Assembly: GCA_020137815.1 (NCBI GenBank)
Contig: CM035357.1
Span: forward strand, 4,712,001-4,776,000
Reading direction: 5' to 3'
DNA: 64,000 nt
Source: Hormiphora californensis
Lineage: Eukaryota; Animalia; Ctenophora
In this document: positions 1 to 64,000 of the stretch, piece by piece
Numbering within the stretch: the first letter of the stretch is position 1
How the letters are laid out: every line of letters begins with the position of its first letter
Translations under genes and position numbers: made by a program
Notes under the pieces: model-generated
What the model was told of the DNA's origin: nothing
The model's input: the letters and a program-made list of their open reading frames with translations, nothing else
Database searches by the model: none

Positions 1-333
1 GAAACCTTAGAAAATTTTTATAACTTATTTTTAAATTATCTTGAAATTACTTTCTTTTTCTAATCAGAAATGATCATGTAATCAATACATGGACATTGCA
101 TTTAACACTTAGAGGTGTTTTAGTATAGCATTTTGGACAAAACTAGGGTTTTATGGGCCAAATATGCTCTACCCCGATTTAACGGACACCCCGATTTAAC
201 GGACAAAACCCTTTCCCCCGAGGGTGCCGTTAAATCGGGGTCCGACTGTATAAGCAAAGATATTCTTCCAATTCTGTTAAAGATGAGTTTAGTAGTAATT
301 CCTATTCTATTTTCTAATACATATCCCTTGCAG

Positions 334-1039
334 AGGAGGCATATTCGATGGAGATATGTGACATGTTGACAAAGGAGGCGTGCTCTCTCCTGGGTCTCTC
401 GAAAGAGTCGCCCCTTGCTATAACAGTGGATGCAGGGTGCAAGGCCTTACCTGCCCTAAATGCTATCAAACAGGTATATTATATTTGTATCACTGTCTCT
501 CTGTCTCCCTCAACTCCAAACCCAATTCCTTTTTTCCAACTCCATAAATTCCAGTAACACAGTGTCATGTTCACAGTGTCATGTTCACGGTGTCATGTTC
601 ACACATTGTTCAGGTGATGGAGGTTAAACAGTTGTGGGAGCTGAAAGATGAACTTCCCTGCGAGGTGGAACTAGGTCCATCCTGCCAATTCCACACCCTC
701 CTGGCATGCCCCATCCTCAGGTGAGATCCGAGATTCTGATTACTTCTACAATCCTAGTGACAATAAGTACATTCCTTTCCCCTAAACATATATATCCTCT
801 CGATCCCAAACTCGCCCAGTAGAGACACTTGTCTAGTCATTAAAACTCCCAAATTGCCCTATAACATGTTTTCTATCACAGGGCCCAGTGTACGAAGACA
901 AATCCCACCGATGAGGCTAGAATGTGGACATGTCATATCGAACGATGCCTTGAAACGATTGACAATGACCAGCAAAGTGAAGTGTCCATATTGTCCTCAA
1001 GAGACAAGCCCAACCAATGCCCGCGAGCTGCACTTTTGA
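334..1039 (+). CDS. RMND5A: RMND5/GID2 CTLH-complex RING E3 ligase, last three exons (334-473, 614-720, 882-1039); 5' part lies outside the window
   Basis: Spliced translation EICDMLTKEACSLLGLSKESPL..AGCKALPAL..KDELPCEVELG..FHTLLACPILR..PPMRLECGHVISNDAL..KVKCPYCPQE..ELHF* matches the RMND5 C-terminus. GT-AG junctions. One probable 1-bp indel near 905. Confidence 0.93.
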
Positions 1040-1845
1040 GAAATATGGAACACTCTTTTTCTTGCATCTTTCACATGTTTAAACTTTTTCGAAGAAGAAT
1101 GGGTGTTTAGGCTGGGTATATGAGAGAGTGTTATTTCCCACTTGACAGTGAGACAGCTTGAGGGTGTTTGTATATTGTGTATTATGGTATTTCATATTCA
1201 GTTAACCATCTGAAACACCGTATATTCGATTCTAGTGTGAAGAATGCAGGTGAGACAGCTGTCGAAAGTTTTTATGAAATAAAATGCATGTGTGAGCTGC
1301 TGCACAACAAATGCATGATGCTGAGGACTTTTCAAAAAAAGCTGGACTGGCCAACTCAACTTTTTGTAACGCGCGAAAATCACCCATGATATGTTTGATG
1401 CGCAAAACGCGCGCGTGGGAAGTTTCATGCGCGTAACAACACAACACAGATGCAGGAGTGTAAGCCAGCTCCTTTCCGGGAGGGGGTGTTTCCGGGTTCG
1501 CTTAAACATAGGCCATTGCTCCAGCTCCCCCTGGCTGTCCTTATTAATACAGGAAACGGAGATCAATTCGATCAGACAATTCTTTTCCTTGTCCTTCCAT
1601 AAAAACTCGTGTTTTGAATTAGGTAAAACAAGAAAGAATTACAGAAGTATTATACAATCTACAACACATAGCATCCGCCATCCAGCCTGTTCATTAACAC
1701 AGTCAAAACATCACCAAACATCACAGTTTCTCAGAACTGATAGGAATATTTCAACAGTATCAAATTCATCCATACTAGCGGGTACTGCTGGCTAGCCGAG
1801 CAATATTGGTAGTCACTGTACCTCGCCTTTCAACGTTCGAGTTGT

Positions 1846-4675
1846 TCATTTAGGGTTAAGTGGAGGCGGTGGTTTGATTTTCTTATCTCTCTTTGCGTTA
1901 TAGTAATCCTGAAATATAGACATTTGTGAAAACATAGAACCAGAGAGTAGCTCGTAGCCCCCCCCCTTGAATTGTTCATACTGACAGTGTCAAACGACTC
2001 CCGCTTTTAGTTTGATGATATTATCAACTTTGTATTGGTCACATACCAATTTCCAGGCGATCATTCCCATCCATTCCTCTCGTTCCTCTACATTAGAGGC
2101 CTGTATGTAGTACACTCGTCCCGGTATTACCACACTGGAAATGTATTTAGTTGTTAGAAAGGAATAAAAGTAGAACAGTGGGGTAATTACTAATTTTGGT
2201 AATCAAGAAACAAAGAAAACTGTGTTGCATGATCATATGAAAAGTTGTAAATTCCCAAAACTCACGTAAACCCGTTGTCATAAGAGTCGTCAAGGTACGG
2301 CTCCGGTAGCTTTGGTAAAGTCAATGACACCCCGGGGTGCAACGGCTGATTTTGAAGCATAGTAGCGCATCCAATTCTTTTGAATGACAAACCAGCGACA
2401 CTTCCAGTTCTGTGTGGGGGAGATGTTAGAATTGGAGAGATGTGGGGGAGATGTTAGAATTGTGTGGGGGAGATGTTAGAATTGGGGGTTGAGGTAGAAT
2501 TCTTTCGATAATACCAACAAGTAGTTATAGGAGTTAGGACTCAGGACTTTTGGTTAATTGTAATTTAATAAGATCCAGTATAATAATACTGAATATGTAC
2601 CTTGACATAATCGCCCCGTTTTGTCAGAAAACCGCTCTTTTGTCGAATCTCAAACTCTGGATCTGCAATATCTGTGTCGTGATCCTCGTATATATCAATG
2701 GGGCGAGCTGCTGTCTCAATGTGATCCTGAATATCACCGTACGCAGCTGAGGGGGCAGGTTGTTAAGTTGACATCGTGCTACGGGATATTGCACGTTGTG
2801 CACAAGTTGTTGGGTCTTGGTTGCCTTTGTATGGGATACTGGAAAGCAGGAACCGACCGAAATACTGGTCCCTGATTGGCAGATAACCAGTCACGTGACC
2901 TAAATAACGAGTTCTGATTGGCTGTTTACTTGTTTCGGTCGGTTCCTGTATTGCATCATGCTATTCCTGTCTAATATTGGCCAGAAGTAGGCAAATATTG
3001 GAGAATAACAGGTGTTTCTAAAGAAAGTGTGATGACGTGATATAGTGCAGCCATGAGTAGGGGGTGACGTGATATAGTGCAGTCATGAGTAGCTCTGTAG
3101 CCGACTCCAAGCCAATGTTGGGAGTTACAAAAACACCTGCATCATCTAACTATTCACCGAAAGGTGTTCAACTTTCGACTTCTGAAGATTTACGAAGTCG
3201 AAAGTTCCAGAAATGAAAGTTGAACTACTCTAGTTTTGACATAAAAAGTGAAGAACTAAACTCACCCTTTTCCTCCTCACTAATTATCCGAGGATAAGGA
3301 TATCTGAGTTCCACATGCAACACACCCTCCTTTTGGGCACTGTCAGGCGTTGCTGGAAGGAGGGGTTCGAGTTGATAAATGTAGGTAAATTCACAGTCAG
3401 TTCAATAAAGAGATATTAATGTCGCTTCCTTTCACGCTTGGCAATTAGTTCCTTGAGATGGGAAATCAGATCTGGACTGATCTGACCGACATTAGCTTAG
3501 TGTAGAAGTTCAAAGAGAGGGATAGAAAATGGAATAAATCAATTATCCATGACACTTACCAATAGCGGGAATATTCTGAAAGTGTTCCAGCAATTTGTTG
3601 AGATTCTTGAACTTGTGCTTCCCAAAGTTATACCCGTCCCCCTCCCAAATTATAGTGAAGTGCCGGATTGTACCATCTGGTGACCTGAAATCACATGACT
3701 TATAGAACAGACATATTCATCGGGTCTATTTGTTCAGTAAGGGGTTGAACAAGTGTCTACTATACAAGGTTTTGATAACGAAATTGAGTTTTTTGGGGTT
3801 AATTTAGGTAACTGCAATCTCGTCCAACCAAATGCAGAATGCCAAGGTTTTTGGGAATTTGCCAAGAATTACCTTACAGATACTGCTAGATCATCAGGTC
3901 CCCCCTTTCTGTAGTTCCTGAGCAGGTAACTGCCCGCCTTGTCAGTTCCTATCAGAATGTGCTCCGCCATGTTTCTGTTCATGTTAGGGTGGAACCACCT
4001 GGAATTGTGATAAATGCCAGTGTTATGTTTTTGGGTAAGGCTGTCTGGCGCCGCGACCCATCTGAGCACACTGTCGCGTGCTGAGAATCAAATTGGGGTC
4101 TGGCGCCGCCAGACAGGGGTAAGGGGTGAACTCAAAAAGTGTTATGGGTTGGTTTTATATGATGCTGTTGAGGCTCTACGTCAGTCGTCAGAGTCGCAAT
4201 AAATATGGAAAACCACCTAATAATTAATATATCCTTTCACACTTTCCTCAGTCGTGAAATATTAAATATCCCGACAAATATAATACTGAATGGGTGTCAA
4301 AATTCACCACCCTCATGTGATACTGAGGTGTAAATTTTGACAGGGTACTGCCTGCCAAATGTTTCACCTAGAAATATACATATATCGCCATTTCCCACTT
4401 TTAGGACGTAATCACACACCCCGACGCACCAACACCCATAATCAAAAGTAGCAAAACAAGATAAAAAAGGAGTGTATATGCTTCACTGTCCCTCACATCG
4501 AGAGACAATGAATAGCCTGTCAAATATCCTCCTAATAATACACCTACGGTATTTTAAGAAGTTCATCTCCGATGGCAGGAAAACTAGAATCACAATTTTC
4601 TGAACTCGAGTTGGAAGAAGCAGCCTCTCCGGGGTGCTCGCCAGCGTTGAAGGAGTTAATTGCAAGACGGGACAT
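1846..4675 (-). CDS. DAPP1: DAPP1/Bam32-like SH2 + PH adaptor (exons ~4675-4548, 3998-3873, 3684-3560, 3352-3266, 2839-2601, 2409-2267, 2134-2046, 1908-1846)
   Basis: SH2: WFHPNMNRNMAEHILIG..GSYLLR..DLAVSVR..IRHFTI..YNFGKHKF. Linker LRYPYPR. PH: KSGFLTKRGDYVKNWKCRWFVI..PRGVIDF..VIPGRVYYIQASNVEEREEWMGMIAWKL. Internal exon limits approximate. Confidence 0.82.
2847..2948. mobile_element. ~100-bp MITE family with CAGGAACCGACCGA termini (further copies ~10198-10302, ~16527-16634)
   Basis: Inverted termini and shared core tgattggctgataaccagtcacgtgacctaaataac in three intronic copies. Confidence 0.75.
4039..4116. mobile_element. Small MITE-like hairpin (ctgtctggcgccgc...ggcgccgccagacag); second copy ~7280-7347
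   Basis: Inverted termini, two dispersed copies. Confidence 0.6.
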
Positions 4676-5183
4676 TTTATATGACTCCTAAACCCGGGTT
4701 CTTTTTTGTAAGTAAAAAGGTAAAATAGCCAAATGGAGGTATTCTAGATAATAATATCCAGATTAAAATCCACAGTTTGGTATCGACGAAAAGAAAGGTC
4801 AACATTACTCTTTAAACGAGGCTAAATAGTGGCTTGTTATGTTCTAACCCTCCTTTACATTTGTTTCGCGGGCGAAGCAAAGTCTAGCTAGGCAAATAGT
4901 GACAAGATGTATTGTACAGCCAATGTGCCAAAGTAAACATGAGGCAACTCCGCCCGCGGTACAATTCAGTTAGTTTGGGATTTCTCGCGGTGGTGGGAGA
5001 GAGTTAGTTTCAGACATTGAAAACAAGGAAAACAAACACACAGCCACACCGCTGGACTTTCTACTTTCTTGCCCAATACATGACACTGTTATGTGGAAGT
5101 TCAACTATTCAAATGATTTAAAACATTGACACAACACTGAATCAAATTGACACATGTATAGAGTACAACATACACATGTCTAC

Positions 5184-5648
5184 CTCAATTTGATCAATTC
5201 ATCTTGAAGGGCAGGGAAAGCAAGGTCAAGAGAGCTAGCATAGCTGGCAGATCCTTCAACAGAGCCCGTACTGAGTGTACGGTTCAGGAATATCCCTGCA
5301 ATACTAACCATATCTTATAACGTGAGGGGAGCATATTAGATTTAAACAAACAAACAAACAAACAAACAAACAAACAAACAAACAAACAATCAAACAAACA
5401 ATCAAACAAACAAACAAACAAACAAACAAACAAACAAACTAACTAACAAACAAACAAACTAACAAACAAACTAACAAACAAACAAACAAACAAACAAAGC
5501 TTCAAATTTTCACTAGCTGGTATAGATTGCTAAGCAAGGCTTGAGACGGATACAGAGCACACATAATGCACAGTTGTAACAGGAGACTCAGTTGAAATTT
5601 ACTTCCTTTCCCATCTAGCTCCCTATTTTCCTGTGAATCGCTCTGCAT
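5184..5648 (-). CDS. Alternative 5' coding exons of the DAPP1-like gene (5648-5603, 5295-5184)
   Basis: MQSDSQENRELDGKG-R-IFLNRTLSTGSVEGSASYASSLDLAFPALQDELIKLR. Phases (1 then 2) join in frame to the SH2 exon at 3998. Confidence 0.6.
5344..5498. repeat. (AAAC)n microsatellite
   Basis: Direct inspection. Confidence 0.95.
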
Positions 5649-6217
5649 AAGATAGCAGCAGGGTGACTTTTGGTTACTTTTGCCTCAGGGAGCAGATAGT
5701 ACATCACATGGTTTCCAAAAAAATATGATGGATAAGTTTACCCCTGCCTTCAAAATTAAACTTATCTGCCAGTAGAACCAGTTCACCCCTATCACTACGA
5801 CGACAATGACACTCAGTGAGAGATTAGGTACTTACCCCGCCACTCTCCACTTATCTTCCCAGGTCGTGACGTTCTCGCCTCGATTATATAAAGGTTTTTG
5901 AGTCTCTAATTGATACTTTATCCCAGATAAAAGTGGCACTGTGACTTCGCAATACCATGATAGACGTCAGCCCCCCCTCCCCATGTCACAATAGCATTAA
6001 TTAACACGTATACAATCACAGCTGCTCTTTAACTCCACCAACTGATCTTATTCTCCCTCTTTATTGTACGGTCAATCCATCTCACCATCTGCCACGGAAG
6101 TTGTACTACCGTTTCATGATTTATTTACCATAGTGACAAGATTTAGTTACCATAGTAACCACCAGATGGTCATGGTGATCACGTGATAGCAACCACTCCC
6201 ACGGGTTGGCCGGGGGC

Positions 6218-6227
6218 TTTATAAAAC
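6218..6227 (+). promoter_or_regulatory. Putative TATA box of the small secreted peptide gene
   Basis: TTTATAAAA ~90 nt upstream of ATG 6309. Confidence 0.4.
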
Positions 6228-6308
6228 GACCTCGCACGAAACAAGAGAGAGATTTAGTTCACTAATATTGTGTTGCCAGCCCACTGTTTTGTAATACAGA
6301 TTTTCAGG

Positions 6309-7069
6309 ATGCAGAAGTTCCTATTTGCTTTACTCGTTGTCATGGCAACAGTTGTCTCTTCAGCACCGTAAGTTCCCAATATTTCTAATACCACAACACA
6401 ACGTCAACACATGATTTATTTGTTAATTTGAAATCCGAGTCTTTTCTTAGTTTTTAAACCCAGATAGAGAAATGAAAAAAAAGTACAGTCGGACCCCGAT
6501 TTAGGGACACCCTCGGGGGAAAGGCTCTTGTCCACTAAATCGGGGTGTCCACTAAATCAGTAAATCGGGGTCAAATAAGGTTAATTTCCTATATCGGGGG
6601 GAAAAATCCTGTCCCTAAATCGGGGTGCCACTAAATCGGGGGCCCCTAAATCGGGGTCCGAGTGTATTCACACATTACCTGCACAACACAGGATTGTTGA
6701 GGAAGAGTCCAGGGCGATCGAGGATATCCTCAGAGATCCACAGTCCACCACCGCGGATATCCAGGCTGCTGTAAGTTCTAAAAACAGGGGGGGGGGGGTT
6801 AAACAAATGAAAACAGAGCGAAGAGGGTTTAACAAATGCTATGGTCGGGGGTTTTACAGAGAATGTCAGACCAATTCTGGATTTCAGGGTGGTTTTAAAT
6901 TGGTTTCCTGATCTTTAAATCATACAATTCCTACCTTTAGTTGCAAGCAAAAGGAGCCCATTTTGTGTGCGAGGGAGAACTTGATGACCTGATGAGGATG
7001 TTGAGAATTCCCCCAGGACCCATAATTGGGGCTGTCTTTCAGACAAAAATCCTCCTCTGTTACTCGTAA
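6309..7069 (+). CDS. 88-aa secreted orphan peptide (exons 6309-6367, 6692-6770, 6941-7069)
   Basis: MQKFLFALLVVMATVVSSAPIVEEESRAIEDILRDPQSTTADIQAALQAKGAHFVCEGELDDLMRMLRIPPGPIIGAVFQTKILLCYS*. Signal peptide, GTAAGT donors, consistent phases. Confidence 0.75.
6486..6664. mobile_element. TA-flanked MITE family with TIR CAGTCGGACCCCGATTTA (Tc1/mariner-pogo type); copies 43779-43931, 59796-59971, 62091-62253, partial copies ~170-249, ~10360-10445, ~41305-41377
   Basis: TA|CAGTCGGACCCCGA...TCGGGGTCCGACTG|TA with internal taaatcgggg repeats, many copies. Confidence 0.85.
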
Positions 7070-7923
7070 TGTGTGGAAATCTGACTGGTGTTGGAGAGAA
7101 GATTGGTGACATTGACATTTGACAGGTAGCAGTGGTACCAAGAGAGAAAATTCTTCTGAAGAATTGGAATGTTATTGTGACTGTGAGTTAGAATTATATG
7201 TAATATGTTAATTAATTAATTAATTAACATATTTTATAGTCTGATTAGATCTGTGAAAAGGTACCATGTTTTGTCTTTTGGCTGTCTGGCGCCGCGGACC
7301 CCACCTAAGCGCACCGTCAAATCGGGGTCTGGCGCCGCCAGACAGCCTTTTAATAAGTTTTCAAAATTGTTAATAAAAGTAAAAGATTTGTGTTGTGTTT
7401 GTTAACGATCGTATGAACCAAGTACATTATATATACGCTACATAATCTATACACATAAACACACACACACGCACGCATTGTTTGTTGTTCATGACCTGGT
7501 GTAGTTAGAAATTAAAGTTAAATTTACTTTGATAAAGCTAACATGATAGGTAAAAAAATAACATAAACTCTTCTACTAGGATAACATAATATGTACATAA
7601 GGGTAATGAAAGATATAATTAGGATAATTAGGATATAATTAGGATATATAAGCGAAATAGGCATGGCGTTTGTTTGCTTGGTTTGGTCTAAAACCCTGAA
7701 AGTAAGTTCACTGAAAACCCCACTGATATTGTCGTTGCTCAAACCCGGTAGAGAATTAGATTTAGAATTCAATATCATTAAAATATGATATTCCAAACTA
7801 AACTAAATTGATAATACTATTCCATTTCTAAAGTGGAAATATTAACACTATTCTAAAGTGGATAGACCCTATGCAGTGCACCCGTCACCTCTGGATCATG
7901 TCTCAGTACCTCTCCCTCTCCCC

Positions 7924-18008
<10,085 letters not shown>

Positions 18009-18364
18009 GGTACCAGCAGTTCATAGCATCAACACCAACTAGCTATTCGACATGTGCTAGAAGAAGATAGGGGTGGGATACAAGCTGATTAGCTATAGGA
18101 TACAAGATAGGGGTGGGATGTTCTAACCCTCCTTTATATTTGTGCGGAGGGAGAGGGTCGAACATGGCAAGGGGTGTGGGAAACAAGGGGTCTGTTAACA
18201 GTATTTCATACATAAATTAACCGTCCTCCACCGCGAAGGAACGAAAAACTAAAAGTTAGATATTTCAACACACGCACATAATATCTGAAATATAACAACG
18301 CCACACACAAACATTAAATATATATGTAATAATATCAGCTAAATAAAATACAAGTAGAGAGAGT

Positions 18365-20472
18365 TTATTCCATCTTTTTGCTCCCCACTCCCAGCTTTTC
18401 CATCTCCATTTTCGCTTCCTTGATGTCCTGAAAACCGGATGATATATATGATTAGATTACAAGACTTTAGTCGTTCATTAAATCTAGCTCTGCTAGTTTC
18501 GGTAAATCTTTTTTTAGAGAGAGGTTCGAGCATGGCATGTCTAAAGTTAGCTACAAAGTTAATTCTCAATGTTTGAGCGGTAAGGATCTGAAAAAGCGCC
18601 GAAAAACTCACGTTGGCCAACTCCTCTGACGCGTCCACAGCAGTAACCAACCTCGATACTCGTAGTAGTATAGTCATCAATGAGAAAAACTGAGAGAGAT
18701 GTCACAGCTTGAGTAAAAGATGGGTGTAAACTGTACTAAACAATTTATTTGACCTTCAACCACTCTTCTTAGGAATTTTCTCACGCGTTGTTAATCTCTC
18801 TGTCTTACTCTCACACTCTCACAGTCTGAAACGTATCGCCCATCGATCTCTCCTTCCGAAACGGCAGACCCATTTTATCACGGCACGATGTAACTTAATG
18901 ATTACGGGAGAACGGCTTGAAATATCTCTTAGAGTCTCCGGATGGTTACTCAGGGGACCTAGAGCTAACTTTTGACACCCATGGTTTTACCCCAAGTTGA
19001 AAAAATTTAGTCAGGTTTTTGTTATGATCAGCAACATTTCAACTGCTGATTACACCAAGATGAAAACAGTTTGTGAAAAAGTAACACCTGTTTAGAGGTC
19101 GTGTCGAGGCTCCAAACAGATGTGACAAAAACTGGAACAATTGGGAGAGGTCGATGTAGTTATCGACTCTACTAGTAGAGTCGATAACTACATCGACCTC
19201 TAAACAGGTGTTACTTTTTCACAAACTGTTTTCATCTTGGTGTAATCAGCAGTTGAAATGTTGCTGATCATAACAAAAACCTGACTAAATTTTTTCAACT
19301 TGGGGTAAAACCATGGGTGTCAAAAGTTAGCTCTAGGTCCCCTGAGTAACCATCCGGAGACTCTAAGAGATATTTCAAGCCGTTCTCCCGTAATCATTAA
19401 TCCCGGTGGAGAAAAAAATACAATGCGGACGTACGTGAGCGCTGGCAGGCTGTTTACATGTTATTGTATGTCTCTCACTCTCTCTGGAAAAACCGCACGT
19501 GCGGTTGCGCCGCGCGAGATAACTCTTTCTCAAGGGGGAGAAAAGAGAGAGACGCACATTAACGTTATACATTAAAGTTGAGGTTGTAGGCAATTGCACG
19601 TACGTCCATACTCAAATATGTGCTCTACCGGGATTAATGATTACAGGAGAACGGCTTCAAATATCTCTTAGAGTCTCCGGATGGTTACTCAGGGGACCTA
19701 GAGCTAACTTTTGACACCCATGGTTTTACCCCAAGTTGAAAAAATTTAGTCAGGTTTTTGTTATGATCAGCAACATTTCAACTGCTGATTACACCAAGAT
19801 GAAAACAGTTTGTGAAAAAGTGACACCTGTTTAGAGGTCGTGTCGAGGCTCCAAACTGATGAGACAAAAACTGGAACAATTGGGAGAGGTCGATGTAGTT
19901 ATCGACTCTACTAACTCAGCAGGGGGTCATACAACTTGTATTACAAGCTTTCTCACGGAGATGAGTAATTCAACTAAGTGCGCGCGGAGGTTCTCCCTAT
20001 CATGTCATCGCGCGTCACGTCAAGCACTCACCGCGAATAGGAGAATGGCCAGAGCAGGGAGCTGAAAAAACAACAGGAGGTTAGAATGGTGAATTGATTT
20101 AAATCAGAGCAGGAAATATAGCTTTCCTATCTAGCAATCAAAAAGCGGCACAAGAGAATACAGTGGTATTCCAAAGTTGAAACTCTAAAAAACCCAACGG
20201 CAAACTATCTGCATTCTGCTCAAATTTGAGCTCAGATCCAATTTGAGCTCAGATCCAATTTAATTAACAACTTTAAAGTTGTCAATTAAATTGGACCTGA
20301 GCCTGTTAAAACAATAAGAGAACACGATAGTTAAAGAATATCAGTTGTATACTCTTACCGGGTAAATCCATTGTCTCTTGAAGGCAGGGTCGTAGGGACC
20401 GTATACCGCTGAAACCCAAAGCGCCATAGCCGCAGAGAGAACAGCCAACCAACAAAACAACTTTGATACCAT
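18365..20472 (-). CDS. DPM3: Dolichol-phosphate mannosyltransferase subunit 3, 94 aa (exons 20472-20359, 20061-20032, 18689-18612, 18427-18365)
   Basis: MVSKLFCWLAVLSAAMALWVSAVYGPYDPAFKRQWIYPLPALAILLFAFFSLMTILLRVSRLVTAVDASEELANDIKEAKMEMEKLGVGSKKME*. Two TM helices plus EEL..DI.EAK coiled coil typical of DPM3. Confidence 0.85.
18895..19913. mobile_element. Long-TIR foldback element (~19173-19913) abutting an extra arm (18895-19174), forming nested palindromes in a DPM3 intron
   Basis: Three near-identical 230-280-bp arms in +,-,+ orientation; palindrome centre at 19173/19174. Confidence 0.8.
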
Positions 20473-20913
20473 GGCTACAGTGAGAAGGAGAGAGAGATAA
20501 AGAGGAATGTAGATATTTAGAGAGAGTTGGATGGGGGGGGGGGGGGGGGGGGGCTGAGGTAAGATTTGTTGCAAATATATAACGACTTCATTGCCAGAAA
20601 AAGATAGCAGTTGTCCAACAAAGGAAAACATTAAGAAAAAGATAATAAATACGATAACAAATACGAATTCGATATAAAAATGTACCATTAACAAATATTT
20701 GTACCGTGTTGTCATAACAGTTAAATAATTGCAATTGCCCCCCAATTGCCCATATAATCGCTAAATGTTGAAGCGACAAGTTCAAAAAAACAAATCTCAA
20801 GAACTACATATTGTAGTTTACTAGTTAAGTGGTACTCGCAACTAAAGTTTCATCACATGAAAAAAATAAATAAAAACGGTGAAAAAAACGGTGAAAAAAA
20901 TAGGTGAAGTAAA

Positions 20914-22308
20914 TCATAGAATGGTAGTTGTGGATAAAACAGACGGGACAACAATAATTTCAACGGTTGGGTCAGCAGCAGGAAGGTCTGGGTTTGTGAT
21001 TGTAGTTGTTGGTTCAGAATAAAAGACTCCTTCCACCGGGCCCTGAGTGGGAGATAAAGTGGTAAAATTAGCCTACCGTCGGAACCCGATTTACCGGGAT
21101 GCTTGGGAGAAAGAGTTTTGCCCGGTAAATCCGACTGCAACTCCAAAACTGGATTCAATTGGTCCAAAGCCAGCTCTAGTTATTTCAGTTATAATGCGTG
21201 ATTGGGCAGCTGGACAAGATAATCCCCCCTTACCTTGAGACAACTGGCTGGAAACTTGCCAAACACCCCCGCCAGGAGAATACCGACCAGAAAAACTGGG
21301 AGAAGGCCATACCAAATCCACCACCAGGAAAAGGGGGATGAGGTTGAGGTAGTTGTTGTGGCAGCAGCGGTGGTCTGACGAGGGGGAGTGGTTATCGAGC
21401 ATACTGCTGTCAAAGTCCTGTCGCACAGATAAACCTCTAACTCGCCTGGAGGGGTAACAATTTGTATTAATACTTTTTGGGTTGGATAAATAAACAAAAC
21501 AAAATTGGGAAAGTTATTCATTTATTGATATAAACCCCCTCTCTTTCTATCGATCCCCATTATGAGAGATTCATCTCCTCACCTTCTTGTCTGTAGACTT
21601 CCTGGCATCGATCATCATTTCTCGTTTGACAAAACTCCCTAACATAAGAAACATCTTGTCTTTTCAACTCCAACCAACTCGAATCATCGAACCATTCAAA
21701 TATCACATACTCTACTGTATCACCCAGTCTAAACTCAACCGAGATACGACTCACGGTATCTGGTTCAATGTTGGTGTCACCTTGTCCATCGATAGTACAG
21801 TTGGTGCTTTCGGGTGTCAAAATCACCATGGTGACAGTTTTTGTTTCCATGGCAACGGTAATTTCGTTTCTAGCGGTGGCCACGTTCCGTATGAAAATGT
21901 CTCCGAAATTTGAATTGTTTCGAATGTTTTTCACCGTTCCGTTGGTAGAACAACAGTCTGATCCGGTAGGGGAGTAACAGAGATGACGTCACGAATAACA
22001 CGGCAATGGTGTTCCAAGTGTGGTGGGAGTTCGGAGCAGAGTTTGTATCTCCACCACCTAGCAACAAAATGCGAGTCCATAGCAACGACCCAATCACCAG
22101 GGTGCAGATTCTGGTTATTTCCCGTGTTGCAGGTGTAGTTAATTATGTTGGGCGTTAAAACAAATGGTATATGGTAGACGGATTCGAAGGTTATATTAAA
22201 ACAAACTATCGCCCGAAATTGCTCGGGATTGTGGACAAAAACATCAGATCCGGGTACTTGTAGAGAGTTAGTTTTATGAAGGAGTAGAACGAAGAACAAG
22301 AAAGTCAT
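20914..22308 (-). CDS. Orphan type-I membrane protein (signal peptide, N-glycosylated ectodomain, Thr-rich stalk, TM, short tail)
   Basis: ORFs 22308-21931 and 21934-21583 joined by a probable indel; exon ~21446-21233 with TM WWWIWYGLLPVFLVGILLAGVF; last exon ~21042-20914. Confidence 0.65.
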
Positions 22309-22625
22309 GATTGTACCATTCCATTTTGTAGAGCAGCTATAATTGGAAATATGGATTGGTTAAAAAGGTAAGTCTGGTAAACACGATATATATAACCATG
22401 AATTATCACACTCAGATTGATTCTGTTTACAGAAAAGTATTGCAAGGCTCTATATTTACAAATTTGAAACATTGTGTTATAAAACTACAAATAAATGAAC
22501 CTACCCACTATTACATAGAAACAAACTAAAACGATAACTCGTTCGAAGAGTTACAACTGTTGCCCTATAGTTGCCATGGTAACCCATGTGGTTGCCATGG
22601 TAACCCCCTGTGGTTGCCATGGTTA

Positions 22626-25600
22626 CTACGAGAACTCCAAATCCTCGCCATAGTAACTCTTGATAAGGAGGCTACCTCTGCAACAGTTCACAATCTCCAC
22701 CAACTCATCGTCATCCATGTGGTTACAATACTGCATGCTCACAAACCTACAGGGACGTATCATATATACGTGATATAGCTGGTGATAATGTCATCAACAA
22801 TCGATCATGATGGGGCTTGTGATGGCAGGCCCTTTCTGGGATATCAAACTGTACGATTTCATAATACCGGCCCATCTTGACACTAAAATTCAAAACTTAC
22901 CGTAAATCAGGAAGAAACTGTGCACTTCTTACTATAGAACCGTCCTGCAAAAAGGGATGGTTTTGAAATGTGTACAAACAAAGACTTCCTTGAGTGTCTT
23001 TGTACAACAAACGGAAATTTGATCACTCGGTACACAAAAGGCATACTCAACAATGGGTTTACGCTAGTTTGTTTGACCATATATTATTGCTCATTAATGT
23101 ACACCTTATTTAAAGTTCTCAACTAGGGTTAATTGAAACATGACCTCCCCACTAACCGGTAATGTAACCATCATCTTTCTAAAGCACTTCGTTGTGATTT
23201 GCTTGTGCCCGTCAATATTCAGCTTCTTCAGCCGTGGGCAGTGGGCCAAGAGTAGAGAAAGGTGGGGGTCTTTAACTCCAAACATCCAACTCATGTCTAG
23301 ATTTTCAAGGAGCGGTAGAGAAACTGCAAATGTGTTCCAAGCTGCTTCTGAACAGGGGGAGGGGGTTCAAGTGTTGATATAACAATGGTTTGCTGAACAA
23401 TGGATTACATAGGTGCATGTTGCATAAGTTGAAGAGATAGCGAGAGAAATTATACTACTTTCGGGGACTCAAATGACCTTAGAACTAGAATTAATATGAT
23501 AAGAAGAAGATGATCTAGAAAAATAATATTTTGCAGAAGACGAAGAAAGATCGAGGTATCATGAGAGCGTGGATAATATTTCTCAGTGCAGTAGCACAGA
23601 GTGAACCTATACAACGTGGTAAAACACCGTGTAGAGAGATACCATCGTATCCATTCACACCTACACGTTTTTAAAAACATATTTTTACCTGTTATCTCAG
23701 CGATTTGCGATAGATCGAGCACCCGCAGTTTGCTACATTTAGCAATAGCATTCAATGTTTTGGTACCGTACGCACATTGGCGAACTGTAGGGAGAGAGAC
23801 AGAGTGAGAGGGAGAGAGAGGGGGAGATTACTTAGTTTTAGAGGAGAAATTCCACTTGGTTTTAGAGGAGCAATCTTGGTTTTAGAGCAGGTAATCTGCG
23901 ACCAGGAATTGAATAATTTTTCTCTGTATACAAGTATTACCAAGCAGTGTTTGTAGCGAGGCCGAGTGTGCGGTAACCACGGCAGCGATCCCAGAATCCG
24001 TAATGTTGTCGCACCAATTTAAATTCAGCTCAACCAACTGAAAAGGAAAGGGGGAAATTGTCTCAATGACTGAAACAGAAAGGGGGAGGTTGTCTCTCAG
24101 TGACTGAAACAGAAAGGGGGAAGTTGTCTCAATGACTGAAATAAAAAGAGGGAAGTTGCCTCTCCGAAGTCAGACTACTACAAACCTTGCCCCGAAGTGC
24201 GAGCAGCCGAAGGGAAATATCTGTAATATAGGATTCAGCCACGCAAACTCGAGTTAAGTTGGAGTTAACACATCGCAATATGTCTACGTCGTATATCCAC
24301 GTCCCCATTGTATTTAGCTCTCTGTAGATTTAATACATTGGTTAAATGGCGTCGGGGACTTTGGAAGTCTAACAAGCACACTATTTTAGAACTAGTCGAA
24401 CTAGCACCCTTATATGGAGAAATTTGTGGAGGAATTTGGTTACGTTTTTATGATTTCAGGTCTGTAGATGGCCCTAAATTTGTGCTTTAGAGATAGTATG
24501 GTTTCTCTTTATAATGACCTAGTTAGTCCTTTTAGATTTCTCCCTAGCACATTATAACTTCTGGCAGGTCGGTAGAACTTCGACAGAATTTAGGGTAGGT
24601 CTGAATTTAGGGTAGGTCTGAATTTAGGGTAGGTCTGAATTTAGGGTAGGTCTGAATTTAGGGTAGGTCTGAATTTAGGGTAGGTCTGAATTTAGGGTAG
24701 GTCTGAATTTAGGGTAGGTCTAAATTTAGGGTAGGTCCGTAACGTATCGTTTATCAAAGCATTGCAATTCGACATTAGGTTCTGATTAGGTCGCTGAACC
24801 GCGTTCCGTATCTCGTATCAACTCATTGAAATTCGAGGTTAGACACAAATTAGGTCCCTGAACCACGTCTCGTATCTCGTATCAACTCATTGCAATTCGA
24901 TCTTAGTCACCGATTAGGTCGCTGAACCGCGTCCCGTATCTCGTATCAACTCATTGAAATTCGAGGTTAGACACAAATTAGGTCCCTGAACCACGTCTCG
25001 TATCTCGTATCAACTCATTGCAATTCGATCTTAGTCACCGATTAGGTCGCTGAACCTAATGGGTGACTAAGATCGAATTGAAATGAGTTGATACGAGATA
25101 CGGGACGCGGTTCAGGGACCTAATTTGTGTCTAACCTCGAATTCCAATGAGTTGATACGAGATACGGGACGTGGTTCAGTGACCTAATCGGTGACTAAGA
25201 TCGAATTGAAATGAGTTGATACGAGATACGGGACGCGGTTCAGCGACCTAATCGGTGACTAAGATCGAATTGCAATGAGTTGATACGAGATACGAGACGT
25301 GGTTCAGGGACTTAATTTGTGTCTAACCTCGAATTCCAATGAGTTGATACGAGATACGGGACGTGGTTCAGCGACCTAATCGGTGACTAAGATCGAATTG
25401 AAATGAGTTGATACGAGATACGGGACGCGGTTCAGGGACCTAATTTGTGTCTAACCTCGAATTTCAATGAGTTGATACGAGATACGGGACGTGGTTCAGC
25501 GACCTAATCGGTGACTAAGATCGAATTGAATTGAGTTGATACGAGATACGGGACGCGGTTCAGCGACCTAATCAGAACCTAATGTCGAATTGCAATGCTT

Positions 25601-28600
25601 TGATAAACGATACGTTACGGACCTACCCTAAATTCAGACCTACTCTAAATTCAGACCTACCCTAAATTCACCTACCCTAAATTCAGACCTACCCTAAATT
25701 CAGACCTACCCTAAATTCAGACCTACCCTAAATTCTGTCGAAGTTCTACCGACCTGCCTAACTTCTAGTACTTGATCTTGTGTAGTCGAGAAACCATACC
25801 TATAGACAGGTAAATAATTAACATTTCATTTTTAAATGTCTTCCTAACTTCCTCTGACTTATTCTAGCTCTATATAGCCTTAGACTGACTGGCGGTTAAG
25901 CGGTTCAATATAACATAGGAAAGACCAAGTGAATCAGTCGGTATATTTCGAAACTATCATTGCAAAATAACGAATTGGAGCCACTTGGTATTCCAAGGAT
26001 TAAATGAGCTGGGGGGACTCACGTGAGATTGTGGCGTGAGAAGTAGACTAACGGTGACTGCAAACCAGTTGCCTGTTCCAGAGTTAACGATTCAAGATCA
26101 GGACAAGCCTTAGCAATGAACTCAACCTGAAAATAATTTAACATTTTCAATCCGACCTTCAAATTCAAAAGATGCACATTTTGTGTCTCTTTCTCTCAAT
26201 ACTAAGTTAAAATGAATTAATAATCAATCTAAAGTACCAAAATTACTTTTTTTTCCCTTGATTTGATCAATCTAAAAAGTTGCCTCTTACCGTGTCATTA
26301 TCAAGGCAGGGCCAAGAAAGGCTGATAGAACGTAACCCTTTGTTAACCGCTACAAACCCCTTCAGAAGGGTCCGAGCTAGAAACTCAGTCTGATACTTGG
26401 TATTACACAGGGCCAGTTCTTCGATCTGCAAGTATGGGATAATTAGGGGTGGTTTAGGTGTAATGTGTCCCTGTAACCATGTAGTAACCATGGTAACTAG
26501 AATTCGATTTTGCTCTCTCTCTCTCTTTTCTATAGAACAAATCGAGATTAATTTCCAGTTAACTAGGTAACCCATTCAACTACCCTAAAACTACCCAAAA
26601 CTGTCATGCCCAAGCTGTAACCAGCTGGTAACAGTTAACTCTATCCTTTTCTCTTTACCTTTGGTCGGATTAAAAAGGGGCTGATTTATACAATGCACTT
26701 TTATTTTTCTTTCTATTTAGAATCAATAATAATAATAATTACCTTTGGGGTATAAGCGTAGGGACAACAAGAAGGACAGTGGGTGTATTTCCCGTGTTGC
26801 AGCAACAGTGAGACCTCAGATTTTAACAAAGTCACTAATTCTGGGGTGTCTTCCTCGGTCCCCCGGGTTTCAAGTTGGGGACTTGGAGGTCGGACAGGGG
26901 CAGGCATCGCCTCGTTCTGGAAAATATCTTCTCCATCAACAATTCGATCAGGAACAATATCTTGTTCCACCTCAACAAGTCGATCGGGAACTAAATCTTG
27001 TTCCCCTAGTTCGACAAGTCTGTCAGGACCAGCATCTTCTTCAATCTGAACGATTCCGGCTTGATCATCCTCGACAACATTATCCTCCACAAGTTGAATG
27101 TCAGCCACATCCTCAGTTAAAGGTCCCACATCATGTTGAATGTCAGCCATATCCTGAGCTAGAGGTCCCACATTATGTTCAGTTAAAGGTCCCACATTAT
27201 GTTCAGTCGGGGTGGTAGCGATGGGAGTCACATGATCCTCACTAATGTCTTCCTCCGCTGAATGATACTCCGTAGAAGTGGAACTGGTAGTTGAATCCAA
27301 GGATTTGTCCTGTGTTAGATGAGAGCTGGTGGATTGGGAGCCGGTTACAAAAGATTCAGCTGTAATCGTTGTATCTGCTGTTGTTCCTGACCCACTTTGA
27401 TTCATCTCAGCATCATTAGCACTAACCCCAGGTTCCTCTAAATCTTGAATCGTTGAAGATGCTTCTTGTGTTGGTTCTTCTGTCGCAGGAGATACAATAT
27501 CAGAAACGCGGTCCTGGTCCACTTGTTCTTCTTGATTTTGGATTTGACCCAGGTCTTGCTCTTCATGCTCCTGCTCCTGACCTTGCTCCCGTTCCCGTTC
27601 CTGACCTTGCTCCCTTTCCCGTTCTTGACCTTGCTCCTGCTCCCGTTCCTGCTCCTGATCTTGCTCCTGTTCCTGTTGACTCATTTCCGCGATTAGATCA
27701 TTTGAGAACTCACTCAAATGTCCGTGCATTTCCTTCATCCTATCCAGTTCATCCCTCTGTATTGCCTCCAACTGCAAAGAATGCCTGAGTTGTAGCCTCA
27801 ATAACTCATTTCGTGCTAATCTCCACCATTACCCTCTCCAAGGCTGACTTGTATTCTAAGACCCTGCCCAACAGCGGGCCCGGTGATACATCCTCACCCC
27901 CTGTTGATATGTAGTCAATAGCAACCAAACTCTCTAACACACCCCTAACTCCATCAATATTAACTGAAATGGCTGAGGAGACGGTACGGAATGAACGGTG
28001 ATGGTCGATATTGATGTCATCATAATCCTGATTTATAATGGCTCCCAGCTCGCGACACGACTTGGCACAATCACCCACCATTCCCTCTAGTAGGGTCCTG
28101 AGACGCAGTCTACAAATGTGAAGACAACTCTCCTTTTTATCGAAATCTTCCTCTGTAACAGGTATTTGGACAGTTGGTGGTACTACTGCTGTTGAGGATG
28201 AAGGCCCCGCCACTTCTTCTTCGCTTGTTGTATGTGATAGGAACGAGATTAGGAACCCACTCTGGCCCTCCAGCAGCTCACTCAGGTAGTGTAGGAGACG
28301 GGGCAGTGGGGGACAGGGTGATTCTTGCTCCTCCTGGTAAGCTTTACCTTTCCGTGTGGCCTGCCAGTGGGCATGACGGTGGGCGATGTCGATGTCGCAG
28401 CAGCAGGATAGCGGTTCTGGAACATCGAAGTCTTCGTCAAGGAACTTTTCTTTCCCTAGAGGATAGCAGGTTATTAGTTTATCAAAACCTTATGAATTTA
28501 ACTACTCAAGTATAATATTATTATATGTTAGATATAACTAGAGTAAACACACACATACACACACATTGAGCTCAATTTAGCTATTCTCCAACCCCCTCTA

Positions 28601-31600
28601 CTAAGATATAAATATGAAAGGTCGCCAGAATATTCATTGACAACATAATACGTGTACTCCCAGCTGTACTAGACATAATAGAGATGCGAGTTGTTACGCC
28701 TATCATTGTTTTTTAAATGTAATGGCAGCGATACTACGTCAGATATCACAAATTTCAATTTCAAGGTAAATCAATGAATTATTGATTCTCTCTATGATAC
28801 AAGTAGAAAACAAATGAATAACTAATTAGATTAAGTACCTTGGAATATTCCTGTTAGGTACCACAGGGCAGTACAGTAAATATCCACACACTGGTTCAGA
28901 ATTAACCGCCTCAAACTCGGTCCACAGAGCTCAACTAGTTTCCGAACAGCACGACTTGTAATTTTCATGCATCCAGTCAAATCCAGATCTAAAGATACGC
29001 GGAATTAGGAACAGTAATACGTATCTAGATTCTAGATTGAGAAATTAAAGGAGTATAGGACATCATTTCAGCCTGAGTAAATATTCAACTTTGTGGATTT
29101 AAAAGTTTAGGAAGCTGAGAAGTAACATTTGCCACAAACCTTCTAAGATGAGCCGTTTGTTTCCATAGCAACCACACTCGCCACACTGCACTCGGGTAGG
29201 TTGGACCATCACAAAGGCATCATCTGTTATCTGGCAGTGGGCCAGGTTGAGGGAAACCAACTGTGGACAACACTCCAGGATAACAGAACTAATATCAATA
29301 TCGGTGATGGATCGGCAGCACGAGAAGGAGAGGTGGGTGATGGTCGGACATGTTGGTCGGAGGCAGGGAAAGAAACCAGGCCACAGTGATACACCCGATA
29401 GATGTATTTCTTGAAGGTTTAAACATCTGAAAACAAGGGATCAATATACCATTTCCCAAACAACAATGCAACGGAACACCATCAAGTTCGTCCCACACTT
29501 TATAGCCTCCCTTTTTAAAACAAATATCAAATCAGAATGCTCAATGCGTCGCTCGAAACCAGGAGTTTTGAGAAAATCACATAAATGTTTGTATGTTTGT
29601 TTTCGCTGTGATCTGCGGTTTGCTAAGAACTCTAAATAGTTCTTTTGTAAAGGTAATGGACCAATTAAAATGTGTTCTGTCGCCGTTGACCACGTACCTC
29701 GAGAACAAATCATACAGTTTCTTCTTTTCTTTCACCCGAACAGTGGGTTTTGGATATATAACTGTACCCAGCATTTCTTCGCCCCTATTATTGTATTACG
29801 TACCTCGAGAACAGCTCATACAGTTGAGGTGAGTGCCCTCCTTGGTGGGAAATGTTTGAAAGGGTAACCTCTGTTGCCCCATTGTGTATCAATACTTTGG
29901 CGGCTTCGCTGAGCTCACGAGGTTTACACCAAGTCTCACACAGCTGTACCAAAACCTGAAATTATGAGAATAGCTTATTATTTATTAACTCATATCACTG
30001 ATCACATGGAAATGTGCTAAGAAATCAAGAGCACAAACTTATAATAATAATAATAATAATAATATCGAATATTTATATCCCGTATAATGCGTTAAATATG
30101 CTAGTTCACTACTCGTTTGAACTAGAACTAAAAGATATACTTAAAGAACATCGAGATTACTGTTAAAACTAACACCGCGTCTATAGCGGCCTTCTCAGAG
30201 CCAGAGAAATGCCATTTAAGCTATTTTGATAACAAGAAATAAAAATGAAGAAAGAAAGTTTAAGGGTACGCTAACCAAAAATTTTTTTCGAGTGCAGGGA
30301 AATCTCTCACCGTAGGGTTGCAGGCCATACCAAGGAGACCTCAAATATGCAATTTTAGCCCTTAAGTCGAATTCATATTTTTGCTACAGCTTTTTAAAAA
30401 TGTCCTGAAAATACGTTTTTGGCATCTCAAAAATTTTTTTTCAAAGATAGGAGCATGAAAATTTGGGGATTTGAAGAGGACATGAAGGTGAATACCACAA
30501 AAAAATTTTTTGCAATCCGAGCTGATTTCCGGTCCTGAGATGGATTTCTTTTTTTCCACTTAACGCCCTATTTGGCAAAGTTCCGAAAACATGTGAAAGC
30601 TGTAAATTGGTGAAAAGTTGCGTCTAACGATTATCTAAGTGGCCATAAATTTTGGGCGTGTCCTTATTTGAGATAAGCTGTACGGAGTTTTTTTTGTGAA
30701 AGCCGTCATTCAGAAATAAATAAATTCCCTGTATCTCAAAAACGGCTGATCGTAGGACCTGAGACTATGCTTAAACGATTCAGAAGGTCCGATTTTGGGG
30801 GGGTCTTCTGAGAGACATTTTGCTCCTACTTCAACCGTTTTTGTCTGTAATTGCGAAAAACAATAACCCATCTTCGCCATCGTGGATTTTTTGTGATTTT
30901 GTTTTTGATGATTATTATAGGGACCCATATGGACCAAATAGTGAAGGAATTAGCTTGTTAAACATTTTTCCATAGTTTCGGTCCTTTCTTAGCTAAAATT
31001 CCCTAATTACAGGATATGGAGTTTAGCTTTTGCCCTTTTCATAGAATTTGTTTTTCGCAATTACAGCAAAAACGGTTGAAGTAGGAGCAAAATGTCTCTC
31101 AGAAGACCCCCCCAAAATCGGACCTTCTGAATGTTTAAGCATAGTCTCAGGTCTCTACGATCAGCCGTTTTTGAGATACAGGGAATTTATTTATTCTGAA
31201 ATGACGGCTTTCAAAAAAAAATTCTGTACAGCTTATCTCAAATAAGGACGCCCAAAATTTATGGCCACTTAGATAATCGTTAGACGCAACTTTTCAACAA
31301 TTTACAGCTTTCACATGTTTTCGGAACTTTGCCAATAGGGCGTTAAAGTGGAAAAAAAGAAATCCATCTCAGGACCGGAAATCAGCTCGGATTGCAAAAA
31401 AAATTTTTGTGGTTATTCACCTTCATGTCCTCTTCAAATCCCCAAATTTTCATGCTCCTATCTTTGAAAAAAAGTTTTTGAGATGCCAAAAACTTATTTT
31501 CAGTTCATTTTTCAAGCAGCTGTAGCAAAATATGAATTCGACTTGAGAGCTCAAATTGCATATTTGAGGTCTCCTTGGCATGGCCTACAACCCTACGGTG

Positions 31601-34600
31601 AGAGATTTCCCTGCACTCGAAAAAAAATTTTGGTTAGCGTACCCTTAATCAGTGGAAGTAGTATAAAAAACATATGTGATAGTATTAAAAAAAAATAAAG
31701 AAAGATAGATAAATGTAATATTGTTAATAAGTCAGAATTAAGATGGAGCTAAGTTTAAAGGAAGTGGAAGTGTGAGGGAAGTGGAAGTGGAAGTGTGAGG
31801 GAAGTGGAAAAAGTTGAAAATGGTGAGTAAGGTGGATGAAGTGGAAAGGCAGTTTCTAAGGTTAAAAATTAAAGCGAGTACAATCAAATAGATGACAACA
31901 GCTAGGTAGCTTGAGTCAGATTGAAATACAGAGCGTTGATTGGAACAACATATTAAGGATTAAAAAGAATAAATTAGTGATTATAAAAAGAATAAGTTAG
32001 AACTTAGAATAAGTTGTTAGGTTATAAATAATGAAGTGATGTGATGTGATCGTTATGTCTTGTCTTTAGCTTGTCTTGTCTTTATTAGCACATATATAGT
32101 CAGCTCAAGGCCCCTGAGTTAGAAGGTACTAAGGGCAGGAGGGATTAAGAATTGGTCTTAGTCGTACGTGGCTGAGTCACTGCTTTATTATCTGGATAGG
32201 CAACGGGGAAAAGATGGGACTTCAAACATTCTTAAAAGTTTCAAGGGATGTTGTTCTTAGATTCTTTGGTAGTTTGTTCCATATTTAGGGCCGCAAACGC
32301 TGAACGCCTTCGAGTGGTAGATATTTGGTGTCATGGCGTTTTTTAATAGGGTCTATGTCCTCATCGAGACGTACTTTTCTAGACTTTGGCTGTCTGCGTG
32401 TAATCATGTCCGAAAGATACTCAGGCACAAGTCCATGTAGACATTGTAGACCAAGAGGCAAATTTGAACTGAATTCTTGCTCAACTGGAAGGAAATGGAG
32501 TTTCTTCGATTTCAGTAACTCCTGTCTCCCCTTTGATCCATACACGAATCTAACTGCACTGTTCTGTACCTTTTGTAGACGTTGCAAATCTCGTTTGAGA
32601 GTCCTATGAGTAGTCCATTTCCAAAGTCAAGCCTTGAATGAAGAGTTGATGAACAAGTTGGTATTTAGCTGTATAGAGAGTCCCTTTCTGATCCTCCATA
32701 GGTTTGCAAGCTGGCTCCAGCAGGACTGGATAACCGTGATACATTGTGATGACATCGTGAGAGTCTGATCAAACCAAATAACCTAAATTTCGAGCATCTG
32801 TGGATGGTTCGGTAGAGGTGTTGTCACTTTTTGCAGGAAGATCGACGTTGGATTAGGCGTCTTATCTGATTTATTATTGATAATTACTAATTCAGTTTTG
32901 CCTGCATTAAGTTTTAGATAGTTAGTGTTCATCCACCATTTGATGTGCTCAAGGCAATTTTGAACATTCTCGAAAATGATCTTCTCGTTAGTTGGATCAA
33001 AACTGATATACAATTGTGTATCGTCGGCGTCACATATGCACTTGTAGCCCCATAGACACCTGCAATGTCTTGCTCTCTCGTGTATACATAATAAAGAGGA
33101 TGGGACCCAGGATCGATCCCTGAGGGACCCTATCTCGATTCAATCGAAGGAGACCTCTCATCCCAATACTTACTGAAGATGTTCTGCCATTCAAATAGGA
33201 TCGAAACCACTCCAATGCAGTATGTTTGATGCATAGTGGTTATACAACTTATCTAACAAGGTGGCATGCTTACAGTATCAAAAGCAGCACTTAAATCAAG
33301 CAACAGTAGAATGACTTTTGTTTTGCTGTCCAAGAGAAAAAGGATGTCATTGAAGATCTTTAGTGTCGTGTTTCACACGAGTGGTACTTTCGGTAGGCTG
33401 ATTGCTTAGTGGGTAAGAGCTTATTTGCCTCTAAGTATTCGACCAGCTGTACAGATACACATTTTTCAACAACTTTTGAAATAAAGCTAAGATTGCTTAT
33501 CGGCCTATAACTGTTTAGCTCCTCAGAATCCAGGTCCTTACCCTTAATGACGGTCGAATGATGGCTTCTTTGAAGACTGATGGAAATTACCCTTTGTGAG
33601 GCTGTCGTTGACAATCCGAGAAATGCAGGAGTGAGCTCAGGGAGTCCGTCGTTAACCATACTTGAAGGATTGGATCCAAAGAACAATGCTTCTTGTTCAT
33701 ATCACGGATGATTCTGACCAGTTCTCATCAGTCACTGGTCTAAATTTGGAGAGAGTCGACGTGCAAATTTTGGCGTAGGCTGTATTTTAGGAGTTGGGAA
33801 TTTTCAGCTTCAATCACAGAGTATATTTTCGATACCTGTTTTAAAGAAACTCGTTAAACCTCGTCGTCAGTGGCATCGTTTCCTTTTGATGGCAGTGTTG
33901 AAGGTATTTTTTTTCTTTTCCAAGTAAGCTGTTAACTACTCTATGGGTAGATTTCGGATCACCTTTCCTCGATCGAGTTTCTTACTGACAAAACTGGCTC
34001 GAGCGTTGTTGAGAACTTTGGATGCAAATTTGCAGGTACTTTCCAACAGTGATATTTTGGAGCAAGCTTCTTTGGGTTTGTTTTCGTTAGACGAGCACGT
34101 TTCCAGCGTCGCTCAGCTCCTCTGCGTACTCGTCGTGCATTTTGACAAGCTGGTGTTGTCTGATCCATTGGGGCTGGTCTGGGTTCTTTATTTTCTTTTT
34201 CTTCCTCGGTGGCAATTTCATCAGTTATTGACTTTAGAGTTGGTTGTATAGAAGAACACATTCTCCTTGGTCGGAAGGTAGCGTTCAGCAAGCTTGGAGC
34301 CTCGAATGAGTTCACGAAGATCCTCTGGTTCAACTCCTTTGAAATTTCTGCACTTCATCATTACCTCATCCTCCTTTCTTTTAAGCAGTATACCGGCCCT
34401 GCATTTTACTAAATAATGATCTGGAGCGGGGGCCACAGGATAGGATTCAATCTCAGTTATTTCGATACACTGGCAAACTATCAAATAAATTGGAATATGC
34501 TCTTCACTGGTTTCATCAGGTTTACCGCAGAACGGGGACCAATGGGGTCAGATAGCGAAACAGTATTCTTGTCTTGGGTAAGGATAAGATCTAGTGTGCC

Positions 34601-36697
34601 ACCTTTGAGTGGGTCGGACAGTTACTTTATTTTTCCATCCGAACTGGTTCAGAAGTTCATTGAATTTCGAGCTTGGGGGTCCTGGTTGTCCTCGACATGA
34701 ATATTAAAGTTCCGCATATTGACAGCGCTCTTTCCTCTCTGCTAATTTCAGAATAGATCCTCTAGTTCATCTAGAAACGCTGTAAAATTGCCCGAAGTGC
34801 CAGGCCGGTACACGACAACTATCCTGGTGTTTAGTAGGTTTGAGGAGAACCTCAAGGCATTCAAACTGCTTAAACTTGTGACAATACTTACTTGTTTTCG
34901 TCCTCCTTCTGGTAACTAAAGCTACACCACCTCCTCTACCTACACGTGGATGTGATACTATGTTGAAACCTGCTTCTTTGAAAAGAGCACAGAGAGCACC
35001 ATCGTCCTTTTTCATCCATGTTTCAGTGAGTGCGAAAGTATCCAAGTCTTCATCTACAGCGAGTTCCAGGATGTCAATCGCTTTATTCCTCAGTGAAAAG
35101 CAATTCAGGAGACCAAAATTCAGCCATCTGGATACAATTAGTTTTTTGACAGGTACTGGAGACGGATGGGACACGTTGGATCAGCTGCGTTATGAGTATG
35201 AGCAAATGAATGAATGGATGGGTGTCGTGATTTAGCACAATTCGAACATTTAAAGGCAGAATATTTTTCTTGTTAGGGCATTCTCTGGCTACGTGTTTTT
35301 CTGAACAACGGAAACAGGTCGGGTCACTCGCTTTACACTCAACTTGCATAATGTCCGAAGCCTTGACACTTGAAACACTGTTTTACATACACTCTCTTTC
35401 TACAAAACAGTTGTAGTTACCAACGTGAATAGAGCCACTGCCAAGAATCAGATCGCCAATAGGTTTGCTGACCTTCAACCCAATAGTGGCTTCATTCTCA
35501 TTTCGACTATACCTCTGAAACGACACAACAGACATCTTCTCTCCTCTTTCCAACAACTCGGCAACTCTTGGGTTTAGCTCACAAATAGAATCTAATATCA
35601 TTGTATCCGTCTCATCCCTGTCAGTAATATGCTTAGGAATAAAAGAAACATCAGCACCTCGAATAGATAATTTAGGCTCATGTACAAACTTTTTCACACC
35701 AACATTCACATTTTCAGATGCAACCTTTGTTGCTGCCTTGTTCATTTCGTCAGCAGTTTTGAACCAATACTGTACTGATCCGTCTTTCTGGTTCTTCTTA
35801 TACTCGGTGGGAATCTTGGCAAGTACATCATTAGCACTGTTGATATCGTCAGCTTCTCCAGATATAACTAGCGTGCACTGCCCAAATGAGCTTCAGAATA
35901 AGGCACAGATAGGGCACATTGTTTGCCATCAGCGGCTGCAATTGGCTCTATTTGTTTGGCAACTTCGGTAGAAACGGTTGATGTTATAATAGTTGCGATT
36001 GTTCCTCAAACTTCCCTAGCATTGATTGCTCAAATGTCGCCAGTTTATCCTCAAGAATCCTCTGTGTTAGAGGGGATGGCTCATCGTCCTTTTATTACAG
36101 GCAGGACAGAACCAAGCCAGACCCTCGTTCTGGTGTTATAAGGGCACACATTCTGTCATCATCCAGCGTCTTAGGACACGAATTGTTACGGCACGTGATT
36201 GTAGTTCTCCAGTTACAGTTGATGGTGCATTGGAGAACGCGTCAGTTTGGGCATTTACTAGCTCTTCGGACAGTTTATATGCCTTTTTTAGGAGCTTTAA
36301 CAGGACTCACGCGTTGGGTTGTCGGAAGCGGGCTTGTGAGGACCTTTTACGACATAGGTTAGCAGTCCTTTTCCCTCTAGTTCATTCTTCAGGCTTGCCA
36401 ACTGATCGCTCAGCTTTATCATCTTCTCTGTGTTCTTCATGACTATCGATGTCAGGGATTTCGTGTTTATCTGCCCTTCGGGGCGGTCACATAGCATTCA
36501 TCTTCCTCAAATTAATTTGTTTAAAGTAGTGTTGAAAAGTTTGAAACTTTACAATTTAACTCTGCAGAAACATCTTCAGGAAGATAGCAATCCTCCTTTC
36601 CTTCTACCAGGGATATCAGTGCACTCTGGTGTGGTGTAAAAAGGGTATCTCGAACTAGAGTTTTCTGTGCCAGGAGCTTGAGTGATGGAGGGAACAT
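22626..36697 (-). CDS. Leucine-rich-repeat (AMN1/FBXL-type LRR) protein with N-terminal BC-box/Cul2-box-like motif and a large acidic insertion
   Basis: Proposed first exon MFPPSLKLLAQKTL...LPEDVSAE|VLVQL. LRR exons CPQLVSLNLAHCQITDDA, LDLTGCMKITSRAV, LVELNLNWCDNITDSG, CSKLRVLDLSQIAEIT, CPRLKKLNIDGHKQIT. Last exon ends ..YYGEDLEFS*. First-exon link is inferred across the LINE. Confidence 0.7.
24563..25758. mobile_element. Foldback-type DNA element, ~1.2 kb, with 8-bp TSD TAACTTCT
   Basis: GGCAGGTCGGTAGAAC...GTTCTACCGACCTGCC termini; arms built from 18-bp (gaatttagggtaggtct) and ~53-bp tandem units; TSD at 24555-24562 and 25759-25766. Confidence 0.9.
30264..31644. mobile_element. Non-autonomous TTAA-flanked DNA element with ~600-bp TIRs (Kolobok-like GG termini), nested in the LINE 3' region
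   Basis: TTAA|GGGTACGCTAACC...GGTTAGCGTACCC|TTAA; arms ~30264-30860 and ~31045-31644 are reverse complements. Confidence 0.85.
36506..36549 (-). other. Spliced-leader-like sequence AAGTTTCAAACTTTTCAACACTACTTTAAACAAATTAATTTGAG at the LINE 5' end
   Basis: Matches my recollection of the ctenophore (Pleurobrachia) SL exon ending ...AATTTGAG. It is followed by LINE ORF1, not by the GT donor and Sm site of an SL RNA gene. Confidence 0.7.
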
Positions 36698-37467
36698 TGT
36701 TTGATTTCAAGATCTCTACTGAGCCCATGACCGATGCTTTTTACATCACTACCTGCCAGCTAAAACGGCAGAAAGTTTCAATAAAGTCACAAATTCATTT
36801 CATTGGAATTATGTACATTTCCCAATTCCCGGATCAAAGCTGGCCTGTTTGGCCTATGCTAGAAGCCGTGGAAAACGCGCGCACTTGGGGTCTGCAGCGC
36901 ATGCCAACTGGCCTGTTCGTTGCACAAAAACTGAAAACGCTTAGTAAAAAACTTTAAAAAAACAACGTCTGGATGAACTGCATGAAGTTTTAATTTCGTA
37001 GCACGGTACGCGCACAAACCAAAAAGCGCGGCATAAGCTTGCAACGCAACTCCTAAAAATACGCGTCGGCAGCGATTTCTCTCTTTTTTTAATTGAAATT
37101 ATATGACATATGTAGATTGATTCTCAACCTTGGTTTATATGGGTTGGAGGTCAAGTCAAACAACGAGTTACTATAAATCAACTGTTGGCGTAAACTGTGT
37201 GTACAAAAAGGGAACATGTTAAAAATCGTTAGAAAAGCTAAAAAACTCATGATAATATCTTTGAGTGACAAAGTGTTACTGAAAAACGAACACAAACCGG
37301 AACCCAACATATAATTTAATCCTGTCTCAGGAAAGTCCTCTCCAGCTCAACAGAAAAAATTGATCAAAGATCATTGATCCGATGACCGATTCCGTTTCTT
37401 CTAAAAAAGAATTCAATAGACACTTTAGAGTCAACTTTGAGGCATTGATCTCTATCATTTTCCTTGT

Positions 37468-40400
37468 TTACTTCTTCTCGACATAGTACTGGGTAGGAAC
37501 GAAGGGCATGGCCACTTTGGTCGCAGGGAAAACCTTCTTACGCACTTGGACCTGAAAAAGGCACATTGGTGAATGAGTTACACAGGGTAAGCGGACTCTA
37601 GTGCTAAAATCACGAAAAGCGAACTCGAGATTTCGGCCGTTAGGCCGGAAACGAGAGTTTGCTGTGCCTCTATACTCGTTTATAAGTGTTAGGGCCGTTA
37701 TTTGGGTTCGAGGTTAGGGGTTAGTGTAAAGGTTAGGGTTAGATAAAGAGTCCTCCTTGGGTTTAGATATAGTAATAGAGTCCGTTAGCACTAGAGTCCG
37801 CCTACCGTTACACAGCACTTGACTAGAGTCCATTTTGAACAGAATTTGAATTTTTGGTAAGTTGAATGACTGCTGTCAGGCCAATGCTCTGAACACGGTT
37901 CTCGGGTGCAGAACATTTAGTTGAAGAAATGAGAATATGGTCTGGCCAATGCTCTGGCAAAATGACTGTTTGTTAGTATTTCAAGATATATATTATTTCA
38001 ATACTATTTCAAGTTGTCTCACCTGTAGAGATGTTCCGTTTTTGATGTACCCAATATCCACATACCCCATTGCAATATTCTGACCGGTACAGGGGGAGGG
38101 AGATCCACTCGTTACCTCACCTATGGAGGGGGAGTGAGGGTTACTTACTTTGGTTACTTTGAGAGTTTTAGTAGATCCTCTAGATCCACTAGGCCATCCT
38201 TTGCATAGAACCACCCATACGCCACCAATCAAGTAAGGAATTATTGTTTGCTGCAGTATAACCATCGATAGGTGGACGATCAGGAATTGTATCGAGGTGT
38301 CTTTGGAGTGCAGTCTTGAACGATGTTAGAGGAACCGCTAATGTAACACGTGCAGGTAGAGTGTTCCATAGCTTAGGGGCCTTCACCGAGAAGCTGTTTT
38401 CGTAAAGCGTACGAGAGCGTTTAGTGAGAAGTGTACGATCAGGGGAGGGGGATACACCGCACGGATGCTCTTGGAGAGGGGATTGAACTTTATGGAGCCA
38501 GGAGCTAGGCCGTGAAGAATCTTCCAGCAATGGATAATTGAGTATCGCTCTCGCGCGTCTCTGTAGAGACATTATACCAAGGTTCAAAAGCCGATCCCAG
38601 TAGTCGGTGCCAGCTGATCAATTTTGGCAACGAAGGAGCGCTGAACAACTTTCAAGAGTCCTAATGTCTGCAAGGGTGTAAGGATCCCAGAGAGGACACA
38701 CATATTCTAAGTGGCTTCTGACGAGGGCTTTGTAAAGGGTAAGCATAGTTGTCTTATCCCTGGCCCGGAAAACACTAAGAGCCCAGCTTGCCATCTTCTT
38801 GCCCTGGCTAGCCAGATTGGATATATGCTGAGAACCAGAAAGCGGCGGATTGAACAGTGAAACCCAGGTCCTTGACAAATTCCTTCTCCTCTAACAGGCC
38901 ATCATCAGGGAGGACGTACTTCCTAAAATTGTCGATGAAAGGGAGATGACGAAGGAGTGACCGATTTTCATTGAAGGGCTCTGAGATGAGTAGATCGAAT
39001 TATTCGGGTGTAGTTTCATGTTGTTGAATGAGGACCATGTTAAGTAGCATCGAGGTCCTCCTGAAGATCCAGGACATCCTGCTGGCAACTGATCCTCTTG
39101 CTAAGTCGGGTATCGTCAGCAAAGCGACCAACCTTTGAATGAGATATCGCCAAATCCAGGTCGTTCACAAAGAGGATGAAAAGAATAGGGGCCAGAACGG
39201 TCCCTTGGGGGACACCGCTGATGATAGTAATAGGTCTTGAACTAGCTCCTTGAACAGTAACAGTTTGCGTTCGACCAGAAAGGAATGATGATATCCAGTC
39301 AACAATTATGGTGGGAATCCATAAGCATGGAGTTTCTTCAGTAGAAGGTTATGGTCAATGGAATCAAAAGCTTTTTGATAGTCCAGGTAAATGGTATCTG
39401 TAGCTACACCTTCTAAAGAACATCTATAACGTCACCTGATGGTCAAGAAGTTGTGTCAGCAAACTCTTCCACTACGGAAACCGTGCTGGTTGGGGAAAGC
39501 AGGTTGTTTTTTTCCACATGTCAACAAAATGCTTCCTGACGACCCTTTCAAAGCATTTGACAACATGTGACGTCAAGGAAATAGGCCGATAGTTTCCAGG
39601 GTCAGATGTGGGACCCTTCTTGTGCAGAGGTAATATAGTTGCCCGTTTGTAGAACACAGGGACTGTCCTAATTTCAAGTGACGTTTTCCAAATTTTGATA
39701 GGGGGGTAGCGAGTTCAACACAGCAGTGTTTAGTAGTAGAGCAGGTTTACCATCAGGGCCGATCCGGAACTGGTTTCAGGTCTTTCAGGACAGTTATGAT
39801 ATCGGCATGAATGTCAGTCTGTAACATGTCGGGGAAAGGGAACTGAGGTACTGTTTCGGGCAGTCCACTGAAGGCCTCAGCTTTAGGATCACTGAAGGAG
39901 GAAGAGAATTTAGACTGAAGGAGGTCTGCCATAGCTACAGGTCAGTGACTGCAGAGCCATCAGGGTCAAAGAGCAGCTTGATGGAGAATCGAGCGGTTAA
40001 GATGATTAGCGTAATTAAAGAAAACTTTGGGATTTAGTTTTAAGTTTCGATCACCTTCTGTTCACGAGACTCAATTTTGTTCACGATTGCCTGGGCCATT
40101 TCCTCCTCTAGGGCAACGAGTTTTCTCTGGGCTGAACTGAGAGCAGCTGGGTTGGAAGTAGGGACGGACATGAGAGCAGCTATCTTTGCTTTGACGCGTG
40201 GGGAGTGATGGGAGGTACAACAGGGGGAGGGAGATCCACTAGTTACCTCACCTATCATGGAGGGGGAGTGAGGGGAGGGGAGTGAGGGGGAGTGATGGGA
40301 GGTACAACAGGGGGAGGGAGATCCACTTGTTACCTCACCTATGGAGGGGGAGTGAGGGGAGGGGAGTGAGGGGGAGTGATGGGAGGTACAACAGGGGGAT

Positions 40401-43400
40401 GGTGATCCACTAGTTACCTCACCTATGGAGGGGGAGTGAGGGGAGGGGAGTGAGGAGGGAGTGATGGGAGGTACAACAGGGGGATGGAGAGCCACTTGTT
40501 ACCTCACCTATGGAGGGGGAGTGAGGGGAGTGGGAGGGGAGTGGAGGGGGAGTGATGGGAGGTACAACAGGGGGAGGGAGACCCACTTGTTACCTCACCT
40601 ATGGAGGGGGAGTGAGGAGAGGGGAGGGGAGAGGAGTGAGGGGAGGTACAACAGGGGGATGGAGAGCCACTTGTTACCTCACCTATGGAGGGGGAGTGAG
40701 GGGAGGGGAGTGAGGGGGAGTGATGGGAGGTACAACAGGGGGAGGGGACCCACTCGTTACCTCACCTATGGAGGGGGAGTGAGGGGAGGGGAGTAAGGAG
40801 GGAGTGATGGGAGGTACAACAGGGGGAGGGAGATCCACTATAGTTACCTCACCTATGGAGGGGGAGTGAGGGGAGGGGAGTAAGGGGGAGTGATGGGAGG
40901 TACAACAGGGGGATGGTGAACCACTTGTTACCTCACCTTGTTAATTAGTGGTTAGTTAGTTGTTAAAGAGAATGGCGGCAGGAGTTGAGAAAGTTACGAG
41001 GATAATTGAAGGCACAGTGAGTGACAGAGAGGACTAAAGAGAGAGGTAAATTAAGACATATAAGAGTTCGTTTTCTCTCTAAAAAAACGTACCCACAACT
41101 TCCCCATCCAAGTTTAGAATGGGATAGTGAGGTCGAGCAGGTGCCTTCTCTACTATCAATCCTACTCTCCTTCGTCCCTCCTTGGCCTTGAATCTTCTCA
41201 TAACCTCATCAGCACCAGGGAAATCTCTCGCTGCCCTTCGTCTCTTTGCTGAAGAGGGGTATTGGAGTTGGTGAGTGGTTGGGGGAAGGAGCAGCGGATA
41301 TATACAGTAAGACCCGATTTACCGGGGTAGGCCATTTTGCCCGGTAAATTGGAGGCCAGTAATAGGGGTCGGACTGTATCGCTCTCTTTGTACGTCTCTA
41401 CTCGCCAACTATCTAAGACACGTTTAAACGGCCCGTGCTCATAATTAGTATTGAAATTACCCGAAATTACTCCTAATCGCGAGCTCCCACAGCGTAATAA
41501 TAGGGGTGACTTCGTAACCAATAAGTGGTTAACTGGTCTGGCCGCGGGAGAGTCTCTCTGGGAGACAGTATAGTGTTAGAAAGACTGCTGCTTGCTAGAC
41601 TCAGAGACTAGACAGTTATTTCTTGGTCAGACCTTGGTAATTGTCACACGTGCTAATATCATTCCGGGAGCCAATGAAAAAAAGGTGGAACGCTTCAAAA
41701 CACAGCTAATGGGATGGCAATTGGCACGTGTAAACGGCTCTTATTTAAACATACTATATCTATATCTGCTTTCATTTTGTTGTAGCTTTTCCTGAAAATG
41801 TTTCTCAAGCGATCGCTCCTTGTTGTTCTGCTGATTCACTCTGTCACTCCCACAGGTTGGTTACAATTTATAAATTAATTGAAAATATCCATATTAATTA
41901 TTGGTAATTCATAGCCCACGTATCGAAATTAGTCAGGTAGAGTGGTTTCCGCTTTGATATAAAAAGATTGTCGTTTTTGCCTCATTTTATCACCCCTTGT
42001 GAAACCTACCCACAGTCCACATAAGGGTCCCCTCAACAGGAGTTGTAGTTTCATCAATGTCATTCCCATAGAGGCACAACCCTGCCTCCAACCTCAAACT
42101 GTCACGGGCACCTGATCAGGAGGATATATCTATTAGGGAACACTCCCGGCATTTCCAATGTGTATCAGATCTGTAGCATATCTAGAAGAATGAGGAGACC
42201 CAGGGAGGAGAGAGTGGGAGAACTAGGAAGATAGGAGTATTGGGGAGTATTGGGGAGATAGATGCTGAGGGAGATGGTAGAATCGGGGAGATACAGAGAG
42301 ATGGTAGGATTGGGGAGATGCCGGGAGAGAGAGGGGGGGGATAATGGTGGAGATGTACTTACCAAGTCCAGCAAGTTTGACGTCATCGCTGGCAGCCATC
42401 AACTTTTCTACCAGCTCTACTGTCCGGTCAGTAGGTACAGAGATCTGAAGGGGTCAGGGGAATAATTGTCAGTCTATCTAACGAGAATTAGAAAAATTTG
42501 AAATCCTCGCATGTAGGACCGCAATACTAAAAGTAACCTTGATTGTCATTCACTTACTCCGAAACAAGTCAGAACATTTACAAATTAATAAAACAATCAA
42601 CTTATTAATTAATTAAATAACTAGCTAATTAATTAATTAATTACCTCAACACCATCCTCCCCGGTGTACCCACACCGTGTAACTCTACACGGAATGCCCC
42701 AGACATCTACAAGAGCGGTATGGTTGAAAAACAGTTTTGAGAGGTCGTCTCTCACTCCACCCTGGAGCACTCCCTCCATTTTAGGACCTGCAATAAACGA
42801 TTCATTTTGTAAAATTAATTGTATTGGTTAAGTTAGAATATATTATTCGGGTGAATTAAATTGGGAGAAAGTCCCGCGTTCACCTAACAGTGCATTCGTT
42901 AATATGGTACCTTGAACAGCGATCAGGCTATGGTTTGGTTTTATTTCAACATCCACATCCAACCAGGAGCTCTTAGCTGCCTCAAGACGTGCCTGAACAT
43001 GATCTGTTAGATCAGCTTTTGAACTTCACTCTTTTTCTGTTAACTCGTTTGCCCTCAAAGCACTTCAAAGCACTTCAAAGCATTTATATCAATATCATGG
43101 GAGAGCGCAAATATAATGAGGGTGATATTATCTGTAACTATAGCAACCAACACAGACATATACCCATTATAAATCTTCTATATGCTATGATCTAACACAC
43201 AGTATCTATTTCTCACCTAGATATACTTAACATAGGCACACCCCTTAGATCGCTTATATCTAACTCAACTCCTCTAAGCACTTACAACTTTCACATCCCA
43301 CTTGTTGCTCTCTTATTCAAGAAGAATGTTGAAACTCCTAACATTTGTTTTTGTGTTCCTACTTACCGCTGCATCAAGCGGTAAGAACTAAGATATATAT

Positions 43401-46129
43401 CCAATTTGTTCAGTAATTGGATCATTTCTTACAACTTTTTACAAATTTTTTAATTCCTTTCAGAAAATTGCACCTTAACAAGAAAGAGTATACCGCTCTC
43501 CTACGATACCTCTACTACTGAAGTTGGTAAGGTCCGCGCTGGAGATTATCTCTACTTGTACTGTGAAGGAGATGGGTGGAAAGAACAGGTAGTAACCTGT
43601 ACCGATAATACCGAGACTCCGGATTGTGGAGAAACATCAAAACGAGCTAAGTTTACAGGTGAGAAAATATTATTTGGCCTTTCAATTAAATATAGCATTA
43701 TTTTCCCTACAATATAATCAAAAAATCAAATACTGTACTGCTAAAACGTTGCTTTTCTTTAATTGATAAAATCAAATACAGTCGGACCCCGATTTAGTGG
43801 CATCCTCAGGGGAAAAAATCCTGTCACTAAATCGGGGTCAAATAATGTTAATTTCCTATATCGGGGGAAAAAATCCTGCCACTAAATCGGGGTGCCACTA
43901 AATCGGGGGACACTAAATGGGGGTCCGACTGTAACAGCCATGTTTCAGAAAGAACAAAGCTTCTGGTGTTATTTCCAGACGAGGCAAGGTCACAACCAGA
44001 TTGTAAAACCTACTGTTCTGAGATGAACGGTCAACTACCAACTATTCTCAATGAAGGAGAAAACAACCGACTTAATTGGCTGATAAAATATTACGACAAA
44101 CGACTCAGCTGGCTAGGTATGTAACTTACATTAGGAGTAATTTCTTTACCAATCACAACATGCTAATGATCGTCGCACAAGTAACTGTCCTCTCCGAACC
44201 AGGCCGTTGCAGCGTTCGAGACATGACAATCATGTAATAAGACAACCTAATGACTACTATACAATCCCCTAAAGGTCTATATGATACTACTGAAAAAGAC
44301 TTAAAGAATGGCTGGGAATGGCCTGATGGGTCACCTCTTACTAGTGAATCTTATGCTAACTGGGCTCCAAATGAACCGAACCTTAAAACCGAACGATATG
44401 CCCTTATGAGATTAGATTCTAAGTGGAATGATCATACCGCTCCAACAAATCCTTATTGTTCTTGCGACTTTTTGAAATTATCTACAGGTACAGAATAACA
44501 GCTAACTGCACAGTTATACTCACAAACAATCGACCAACAATTGACACAACAATATTTCACAACACCTCCATCCATCCATCCATGCCCCATGCCCCTAACC
44601 AAAAAGCAAAAATCTACCTCAGATATATACCAAAACCTTCATGTATTTTATATAACGAATGCGGTGGCAATGCCACAGCCCCATACAGCCACCGCGTTTT
44701 CCTGCTTAATATAACGGATATACCGACACCTTCAGGATAACTAACCATGATATGAGCGAGGTCCTTGTCAGCACAGCCCGCGTTACACACCAGATTCAGG
44801 TACCCATTAGTTGTACGGTGTACAATACAATCATCAATAATTCCACCCTGGTCAGTGGTTAGCAGGGACAGTGTTACCGGTGTTGTCAGCCAGACCTGCC
44901 ACATCAGCAACTAGAGGGAGAGGAAGTTGGGGGTTAGAGGGGGAGAGTTAGAAGTTAGAGAGAGGAGGGGGAGTTGGAGACAGAGAGGGGATAAAGAGGT
45001 GGTTAAAAAGATGGAGAGTTTCTTCTACAGATACTTCTTACCAATAAGAGACTCCATAAACTTCACCCTATCCTCTCCGTGAATGTGCAGTTGCAGCATG
45101 TGACTAACATCAAATATACTTACACCCTGAAAAGTTAATTGTTACTTAATGCCATAATTGCGATAATATGGAGAAATATATCGTTGGTACACATCCCAGC
45201 AATGATTAATTACTCCACAGTATAATCGATTCACCAACGAATAAAGCACTGGCTTACCTTGCGTGTGTGTAGATGAGACTGTACATGACTCAAATCAGGA
45301 TAACTAACAGGGAGGGCCCACCCTGCAAAATCCACCATCTTACCTCCATTCTCGACGTGGTAATCAAACAGAGCCGTCTTTTTCAACTGAAAAGGGGTAT
45401 AATCGTTGAAACATTGGAACAAGGTGAGCGTGACGGGACTTGTTGTTATGTCTGTTTGTGCTTGCAATGTTTACAGTTCACAGTTCAAATCACAGCGTGC
45501 ATCCTGCCGCCATGTGATGACGCCGCGCGGCTATACTGCTGAATTGTGGTGCTTTCATCGCAGAACGCGCGGAGAAACCAGCAAGAGGTGGGCGAACTGC
45601 GAAGGAATAGGGATCAAAACTGGACATAAATTGTGATTAGGACATGGAGCCACGAACTACAAAATACTGTAAAACCATTAATTTTCGTGGGGAATTAATT
45701 TTCGCGTTTTGGCTTAGACTGGCTTCTGGTGGTCCCTGATGACTTCGCCAGCGTACCAGGAGTCGCTGATGAAGGAGTAGTTCACTCCTGGTACGCTGGT
45801 GAAGTCGTCAGGGACCACTAAAAGCGAGTCTAGGCCAAAACGCTAAAATTAATTCCCGCGAAAATATATGGTTTTACGGTAGAAGACGGCTGACGGAATG
45901 TTGATTCAAATAATAAGAGGCACAGCAAGGATTCATGCTTTTAAGTGAACCAAACTCAAGGGGAAAAAAGTAGACGTGCCATCAAAATGTAATTTGACAC
46001 GACTACTAAATTATTGAAACATACCCTCCAAAAGAAGGGAAAACGAATATTCAAATAACTTACGTCAGCAATGGATGCGAGGGACCTGGTAAGGGATCGA
46101 GCCGGTGCCAAAAAACGAGCGGTTAACAT
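37468..46129 (-). CDS. AMT: Mitochondrial aminomethyltransferase (glycine cleavage T protein), multi-exon
   Basis: Transit peptide [22 protein letters not shown]; [29 protein letters not shown]; FDVSHMLQ; GGIIDDCIV; [13 protein letters not shown]; [20 protein letters not shown]; RRRVGL; [21 protein letters not shown]; MPFVPTQYY. Confidence 0.95.
37587..37808. mobile_element. MITE-like element (cggactctagtgctaa...ttagcactagagtccg)
   Basis: Inverted termini, internal ggttag repeats. Confidence 0.55.
38141..40198 (-). mobile_element. 5'-truncated CR1-like LINE (RT domain), frameshifted, in an AMT intron
   Basis: [63 protein letters not shown]; short repeat tail. Confidence 0.88.
40199..40940 (-). 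repeat. Nine ~85-bp tandem repeats, each an AG acceptor with polypyrimidine tract plus the start of the [14 protein letters not shown] exon
   Basis: Unit ...cctccatag|gtgaggtaac.agtggatctccctccccctgt matches the functional exon start at ~38119. Confidence 0.9.
43326..44498 (+). CDS. Secreted C-type lectin nested antisense in an AMT intron (exons 43326-43380, 43464-43658, 43949-44116, 44275-44498)
   Basis: Signal peptide [18 protein letters not shown]; Cys-containing N-module; [37 protein letters not shown] (EPN motif). Confidence 0.85.
45665..45880. mobile_element. Palindromic MITE (tactgtaaaaccat...atggttttacggta)
   Basis: Near-perfect ~105-bp inverted arms. Confidence 0.75.
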
Positions 46130-46430
46130 TTCTACAGCTTGAAAAAGGGGTGAGTTGTTAGTACAAAGTATAATTAATTGAGTAAATAATTTAAATGTGG
46201 AGTGGGCTAGAAAGCAAAAGGGGGGGGGGGTTGATGGGTAAATCTAGAAGGGCAGCTATTATAACAGTTGGAGCTCATGCTATTACGATGCTACAATATA
46301 ATTGAGTTGTGTGTGTAATGACGTAGAAAAGTAATTTGAGATCTGCAAAAGGAAGAAGATTCAATTCTCATAGTTTCTCTCTGTATTAACTTTCTTACAA
46401 GCTACATTTCTGAGTCCGTTTTGAATTTTT

Positions 46431-47041
46431 GGGGGGGGTCCAGCCCTAAAAAAAGCTAAGCTAACGGCCAAAATCAGGGTACCTTTAGCTTTTTTTAGCT
46501 TTTTTTAGCTTTTTTTAGCTTTTTTTAGCCTTTTTTAGCTTTTTTTAGCTTTTTTTAGCTTTATTTAGCTTTTTTTAGCTTTTTTAAGGCTAAAAAAAGC
46601 TAAAAAAAAGCTAAAAAAAGCTAAAATTGAGTTTTTAGTGGATTCATATAGGTTCGAATCCCGCTGACGCCAAATTTTTTAAACTTTTATTATAACGTTT
46701 TATAACGTTTTTTGAACTTTTTTAAAACTATTTTTATCAAATTTGAATAATATTTTTATCGAAAAAATGTCTCCAGAAAATGGCAGTAGGGGTGGATACA
46801 GAAATTGCTATGTATGGACATAAACGGTAGATTATGGTAAAAAATGTGCAGGAAATGAACAAATGCAGTCAATAGACGTCCGGAAGGATGAAAATTTAAT
46901 GGAAAAGTGTCAAGATGAATGCTGAAAAAACATAAAAAGTAGGGCTAAAAAAAGCTAAAAAAAGCTAAAAAAAGCTAAAATAAAAAACGCTATCGACCAA
47001 AATCAGGGTACCTTTAGCTTTTTTTAGGGCTGGACCCCCCC
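46431..47041. mobile_element. TIR element with (AAAAAAGCT)n subterminal repeats
   Basis: ggggggtccagccctaaaaaaagcta...tagctttttttagggctggacccccc termini. Confidence 0.7.
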
Positions 47042-47267
47042 TCCCATTTTTATATTACTCACAAGCCTTAGAATTTGAAGAAAAAAACATCAACGTATTT
47101 GCCAGTGACCTTAAATTACAAATTCTAAAGAAACTGTATGACGTGAAGGCCCTCCACCAGGTACTACTGGGTGCCCCACTGTATTTGTACAATTACCCAC
47201 CATGTGACACAGTACTGATAAAGAAAGGCCATCTCGTGCACGGTGTATAATATTTCACTTTTCAACC

Positions 47268-50200
47268 ATGGTTTTGCTGCTTCTTTGCTTCCTCGTAACA
47301 GGGGCCACAGCAGCTGTCAACTTTCCCTATAATCACCATGACAACATTGCTCAAAAACTCTCTACATTGGGTTCCCTCAACCAATCATCCTTGGCACCTT
47401 TCCTCACGGAGCTACTAAACTCGGTTGACATGGAACTAGTTCTGGAGAATGCAGTCAGAAACCTCGGGAACTCATCTACTTGTCTAACGAAACTAAACAC
47501 CCTGGCTTCGTTCTCAAACCCTGCTGAGTCAATTGCTTACTTTGATACACTGGGAAAACCAGCCTCGGGCCTAACCAGGAACTTCGCCGGATTCAACTTC
47601 CTAGGCAGTTATGATGAGTGTATGACATTAAAAAACAGCAGTTTAGGATATTACGAGTGGTGTGCGGCACACTTAACGGTCAACATCACCCTGGGTCCTG
47701 GGGTGATCTTCCCAGTTCCAGTTCGGTGGACGCTCTGCCAGCCGTGGGAGTGCAGGGAGGGGGACATCAGCACTGCTGTCAGCTCACTCTTCCAAGAGAT
47801 AACAATATTGTCAAAGGGAGTGGTGAAATTGGCCTCCTTCTACCAGATTTGTAACTACGAAGAAAGCTTCACAGCAGGAGCGTACATTGGTATGGTGTTG
47901 TCGGGGTTATTCGCAGTATTGGTTACCATGGCAACCATATACCGGGCTGTATCACCCGTGATAAGGAGTTTGTTGCGGCCTAGTAGTCCTGGAGACAAGA
48001 CGGTGCGGTGTCCGAGGATGGCATCCAAAGTGGGGGGACACCCAACAAGCAACACGTTCCTGATTCCAAACTGGACAGATTTATCAAGTGTTTTGCCCTC
48101 CAGGACACCATGTCCGATCTGACCAACACCAATGTCAAATCAGGACAAGTGTTGTGCCTGAATGGGATTAGAGTTCTCAGTATCAACTGGGTCGTCCTGG
48201 GACACACGTACATGTACTTTTTGGGTTGTAATGGAGATTTTGGGTACGTGGGCGAGGCACTACAACGCCATTCTTTTGATACCATCTCAAACGGTCTGCC
48301 GTCCGTGGACTCCTTCTTTGCACTCAGTGGTTTTCTGGTGGCATACCTGCTCCTAAAGCAGCTGACTAAAAAGGGACACCTTGCCCCATTTGAGTGGATC
48401 GCTTATTACGTTCACCGTTATATCAGACTGACAGTTCCTTTCTTAATGGTAATTCTGATCGAGGGATTCTGCTATCAAGTGTGGTTTACAGGACCCCAAA
48501 AACCTGAGACACAGGGAATTCCAGGTAACTAGGGGGTAACTAGGGGGTAACCAGAGGGTAACTAGATGCTAACTAGAGGGTAACTAGATGCTAACTAGAG
48601 GGTAACTAATAGTTACACAACTCATTTATGTGGTGATGCTAATTGACTACTAACACAATATCATATCAGGTTGTCACAAATCATGGTGGACTAATCTTCT
48701 CTATATCCAGAACTTGTATCCGTGGACACCAGATGCAACAAGCCAGTGTGTCGGTCAGGCGTGGTACCTGGCAAATGATATGCAGTTCTATATCATCGCA
48801 CCTTTCTTTATTCTCCCTCTATTTTACAAGCCTAAACTCGGTAATAATTCATCAATATCATCTTGAAGTGATTATCTAGTTATTTTTGGTGATCTCTCTA
48901 ATGGGAGACTGAGAAGTTTTATCCACCTTCAGGCTCACTGCCAAAGCTCTAAGTATCTAGTTAAGATAGTTACTAAAGTCGGACCGCGATAATTTACCAG
49001 GATCCTAGGGGAAACTGGTGAATCGGGATTCGGGGTCCGACATTATATCCCTAAATAATTCAGGAGCGATTCTACTAACGGGGGCAGTTGTAGCCAGCGC
49101 CATCACATCCGCAGTCCTAACCTACCACAACAACCTTGGCCTTTCCGTGCTGAGTGGAAATCCTGATGCCTTCTCGATGATTTACATCAAACCCTACACC
49201 AGGATCCCACCGTACCTGATCGGTGTTGCGGGGGGATGGTTTTATTGGGCTTGGGGAGAACGCATCACCTCAATCGTCTATAAAACACCAATGGTAAATA
49301 ACTAAATAAGGGTCTAGGAGATAACATATAATTAGCTATTTATTCTTTAAACCTATTCAGTGGGTTAATTTTAATGTGTTTCATGTGTTAACATTCTGTT
49401 TCAGTGCATTCGAGTTGCAGTTGCAGTGCCTCTATGGCTGGCCTCATTTGGCATGCAGTACGGGGTGGTGTATGGACCGCACAATGCCGCTGTAACTCAG
49501 GTGATACAGCAGAAATTAGCTCCGATGGTGGATTCTGTGTCGTATGGAAGCTTGGCACGCATCGCATGGGGAATCTCAATAGTCCTTCAGGTTTGTCGGG
49601 GGAACACTGTGCGTGTTGCAGTAGTCCTTTTCTGTACTGACTGACTATCAACAACCGCACAAGAAAGGTGGATTGCTGTTTCTGACACAGACAAAAAGAT
49701 ACAACCGATTCCGAGCCAAAACTAAAACTAAACCGAAACAAATAAATACTCATAAATGCAGCCACTTTTCTCTCTCTCTTCTCTACCTACTCAATCTCAT
49801 ACAACTCATCTCTCAAATCGGGGGGTCTCTATGCAGAGTCTCCGGACTCATTTAGTCGCCAGCATCTTAGGAAGCCACATTGCTAGACTAAGGCTGGATC
49901 TCAGACTAAAGCTCAGGCTATGCTTCAGATCACAGGAACTGACTCAATAGAATTGAACTCTCTCAGCAGAACTGTCTCCATACAGAACTCACTCTAGTGT
50001 CTCTACTCAACTCCAAACTCTCAGTCTCTCTCAGGAACTCTCTCATTCTCTAAGTGTCTCTCGAAGCAGAACTCGAGATCTCTGGAACTCGCACTCGCAG
50101 GAACTGCCTCTCAGGAACTGCCTCTCAGGAACTGTCGGGAACTGACAAGTGTCCTCTCCTCTTGTACCAGCTGACCACACCCGTCTTCTCCTCCACACGT

Positions 50201-53200
50201 TCTCCGTCTCCAATCCAGGGCGTAGGTAGTTCCCCATTGTCTCCAACTATCGGTAGATCTTCTGGAGCATCTGATTGGTTTGCTGCGGACTACTACGATT
50301 GTCAGCAAAAGCAGCTATTGTCTAACTTGGTACAAGCGGCATACCAGATCAAACCACACCCGTGTGAAGTTTCTCTTTCAGAAATAATCAGCCTTCTTCT
50401 CCTCCGGGAACAATGCATTCAATCCGGTCAATACAAAATAACTCAGACTGCAGTGGTCAACAATACTGTAGCGGTGAAACAATGAATAAACTCAGGTTTA
50501 TTACCACAACAGCAAAACAAGCCGAAAGCCAACAACAAACTCACATTCAGATGATAAACATACATAACTACCGACAAACATGCATAGTGGATCAGCTGCC
50601 AGTTCAGCTGATGCCACATCCACCCCTCTCTCCGAAGAGAAGAACTGCAGGTTCATTACATACTGCTGTTAAACAAATTCCCTGTGGAAATACTAATAAC
50701 ACCTATCCGATCAAAACACCACCATATGTCCTATTTTTAATTTTGTACCAGCAGCAGGCTGAGGTAACATCCATCCGGGATCTAGTTCTGTTGGCCGAAC
50801 TCAACTGACATTACTGCATGTCATTTTAACCATTCGGTTACATCACTCCTCCACCAGACATCAGTGTCACCATAGTTTGCGGTTTTTATTAATCCTATCT
50901 CACCTAAGACCAGTGTTCTCAGGAACAATACATTTAGTGAATTTAACTATCAGGGCTCTAATATAGTTCAACTTCGCGGGAAGCTAATTCTAACCTACAC
51001 CACAATTCATCCGTTAATCCTCAGGATTAACTACACTATAGCAGACAGGCAAACTAAATCCCGATTTCGCCGGAAATCACCAGATGCTTCTGTGCAACTC
51101 ATTATATCCGTAACAGAAACAAACAGATACCGCGGGGAAACTTAACAAGACTTGACCTGCTTCAGTGCGGGGTTTCAGACCTTCAGAGTCTCAGTTTTGG
51201 GCCCCTGCTAATGAACCGAAAAAAACATGCTACACTCAATGCTTCTCTCTCACACTTCACTACCACTTAAAAACTACAAGTCCACCTATAACACAGAAAC
51301 TAAAAACTTACAGACACATAGACAAACACCATCTAACTCAAATCTCTCGAACTCTCAACTCTCACTCTTCCAGAGACAACACTACACTATACACTACCAC
51401 TACAAATAAATAACAAGACATCAGGTCCAGGACTACACCATGCCCATCAGAGGCACACTCCAGCAGTAACAATCCACTGCATCTAGTTCCGCTTGCAGAG
51501 TACATACTTGGCGAGGTCATGCTTGATCAGTGGGGCGCCAACTGGTGACCAGTCCCGCACAGCATGGCCAGTGCCATACGAGACCAGCGATCACCGCGAA
51601 GGACTGACTATTTGTTAGCGGTCCACCACCGACCAATCACACCAAACTTCCTACAAGCCGAACCATTACCAGTACTGGCCTGGGGACTAGTATACAACAA
51701 ACAGGCCTAATCAAACTTCAGAAACGGTCTACGTGACTCGTTTTTCTCCGGCGTTCACCGCCACACCCCAGGCTGAACAAAACACTTAACAACACTCTCC
51801 GGAAACGTCTTAACTCTGCGTTCGCCAAGTACTGTCCGTGCACATTTCAAAAAATCCTCAATTCTTCATACTCTATATCTCTTCCGTGAGATATACCCGT
51901 TTATCCTCCGGCTACTCCTACCGGGCCATTCTTACATAGACAACTCAGAACAATTCCACAATCTAAATGACAGTACAACACTCTTACACGTCCTTCTAAG
52001 CACACACAAACTCACTAACACACACCAACAATCTGTGCTTAGCAAATACAACCAAGATAAACCACAAACCAGAAGCAACACAAGAATTAGCAGAGAAAAT
52101 CCACTCAGACAAACTACTAAACCTGGCTATAGCAGAGCCAATTACTGAATGAACTGCTTCACTTCCAGTCATCCTCACCCCTTTATACCAAGGTCTTCTC
52201 CAGAAATCGAACTACAGGTCCTAATTTCAGATGCCATCTACCATTTCCAAATCATCAGGATTCCGTATGCTGCTCAGTACCACTGCAAAACACTCCGAGA
52301 TCCCCTGAAACGGAGTCCTATAGGACCGGACTACGAGCACAGACGTACCGTGTCTAACTATAACTGCAGCTGACTTCCACCAGGCTTCCTACCTCGAACC
52401 AATCGATACAGCCGTGTAACGAGATTATATCCTGGAATTCACCGGATTTCCAAAACTTTTCAGGCCAAGCTTAAGTGGAACTCGGATTCGCCCTAAAATC
52501 TCCTTCATTGTCATCGAGCAGTCGAGCAGTTTACACCATCAGGGCGTCTCACCAGTTCAGAAAAATTTAGCCTTCAGACAATCGAGACATATTGTTCCTC
52601 CAGAGCAACAATGAAACTGAAAACGGGTTTCAAATTTCTGAGCGAAATAACATCATACCTCCGGGCTACCGCGACATAACGGAAGTCGACCAAAAAGCGG
52701 GGAAAAACACAAGCGGATCAACTTCTTTCTGGCCTCCGGGCTCTGCGGGACAGCAGCAATCCCTTCCTTCATCAGGGAAAATGGAAATATTTAGCTGTAA
52801 ATCAGTTTTCAGCTATCATATCAGATCAAAAATTTACCTTCGGCTTACAACGAGTCAACGGGACTACGATCAAATGCAAAGACTAATCATCATCACCTCG
52901 GGGCTCTTACGGGACAACAGTCAACAGCAATCCCTAGCTGAAAACGGTTTTTAGCTAACTCATCAGATCAGAATTCTTACCTCCGGGCAACAGCACAGTA
53001 AGAAAACAGAACAATTTTCAAAAACGGGGAAGACAACACAACGACTAACTCTTAATAGCCTCCGGGCTACTACGACATAACAGATATACACCAAATAGCA
53101 GGGAACAAACACGAGCGGATGAACTTTTCTCCGGCCTCCGGGCTCTACGGAACAGCAGCAATCCCACCGAAGCCACCATTTTGTGCGTGTTGCAGTAGTC

Positions 53201-54820
53201 CTTTTCTGTACTGACTGACTATCAACAACCGCACAAGAAAGGTGGATTGCTGTTTCTGACACAGACAAAAAGATACAACCGATTCCGAGCCAAAACTAAA
53301 ACTAAACCGAAACAATAAAATACTCATAAATGCAGCCACTTTTCTCTCTCTCTCTCTACTCTACTCAATCTCATACATAACTCATCTCTCAAATGCGGGG
53401 CTCTCTATGCAGAGTCTCCGGACTCATTTAGTCGCCAGCATCTTAGGAAGCCACATTGCTAGACTAAGGCTGGATCTCAGACTAAAGCTCAGGCTATGCT
53501 TCAGATCACAGGAACTGACTCAAAGAATTGAAACTCTCTCAGCAGAACTTGTCCCATACAGAACTCACTCTAGGTGTCTCTACTCAACTCCAAACTCTCA
53601 GTCTCCTCAGGAACTCTTCTCATTCTCTAAGTGTCTCTCGAAGCAGAACTCGGATCTCTGGAACTCGCACTCGCAGGAACTGCCTCTAGGAACTGCCTCT
53701 AGGAACTGTCGGAACTGACAAGTGTCCCTCCTCTTGCAGTGACACACCCGTCTTCTCCTCCACCACGTTCTCGTCTCCAATCCAGGGGTAGGTAGTTCCC
53801 ATTGTCTCCAACTATCGGTGATCTCTGGAGCATCTGATGGTTTGCGCGGACTACTACGATTGTCAGACAAAAGCCAGCTTGTCCACCTTGGTAACAGCGG
53901 GCATACAGATCAAAAACCACACCCGGTGACTTCTCTTTCAGAATAATCAGCCTTTCTTCTCCTCCGGGAACAATGCATTCTAATCCGGTCAATACAAAAT
54001 AACTCAGACTGCAGTGTCTAACAATACTGTAGCGGTGAAACAATGAATAAACTCAGGTTTATTACCACAACAGACAAACAAGCCGAAAGCCAACAACAAA
54101 CTCACATTCAGATGATAAACATACATAACTACCGACAAACATGCATAGTGGATCAGCTGCCAGTTCAGCTGATGCCACAACACATGTGTAGCTGGTTACC
54201 AGTACCTCAGTGCATTATAATAATATTAAGTGTAATTTAGGCGCATTGAGAACATGCAGTTCAAATTGAAATAAACATGTACCTAACATCTTTCCAATTC
54301 CAGATTCTACTGTGTCAGTGTTCGTTGGGTGGATTTATTAACTCCCTGCTCTCTACTGTTGGTTACCATGGTAACCCCCCTTCATAATGGTAACCATGGT
54401 AACCCTTTCCAATTCCAGGTGCTGCTGTGTCAGTGTTCGCTGGGCGGATTTATTAATTCACTGCTCTCATGGAAGGGTTGGCTGGTCTTCTCCCGTCTAA
54501 CCTACTCAGTCTACCTGGTTCATCTTGGTCTCCTGGCTATTGTCCAAATGCAAATGAGAGGCCCATTCTTCCTTCAACCTGCCTTCCAAATGGTTTGTTA
54601 ATTGCAATAATTCACCATAATAATCCTCTTGCGAACACCCTTCAGGTTCGCCCTATTAATCTGTCTGAAAGCCATTTCAAGCCTGATTACTTGTTCACCT
54701 CTCCCGATTCAGGCGATTGTCTATCTCGGTGTGATGTTTATGAGTTACCTTTGGGGAGCAGTGCTTTACCTGTTGGTGGAATTACCTGTTTCAAAGCTTG
54801 AGAGGATCATCTACCGTTAA
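47268..54820 (+). CDS. NRF-6 / O-acyltransferase-like protein (NRF domain + acyltransferase-3) (exons ~47268-48524, 48670-48840, 49063-49293, 49404-49590, 54419-54592, 54713-54820)
   Basis: Signal peptide; FLGSYDEC; CLNGIRVLSINWVVLGHT; SVDSFFALSGFLVAY; HRYIRLT; WWTNLLYIQN; WYLANDMQFY; YIKPYTRIPPYLIG; SRLTYSVYLVH; LVELPVSKLE. One indel near 48000. Confidence 0.9.
49608..54179 (-). mobile_element. Non-autonomous LTR retroelement: ~1-kb LTRs (49608-50618, 53182-54179), PBS, PPT, 4-bp TSD ACAC
   Basis: TG...CA LTRs; minus-strand PBS TGGTGGCTTCGGTGGGAT (~53161-53178); PPT GGAGAGAGGGGTGGA (~50619-50633); no recognisable gag/pol in the 2.56-kb interior. Confidence 0.88.
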
Positions 54821-55489
54821 ACACATTTTTTAGAACGACAGAATTTGGGCCAAAGTGGGACATTTGGCAACGCCTTTGATAGAGTATCTGTCAATAGAAA
54901 AAAGAAGAAGCTCCGCTTTTTAGAGACATTTATAGAGACATTTATAGTGCTGCTGCTAGCAGTCCCGGATGCCTACTGCTATTTAGGAATTTAATATTAC
55001 TCCCGGGTACATCTGAGAAGATAAATATAATTGTAGCACATTAACTGACGTTTTCAAATTGAAAAACTTTTGTAATTTTCAATTCCAAAACCACGAGGCT
55101 GGGCGCCGTGATAATTAAAGTACTTTGTGGACTACAATTCGTGCTGCTGACCACTAAATCAATGTTTGAAACCACTCAGCCGCTTTAGATAAATATCGAC
55201 AGCCCTAACTAACCGTTTAAAAGTTCGACCGACTGACAGAAACCTAAGCTTCATAAACCGTGAGCAACAGCACACAACTCTGGCAATAAGAAAGTGATGA
55301 CCCCGGGTGGCAGGAAAACAAGGACACTTAACGACCGCCGGACCCGAGCCTCGATAGAACGTGGGAGGAAATCACTGTCACAGATTGCAGACCTATCAAA
55401 TTGGCTGGTGGCCTCTTATCGTCCAAAAATGATCGTTTTGGTCCATAATCCACTCATTTTTTACAGAATGTTATGCTCTAACAAATTAT

Positions 55490-55751
55490 CTTAACATCTT
55501 CGTTCCAATCTGATAACCGACCGAGACCAGTAATTGTTACACTTGAAAGGAGGGAAACTTTGTTACAACTTCTAAGAAAAGCAAAACAGCTCCGAGATTC
55601 AGAGAAATTCTCCTCGGTGTTTCTCTCCCCCGACCTAACACCGGAGGAGCAGCGAGAGCGGAAAACTCTCGTTGATACAGTGAAAGGACTGAGGCGAGAC
55701 AATCCGAATGGACGATACTGGGTTAGCAGGGGGGTAATTAAATGTGGCTGA
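55490..55751 (+). mobile_element. Fragment of a LINE ORF1 C-terminus
   Basis: RPRPVIVTL..LLRKAKQLRDSEKFSSVFLSPDLTPEEQRERKTLV, typical of CR1/L2-type ORF1 ends. Confidence 0.6.
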
Positions 55752-55844
55752 CCTGTAATTTGTACTCTAAAGAGACTTCAAAAGGAACCTTATGACTATC
55801 AATTTAGCCCACAAAAAGGGGCAGTATATGTTGTATTTTATAGT

Positions 55845-57750
55845 TTACAAGTTTACAAGTTTACAATAAAAGTTTTAGTGTACACAACAGGCCTTCCCTT
55901 AGTGGGTCCACCTAAATAAATTAAACACGTATCACCTCTCAGCCACTCTCAGACATTTACAGCACATTGAGGGGAAATATCGTTGGGAAGTGATGGATAG
56001 CCTCTGACAGTGGGACGGTCATAAAAGCCTGTCAAGTAATTGCCCAGGGATGATTTGAATTGACCTAAGCTTCCGCAAGAGTTAACGGTCGCTGGCAACC
56101 TGTTCCACAGGCGAGCAGCTCTCGGTCCGAAGGAAGAATGGTACTGATTCGCTCTCCAGGTCTCAGCCCGATAAGGAAACACTGGTGGGACTAACCTCAT
56201 ACCCAGCCTTGCACTGTGTTGGAACACAAGATTTGCAGAATTCGGAACAAACCCATGGATCGTCTTCCACACATGTATCAACATGTAACGTTGTCTCCTA
56301 CGTTGAAGAGACATCAGGTTGAGAACTTTTAATCTCTCCCAATAGTCGAGATTCTGCATTCCATCAAGTCTTCTAGTAAAACACCGTTGGACGTTCTCAA
56401 TTGACTTGATGTCCCCAGACTTTGACGGATCCCAGACCAGACAACAATACTCCAAAATTGGTCTGACCAGTGATTTGAAGAGTTGCAACATTACCTCTGG
56501 TGAACGATCTCGAAAAACACTGAAAATCCACCCAGATAGGAGAGAGGCTCTCCTCACAATGGTGGCAATGTGCTTAGACCAAGAACCATCCGAGGACATC
56601 TGGACACCCAAGTCACGGACATCAGCTTCAGGAAACAGTTGTACTCCAGATTTTGTGGTATACGAACATATGTCAACTGAAAAAGGGAATTCCTTGTAGA
56701 TTGCCGACTTGTTCAGTCTGTAACTCAGGAGTTGAAATTTCTGATCATGTAGCACCATATTGTTTATCTTGGCCCATTCTGTAACCTTCAAAAGATCAGA
56801 TTGTAAACCCTCCTGATCAACAATATCTGTTATGGCTTTCATTAACTTGGTATCATCCGCAAAGGTGAGACACATACTACCATCCAGTACAGATTCCAGG
56901 TCCAGTATATAAATAAGGAAGAGGAGAGGGCCCAGGACACTACCCTGCGCCACCCCGCTGAGCACCTCCACCCATGGTGACCTAACCCCATCCACCATCA
57001 CACACTGCTGCCTGCCCAGGATCCACGCACTGATCCACTGATGAAGTTTTCCTCCAATCCCGTACCTTTTCAACTTAGCTAGCAACACATTGATATCCAC
57101 AGAGTCAAAAGCTTTAGAAAAGTCTAAATAGAGAACATCAACTTCTCTATCTCCACAGAGTTCAGTTAGGATGTAGTCAACATGAGATAACAGTTGGGAC
57201 ATAGTGCTACGTCCCTTTCGAAAACCGTGTTGCGTTTCACTCTGTAACTGCATCTCATCCAAATAATCAGCTATTCTCTTTCTGACTAGCCGCTCAAACA
57301 CCTTCGATAGGTGACTGGTGATCGACACAGGGCGATAATTTGCCGTCGTAGACTTCGACCCTTTCTTAAAGATCGGTGTTATGAACTGCTGCTTTAAACA
57401 ATTTGGAACAGCCCCATCTTCAAATGACTTGTTCCATAACATCCATATAGGATAAGACAAGCTGCTGTTACATCGTTTCAGAATGCACGAAGGAATGCAG
57501 CCCGGAGGTGAGGCCGAAAAGGGTTTAAGCTCCTCTAGTGTACTCTGGATACAATTCTGTGAAAAATCCATGGTCGTCAGGATCTCACCAAGGTCCTCAA
57601 TGTTACCTGCTGCCACAGAGGGATCAATAGCCGCCGGATTGCTGAAGACGCTAGCAAACTGGTGTTGTAGTAGGTTAGCCTTCTCCAGGGGGTCCACAGT
57701 TAAGGAACCATCCGCACGCTCAAGGGGGGCAACTGATGATTTAACCTTTA
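55845..57750 (-). mobile_element. 5'-truncated CR1-like LINE with an open RT frame (ORF 55949-57805)
   Basis: NYRPVSITSHLSKVFER, QHGFRKGRST, YLDFSKAFDSV, SGVAQGSVLGPLLF, FADD; (GTAAACTT)-type tail near 55845-55866. Confidence 0.92.
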
Positions 57751-58380
57751 ACCAATATAATAATAAATAATAATAATAGTAACAGTTTATATCCCGCTCT
57801 GACACAGTTTGTAATACGCAAATGGTCCGCCTTTCCGAAAAACAGTGACTGCAACCAGATGCCTGCTCCTAGAGCGGTCCTTTTTCTTCGGCGTATGGTG
57901 AGATTAGGAGGTGATTTTCTTATGGGTGATTGATCAGGCATGGACGTGATTATCGGCAACACGTTTTCTGAGGAGGTATATTCCTCGGGAGGGTTATTTG
58001 CTCCCAAGGTTGACGGCTAGTGTCTCAAGCCTAGATTGGGTACTACACACAGTGGAAAGGACAACAGCACTGACAGTGAAAGGAAAAACCGATGGGTAGT
58101 AGATCGACAGTAAAACAGCAGACCAACAGACAGGACTAAGGAAAACTAAGGACAAAACTATGAGTCAGAATATTTAGTGGAACTAACAGACGCCCAGAAT
58201 CATAGGTTGAGACACCACCAAGGAGGGGGGGAGGGGTAGGTAGGGGATTTTTTTTTGTTTTTTTTTGTTGTTTTTTTATTGTTTTTTTTGTTGTTTTTTT
58301 TTGTTTTTTTTTGTTTTTTTTGTTGTTTTTTTTTGTTTTGTTTTTTGTTTTTGTTTTTTTTTTTGTTTTTTTTTTGTTTT

Positions 58381-58428
<48 letters not shown>

Positions 58429-59431
58429 TTTTTTGTTTTTTTTTTTTTTTTTTTTTTTTTTTTTCTTTTATCAATAAATTAGGTCATCAATAAATTATCT
58501 CTACAATTCGTCTACAAAAGAAACAGCCCTGGGTACGCCCAAAAAATTAAAACTCATAAAAAAATAGAAACTTCCATCCCGTAACAAATATATAACAATA
58601 TATAACCTTTAACCAATATATACATTTTAGATTTAATAATAATAATTTGGCATACGTTGCAGGCCCCTTATAATATAATATAAGGGGCCTGGAGGGAATA
58701 CCGCGCTAGGGGGGAAAACATAATCAATCATATCTCCGGATCCAGATAAGGTACAGAAATCGTTTTGGTAGCGTTGGAAAGAGGAAGATAACAGCTTTCA
58801 AATGCAACCGGTTTCAGGTCTCTATCTTATTAGGAACAGGAGATATGAACCAAACTCCGCAAAATCGAGTGCGGTAAAATAAAAAAATTCGAGATTTTAA
58901 TTCAAATTTGAAACAAAGTGTCCCTGCAGGGATCTGTGACGTCACTTTTTGAAAACAACCAATCTTTGAACGGCTATTGCTCAGCCTCCTCAAATCCAAT
59001 TAACTTCTCTCAAAAACAGCAAGGTAGATAATTGTCAGATCTAACAGCTAGTGAAAGAATCAAGCAAAACGGACTTCAGGGGCCAAAGTTATAAGCACCG
59101 CCGTTTTTTCGCTCGCAAAGTTATTTTCGACCCAGCCGGGCTCAGGCCAAACGCGCGCGCGGCATTCCCTTCAGTCCCCTCGTTGCGGGTAGCAGGTAAG
59201 TACTCACGCGGTTCTTCACATGTTGGTACGTGCGCGCGAAGAATACTAGTCCAGAAATATGCAGAAAGGCGTCCGCGCGTTACATCAATCTCGACCGTCC
59301 TACAAATTATACACTACACAGTACACACCCAAAAATACACCAATGTACAAGACATACCAAGACGTACCAAGACTTAACAGCAGCTTTACCGTGGAACATT
59401 CTTTTTTAGTCAAGTGGAGAAAACTCGAATT

Positions 59432-62400
59432 TTAATTAAGTTTATCGTTATATAACTTTGACAAGAAAAGATCAAAACACTCTTTCAAGTTGCGTTCAGT
59501 AATTCTAATGTCCTGGGGAGACAAGTTCTCAAAACGGCTGTCTCTTACAAGTTCTTGCATCCCTTCAGCCAAGGCATTAATTGTCTCACGTCGATCGACT
59601 GGGTGTTGGGCCTCCTCACTTTCATCTTTATCTCCATCATCGGACGGGTGCGGGATAACATCGTTTTGAAGGTTATCAGGTTGCACTGTGTTATTCACCT
59701 CTCTGTCTTGCACAGGCACTGCTTTGCTCTCATGTGCTTCCACCTGTGTAATAAAATCAGCGATAAAATTAGACTCTCTGAGCTAAATATTAATACAGTC
59801 GGACCCCGATTTACCGGGATGCTCGGGGGAAAGGTTTTTGCCCGGTAAATCGGGGTGCCCGGTATATCGGGGTAAAATATTGTTAATTGCCTAAGTATTT
59901 CGGGGGAAGATTATCCTCCCGGTAAATCGGGGTTCTGGTAAATCGGGGCCCGGTATATCGGGGTCCGACTGTACATCATACTATTATTAAAGCAAATAGG
60001 GAAATGATGAGTGATGGTTTTTTTACCAAATATGGCACAAAATTCCTGGAAATGGTCATTTGCACGTGTTGTCCCTAGAAGGACCCTGGCAACCTGCCAG
60101 CTTGAGCCTTAAACTGCACGTGCATCCTTGATTCATCTCTCTGCCGGTTGCGTGATTGATCGTTTGGTCGATTTAATCTGTTCACCCCCTGTTCACCACG
60201 TTTCGTGAACATGACTACTCAATTTCAACACAATCGCCAGCGAGTTTGGAGGAGCCATATGTCCCAAACTGGCGCTAACGCCTATAGACTACGTGATAGA
60301 ATCCTACAAAAGAGGTGATTATTATTCAAAAAATGTTGTCAACACACGTAATAACAAAGTATCAATGGCACTAATAAGAAATGGCAGTAATACGTGAAAG
60401 TATTTTGCAAATGTGCTCCTTCATAAAATACTTCAGGACCTGGCAAAAGAGGACCCGTGGTTTTTCTGTCGAAAGAATCGCTGTGGTTAATTTACCTGAT
60501 AAATTTACTGATTTTAAAAATTTCAAATGATACTACACTTTTTGCTTAGTTTACTGTATGACCATTGACCATCCCCGACATCTCGTAACTATAAATCATC
60601 CTCAGAGAAATCAGGTGCTCGTTTTATAAGAAGAGGAGGGGACGAGGTGCGTCAAACCCCCCATAAAATCTATGAGACATAGTTGTATACAACTATATGG
60701 CTCGAAAAGAAATGTGACATCATTAGGTTCTATGAGCCACAGCTAGGTGCGTCAAACCCCCCATAAAATCTATGAGACATAGTTGTATACAACTATATGG
60801 CTCGAAAAGAAATGTGACATCATTAGGTTCTATGAGCCACAGCTAGTGAGAGACTAGAGAGGGACGTCGAAAGATGCCATAGTTAGTTTTCCATGAGATA
60901 GGTAAATCAAATAAAAATATTTATGACATGAACTTACCACATTGGAAGACGAAGGAACTACAACTCTTTTCCCAGTTTTCTCCTTTACCTGAAGGAATAT
61001 ACACCAGTTAGTCACCACTAAATAATTGTGTAGGCTAAATAGGGGAAAGGGTGCTGCCCGAAATCAAAACCTCCCTACATCAAATGGGGACCAAATATAT
61101 TGGTACGATCGCCCTATTGCCCTATACTAGTAATATCTAATATCTAGAAGTACAGATTCAATTTTCAAAATATCTTTCCCGGCTAGATCTGGGAAAAATT
61201 CGGCCTATTGTAACCCACCTGAGATGGCAGATCAAAATTCTCGTTATCATGTTGCATTGTTTTCCTCCTCTTCTTCTTCTTCACCTCTCTGTCTTGCACA
61301 AGCAATGGTTTGCTCTTGTATGATTCCACCTATAATGTAGTAAAATCAGCGATAAAATTAGACTCTCTGAACTAAATCATGGTCAGAGGAGGGCCGGAGG
61401 GGACGTGAATAACAGGTTAATTCAGTCTCACAATAGACAGAAACAACATTATATATATATATATTACGGGTGGGGGCCGGGGGTTCAAGATTTATTTAGA
61501 GTGTCGGATAACATGTTAATTCAGCATCACATAACGGGTGGGGAGGGGTCAAGATTTAACTAGAGTGACGCTGTGTTACACCGTTACATGTCTTTCAGTA
61601 ACATGTCTCACCTGAGATGGCAGATCAAGATTTCCATTATCGGGATGCACTGTCTTCTTCTTCACCTCTCTGTCTTGTACAGGCGCTTGTTTGCTCTTGT
61701 ATGATTCGACCTAGGCAAAAACTGTGTAATAAAATCAGCGATTAAATCCTTAATTATAAAGTAGAAATAAGTGGCGTGGTGATGAGGAGTGTGATGTCCT
61801 ATCCACACGTGCACATAGAGGGGAGGTGCCCTGGGCCGGGAGGAGTATGGGAGGCTGCACGGGAAGTCTGTCTACGAGCCACAGCTAGTGAGAGGGACGT
61901 GAGAGGGAAGTAAGAGGGACGTGAGAAGGGATGTAAGATGCTGATGCATGAAACCGGAAATACCGCTATTGTCTTGGTGACTCTAGTGAGGTAATGCTAC
62001 CATGTTAACCCCAAGCCTCATAAGATAGTGTATCATGAGAGGGACGTAAGAGGGATGTGAATTGATGAGTAATAGAATAGAATTGATATACAGTCGGACC
62101 CCGATGCCCGGGGGAAAGGGTTTTGCCCGGTAAATCGGGGTGCCCGGTATATCGGGGTCAAAATACCGTTAATTTCCTATATCGGGGGAAGTTTATCGTC
62201 CCGGTAAATCGGGGTTCCGGTAAATCGGGGTCCGGTAAATCGGGGTCCGACTGTAACGGTTAAATATCATGCCCCAAAAGTCGAAAGATGCCATAGTTAG
62301 TTTTCCATGAGATAAATCAAATAAAAATATTTATGACATGAACTTACCACATTGGAAGACGAAGGAACTAAAACTCTTTTCCCAGTTTTCTCCTTTACCT

Positions 62401-62800
62401 GAAGGAATATACACCGGTTAGTCACCACTAAATAATTGTGTAGGGGAAAGGGTGCTGCCCGAAATCCAAACTTCCCTACATCAAATGGGGATGAAATTTG
62501 GGGGAGGGAGAATTTAAAGGAAGCAAATCTGAAGCAGCCGAAATTGAGTAGGCATCTGTTAACGATAACTCACCCTGTGAAGCAGCCAAAATTCATCCAT
62601 TGCAGTGAATTGTTGAATCATGTACATATTATATTATATGTGAACTGTTATGCGAGCCATGCCAAGCAGATGTCTGATTGTCAATAATATATATTCTGTA
62701 CAACATGCTGAACAGGTGTCTCTTTGTGATGTTCAAGGGCACTTACCAGTCTAATACCATGACAAGTGTGCATCAGGACCTGTATTTTGGGGAATCCCAC
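59432..62800 (-). CDS. Uncharacterised gene with tandemly duplicated small exons (VE.xxSK...VQDREV), 3' part only
   Basis: Terminal exon 59743-59432; paralogous exons ~61330-61219 and ~61710-61612; duplicated micro-exons ~60988-60938 and ~62398-62348, all with AG/GT borders. Confidence 0.45.
60646..60846. repeat. ~100-bp perfect tandem duplication
   Basis: aggtgcgtcaaaccccccataaaat...gagccacagct repeated twice. Confidence 0.9.
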
Positions 62801-62852
62801 TGACAAGTGTGCATCAGAGTGAGTCATCTTACTTACATCATACTATCCGTCC

Positions 62853-63030
<178 letters not shown>

Positions 63031-63474
63031 AGAGAGAGAAAAAGAGAAAGAGAAAGACCACGAGGACTGTCAATAAAGTTTTCTATAAATTTGAGATCGG
63101 TAAGATCGCCCGAGTTTCTAGTTTAAGATATTAGAGAACATTTGATATGATTTAGTGTGATATTTGGTATTGTTATCTGTATTTGCACAAACCCCAAACT
63201 GTAGTATAACTTTGTGCCATTGACTATATAAAGCCGTGAGCCTTTGCTGATGCATGAAACCGGAAATACCGCTATTGTCTTGGTGACTCTAGTGAGGTAA
63301 TGCTACCATGTTAACCCCAAGCCTCATAAGATAGTGTAGCATTGCAACATGTACCATTGTACCCATACACATATCTCACATAAAGAGAGAAAGAGAAATG
63401 AACACAAGCTAGTTTTCCAGGACCTCTAGATCTTGAGTTGTGGAGAGAGAAATGAACACAAGCTAGTTCACTAC

Positions 63475-63665
63475 GGTGGCAGATTCCGGCCAAGAGTTTT
63501 TCCAATCAAGTGAAATTATAAAAACTTTATGTCAAAATAAAAATAAACATGTCGTTAAAATTGTTGGCCGGAATCTGCCACGCGAGTGGCAGATCTCGGC
63601 CAAGATTCTAAAAAAACCTTGGCCAGAATCTGCCGGCTGCCGTGCACGTGACAGATTCCGGCCAA
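63475..63665. repeat. Alternating inverted repeats (gtggcagattccggccaa / ttggccggaatctgccac)
   Basis: Five motif copies in alternating orientation. Confidence 0.65.
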
Positions 63666-64000
63666 CACACTGAAACTTACTTATATCAAGGCGAAAACCG
63701 CTATACCTGACTAATTTGGATACGCTGAATCACGTAAAAACTTTTCCGATCCCTCCGAGGTCGGGAATTTGCCCTAATTGAGCAATTAAGACCAATTAGA
63801 CCTAATTATACTCAATTAGGGCAAATTTCCGACCTCGGAGGGCTTTGAAAAGTTGCTTACGTGATTCAGAGTATCAAAATTAGTCGGAAAAGTGCCGTCT
63901 CATAAGCGTCTATCGTTTCCAGGTGAAAAGTTGTAAGTTGGGTCAATTATACCCTATTATGCTCAATTAGGACACTTTCCCGACCCTTGAGTGATTGGAA

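Follow-up and report, generated by a model that had tools for sequence, protein, structure and literature searches.

The window analysed here, a 64,000-nt stretch of Hormiphora californensis DNA (assembly GCA_020137815.1, contig CM035357.1, positions 4,712,001 to 4,776,000), carries a near full-length APE-RT LINE that is fused to a spliced-leader (SL) exon. The element resides in the first intron of an LRR gene and in the same orientation as the gene; the sense orientation is known from this locus alone. The features of the locus, in window coordinates, are as follows.

36548..36697, minus strand: coding exon 1 of the LRR host gene (89% to the ortholog P0100, residues 1-47)
36506..36549, minus strand: SL exon forming the 5' end of the element (43/44 to the published SL; first 6 bases, AAGTTT, common with the target site)
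36487..36501, minus strand: 4-codon uORF directly 3' of the SL (from translation and element comparison)
36470..36486, minus strand: conserved motif that includes a 4-bp GC hairpin after the uORF stop, common to elements with unrelated ORF1s
35138..36497, minus strand: ORF1, with a PHD-like N-terminal part and three CCHC-type knuckles (from translation); frameshifted in the assembly
32129..35174, minus strand: ORF2, AP endonuclease and reverse transcriptase (homology to P0002; Pfam fragments below cut-off)
30063..32128, minus strand: 3' UTR of the LINE, split by a nested element (contig joins, multi-copy depth)
30260..31648, no strand assigned: nested non-autonomous, high-copy DNA transposon (1,389 bp, inverted repeats of about 600 bp, TTAA at both ends)
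30042..30062, minus strand: (TTA)7 tail (from sequence)
30035..30040, minus strand: 3' copy of AAGTTT, a 6-bp target duplication and/or 5' microhomology with the SL
29803..29955, minus strand: coding exon 2 of the LRR host gene (94% to P0100, residues 46-97), preceded by a TTTCAG acceptor

As the original prediction held, the element begins on the minus strand with an SL 44-mer (36549-36506), which is the sole copy in the window (1 match versus 0 in 100 shuffles). Aligned to the published SL of Hormiphora californensis, it agrees at 43 of 44 bases and differs at base 1 alone, and its bases 2-44 match at 100% the true SL gene in contig L022, where the SL is followed by GTAAG in a 778-bp tandem with 5S rRNA. 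This match and the presence of the sequence on many mRNA 5' ends (23 SL-capped mRNA contigs) identify the 44-mer as a ctenophore SL exon, as had been proposed, and dispose of the concern that it might not be the leader of this species. The LINE junction sits precisely on the SL exon border: the sequence that comes next is GAAGATG and then the LINE, not the GT donor and SL intron of an SL RNA gene. Nor were an SL intron, a 5S gene or an SL promoter found on either side of the element, which upholds the predicted lack of SL gene context. An Rfam search of the whole window returned nothing, ribozymes included. The single RNA-type run (X8) reached only the SL bin of the window, with contigs that had many different neighbours; no RNA contigs of the LINE body were found, a result with no bearing on expression.

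The body of the element is that of an APE-type non-LTR retrotransposon (LINE), with the predicted CCHC-bearing ORF1, APE-RT ORF2 and (TTA)n tail all confirmed and multi-copy contig depth in the 3' UTR (30151-30160). ORF1 starts at 36497 or 36440, ends at 35138 and is, over parts, 36% identical to the ORF1 of L031 and 32% to that of L007; Pfam gave nothing above cut-off for it, and a homology search with its N-terminus gave no match. ORF2 is 85% identical across 977 codons to P0002, an intact relative of 1027 aa, with 0 in-frame stops and 46 frameshifts, and the frameshifts in both ORFs are probably long-read indel errors. P0002 carries PF03372, PF14529 and PF00078 and, among the precomputed families, no RLE domain. 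A PDB search returned distant R2 proteins only, and the ORF2 motif LLDLSAAFDT is one that we take to be L2-like (CR1 group). The 3' UTR is interrupted by the nested element at 30260-31648, which had escaped the original prediction and whose TTAA ends suggest a piggyBac-like transposon; contigs link 30259 to 31645 with this element absent.

The AAGTTT expected at both junctions is there (36549-36544 and 30040-30035). The ortholog P0100 connects the first LRR exon straight to the second, and removing the element would leave an LRR intron, of 83 nt (donor AAA/GT, within the AAGTTT repeat) or 95 nt (exon-end position of the ortholog, where the window has no GT) rather than the predicted length of about 100 nt; the 3' end of the first exon is at 36560 or 36548. 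In sample S1, the filled-junction contig had depths of 13.5 and 36.2 against exon depths of 43.2 and 49.6, and a further contig beyond those listed added a depth of about 33-35 at 36556-36579. These depths fit a polymorphic insertion but do not show one, and the empty-site allele itself did not turn up directly. Both window junctions recur in contigs of independent DNA runs, with the tail region 30030-30071 masked in the comparison and one joint there dropped; the SL portion in these contigs is 26-28 bases, below the 31-letter bridging threshold.

Independent contigs also indicate that the SL head is not peculiar to this copy. The junction contig of run X3 (36467-36533) had 0 differences and a depth of 198.9, against 49.6 for the host exon. 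Since this approximates the sum of the 5' contigs of two subfamilies (73.9 + 121.9 = 195.8), most full-length copies of the window family look SL-headed, with the caveat that contig depth is not copy number; by the same depths, one hemizygous non-SL copy would lie within noise and a homozygous one is not favoured. For two DNA samples, each run has 15-25 contigs that exit the 3' end of the SL into differing sequences and many that exit at SL bases 2-4 into differing flanks. Run X7, from another organism, gave low-complexity matches only.

An exact scan of metagenome contigs with a 29-mer of the SL, in which decayed SL heads and non-SL heads are uncountable, returned 34 loci: 23 SL-capped mRNAs, one SL gene/5S array and 10 SL-headed retroelements, three of which have flanks of at most 6 nt and could be cDNA. 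Thus, apart from mRNA-like contigs, 10 of 11 SL-bearing loci are retroelement heads and one is an SL gene array. No processed host-mRNA copy with a long genomic flank was among the 34 loci, and in five loci Rfam found nothing above noise but 5S rRNA. The retroelements span at least three distant lineages (22-42% endonuclease identity among P0002 of the window family, the L007 group and L020), and the relatives carry intact ORFs. Each is without just 1-9 bases at the SL 5' end. All 11 element junctions (11/11) fall precisely on the SL exon border with zero SL intron bases, at a position fixed within a family, and none of the 11 shows a recognisable second, tandem SL relic. Six elements with long 5' UTRs have a common junction position, though their UTRs are merely 34-81% alike, and their SL heads have zero mismatches to the SL gene across 35-43 bases, an identity partly conditioned by the exact-match search. 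SL scans of viral and prokaryote contigs gave 0 matches, a search of viral contigs with P0002 gave none, and an Atlas search with the L032 protein returned only ctenophore clusters and one lead below 0.9. The prediction that other genomic copies would be SL-headed was therefore borne out by sister copies and other families, and not countered, among these contigs, by full-length copies with a long non-SL 5' UTR. The identity of the SL, the exon-border junction and the distant SL-headed families lend good support to the central claim, that the LINE RNA was trans-spliced and then reverse transcribed; judged from sequence, the SL head very probably has this origin.

The sequence past the SL bears on the claim that the LINE is promoter-less. 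ATGs lie within 10 nt of the SL as predicted (at +5 and +9), but the +5 ATG opens the 4-codon uORF and is not an ORF1 start. In the window group, 5/5 elements have a uORF, 1-4 codons long, that ends at the motif, versus 1/23 SL-capped mRNAs. The non-coding motif itself is conserved 15-27 nt 3' of the SL in five elements with unrelated ORF1s, with no hairpin covariation among the elements compared, and the roughly 6-fold rise in contig depth across 36460-36495 points to a motif common to further families. Readthrough of the uORF stop was rejected as a general rule, since uORF and long ORF share a frame in L016 and L032 and not in the window, L031 or L020. Furthermore, six SL-headed relatives have ATG-free 5' UTRs of 145-215 nt. 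The uORF-hairpin or these UTRs could hold promoter elements, which weakens the original argument that there is no 5' UTR for an internal promoter. That the window LINE lacks a promoter of its own is possible, though somewhat less likely than not.

The conserved motif and the ATG-free UTRs also favour a rival explanation, in which trans-splicing gave each lineage its SL a single time and the SL has since been a fixed head, with an internal (downstream) promoter in the uORF-hairpin or the T-rich UTR that starts transcription at or near SL +1 and no re-splicing. Host introns of the window end in TTTCAG, and a TTT(C/T)AG persists 6 nt past the SL in L016, L020 and L032; its retention, in a form too short to judge as a tandem relic, counts against use, since use of the site should erase the motif. 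There are precedents as well: SL relics have been proposed as promoters in Symbiodinium, and trypanosome L1Tc is reported to have an internal promoter and unspliced RNA. However, a loss of 1-9 SL bases is seen in every copy and would wear down a fixed head, and the heads equal the present SL gene while the adjoining UTRs have diverged. Likewise, in run X1, 264 of 361 aligned contigs are at least 99% alike, in a set that includes SL genes and host exon contigs. We consider this explanation unlikely. Also improbable is that the SL-headed copies are dead-end retrocopies of a master element with its own promoter and outron, whose RNA is in part trans-spliced as mRNAs are, and of which only unspliced RNA founds active copies. 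A related family (X1 record 3 and X3 record 11; depths 138 and 185) agrees with the first 50 nt as far as the AG and continues upstream of it for 48-58 non-SL letters, so that it may be an unspliced, outron-bearing form. In line with such a master, the Hydra data place the SL on about 30% of TE Iso-Seq reads versus 48% of other reads, and the genomic RNA of the C. elegans LTR element Cer1 evades trans-splicing. Yet the X3 SL-junction depth covers all of the 5' depth of the two subfamilies, and the ORFs of SL-headed relatives are intact.

Template switching or ligation to SL RNA, as in U6-L1-type chimeras, or a chimera of the assembly is very improbable. SnRNA-headed chimeras and Tx1-Mar heads are known, and many assembly indel errors lie within the element; against this, the junctions are confined to the exon border, are fixed within families and recur, for both ends of the window element, in independent DNA runs. 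Switching to the whole SL RNA is contradicted by the 11/11 exon-border junctions. Scarcely credible is an element that targets SL RNA genes, with the SL as host target sequence: such elements exist (NeSL, SLACS and CRE), but membership in their group was rejected, as P0002 has no RLE domain and no SL gene halves flank the LINE, whose endonuclease is APE, whose 3' flank is low-depth host intron and whose relatives have upstream flanks unlike each other and the SL gene flank, save a short repeat common to L032 and the window.

The explanation that we favour as a whole, and that is probably correct, is SL-trans-spliced LINE RNA reverse transcribed almost to the cap in a cycle that likely repeats; recurrence of the cycle from each new copy has a somewhat better than even chance. 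The LINE copy would be read through by a transcript begun upstream of it, in the window the identically oriented LRR pre-mRNA. The final AG of the genomic SL would act as trans-splice acceptor, bases 4 to 42 of that SL being free of AG. A fresh, full SL would then substitute the old one, setting the RNA's 5' end, capping it and mending the erosion of the prior round. Starting on the (TTA)n tail, target-primed reverse transcription would get to SL base 2-10, and the window copy may have been joined via the AAGTTT match between SL and target. The likely role of the uORF-hairpin is to tune translation or splicing. Nine of the 23 SL-capped mRNAs retain another AG within 6 nt past the junction, which agrees with choice of the first AG. 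Against the proposed cycle, GAG is as a rule a weak splice acceptor.

It is possible, if somewhat doubtful, that several unrelated ctenophore LINE lineages gave up their own promoter and 5' end, with the SL as a self-regenerating acceptor that turns read-through into capped full-length RNA, and that a large share of the reported genomic SLs would then be LINE heads. Because 10/11 non-mRNA SL loci are retroelement heads, many of the genomic SL copies that run into the hundreds in published ctenophore counts (718 in Hormiphora, 491 in Mnemiopsis) may be LINE heads and not SL genes. A LINE must rebuild a promoter-bearing 5' end each round, and two ways of doing so are known: an internal promoter, or a ribozyme that cuts the element out of a host transcript. 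Host trans-splicing, if the cycle is true, would be a third way of renewing the 5' end. Transposition would then follow the supply of SL snRNP, active insertions would be sense ones in transcribed regions, and LINE heads would track SL evolution between species.

R2 and other ribozyme-processed non-LTR elements use a self-cleaving ribozyme and, in R2, a fixed rDNA site. As in R2, the promoter problem would be met by excision from a host transcript; unlike R2, the window LINE would be processed by the host spliceosome. Slamovits and Keeling are said in later papers to have described mRNA recycling in dinoflagellates in 2008. Work on dinoflagellate retrogenes with SL relics (Jaeckisch et al., 2011, PMC3229502; Song et al., 2017, PMC5585692) likewise describes trans-spliced RNA that is reverse transcribed, an SL that turns genomic and a relic AG that is the next acceptor. 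Dinoflagellates recycle host genes in this way, with the first AG as acceptor and an accumulation of truncated relics in tandem, whereas the ctenophore cargo is the retroelement itself, a genomic SL at the retrocopy 5' end occurs without tandem truncated relics, and the final AG would regenerate the 5' end. In the main texts of the open-access literature we came across no description of SL-headed LINE families in a genome, and the main text on Oikopleura Tor elements leaves trans-splicing unmentioned (PMC4402516). In Hydra, TE transcripts, full-length CR1 included, are SL trans-spliced (PMC12220107 and preprint), so that there too an animal LINE RNA receives the host SL; the accessible text of that study treats the RNA level only, with no genomic SL-headed copies or recycling model. 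NeSL, SLACS and CRE are also non-LTR elements adjoining an SL exon, yet they are RLE elements specific to SL genes (PMC4640811), whereas the window LINE has an APE, is found like its relatives in unrelated locations and has the SL for a 5' end of its own. SINEU, Tx1-Mar with U1/U2 heads and U6-L1 chimeras similarly bear small-RNA-derived sequence at the 5' end, ascribed to template switching (PMC4494074); unlike these, the ctenophore head is exactly the trans-splicing exon, in several distant families.

The LINE in intron 1 of the LRR gene begins with a 44-mer that occurs once in the 64-kb window and matches 43 of 44 bases of the Hormiphora californensis SL printed in PMC8527503; according to that paper, the SL occurs 718 times in the Hormiphora genome and 491 times in that of Mnemiopsis. 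Further, all 606 contigs of an RNA-type run (X8, labelled with the same species as the DNA runs) that aligned to the window fell in the SL bin, and their neighbouring sequences were many and varied. The match and the varied neighbours identify the 44-mer as the animal's own SL, as originally predicted. The element is organized as follows:

36549, minus strand: 5' end of the element, starting with the 44-mer
36501-36487, minus strand: uORF of 4 codons, directly after the SL
36486-36470, minus strand: GC hairpin motif after the uORF
to 35138, minus strand: ORF1, upstream of ORF2
35174-32129, minus strand: ORF2 (APE-RT), 85% identical over 977 codons to P0002, an intact 1027-aa relative
between ORF2 and tail, minus strand: 3' UTR containing a nested inverted-repeat element
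30062-30042, minus strand: (TTA)7 tail
30040-30035, minus strand: 3' copy of AAGTTT

We infer that AAGTTT at both junctions is a 6-bp duplication with 5' microhomology. The repeat overlaps SL bases 1-6 (bases 2-6 are common to element and target) and, therefore, bases 7-44 are certainly element-derived. Relative to P0002, ORF2 carries 46 frameshifts (36 of them one missing base) and no in-frame stops. Because read contigs also differ from the window far more by gaps than by substitutions (e.g., 2 substitutions and 10 gaps over 620 bp), the ORF breaks probably reflect errors in the assembly, and the copy is likely to be young. The 1,389-bp TTAA-flanked element in the 3' UTR is absent from other LINE copies (contig joint 30259-31645); this nested element (30260-31648) is very high-copy, with inverted repeats of ~600 bp. 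Two more RT-bearing LINE fragments lie on the minus strand (38267-39696 and 55964-57496), with no SL close to either.

The host gene lies on the same strand as the LINE. In protein comparisons, its ortholog P0100 has no break between the exons at 36697 and 29955, which places the LINE in intron 1, at most 12 nt from the intron's 5' end. Removing the element would leave a single intron, as anticipated, yet of 83 or 95 nt (95 counted from sequence) rather than ~100 nt. Exon 1 of P0100 ends in ...SAE, where the window lacks a GT (36560-36548); the next in-phase GT is 12 nt on, within AAGTTT, and the exon 1 donor may have shifted in Hormiphora. Another LRR gene intron sequence (24586-25735) is a large, foldback-like palindrome of 64-bp tandem units between inverted 17-bp arrays.

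A true SL gene array was recovered in metagenome locus L022 (SL RNA gene and 5S rRNA unit at 263-381, 692-735, 1041-1159 and 1470-1513), where GTAAG follows the SL, and where the SL gene and a co-oriented 5S rRNA form a 778-bp tandem repeat. Neither GTAAG nor a 5S rRNA unit was found on the flanks of the window SL, in the window or the compared flanks. The window SL is not part of an SL RNA gene, and an SL-gene-targeted insertion is very unlikely, in agreement with the absence of SL gene context noted originally.

SL heads recur in other copies and families, again in line with the original prediction. In DNA run X3, the LINE 5' end is covered by two subfamily contigs (depths 73.9 and 121.9) that enter a single contig (36467-36533) identical to the window, at depth 198.9 against 49.6 for the host exon, contig depth not being copy number. 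Contigs from a second sample (X5 and X6, records 20 and 29) also run into the SL, and X1 and X3 contain the host-exon-to-SL junction (36524-36583). Junction contigs hold 26-28 SL bases (record 20, 15), under the 31-letter bridging bar, as expected at a repeat edge. Among the matches listed, 15-25 contigs per run exit the SL 3' end into differing sequences in all four DNA runs, and about 11-28 exit at SL bases 2-4 into differing flanks. Against an SL-headed reading of the sister copies, two contigs of a related family (X1 record 3 and X3 record 11) match the first 50 nt as far as the AG and then run on for 58 and 48 letters that did not align to the SL. In the window, a short repeat of high copy number (36868-36908) sits ~320 bp upstream of the SL; in L032 (409-449; 88% over 41 nt) this distance is 13 bp, and X3 and X5 contigs also link the repeat to the SL start (joint 36550-36860); it may be a preferred target, a promoter-like element or just common.

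An exact scan of metagenome contigs with the last 29 SL bases, its reach excluding decayed and non-SL heads, returned 34 loci: 23 with the SL at a contig end plus host-type coding sequence, the SL gene array, and 10 retroelements. Pfam APE matches were obtained for all five ORF2 pieces tested (L007, L008, L015, L034, L020), L003 and L021 contain the beginning of a related APE, and the L031 ORF1 is 36% identical to that of the window over about 100 residues. L016 and L032, in which no RT was seen, encode related ORF1-like proteins and L032 ends in (TAA)n; we infer that both are retroelements. These short elements (L032:462-1621 and L016) carry only the ORF1-like protein, with (TAA)n ~95 nt past the stop in L032, and are possibly a non-autonomous family. 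Endonuclease identity among the three lineages (the window family with P0002, the L007 group and L020) is 22-42%. In each of the 11 elements, that of the window included, the first SL base present lies between 2 and 10, and every junction coincides with the SL exon border. Upstream flanks of 17-461 nt, mutually unrelated, are present in 7 of the 10 loci; the other three have ≤6 nt and could be cDNA. A GT after the SL creates a donor-like AG/GT junction in L015 (20-55, oriented) and L021 (158-195). SL-headed LINEs are real, family-wide and found in several LINE lineages.

The exact exon borders, the fixed junction per family and starts ≤10 nt from the SL 5' end argue strongly that the heads derive from trans-spliced RNA reverse transcribed nearly to the cap. 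Five elements (window, L016, L020, L031, L032) share a 1-4-codon uORF with the hairpin motif after its stop, and three of them retain TTT(C/T)AG between SL and uORF; among 23 SL-capped mRNAs, one has such a uORF and one other a loose hairpin pattern. The remaining six elements have ATG-free UTRs of 145-215 nt that are 34-81% alike. Together these 5' regions leave room for promoter elements, so the argument that no 5' UTR could hold one fails, although the promoter-less conclusion may still hold. The SL heads have kept the sequence of the SL gene while the adjoining UTRs drifted; a fixed head combined with an internal promoter seems unlikely. Judging from sequence, we lean toward a recurrent cycle of SL replacement, in which the genomic SL would have to be replaced at its final AG. 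AG occurs in the SL only at bases 2-3 and 43-44, and 9 of the 23 mRNAs still have a further AG no more than 6 nt from the junction, consistent with first-AG choice. None of the 606 X8 contigs, all in the SL bin, represents the LINE body. That the SL-headed copies are dead-end retrocopies of an outron-bearing master is about as unlikely as a fixed head.

Related processes are described in several sources. Transposable element RNA is SL trans-spliced in Hydra (PMC12220107 and a preprint), as is a subgenomic RNA of the C. elegans element Cer1 (PMC3315495), and SL-capped mRNA is recycled into genes in dinoflagellates (PMC5585692, PMC3229502, PMC3942190). Elements that target SL genes are RLE-type (PMC4640811), and the snRNA heads of Tx1-Mar and SINEU are attributed to template switching (PMC4494074). 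We found nothing further for this comparison in PMC7986045, PMC6053224, PMC4402516 and PMC11453091, and the open-access literature searched yielded no account of LINE families whose genomic copies start with an SL exon. A promoter-less cycle is plausible on the sequence evidence, and the SL-headed LINEs are a new variety of known RNA recycling.
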